In this document: piece after piece, positions 1-12,712 of the stretch
Layout: every line of letters begins with the position of its first letter
Numbering within the stretch: position 1 is the first letter of the stretch
Origin: Fonticula alba ATCC 38817
Taxonomy: Eukaryota; Protista; Nucleariida
Direction: 5' to 3' (one strand)
NCBI GenBank assembly: GCA_000388065.2
Contig: KB932213.1
DNA: 12,712 nt
Position numbers and translations under genes: made by a program
Notes under the pieces: model-generated
Seen by the model: the letters and a program-made list of their open reading frames with translations, nothing else
Databases searched by the model: none
What the model was told of the DNA's origin: nothing

Positions 1-3000
1 CCCCCCCCAGACGGCACCTGTGCTCCCTGCCACAGCAACTGCCGTGAATGCACCGGCCCGAATTTTCATCACTGCACCGCCTGCCGACCGGGCTACTCCA
101 TTTTGTATGGCAATTGCGTGGTATACGATCTCCCTCAGCCGAACATTTGGCCGGGGCCCGGGTACGGCATACCGATTTTCTACTACCAAGCCTCGGAGAT
201 GGCCACTTTCGACGGTCTCAGCCAGGTGACCCTGGCCAGCTTCTCCTCGACCTTCGACAAGCCCTTCCTCCTCAATGACCTGCGAGCCTTTCAGCACCTT
301 CGCCGGGTGGACTTCTCCCCGGCCACTGGCCACCACATCGAGGGGCTCTTCATCCGAAATGACCAGCATCGCTTCGTCCGGGCCCTGCCGGTCCCCGGGT
401 CCGGACACTTCACCCTGCAGGCGGCCTCGGCCAGCTACGCCATGGAATTCGTCTTCCGCCGGCTGGACCAGTCGCTGGCCCTGTCCGTGGACAACATGAG
501 TGCGCAACTGCCCATGGGCAGCCACCAAGCCGGCACCCCCTCCGGCACCGGTCTCAACTTCGACCTCTTTCTGAAATACTACTACATGCAGTCGTCTGTG
601 GGCTTCGCCCGCCCGACCTTCGATGGCATGCTCGCCCTGCCGGCTGCCTTGTCCTCCAATCAGCCGCTGGTCCCGGCCAACATGTACCTGGCCTTCGGGG
701 TCTGGCATCCGGTGGACAATCGCCGGGGCCAGGACCGCTGGCTGGTGGCCGCCAAGAGCACCTTCGACAGCCTCACCTGCTCGTACCACTGGACTGGCAT
801 CGTGCCCGGCGGCCTCGAGTTCAGCTACCTCCTGCCGGACTTCCTGCCGGTGGACCTGCCGCCCGGGCTGACCATGCCCTGCGCCCAGCCGCACTCCCTG
901 CCGCAGGACCCGGCCGGCGTGCACCCGCCGCCGATGCTCCTCTCGGTNNNNNNNNNNNNNNNNNNNNNNNNNNNNNNNNNNNNNNNNNNNNNNNNNNNNN
1001 NNNNNNNNNNNNNNNNNNNNNNNNNNNNNNNNNNNNNNNNNNNNNNNNNNNNNNNNNNNNNNNNNNNNNNNNNNNNNNNNNNNNNNNNNNNNNNNNNNNN
1101 NNNNNNNNNNNNNNNNNNNNNNNNNNNNNNNNNNNNNNNNNNNNNNNNNNNNNNNNNNNNNNNNNNNNNNNNNNNNNNNNNNNNNNNNNNNNNNNNNNNN
1201 NNNNNNNNNNNNNNNNNNNNNNNNNNNNNNNNNNNNNNNNNNNNNNNNNNNNNNNNNNNNNNNNNNNNNNNNNNNNNNNNNNNNNNNNNNNNNNNNNNNN
1301 NNNNNNNNNNNNNNNNNNNNNNNNNNNNNNNNNNNNNNNNNNNNNNNNNNNNNNNNNNNNNNNNNNNNNNNNNNNNNNNNNNNNNNNNNNNNNNNNNNNN
1401 NNNNNNNNNNNNNNNNNNNNNNNNNNNNNNNNNNNNNNNNNNNNNNNNNNNNNNNNNNNNNNNNNNNNNNNNNNNNNNNNNNNNNNNNNNNNNNNNNNNN
1501 NNNNNNNNNNNNNNNNNNNNNNNNNNNNNNNNNNNNNNNNNNNNNNNNNNNNNNNNNNNNNNNNNNNNNNNNNNNNNNNNNNNNNNNNNNNNNNNNNNNN
1601 NNNNNNNNNNNNNNNNNNNNNNNNNNNNNNNNNNNNNNNNNNNNNNNNNNNNNNNNNNNNNNNNNNNNNNNNNNNNNNNNNNNNNNNNNNNNNNNNNNNN
1701 NNNNNNNNNNNNNNNNNNNNNNNNNNNNNNNNNNNNNNNNNNNNNNNNNNNNNNNNNNNNNNNNNNNNNNNNNNNNNNNNNNNNNNNNNNNNNNNNNNNN
1801 NNNNNNNNNNNNNNNNCCACCGACCAGTGCGTGTCCAGCTGCCCGGACGGCACCGGGCCCAACCTGGCGGCCGGCCGGTGCGACCCCTGCGGCAATGGGA
1901 CCTGCCTCCGGTGCGAGACGTCGGCCCCCGGTGCCCACTGCACGGCCTGCCCCCCGGGGGAGACCTACGAAAGGGACTCGCGCACGTGCAGCCCGTGCAG
2001 GGACCACTGCCTGGAATGCATGAGCCTAGACAGCGGCGCCTGCCTGGTGTGCGAGCCCGGCTACCACCTGCACCATGGCGACTGCCTGGCCGCCTGCCCG
2101 GATGGCTTGTATGCGCACAGCATCCCGGCCGGGTCGCAGCCCGGCGGCCGGCCGGCCACGACCACCTGCCAGCCCTGCCACCCGATGTGCGCCACGTGCA
2201 CCGGGCCCAAGGCCAGCCAGTGCACCAGGTGCTTCGATTACTCGGCCACCCTGACCCCCGGGGCCGAGCCGGCCTCCTGCGTCAACCCGGCCCTCGGGGC
2301 CGGCGCCTGCAGACCCCAGGCGCCGGGCTGCCAAATGTGCCACACCGTCTTTTCGTGGTATTGTCTGACCTGCCAGCCGGGCTTCCTCCTGACCTCAAAC
2401 TGGAAGTGCCTCCCGCCGGACCAGTGTCCGCCCGGGACCTTCGCCAACCCGGACGCCGGCACGTGCTCCGCCTGCTCCATGAACTGCTCTTCCTGCACGG
2501 CCGAGGCCCCGCACGTGTGCCTTGAGTGCGCTCCTACCGCCTCGGTCCACCTGGCTGGTGGGCTGTGCATCGCCAGCTGCCCGGAGGACGGGCACTTCCA
2601 ATGGTCCAATAATGGCAGCCCCATGTGCTCGGCCTGCTCCGAGGGGTGCAAGCTGTGCACGTCCGCCGACTGGTGCGACCTCTGCCAGGCCGGCTACATC
2701 CCGTACCAGGGGGCCTGCCTGCCGGAGGGCGCCTGCCCGGCCGGGACCTTCGCCAATGTCGGCACCTGCCGGGCATGTAGCGACGCATGCGCCACCTGCT
2801 TCGGCCCGGGGGCCGCCCACTGCACCGGCTGCCCGGCCGGCCGGGTCCTGTCCCTGGGCCAGTGCCTGGCCGCCTNNNNNNNNNNNNNNNNNNNNNNNNN
2901 NNNNNNNNNNNNNNNNNNNNNNNNNNNNNNNNNNNNNNNNNNNNNNNNNNNNNNNNNNNNNNNNNNNNNNNNNNNNNNNNNNNNNNNNNNNNNNNNNNNN

Positions 3001-4320
3001 NNNNNNNNNNNNNNNNNNNNNNNNNNNNNNNNNNNNNNNNNNNNNNNNNNNNNNNNNNNNNNNNNNNNNNNNNNNNNNNNNNNNNNNNNNNNNNNNNNNN
3101 NNNNNNNNNNNNNNNNNNNNNNNNNNNNNNNNNNNNNNNNNNNNNNNNNNNNNNNNNNNNNNNNNNNNNNNNNNNNNNNNNNNNNNNNNNNNNNNNNNNN
3201 NNNNNNNNNNNNNNNNNNNNNNNNNNNNNNNNNNNNNNNNNNNNNNNNNNNNNNNNNNNNNNNNNNNNNNNNNNNNNNNNNNNNNNNNNNNNNNNNNNNN
3301 NNNNNNNNNNNNNNNNNNNNNNNNNNNNNNNNNNNNNNNNNNNNNNNNNNNNNNNNNNNNNNNNNNNNNNNNNNNNNNNNNNNNNNNNNNGTCTGCGCCG
3401 GCTGCCACGAGACGTGCGCCGAGTGCGCGGGCCCGGCCGCGGCCCAGTGCACGGCCTGCTCGCCGGCCCGGCCGTTCCTCATCCCCGGCGCCGGCTGCCG
3501 GGCCACCTGCCCGAATGGCAGCTACCCCGAGGCCGGCGGGTCGTCTTGCGCGCCCTGCCACCCTGGCTGCGATGCCTGCACCGGGCCCGGTGAGGGCGAC
3601 TGCTCCACCCCGTTGCCGGGTGACGGCAGCAGCAGCGGCGGCAGCGGTGGCAGCGGCGGCAGCGGCGGTAGCGGCGGTAGCAGCGGTAGCAGCAGCGGCA
3701 GCAGCGGCAGCAGCGGTAGCGGCGATAGCAGCGGTAGCAGCAGCGGCAGCAGCGGCAGCAGCGGTAGCGGCGATAGCAGCAGCGGCAGCAGCGGCAGCAG
3801 TGGCAACAGCAGCAGTCACAGCAGTGGCAGCAGCGGCAGCAGTGGCAACAGCAGCAGCAGTCACAGCAGTGGCAACAGCGGCAGCAGTAGTGGCAACAGC
3901 AGCAGTCACAGCAGTGGCAGCAGCGGCAGCAGTGGCAACAGCAGCAGCAGTCACAGCAGTGGCAACAGCGGCAGCAGTGGCAGCAGTGGCAGCAACAGCG
4001 GCAGCAGCGGCAGCAGCGGCAGTCACAGCAATGGCAGCAGCGGCAGCAGCGGCAGCAGTGGCAGCAGTGGCAGTCACAGCAATGGCAGCAGCGGCAGCAG
4101 TGGCAACAGCGGCAGCAGCGGCAGCAGCGGCAGCAAGCCCTCCTCCGGCCGGAACAAGACCGCCCTGGCCATCGGCCTCGGGGTGGGCCTGTCCCTGTTG
4201 GTCATCATCGTCGTGGCCGCGGTGGCGGTGCTGTTCCTGCGGAAGGCCGCCTCCGGCCGCGGCGCTGACAAGCCCGCCATCGGCTTCGACTCCGTGGAGA
4301 TGGACATCATCGACGCCTGA
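1..4320 (+). CDS. 5'-partial type I membrane protein: furin-like (FU) Cys-rich repeats, globular domain shared with gene 2, Gly/Ser stalk, TM helix, short tail
   Basis: Frame 1 is open from base 1 (PPPDGTCAPCHSNCRECTGPNFHHCTACRPG), so the track's start at 103 (TTG) is internal. At least 10 C-x(3-6)-C-x2-C repeats are visible (e.g. CHPMCATCTGP, CSDACATCFGP, CHETCAECAGP). Strong G/C third positions. TGA at 4318-4320. Interrupted by two N-runs with the same frame on both sides. Bases 1-10 (C8AG) could instead be an intron 3' end. Confidence 0.88.
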   Translation, partial: PPPDGTCAPCHSNCRECTGPNFHHCTACRPGYSILYGNCVVYDLPQPNIWPGPGYGIPIFYYQASEMATFDGLSQVTLASFSSTFDKPFLLNDLRAFQHLRRVDFSPATGHHIEGLFIRNDQHRFVRALPVPGSGHFTLQAASASYAMEFVFRRLDQSLALSVDNMSAQLPMGSHQAGTPSGTGLNFDLFLKYYYMQSSVGFARPTFDGMLALPAALSSNQPLVPANMYLAFGVWHPVDNRRGQDRWLVAAKSTFDSLTCSYHWTGIVPGGLEFSYLLPDFLPVDLPPGLTMPCAQPHSLPQDPAGVHPPPMLLSXXXXXXXXXXXXXXXXXXXXXXXXXXXXXXXXXXXXXXXXXXXXXXXXXXXXXXXXXXXXXXXXXXXXXXXXXXXXXXXXXXXXXXXXXXXXXXXXXXXXXXXXXXXXXXXXXXXXXXXXXXXXXXXXXXXXXXXXXXXXXXXXXXXXXXXXXXXXXXXXXXXXXXXXXXXXXXXXXXXXXXXXXXXXXXXXXXXXXXXXXXXXXXXXXXXXXXXXXXXXXXXXXXXXXXXXXXXXXXXXXXXXXXXXXXXXXXXXXXXXXXXXXXXXXXXXXXXXXXXXXXXXXXXXXXXTDQCVSSCPDGTGPNLAAGRCDPCGNGTCLRCETSAPGAHCTACPPGETYERDSRTCSPCRDHCLECMSLDSGACLVCEPGYHLHHGDCLAACPDGLYAHSIPAGSQPGGRPATTTCQPCHPMCATCTGPKASQCTRCFDYSATLTPGAEPASCVNPALGAGACRPQAPGCQMCHTVFSWYCLTCQPGFLLTSNWKCLPPDQCPPGTFANPDAGTCSACSMNCSSCTAEAPHVCLECAPTASVHLAGGLCIASCPEDGHFQWSNNGSPMCSACSEGCKLCTSADWCDLCQAGYIPYQGACLPEGACPAGTFANVGTCRACSDACATCFGPGAAHCTGCPAGRVLSLGQCLAAXXXXXXXXXXXXXXXXXXXXXXXXXXXXXXXXXXXXXXXXXXXXXXXXXXXXXXXXXXXXXXXXXXXXXXXXXXXXXXXXXXXXXXXXXXXXXXXXXXXXXXXXXXXXXXXXXXXXXXXXXXXXXXXXXXXXXXXXXXXXXXXXXXXXXXXXXXXXXXXXXXXXXXXXXXXXVCAGCHETCAECAGPAAAQCTACSPARPFLIPGAGCRATCPNGSYPEAGGSSCAPCHPGCDACTGPGEGDCSTPLPGDGSSSGGSGGSGGSGGSGGSSGSSSGSSGSSGSGDSSGSSSGSSGSSGSGDSSSGSSGSSGNSSSHSSGSSGSSGNSSSSHSSGNSGSSSGNSSSHSSGSSGSSGNSSSSHSSGNSGSSGSSGSNSGSSGSSGSHSNGSSGSSGSSGSSGSHSNGSSGSSGNSGSSGSSGSKPSSGRNKTALAIGLGVGLSLLVIIVVAAVAVLFLRKAASGRGADKPAIGFDSVEMDIIDA
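49..947 (+). repeat. Paralogous segment, copy 1 (FU repeat end plus globular domain), homologous to 9275-10179
   Basis: Manual alignment: shared NDLRAF.HLRR.DFSPA, PVPGSGHFTLQ, VFRRL, FARPT, WHPVDNRRGQDRWL, KSTFDS, CSYHWT, MPCAQPHSLPQDPAGVHPPPMLLS. Offset is 9226 up to base 324, then 9232. Confidence 0.97.
948..1816. other. N-run (869 nt), assembly gap or mask inside gene 1
   Basis: Ns in the sequence. Confidence 1.
2876..3390. other. N-run (515 nt) inside the FU repeat array of gene 1
   Basis: Ns in the sequence. Confidence 1.
3625..4134 (+). repeat. Coding AGC/GGC-type triplet repeat, 170-codon Gly/Ser stalk with nested tandem duplications
   Basis: Only AGC, AGT, GGC, GGT, AAC, AAT, GAT and CAC codons are used. 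Perfect 48-nt duplication (3679-3726 = 3727-3774) and perfect 90-nt duplication (3799-3888 = 3889-3978). Confidence 0.97.
4162..4239 (+). other. Transmembrane helix of gene 1 (ALAIGLGVGLSLLVIIVVAAVAVLFL)
   Basis: 26 uncharged, mostly hydrophobic residues followed by RK (positive-inside rule), then a 26-aa tail to the stop. Confidence 0.92.
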
Positions 4321-4965
4321 TTCCCCCCGGGAGATAGCCCCGGCGCATGTGTACATGTGGAGCCATGGTGGCACACGGTGGGGAAAAAAAAACCGGTGTG
4401 CCGCCGCGCAAGGACACCAGACTCAGGACTCCTTGCGCGGGGGCGCATCGCGTGAAATACACTCCACCCATCAGAGCGCCGCATCCCTCGCGTAGGTGGT
4501 TGAACTTGGCCGGTTTTTCTCTCTGATCATGGGACGGTGGGGCGAGCGGGGGGGGGGGGGAAGGGGGGACTCTCCGATGCACACCACTTCCCAAGGGAGC
4601 ACGCACACCATTCACCTCTCCCGGCCGACGGGGGGAAGAGGGCAGCGGCTGGGACAGGGCCTCCCCTAAGGCGAAGGTTGGCACCCTGTCCGCCCCCCCC
4701 CCTCCCCTCCCAGACCCAGGAAGCCAGCTCCGAGCCCTGCTCCCGCGGACCCGCCCCCCGGATCGATGGTCCTAGCGCGCACGCGTGCCCGCGCAGCCGG
4801 GCATATGGGGCCCGTGCGCCAGGTCCAACGCCGGTCCGGCTTGCATCCGGCCGGGCGAGCCGCCTCCATCAGATCGCCCCCCGGCGCCGGGGCCACCGCC
4901 GGGCAAGGGCCTATGCGGGGATGCACCGAGGATGGGGCCCGACAGGCCCCCGTATGAGGCCCCCG

Positions 4966-4988
4966 CCCCCCCCCCCCCCCCCCCCCCC
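4966..4988 (+). repeat. C23 homopolymer, the longest of many G/C runs in the spacer
   Basis: Direct count. Others: G13 4548-4560, C10 4693-4702, C11 5494-5504, G10 6529-6538, G9 6655-6663, G11 6974-6984, C14 7145-7158. Confidence 0.95.
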
Positions 4989-5057
4989 AGAATCAGGCTC
5001 CCTCGCAAGGCCACCACACCCCGGGTCAAATCCACCGCACGAAGATACACACTTCCA

Positions 5058-5065
5058 TATAAAAA
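5058..5065 (+). promoter_or_regulatory. TATA-like element (TATAAAAA) with no obvious downstream gene
   Basis: Matches TATAWAWR in a very GC-rich background. Function unsupported. Confidence 0.3.
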
Positions 5066-5068
5066 TGT

Positions 5069-5098
5069 ACACACACACACACACGCGCGCGCGCGCGC
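5069..5098 (+). repeat. Compound dinucleotide microsatellite (AC)8(GC)7
   Basis: Direct reading. Confidence 0.95.
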
Positions 5099-6212
5099 TC
5101 GCAGACACGTTCAAACTCGCGCGGACGTACGGCATCGGCCCTGACACACCCCGTGGCTGTGCTCGGCCCGGGCCAACGCGAGCAAGGCCCGCTGGCGACC
5201 TCGGCAGACTCGCTGGGCCGGAACGCTTGTCAGCCGCAAACCGCGCGCATGCCGGCTGCCCGTGATACGGTCGGGCATCTCGAACTCGGACTCCCGCCCG
5301 GAGGCCTGCCGGGCAAGCTGACTGCCGAGTGGCCCCCAATCCCGGACGAGGCCGAGAGGCGGACGCAGGTGCAGGGCGACAGCTGCCGAGGGCGGCAGAT
5401 GAAGCGATGCGCACGCGCGAGGTTCCCGCACGCCCGTCCCTTGACCGGGCGCCCAAAGCCAAAAGCGGGCCCAAGGGTACTTGTCGCTCGCCGCCCCCCC
5501 CCCCTCCCAGCCTTCTCGACGACCAGAGCCGCAGCCAATGGCACCTAGGTACCCGGGGGGGCGTCCAGGTGGTATATGGCACACGCACGATGAGCGCTGG
5601 TCTCAGCCTCCCGGCCGGTCACCGCGGTGAGGCGCGCATGCCCGGCTGCTGTCGCCGCGGTCGAGGCCCCTTGGCCGGGGCTGGCGAATCCCGGGGCCCG
5701 GCTGGCGTCTCGGCCAGCAGCCCGACGCCCCCGGCGGCCAAGGACCACCAACACAGGAGGGCGGCCTGGCGAAGGGCAGGCGGCCGGGCCACACGGCTCC
5801 CCGGGTGGGAGAACAACAAGCAGAGACCGCCCCTCAAGAGACCACTGGCCCCGATCATGGGAGGGGGGGGCTGGAGCCACGACGCTGGGACCTTGGGGCC
5901 CGTCTGCCTTGCTCCCCTGTGAGGACGGTAGAAGCACGGCAGCCCCTTGTGGGGTGACCGCGCGAGGGACCGCAAATCCATTGGGCTCGAGGGCCACAGC
6001 AGGGGAGGCGGAGGGGCGCCGTGCCGAGGCGGGTCAGCGACTCAAGTCGCGGGCGCCTGGCATAAAGGGAAGGGCCATCCGCCAAGACAGCAACCGAGCG
6101 CGACGAGCCAAGGCAAGTCCCGGAGGAGGGACGGCCGGGGGCGCGGCCCTGGCGGGGCCTCGCGGCCCAACGCGGTGCCTACAAAAGCCCGTCGCGCCTC
6201 CCCGGATGACAT

Positions 6213-6285
6213 GCCTGTTTAGCTCAGTTGGTAGAGCATGGGACTCTTAATCCCAGGGTCGTGGGTTCGAGCCCCACAGTGGGCT
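6213..6285 (+). tRNA. trnK: tRNA-Lys, anticodon CTT, intronless, no encoded CCA
   Basis: Full cloverleaf: acceptor GCCTGTT/AGTGGGC, D stem GCTC/GAGC, anticodon stem TGGGA/TCCCA with loop CTCTTAA (CTT at 6246-6248), T arm GTGGG-TTCGAGC-CCCAC. Internal A and B boxes intact. Confidence 0.97.
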
Positions 6286-6289
6286 TCTC

Positions 6290-6303
6290 TTTTGGCGGTT
6301 TTT
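6290..6303 (+). terminator. Pol III oligo-T terminators (T4 6290-6293, T5 6299-6303)
   Basis: T-runs immediately 3' of the tRNA. Confidence 0.75.
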
Positions 6304-6580
6304 GGCCGCGCAGCAAAAACTGAAATGCCCCTGGGGCCGCCCCCCATTTTGATCGTGGGCCAGGGGGCTGGGCCGAGCGCGCGGGCGCCGTGGCACGTGC
6401 GCGCCCGCTCCCTGGCGCCCGAGTCACGGGCCATGCCGCTGTCTATCACGCGGTGCACCGGCCATGAACACCGCCCCCGCGGTCCTGCGCCATTCCCATC
6501 GCCTCGCCCCCCCCACACAGGCCGAGAAGGGGGGGGGGTGCTGGGCCTCCGGGAGCCGCCCCCCGTGGCACCAGAGCTGC

Positions 6581-6604
6581 GCCCGCCCGCCCGCCCGCCC
6601 GCCC
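6581..6604 (+). repeat. (GCCC)6 tetranucleotide repeat
   Basis: Direct reading. Confidence 0.9.
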
Positions 6605-7668
6605 TCCCAGCCGCCCGCCCGAATGGCCCCTCTGTCGGGCGGCATTTGTGTGGTGGGGGGGGGAGCCTCTCCAATCGACACGCTTCATGACCCCCGGGGC
6701 CTTGCCGCTGCCGCCCCGGTGGCATGGGGTTGACTCGCGCGGGGACCCCCGGCGCCCGGGACCCACTACAATGGTCGCCAACCCCCTCCCCAGCCCGCCC
6801 GAAGGAGGGACACGCCCCAGCCACATGTCCCTCTCCTCCCCCGATCGCCCACGCCCGGCGCGCAGCACGAGCCCGGCGACCAGGCTCCAATGAACTTGGA
6901 TTATATTAAATCTCGTTTTTCGTGTGGGGTTCCCATCCCCTGCCCCACGCGTGCTGGCCATTCATCTGACCGCGGGGGGGGGGGCCCCGCGCGAAGGCCC
7001 GGTGTTGGCGTTCGCCCCCCCACGAACCGCGATGCCCCCGGCCCGGCCCCCGTATTTAAAGCGTGTCTCCCCTTTCGACAGAGGGGGGAGAGGGTACGCG
7101 GGCCGCCTTCTTCGCGCCATCCATGCTGTCCAGGGGTGATGGAACCCCCCCCCCCCCCATCAAAGTTCAGGGGCTTTCCCATGCCCGGTCCCCACACTCC
7201 GGTCGCACTTCCGGGCCACACGCCCGGGTCCCTTGGGCCGGGTGGTCTGCCCGCCGCGGCCCACGGCACAGACGTCCGCCCCGCGCGTGTCTCGGTGTGT
7301 GGCGGCGGCGGCATGGGCCCGCGGACACAAGAGGAGGTGGGCCCGCCCGGGGTGGGCGGATTTCGGCCGACGATCCTGGCGGGCTCCTCGGCACACGACG
7401 CGCGTTCCCGGCCGGTGGCGGGCCCCCGAACAGCGGGCAAGCAGCACCTCGATCCGAGGAGGTTTCCCCCCGGGTGTCTGTCCTTCTGGCTCGCGCGCCC
7501 CGTCTGCGCCCATCGGGCCGGCCCTGCACGCGTGCCGCCTTCCCCTGCCCCCGCCCCCGCTCCTGTCCCCGGCCATGCTTCTCCCTCCTCCTCTCTCCCG
7601 CCCTCCCCATGGAGACAAGCTCGCATGGTCAGGCCAGTGCTGGCGCTGCCGATGTTGCCGATGTTGCG

Positions 7669-7692
7669 GCAGCAGCAGCAGCAGCAGCAGCA
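7669..7692 (+). repeat. (GCA)8 trinucleotide microsatellite, probably non-coding
   Basis: Direct reading. Confidence 0.9.
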
Positions 7693-7854
7693 ACAGCTGA
7701 CGCTGGCGCCGTACTCCCGAAGGCTGGCCGTGCTTCGCACAAGGATAGGCCGCTCTGATGGCCCAACGCCACCGGGGCCAGGGCTGCGAGCAAGCCACAC
7801 AGCCCACTTGGGCCTTTCCCCCTCGGCCCCCCACGTCGGACTCCCCTGCTGCCA

Positions 7855-7862
7855 TATATAAA
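7855..7862 (+). promoter_or_regulatory. Candidate TATA box of gene 2 (TATATAAA)
   Basis: Perfect TATAWAWR match about 210 nt upstream of ATG 8069, in a GC-rich region where AT islands are rare. Confidence 0.55.
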
Positions 7863-7939
7863 AAGACATGCCTGAATGTGCGGCCGTCATCCATATGCCC
7901 TCCATCATCCCCTGCCTATCGCCCCTCTTCCTCAAGCAA

Positions 7940-7940
<1 letters not shown>

Positions 7941-8035
<95 letters not shown>

Positions 8036-8052
8036 CACACGCACGCACGCAC
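7941..8052 (+). repeat. (GCAC)n tetranucleotide microsatellite, 28 units (24 perfect, one ACAC, 3 more)
   Basis: Direct count. It explains the THAR/RACV runs in the ORF track. Confidence 0.98.
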
Positions 8053-8068
8053 GCGCCTGCAACGCACC

Positions 8069-8200
8069 ATGACCGGTCCCCGGCCACCGGCCCCGGGCAG
8101 GAGCCGGCCGCACGCGACCCCCAGCGGCGGCAGCCTCACGCCCCTGGCCTGGCTGCTGGCCGGCCTGGCCCTGCTGGCCGCCGCGGCCACCACGCGCGCC
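8069..8200 (+). other. Predicted signal peptide (long n-region, hydrophobic core, cleavage near TTRA/A)
   Basis: Hydrophobic stretch PLAWLLAGLALLAAAA followed by small residues. Judged by eye, not by a predictor. Confidence 0.7.
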
Positions 8201-10802
8201 GCCCTGCTGCCCACCCCGGCCAGCCTGGAATACCACCTGCTGCGCATCTTCCCCGAAGTCCTCTACCAGGACGTCTCCCTCCGGCGGAACATCCACTTCT
8301 GCGACTTCTTCAACCAGGACACCCTGTCGCCCGGGGCGCCGGACGGCCTGGACGACTTGATCTTCTACGACTCGCACTACGCCTTCGAGACGTCCCCCGA
8401 ACACCGGGCCTCCAGGGATGCCCCCACCCCGGGCGCCCGGTACCCGGTGCACCTTGCCCACGCCGGCGTTCAAACCTTCCACTGCATCACGAAGGTGCCC
8501 TTCCCCCTGGCCCCGTTGACCTACCTCAACACGCGCTACAGCCCGGCCCTTGGCCGCATCCAGGAGATCTTCTACGCCGGCAGCCACAAAACCCTGCACC
8601 AGTCCAACGGGCTGTTCTCCGCGAAGCAAGGCCTGGGCGGCCTCACCCTGCCGGTCCTGATCACCGCCTATCCCATGGGCCCGGACCAGCCCTTCTCCGG
8701 CTTGATGGCCCTCTATTACTCGTATATGGCCTTGATGAATATCAACCTCCTGGACAGCTACAATAGCTACACGGAATACGAAAAGCTCGAAATCGAGGAC
8801 CTACACTCGATCACTGGCGCCGCCTCCGTGGACCTGGACAATGACGGCCTGCCGGAGGCCCTGATCGCCAGCAAGCACCAGGACCTGCCGGAGGACGTCT
8901 ATGTCTTGACGCACCTGAGCCGCTTCCTGGACCCGACCCTGCCGGATCAGGCGCACTGCCTGCAGCGGAGCCTTCTCCAGCTGCCGGCCGGCTTCCTCCC
9001 GGGCAGCATCATCCTCGGCGACTTCGATGGGGATGGCCATGCCTCGGACATTGCCCTCGTCTCGGACCACGGGTCCACCNNNNNNNNNNNNNNNNNNNNN
9101 NNNNNNNNNNNNNNNNNNNNNNNNNNNNNNNNNNNNNNNNNNNNNNNNNNNNNNNNNNNNNNNNNNNNNNNNNNNNNNNNNNNNNNNNNNNNNNNNNNNN
9201 NNNNNNNNNNNNNNNNNNNNNNNNNNNNNNNNNNNNNNNNNNNNNNNNNNNNNNNNNNNNNNNNNNNNNNNNNNTGCACCGGCCCGGCGGCCGACCAGTG
9301 CACCGCCTGCCCGACCGGCCAGCACCTGCTCAATGGCACCTGCGGCACGACTCCGGCGGCCACGGTGACCGTCCGGCCGGAGCCCGGCCCCGGCACGCCG
9401 GCCGTCTACTTCCAGGCCTCCAACTTGGGGAACTTCGGCCCGATGAAACGGCTGGCCGTGGCCAGCCTCTCCTCGGCCACCAACCAGCCCTTCCTCTTCA
9501 ATGACCTGCGAGCCTTTGAGCACCTTCGCCGGGCGGACTTCTCCCCGGCCGGCACCGGTGCCCGTCGCGCCGAGGGCCTTTTAGCCGTGGACACGGAGAA
9601 GCACGTCATGCAGGCCGTGCCGGTCCCCGGGTCCGGGCACTTCACCCTGCAGATGTCGCTGGCGCCGGAAATGCTGGACCTGGTGTTCCGCCGGCTGGCC
9701 GAGTCGCTGCACATGCCCCTGTTTGATGACGAGCTGCTGGAGTGCCTCGGCGACCGGGACAATGCCATCACCTCCGGCACCGGGCGCCTGTGCGACCTGG
9801 CGCTGCGTACCACCCTGAGCCGCAACGCATTGGAATTCGCCCGCCCGACCCCGGACCGGGTCCTGGCCCAGCAGCAGATAATCCTCGGCTCTAGCGGGAT
9901 CTCCCCGGACTCCATGCAAGATGCCTTCGGGGCCTGGCACCCGGTGGACAATCGCCGGGGCCAGGACCGCTGGCTGTCGGTCTCCAAGAGCACCTTCGAC
10001 AGTGTATCCTGCTCGTACCACTGGACCAACCTGCTGACGGTATATATCCAGCCTATCCTGAAGCGCCAGGACTTCCGGCCGGTGGATCTGCCGCCCGGGC
10101 TGATCATGCCCTGCGCCCAGCCGCACTCCCTGCCGCAGGACCCGGCCGGCGTGCACCCGCCGCCGATGCTCCTCTCGGTCGCCGCCCCGGGGCCCAGCAG
10201 TCCGGCCCTGCTCTACCTGTGGCGGTCCACCTCCACGGTCGATGGCCATGCCCGGATGGATGCCCCGGTGCCGCTGCTCCGCGCCGCGGATCTCGGCTAC
10301 CCGCAGGGCACCAGCCCGACCACCTTCCAGCTGGTCATCATGCCGCACACCCTGCGCCACGACCGGGCCGAGCTCTTCTTCTGGGACGGCCAGTGGTTCT
10401 ACTCGGCCGTGCTGACCCTGGCCCCGGACGGCGCGGCCCACCTGTCCGTGCAGCCGGCCGTCCCACAGAGCATGCAGATGCTGTTGCACTTCCAGCAGGC
10501 CAACCCGACCGCCGTGCGCCTCGTCCCGCTGGACGTCGATGGCGATGGCCGGCCCGAGGTGGCGGCCGTCCGCCTGGACACCGGCGGCGTCACCCTCTTC
10601 GCCGAGGCCGGCCCGCACAATGGCTGCGGCGCCGGGGCCCTCGGCACTTGTGTCGAGCCCCGCCCGGCCTGGGCCCCGGGCAACTGCGCCCCCTCCGAGC
10701 CCTGCACCTGGAAGCCCACCAGCCTGCAGGTCGGTGACCTGGCTGCCTGCACCGACGGTGTGGCCGTGCCCGGCGGGCTGCCGTGCGTGCCGTGCGGCTT
10801 CG
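8069..10802 (+). CDS. Gene 2, 3'-incomplete here: surface or secreted protein with signal peptide, FG-GAP-type Ca-binding motifs, FU repeat, globular domain shared with gene 1, Cys-rich segment
   Basis: ATG 8069 in good Kozak context (GCACCATG), then MTGP...LAWLLAGLALLAAAATTRA. Motifs DGLDDLIF (8342), DLDNDGLPE (8831), DFDGDGHASD (9020), DVDGDGRPE (10532). FU repeat CTGPAADQCTACPTG after the 195-nt gap. No stop before the gap at 10803. Confidence 0.85.
9080..9274. other. N-run (195 nt) in gene 2
   Basis: Ns in the sequence. Confidence 1.
9275..10179 (+). repeat. Paralogous segment, copy 2 (homologous to 49-947)
   Basis: See copy 1. 260-324 vs 9486-9550 has 3 mismatches in 65 nt, and 838-947 vs 10070-10179 has 3 mismatches in 110 nt. 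Confidence 0.97.
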
Positions 10803-11788
10803 NNNNNNNNNNNNNNNNNNNNNNNNNNNNNNNNNNNNNNNNNNNNNNNNNNNNNNNNNNNNNNNNNNNNNNNNNNNNNNNNNNNNNNNNNNNNNNNNNN
10901 NNNNNNNNNNNNNNNNNNNNNNNNNNNNNNNNNNNNNNNNNNNNNNNNNNNNNNNNNNNNNNNNNNNNNNNNNNNNNNNNNNNNNNNNNNNNNNNNNNNN
11001 NNNNNNNNNNNNNNNNNNNNNNNNNNNNNNNNNNNNNNNNNNNNNNNNNNNNNNNNNNNNNNNNNNNNNNNNNNNNNNNNNNNNNNNNNNNNNNNNNNNN
11101 NNNNNNNNNNNNNNNNNNNNNNNNNNNNNNNNNNNNNNNNNNNNNNNNNNNNNNNNNNNNNNNNNNNNNNNNNNNNNNNNNNNNNNNNNNNNNNNNNNNN
11201 NNNNNNNNNNNNNNNNNNNNNNNNNNNNNNNNNNNNNNNNNNNNNNNNNNNNNNNNNNNNNNNNNNNNNNNNNNNNNNNNNNNNNNNNNNNNNNNNNNNN
11301 NNNNNNNNNNNNNNNNNNNNNNNNNNNNNNNNNNNNNNNNNNNNNNNNNNNNNNNNNNNNNNNNNNNNNNNNNNNNNNNNNNNNNNNNNNNNNNNNNNNN
11401 NNNNNNNNNNNNNNNNNNNNNNNNNNNNNNNNNNNNNNNNNNNNNNNNNNNNNNNNNNNNNNNNNNNNNNNNNNNNNNNNNNNNNNNNNNNNNNNNNNNN
11501 NNNNNNNNNNNNNNNNNNNNNNNNNNNNNNNNNNNNNNNNNNNNNNNNNNNNNNNNNNNNNNNNNNNNNNNNNNNNNNNNNNNNNNNNNNNNNNNNNNNN
11601 NNNNNNNNNNNNNNNNNNNNNNNNNNNNNNNNNNNNNNNNNNNNNNNNNNNNNNNNNNNNNNNNNNNNNNNNNNNNNNNNNNNNNNNNNNNNNNNNNNNN
11701 NNNNNNNNNNNNNNNNNNNNNNNNNNNNNNNNNNNNNNNNNNNNNNNNNNNNNNNNNNNNNNNNNNNNNNNNNNNNNNNNNNNNNNNN
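10803..11788. other. N-run (986 nt)
   Basis: Ns in the sequence. Confidence 1.
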
Positions 11789-11789
11789 G

Positions 11790-12712
11790 CCCATCTCGCC
11801 GGTGCACCTGGCCGGGCTGCAGCGCGACGCCGGGCCCCACCGGCCGGCGCCGCACCCCGGCGCGGACGTCGGCGCCGCCACCCAGCTGGGCATGGTGGCC
11901 AGCGCGGCGGCCACCCTGGCGCAGATCAACTCCAACCTGGCCCGCGTGATGCCACACATGGCCGGCGTTGTGGTGGCCCCGGCCGACCTGGCCACCCCCC
12001 TGCCGGTGAAGGCCGCCCTCACCGTGACCCTCTATGCCAATGGCCTCCACGAGGAGTCGCCCAGGCTCTCCAGGCACCCGGTGGCGATGTATGACGTGCC
12101 GCTGCCGTACCCGGCCCAGGAGCTGGCCTTCACCCCGGGCCCGGTCCACGGCCAGTACCACTCGGCGGTGCACTCCCTCCGGCGGACCACCACCGGCGAG
12201 CATTTGGTCATCCTGCCCTTCTGGACGACCGCGCACTGGAGCGCCCATGAAGAAACCCAATTCATCATGCTGACCCTGCCCAGCGTGACGCCGCGCCTGA
12301 GCGCGCCGCACCGGGCCCATCGCCCCGGCGAGGCCGCGGCCCTGGCCCTGCCGGCGGCCACGGCCCTGTACCCGGCGCTGGCCGGCACCCCCGGCGACCG
12401 GCCGGCCGTCTTCTTCTTCACCAACAAGTGGCAGAGGCCGGAATTCCTCTTCCTCCAGCCCCCGGGCGATGATGTGCCCCTGCACCAGGCCCTCTACTAC
12501 CAGCAGTCCTTCGACACCGAGCAGATGGTGGCCCTGGTCCGGGCCGATGGCCAGCCGGCCGGCATCGTCATGCAGCCATACGGCTGCCTGGGGTACCAGT
12601 CGCTCAGGGATTTCGACATCGCCGCCGGCAGGAAGACCTTCGTGGCGCCGGCCGGCCTCACGGCCCCGGCCTTCATGGCGGACAACCACTCCGGCCGCCA
12701 GGACTCCGGCTG
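11790..12712 (+). CDS. Partial CDS of 307 codons, open at both ends, absent from the ORF track. Probably the continuation of gene 2, otherwise a third gene. Unknown domain.
   Basis: The frame starting at 11790 reads PISPVHLAGLQRDAG...LTVTLYANGLHEESP...HLVILPFWTTAHW...PAVFFFTNKWQRPEFLFL...DNHSGRQDSG with no stop and the same G/C third-position bias as the other coding parts. The minus-strand ORF ending at 12689 is its in-register shadow. Confidence 0.85.

What the first reader, a model, noticed from the sequence alone, without database searches (positions are those of the whole stretch)
49..10179. Framework plus length-locked hypervariable blocks between two tandem surface-protein paralogs
Seen: over ~300 codons (49-947 vs 9275-10179) there is only one 6-nt indel, yet identity is bimodal. 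Near-identical DNA blocks include synonymous sites (260-324: 62/65 nt; 381-420: 38/40; identical 36-nt run 709-744; identical 75-nt run 873-947). They alternate with divergent blocks of exactly equal length: 421-690 has 26/90 identical aa, and 796-837 GIVPGGLEFSYLLP vs NLLTVYIQPILKRQ has 0/14 aa and 15/42 nt. Neutral divergence would spread changes, especially synonymous ones, more evenly. Inference: framework segments are homogenised by gene conversion or recombination while binding segments diversify. This would be a variable-receptor family for kin, prey or predator recognition, analogous in logic to Dictyostelium TgrB1/TgrC1 or Giardia VSPs.
Basis: partly seen in the sequence, partly recalled or inferred. 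Interest (0 to 1): 0.85.

Follow-up and report, generated by a model that had tools for sequence, protein, structure and literature searches.

The report
Mosaic surface-receptor gene family in Fonticula
Neighbouring genes of the aggregating amoeba Fonticula alba encode giant surface proteins whose outer propeller-like domain is a patchwork of near-identical and unrelated stretches, best explained by the copies swapping short pieces; this pattern is well known in surface-protein families, but this family is undescribed and its role is untested.

Summary
The window is Fonticula alba scaffold KB932213.1. The two copies belong to a family with at least four assembled copies of this domain, and unmatched read ends hint at more. 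The proteins are giant type I membrane proteins: FG-GAP/VCBS-like propeller head, furin/VSP-like Cys stalk, Ser/Gly spacer, one TM. Detectable homologues exist only in F. alba, including receptor Ser/Thr kinases.

Four-copy comparison shows a true mosaic: the most divergent copy switches from block to block (chi-square p=7e-24). Copies g2 and g3 are 100% identical over long stretches, then drop to 40-60% in short blocks where g3 matches g1 or L1. Fourfold sites differ 3/109 in framework against 9/37 in variable context; saturation is 50%. Codon bias, compensated frameshifts and assembly chimeras were tested and do not explain it.

Short-tract exchange between paralogues is therefore supported. 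Positive selection is not shown (omega 1.1 in variable blocks). No RNA run listed holds copy 1 or the copy-2 domain contig. The recognition function is untested.

Scaffolding is unreliable. Gap 948-1816 is really about 3.26 kb, bridged in frame by KK198012.1. Gap 9080-9274 is probably underestimated. This is a new member of a known kind.

The parts
1..10 (+). Probable 3' end of an intron (C-run followed by AG) before the exon that starts the compared domain in gene 1. The contig begins here, directly after a scaffold gap.
   Evidence: Copy g3 has the same C-run plus AG. The annotated model of paralogue H696_06319 splices at the equivalent point. Window base 1 is L002 2377, which follows gap 793-2376.
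11..947 (+). Gene 1 (copy g1): an EGF-like Cys motif, then the first ~300 codons of the propeller-like variable domain.
   Evidence: Open frame 0. Single unbranched k=31 contigs from two runs cover 7-727 and 1-738 with 0 mismatches.
260..324 (+). Framework block (PFL.NDLRAF.HLRR.DFSPA), 62/65 nt identical to 9486-9550.
   Evidence: Summed read depth is 1.6x (X1) to 7x (X3) that of flanking unique sequence.
381..420 (+). Framework block (PVPGSGHFTLQ), 38/40 nt identical to 9613-9652.
421..690 (+). Long variable region of copy g1: 26/90 aa and 136/270 nt identical to 9653-9922.
   Evidence: In the blocks tested inside it, gapped nt alignment scores are at or near the shuffled level.
709..744 (+). 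Framework block (WHPVDNRRGQDRW), an identical 36-nt run shared by all four copies. It has the highest summed depth.
   Evidence: Depth is 8x (X1) to 12x (X3) of unique flanks.
796..837 (+). Variable block of g1 (GIVPGGLEFSYLLP): 0/14 aa against g2, but related to the g3 and L1 versions.
   Evidence: A contig covering 733-902 with 0 mismatches links it to both flanking framework blocks.
873..947 (+). Framework block (MPCAQPHSLPQDPAGVHPPPMLLS), an identical 75-nt run. The contig ends here.
   Evidence: It is near-identical in all four copies and in L003.
948..1816 (.). Assembly gap. The real content is about 3257 nt of gene 1, supplied by unplaced scaffold KK198012.1 (H696_06303).
   Evidence: Exact overlaps of 95 nt and 50 nt; the joined sequence has no stop in frame 0.
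1817..2875 (+). Gene 1 stalk of furin-like / VSP-like Cys-rich repeats.
   Evidence: Pfam VSP 41.6 bits (cut-off 31.4) and Furin-like_2 38.8 bits (cut-off 28).
3391..4320 (+). Gene 1 3' end: last Cys repeats, a Ser/Gly-rich spacer (about 3625-4137), a TM helix (about 4162-4239), a short tail, and the stop codon at 4318-4320.
   Evidence: Sequence read directly. Frame 0 is open to the stop.
6213..6285 (+). tRNA-Lys(CTT) in the spacer between the two genes.
   Evidence: ARAGORN.
8069..9079 (+). Gene 2 (H696_05695) 5' part: signal peptide and FG-GAP-like blades. It lies on the same contig as the gene 1 3' end, so the tandem arrangement holds at contig level.
   Evidence: Contig 3391-9079 is unbroken.
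9080..9274 (.). Assembly gap, probably underestimated. Reads continue from 9079 into sequence identical to KB932266.1 positions 75 onward.
   Evidence: Loose ends in X1 and X3 match L001 position 75 exactly. L001 has about 760 nt between the equivalent points.
9275..10179 (+).
   Evidence: Read-level contigs reproduce each local junction, for example 9947-10134 with 0 mismatches.
10028..10069 (+). g2-specific replaced block (NLLTVYIQPILKRQ) with codons that are AT-rich for this genome. g1, g3 and L1 share a different block type here.
   Evidence: g2 is the outlier at 15 singleton sites in cols 251-275, against 2 for g1.
10180..10802 (+). Rest of the propeller-like domain, with a DVDGDG FG-GAP loop, then an EGF-like Cys knot. 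This part is much more evenly conserved between copies.
   Evidence: g1 (via L003) against g2: 78% aa identity, fourfold differences 8/111. Weak Pfam FG-GAP hits.

Best explanation
The window is part of a tandem array in Fonticula alba (scaffold KB932213.1). It encodes a lineage-restricted family of giant single-pass surface proteins. Each has a signal peptide, FG-GAP/VCBS-type propeller-like head domains with EGF-like knots, a long furin/VSP-like Cys-rich stalk, a Ser/Gly-rich spacer, one TM helix and a short tail.

The compared ~300-400-codon domain is most likely a very divergent FG-GAP/VCBS beta-propeller. Its copies (g1, g2, g3 and the copy on KB932266.1, with hints of more) exchange short tracts of roughly 30-90 nt by interparalogue gene conversion or unequal recombination. 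As a result, each copy is a different patchwork of block types.

Framework blocks are near-identical even at silent sites. Variable blocks are as different as unrelated sequence, and particular block types recur in different combinations among copies.

Shown: the mosaic, the silent-site heterogeneity, the switching relationships, the presence of each junction in the reads, and the restriction of the domain to F. alba, including its receptor kinases.

Inferred: the exchange mechanism, the propeller fold, and that the domain binds an external ligand. The last rests on its position at the membrane-distal end and its reuse in receptor kinases. Whether the variation is selected for recognition is not shown.
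For: Organism and family:
- The only homologues among 1.84 billion representatives are F. alba proteins. They include H696_03801 and three proteins that the sources name as Ser/Thr kinases.
- Further copies: g3 at L002 25696-26880, L001, and L003, which is the continuation of g1.

Mosaic:
- The outlier copy switches g1 -> g2 -> g3 -> g1 along the alignment, with contingency chi-square 148, p=7e-24.
- The longest runs of agreeing polymorphic sites beat every one of 5000 permutations for g2-g3, g2-L1 and g3-L1. For g1-L1, p=0.006.
- In the 10-codon map, g2-g3 is 100% identical in cols 17-66 and 167-186 but 40-63% in 117-126, 217-236 and 267-276. In those blocks g3 matches L1 (97%) or g1 (87-100%).

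Silent sites:
- Fourfold sites at identical residues differ 3/109 in conserved context against 9/37 in variable context (Fisher p=2.3e-4).
- The family's own saturation level is 50%, taken from the distant paralogue H696_03801. Codon bias alone therefore cannot give 97% identity.
- The codon-model tree is 14 times longer in the variable partition than in the conserved one, with omega about 1.1. Silent divergence must therefore also be much higher there.
- GC3 is 0.84 in variable blocks and 0.94 in framework blocks (p=2e-5). This is compatible with GC-biased conversion of the framework.

Reads:
- Unbranched k=31 contigs cover window 1-738 with 0 mismatches in two runs.
- Loose ends at block borders match g2, g3 and L1 exactly.

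Fold:
- The AF2 model is all-beta with pTM 0.64.
- Foldseek top hits are propellers, mostly named VCBS or FG-GAP.
- The nearest language-model clusters are FG-GAP proteins.
Against: - The PHI test on the 43 parsimony-informative sites is not significant (p=0.62).
- Part of the outlier switching could be copy-specific block replacement from unsampled donors, or local hypermutation, rather than exchange among the four copies seen.
- Long-range linkage across identical runs of 36 nt or more is verified at k=31 for g1 only. g2, g3 and L1 are covered by short contigs.
- All read data from organism A come from the sample or samples behind the assembly. Scaffolding at this locus is demonstrably wrong in gap sizes.
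- Some 'copies' could be alleles or haplotypes rather than paralogues. L001 against g3 is the main candidate.
- The fold assignment rests on a low-confidence model (pLDDT 55, TM 0.26-0.36) and on Pfam hits below the cut-offs.
- No RNA run listed holds the g1 stretch or the copy-2 domain contig, so some copies may be silent or pseudogenes, although all frames are open.
Confidence: 0.7

Rival explanations
1. Ordinary divergence of old paralogues without exchange. Structural core strands of the propeller are held by purifying selection, loops are free to drift, and strong codon bias (GC3 0.91) makes conserved residues look identical at the DNA level too.
For: GC3 is 0.906, so chance codon identity at identical residues is already 51-58%. 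Omega grades from 0.28 in framework to 1.10 in variable blocks, as expected for core against loops. The PHI test is not significant.
Against: - Codon identity in framework context is 94% (fourfold-site identity 97%), against 51% (50% at fourfold sites) at saturation in the same family.
- Fourfold divergence differs about 8-fold between contexts (p=2e-4).
- No single tree fits. g3 is g2-like, L1-like or g1-like by block, and outlier switching gives p=7e-24.
- g2 and g3 are 100% identical over 150 nt, then drop to 40% within 30 nt.
Confidence: 0.1
2. Assembly artefact. Contigs of a collapsed multi-copy family are chimeras that switch between copies inside shared runs, or identical blocks were created by consensus across copies.
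For: The locus is shattered into contigs of 0.9-5.7 kb that end exactly in shared blocks. Gap sizes are wrong by kilobases. Small unplaced scaffolds belong in the gaps. Only short-read k=31 contigs were available for checking.
Against: - Window 1-738 is one unbranched contig with 0 mismatches in two separate runs.
- Contigs 733-902 and 9947-10134 tie the most divergent blocks to both flanks.
- Loose ends at block borders reproduce the g2, g3 and L1 junctions exactly.
- Shared runs inside the contigs are 75 nt or shorter.
- Runs from a different 2025 study (organism B) hold the framework blocks, and in one sample a g1-type variable stretch (83-239), at 97-99% identity.
Confidence: 0.07
3. Targeted local hypermutation, or strong diversifying selection by point substitution, in fixed segments of recently duplicated genes, with no donor sequences involved.
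For: Variable blocks keep their length almost exactly. Their divergence is at the random level, while silent sites a few codons away are nearly identical. g2's block 10028-10069 has codons atypical for the genome and no relative among the held copies.
Against: - Block types recur in other copies. g3's blocks match L1 or g1 at 87-100%, which points to transfer rather than fresh mutation.
- Omega in variable blocks is about 1.1, not far above 1.
- A g1-type variable stretch (83-239) is 97.5% conserved in an organism B sample. That is no more diverged than the framework, which argues against ongoing hypermutation.
Confidence: 0.08
4. Some of the compared copies are divergent alleles or haplotypes of one locus in a non-haploid or mixed culture. 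The mosaic would then reflect allelic recombination at a hyperpolymorphic locus, not paralogue conversion.
For: L001 shares exact 73-96-nt ends with two places of the main scaffold, and a 96.8% identical 5' region with g3. It could not be placed in the scaffold.
Against: - A 3' gene end and the next 5' gene start lie on one contig, 3391-9079. Three domain copies are scaffolded in series.
- Unique parts of g1 and g2 have similar depth: 162 against 171-235 in X3.
- This reading would change only the label of the exchange partners, not the mosaic itself.
Confidence: 0.05

Closest known systems
Podospora anserina HNWD family (het-d, het-e, het-r; NLRs with highly internally conserved WD40 repeats)
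   Same: A beta-propeller recognition domain in a multigene family of a holomycotan. The framework is kept near-identical by exchange within and between loci, and variation is concentrated at a few places (PMC1805685, PMC2873952). This is the closest parallel in logic.
   Different: Those are cytoplasmic NACHT-WD40 proteins. Whole 42-residue repeat units are shuffled, and four positions per repeat are shown to be under positive selection on the interaction face. Here the proteins are extracellular single-pass membrane proteins with an FG-GAP-like propeller. The exchanged units are irregular 10-30-codon blocks, and positive selection is not shown.
Dictyostelium tgrB1/tgrC1 and the tgr family
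   Same: Surface proteins of an aggregative amoeba, encoded in a locus that duplicates and recombines repeatedly (PMC12745789).
   Different: Tgr proteins are built of IPT/TIG Ig-like domains, and none was found here. Their hallmark is extreme polymorphism between strains and matching ligand-receptor pairs. Neither could be tested here.
Giardia VSPs and high-cysteine membrane proteins
   Same: A CXXC-rich furin-like ectodomain repeat. Pfam VSP scores 41.6 bits in 1819-2874, above the cut-off. They are type I membrane proteins in a multigene family.
   Different: The match covers only the stalk, not the mosaic domain. The tail does not end in the VSP-type CRGKA motif; gene 1 ends ...VEMDIIDA. 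There is no evidence of one-at-a-time expression.
Integrin alpha / bacterial VCBS FG-GAP beta-propellers
   Same: DxDxDG loops occur at 9020-9040 and around 10530. Weak FG-GAP Pfam hits were found. Foldseek and language-model neighbours are FG-GAP/VCBS propellers.
   Different: Most blades have lost the motif, and Pfam scores are below the cut-offs. There is no integrin thigh, calf or beta partner. The propeller is followed by a furin-repeat stalk in the same chain.
Segmental gene conversion in antigen families (trypanosome VSG mosaics, Plasmodium var, Borrelia vlsE, Neisseria pilE/pilS)
   Same: Multi-copy surface-protein genes whose variable segments are re-assorted between copies while flanking framework stays identical (my own knowledge of these systems).
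   Different: Those are parasites or pathogens evading immunity, with silent donor archives and one expression site. No silent cassettes were found in the 48 kb held, and no expression data exist here.

Membership tests
FG-GAP / VCBS beta-propeller (integrin-alpha type) | Pfam FG-GAP (PF01839) or FG-GAP_3 (PF13517) match above the curated cut-off | tested here: not met
   The domain piece 9275-10801 scores 15.2 and 13.1 bits, against cut-offs of 26.9 and 22.1. The N-terminal piece 8069-9079 scores 26.3 against 26.9. This is just below threshold and covers single blades only.
FG-GAP / VCBS beta-propeller (integrin-alpha type) | Seven-bladed all-beta propeller fold | tested here: inconclusive
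   The AF2 model is all-beta with pTM 0.64 but mean pLDDT 55. Foldseek top hits are propellers, many named VCBS or FG-GAP, with probability 1.0 but TM only 0.24-0.36. The profile finds no PDB sequence. Atlas neighbours are FG-GAP clusters at score 0.91, which is a lead only.
FG-GAP / VCBS beta-propeller (integrin-alpha type) | Ca-binding DxDxDG loops in blades | tested here: met
   GDFDGDGHASD lies at about 9020-9052 and LDVDGDGRPE at about 10526-10555. Both were read directly.
Giardia variant-specific surface protein (PF03302) | CXXC-rich ectodomain matching the VSP profile above the cut-off | tested here: met
   41.6 bits against a cut-off of 31.4 in window 1819-2874. This is the stalk only. 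The mosaic domain piece scores 18.9, below the cut-off.
Giardia variant-specific surface protein (PF03302) | Conserved short cytoplasmic tail ending CRGKA (from my knowledge of VSPs) | tested here: not met
   The gene 1 tail after the TM helix reads RKAASGRGADKPAIGFDSVEMDIIDA, then stop. It is not a VSP.
Furin-like cysteine-rich repeat (PF15913) | Pfam match above the cut-off | tested here: met
   38.8 bits against a cut-off of 28 in 1819-2874.
Dictyostelium Tgr family | IPT/TIG immunoglobulin-like ectodomains | tested here: not met
   No IPT/TIG family appears among the Pfam hits of any of the six pieces at E<=0.1.
Dictyostelium Tgr family | Extreme between-strain polymorphism with matching ligand-receptor pairs | not testable with these tools
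   Only k=31 contigs of one other source (organism B) were available. They show 1-3% divergence on framework and on one g1-type variable stretch. This is far too little to measure polymorphism.
Mosaic (segmentally converting) surface-protein gene families | Several copies in the genome, at least partly clustered | tested here: met
   g1, g2 and g3 lie on KB932213.1, and a further copy on KB932266.1. Loose read ends match none of the held loci. Summed depth on framework blocks is 1.6-12x that of unique flanks.
Mosaic (segmentally converting) surface-protein gene families | Block-wise incongruent relationships between copies | tested here: met
   chi-square p=7e-24, and run tests p<0.0002 for three pairs. 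The PHI test alone is not significant.
Mosaic (segmentally converting) surface-protein gene families | Silent donor cassettes and exclusive expression of one copy | tested here: inconclusive
   No extra copies of the variable blocks occur in the 48 kb of loci held. No RNA run listed holds the g1 stretch. The rest of the genome could not be searched by DNA.

The most novel reading that the evidence does not exclude
The family is a Fonticula-specific repertoire of recognition receptors. Their membrane-distal propeller is diversified by cassette-like exchange between tandem copies, and it serves self/kin discrimination during aggregation, or discrimination of bacterial prey. That would be an independently evolved allorecognition-type system in the sister lineage of fungi. 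It would use an integrin-like propeller that is also wired to receptor kinases in the same genome.
Probability: 0.15. Interest if true: 0.8.

Novelty: new member of a known kind. Interest (0 to 1): 0.45.

Why it matters
Fonticula alba is the only known aggregative multicellular organism on the fungal side of the opisthokonts. Nothing is known about how its cells recognise each other or their prey. This is a lineage-restricted, rapidly evolving, recombining family of giant surface proteins, and its variable domain also sits on receptor kinases. That makes it a concrete candidate set for such recognition, with exact blocks to follow between strains.

The finding is also a practical warning. This locus is badly scaffolded in the reference assembly: gaps are wrong by kilobases, unplaced scaffolds belong inside genes, and annotated 'introns' jump across gaps. 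The gene models H696_05694, H696_05695, H696_06303 and H696_06319 are fragments of larger genes.

Tried and rejected
- Codon bias alone. Rejected: identical residues shared with the distant paralogue H696_03801 have only 51% identical codons and 50% fourfold differences, against 94% codon identity (97% at fourfold sites) in framework context.
- Compensated frameshifts as the source of equal-length blocks with 0% aa identity. Rejected: shifting by 1 or 2 nt does not raise identity, and in most g1-g2 blocks gapped scores equal the shuffled level; they are modestly above it in cols 210-236 and 267-284.
- Silent donor cassettes nearby. None were found in the 48 kb held.
- Positive selection. NG86 gives omega 0.9-1.6, but this is inflated by GC3 0.9. 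The ML codon model gives 0.53 overall and 1.10 in blocks picked for variability. Not demonstrated.
- PHI test. Not significant with 43 informative sites.
- Mapping variable blocks on a face. The model is too poor and no coordinates were available. Variable columns are only non-significantly depleted in predicted strands (p=0.15), and low pLDDT simply follows variability.
- Sequence search of solved structures. No hit at E<=10.
- Expression. No RNA run listed holds the g1 stretch or the copy-2 domain contig.
- Literature. No paper joins Fonticula with FG-GAP, and none describes this family.
- Copy number from depth. The runs disagree (X1 1-8x, X3 7-12x) and the tool warns that summed depth is not copy number, so I give only a range.
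- The third protein-database search and the second structure job were not used. They could not change the verdict.

Full report
WHAT THE WINDOW IS

The window is 63-74% G+C and holds four runs of N. Its best protein match is 'hypothetical protein H696_06319 [Fonticula alba]'. Gene 2 is H696_05695 on scaffold KB932213.1 of GCA_000388065.2, and window base 1 equals base 2377 of locus L002.

Reading on the + strand, the window holds the following.
- Gene 1 in three pieces, all open in frame 0: 1-947, 1817-2875 and 3391-4320. It ends in a Ser/Gly-rich spacer, one TM helix, a short tail and a stop at 4318-4320.
- A 3.7-kb spacer containing tRNA-Lys(CTT) at 6213-6285.
- Gene 2, starting at ATG 8069 with a signal peptide. 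It continues in 9275-10802 (same frame by N count) and 11790-12710 (another frame).

Pfam sees FG-GAP-like blades (below cut-off) in the heads. It sees furin-like and VSP-like Cys repeats (above cut-off) in the stalk.

A protein-guided codon alignment of 49-947 with 9275-10179 has 299 aligned codons and one 2-codon indel. It shows 150 identical residues, 131 identical codons among them, and 67% nt identity.

Shuffling codon columns 5000 times never gives an identical run longer than 44 nt, against 73-75 observed. It never gives half the observed variance of windowed identity.

THE GAPS, TESTED FIRST AS ASKED

The 947-nt contig is flanked by gaps on both sides.

Gap 948-1816. Unplaced scaffold KK198012.1 (L003, 3402 nt, H696_06303) overlaps window 853-947 by 95 nt and window 1817-1866 by 50 nt, both exactly. 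Joined through these overlaps, 5263 nt read in frame 0 without a single stop. This includes an annotated in-frame 201-nt intron. The gap therefore hides about 3257 nt of gene 1, not 869.

Gap 9080-9274. Contigs made from the reads of two runs pass 9079 and continue into letters that match KB932266.1 (L001) position 75 onward exactly. L001 has about 760 nt, with an intron-like frame change, between this point and its CTGP motif. The same L001 end also matches a second place of the main scaffold over 96 nt. The gap is therefore probably underestimated. The annotated splice across it (…DHGST|CTGP… in P0002) is an artefact. Whether 8069-9079 and 9275-10802 belong to one gene rests on scaffolding only.

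Gap 2876-3390 could not be bridged.

None of this touches the comparison itself, which lies inside two contigs. The tandem arrangement is secure at contig level, because the gene 1 3' end and the next 5' end share contig 3391-9079.

MORE COPIES

The domain also occurs at L002 25696-26880 (g3, 80% aa identity to g2) and on L001 (L1, 70%). g1 can be extended through L003.

A profile search of 1.84 billion representative proteins finds only F. alba proteins: these copies, H696_03801 (2959 aa, complete), and three proteins that the sources name as Ser/Thr kinases. One further hit, the repetitive P0005, I judged spurious. The domain is therefore lineage-restricted at the level HMMER can see, and it is reused on receptor kinases.

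Contig ends of g1, g3, L1 and L3 coincide with shared blocks, which is what a short-read assembler does in a repeat family.

IS THE IDENTITY AT SILENT SITES MEANINGFUL?

GC3 is 0.906, so some codon identity is free. I calibrated this with the distant paralogue H696_03801 (27-28% aa identity). At 288 identical, degenerate residues only 51% of codons are the same, and 99/198 fourfold sites differ.

Against that, g1-g2 fourfold sites at identical residues differ as follows.
- 3/109 where local aa identity is 0.8 or higher.
- 7/60 at intermediate identity.
- 9/37 where local aa identity is below 0.5 (Fisher p=2.3e-4).

The same gradient appears in five of the six pairs. It is strongest for g2-g3, where synonymous codon differences at identical residues are 1% against 25%.

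In long divergent runs all three codon positions are close to chance: 24/36/46% observed against 26/27/36% expected. In most g1-g2 variable blocks gapped nt alignments score no better than shuffled sequence.

A codon model gives a tree 14 times longer in the variable partition than in the conserved one, with omega 1.10 against 0.28. Silent divergence must therefore also be several-fold higher there.

THE COPIES ARE MOSAICS OF EACH OTHER

In the four-copy alignment, the copy carrying the private differences changes along the sequence.
- Cols 1-225: g1 has 152 private differences and g2 has 16.
- Cols 251-275: g2 has 15 and g1 has 2.
- Cols 276-300: g3 has 8.
- Cols 376-400: g1 has 15.

The contingency chi-square is 148 (p=7e-24).

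In 10-codon bins, g2 and g3 are 100% identical in cols 17-66 and 167-186. They fall to 60%, 40-63% and 47% in cols 117-126, 217-236 and 267-276. In those blocks g3 matches L1 at 97%, or g1 at 87-100%. In cols 287-296 g3 is the odd one.

Sawyer-type tests measure the longest run of agreeing polymorphic sites. They exceed all 5000 permutations for g2-g3, g2-L1 and g3-L1, and give p=0.006 for g1-L1. The PHI statistic on only 43 informative sites is not significant.

The simplest reading is repeated short-tract transfer between copies, some of them not sampled. For g2, g3 and L1 this looks like divergent cassettes pasted onto very young duplicates. For g1 against the rest it could equally be framework homogenisation. 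GC3 is higher in framework (0.94) than in variable blocks (0.84, p=2e-5). This fits GC-biased conversion, but also weaker codon selection in loops.

ARE THE CONTIGS REAL?

Only Logan k=31 contigs of the 2012 runs were available, not raw reads.

Two runs each give one unbranched contig with no mismatch over window 7-727 and 1-738. A 170-nt contig then covers 733-902 across the 0/14 block. For g2, a 188-nt contig covers 9947-10134.

Loose ends at the borders 420/431/432 and 689/691 are exact matches to g2, g3 and L1. The reads therefore contain each framework-to-variable junction of each assembled copy. Several other loose ends match none of the loci held, so more copies probably exist.

Summed depth over framework blocks is 1.6-8x (X1) and 7-12x (X3) that of the unique flanks. 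The tool warns this is not a copy number.

Runs from a separate 2025 study (organism B) hold framework blocks at 97-99%. In one sample they also hold the g1-type stretch 83-239 at 97.5%. This speaks against ongoing hypermutation of that stretch.

I rate a chimeric-assembly origin of the pattern at under 10%. Linkage across shared runs in g2, g3 and L1 is still unverified.

WHAT THE DOMAIN IS

An AF2 model of 9275-10801, built with a nine-row family alignment, is all-beta with pTM 0.64 but mean pLDDT 55. Confidence is lowest in the variable blocks.
- Foldseek returns only propellers from the PDB.
- From AlphaFold DB clusters it returns mainly proteins named VCBS or FG-GAP. Probability is 1.0, but TM is only 0.24-0.36.
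- Language-model neighbours are FG-GAP clusters at 0.91, which is a lead only.
- The profile finds no solved structure by sequence.

I take it as a very divergent FG-GAP/VCBS-type propeller. I could not map the blocks to a face. Hypervariable columns are only non-significantly depleted in predicted strands.

FUNCTION

The architecture is a membrane-distal propeller on a long Cys-rich stalk, and the same domain is reused on receptor kinases. This points to binding of something outside the cell. Nothing tested here says what.

Omega of about 1.1 in the variable blocks does not demonstrate diversifying selection. NG86 values of 0.9-1.6 are inflated by codon bias. No RNA run listed holds the g1 stretch or the copy-2 domain contig. 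No paper in the library describes the family.

COMPARISON WITH KNOWN SYSTEMS

The logic is that of concerted evolution plus localised variation in recognition families. It is closest to the Podospora HNWD WD40 propellers (PMC1805685, PMC2873952), and more loosely to the recombining tgrB/C locus of Dictyostelium (PMC12745789) and to mosaic antigen families.

Membership in Tgr fails because there is no IPT/TIG domain. Membership in Giardia VSPs fails because only the stalk matches and the tail is different. I therefore file it as a new member of a known kind of evolutionary behaviour, in an undescribed, Fonticula-restricted receptor family.

EARLIER NOTES OF THIS SCAN

Other first-stage notes on this genome already pointed to head-to-tail FG-GAP/furin-stalk genes just upstream, and to FG-GAP/furin receptor kinases elsewhere. 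My searches agree with both.

Noticed in passing
window 948-1816 with L003 (KK198012.1) 1-3402: The unplaced 3.4-kb scaffold KK198012.1 (annotated as a separate partial gene, H696_06303) fits exactly into this gap, with 95-nt and 50-nt perfect overlaps. It makes gene 1 one open frame of at least 5263 nt. The gap length in the assembly (869) is wrong by about 2.4 kb.
   Followed up: yes
window 9007-9079; L001 (KB932266.1) 1-96; L002 21250-21345: The start of unplaced scaffold KB932266.1 is identical to the contig end before gap 9080. Over 96 nt it is also identical to the contig end before a 10-N gap further down the same scaffold. Its far end is 96.8% identical to the 5' region of the third tandem gene. 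The scaffold is either a fourth unit of the array or a haplotype.
   Followed up: partly
window 7626-8072: The annotated gene 2 model starts at ATG 7626 (MVRPVLALPML…Q-run) and splices over the (GCAC)n tract at about 7941-8054. ATG 8069, directly after the tract, gives a normal signal peptide. Which start is used is open.
   Followed up: no
window 3621-4140: There are about 170 codons of almost pure Ser/Gly/Asn/His, with imperfect tandem units (SSGSSGN…SSHSSG), between the Cys stalk and the TM helix. This looks like a mucin-like spacer likely to vary in length.
   Followed up: no
window 10028-10069: The g2-only block uses codons that are rare in this genome (GTA TAT ATC … CCT ATC). In the bin 9978-10048, two of three runs of the same sample show no contig, and only X1 covers it. 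The origin of this block is unexplained.
   Followed up: partly
window 8840-10802 and 83-946, runs X5 and X6: Five runs of a 2025 study labelled with another organism name hold 26-30% of the words of the gene 2 domain. They also hold contigs 1-3% diverged from the window. This could be a second strain or a close relative of F. alba in public data, usable for a strain comparison.
   Followed up: partly
window 4321-8068: The intergenic spacer is rich in long G or C homopolymer runs (for example 4545-4560, 4965-4988, 7147-7160) and in dinucleotide tracts (CA/CG at 5071-5098). These probably contribute to the assembly breaks in this region.
   Followed up: no
L002 1-27935 (KB932213.1:70543-98477): Ten gaps lie in 28 kb. 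Gene models across them (1154 aa, 1199 aa, 368 aa) treat the gaps as introns. By comparison with the gap-free paralogue H696_03801 (2959 aa), each model is a fragment of a roughly 3000-aa protein.
   Followed up: partly
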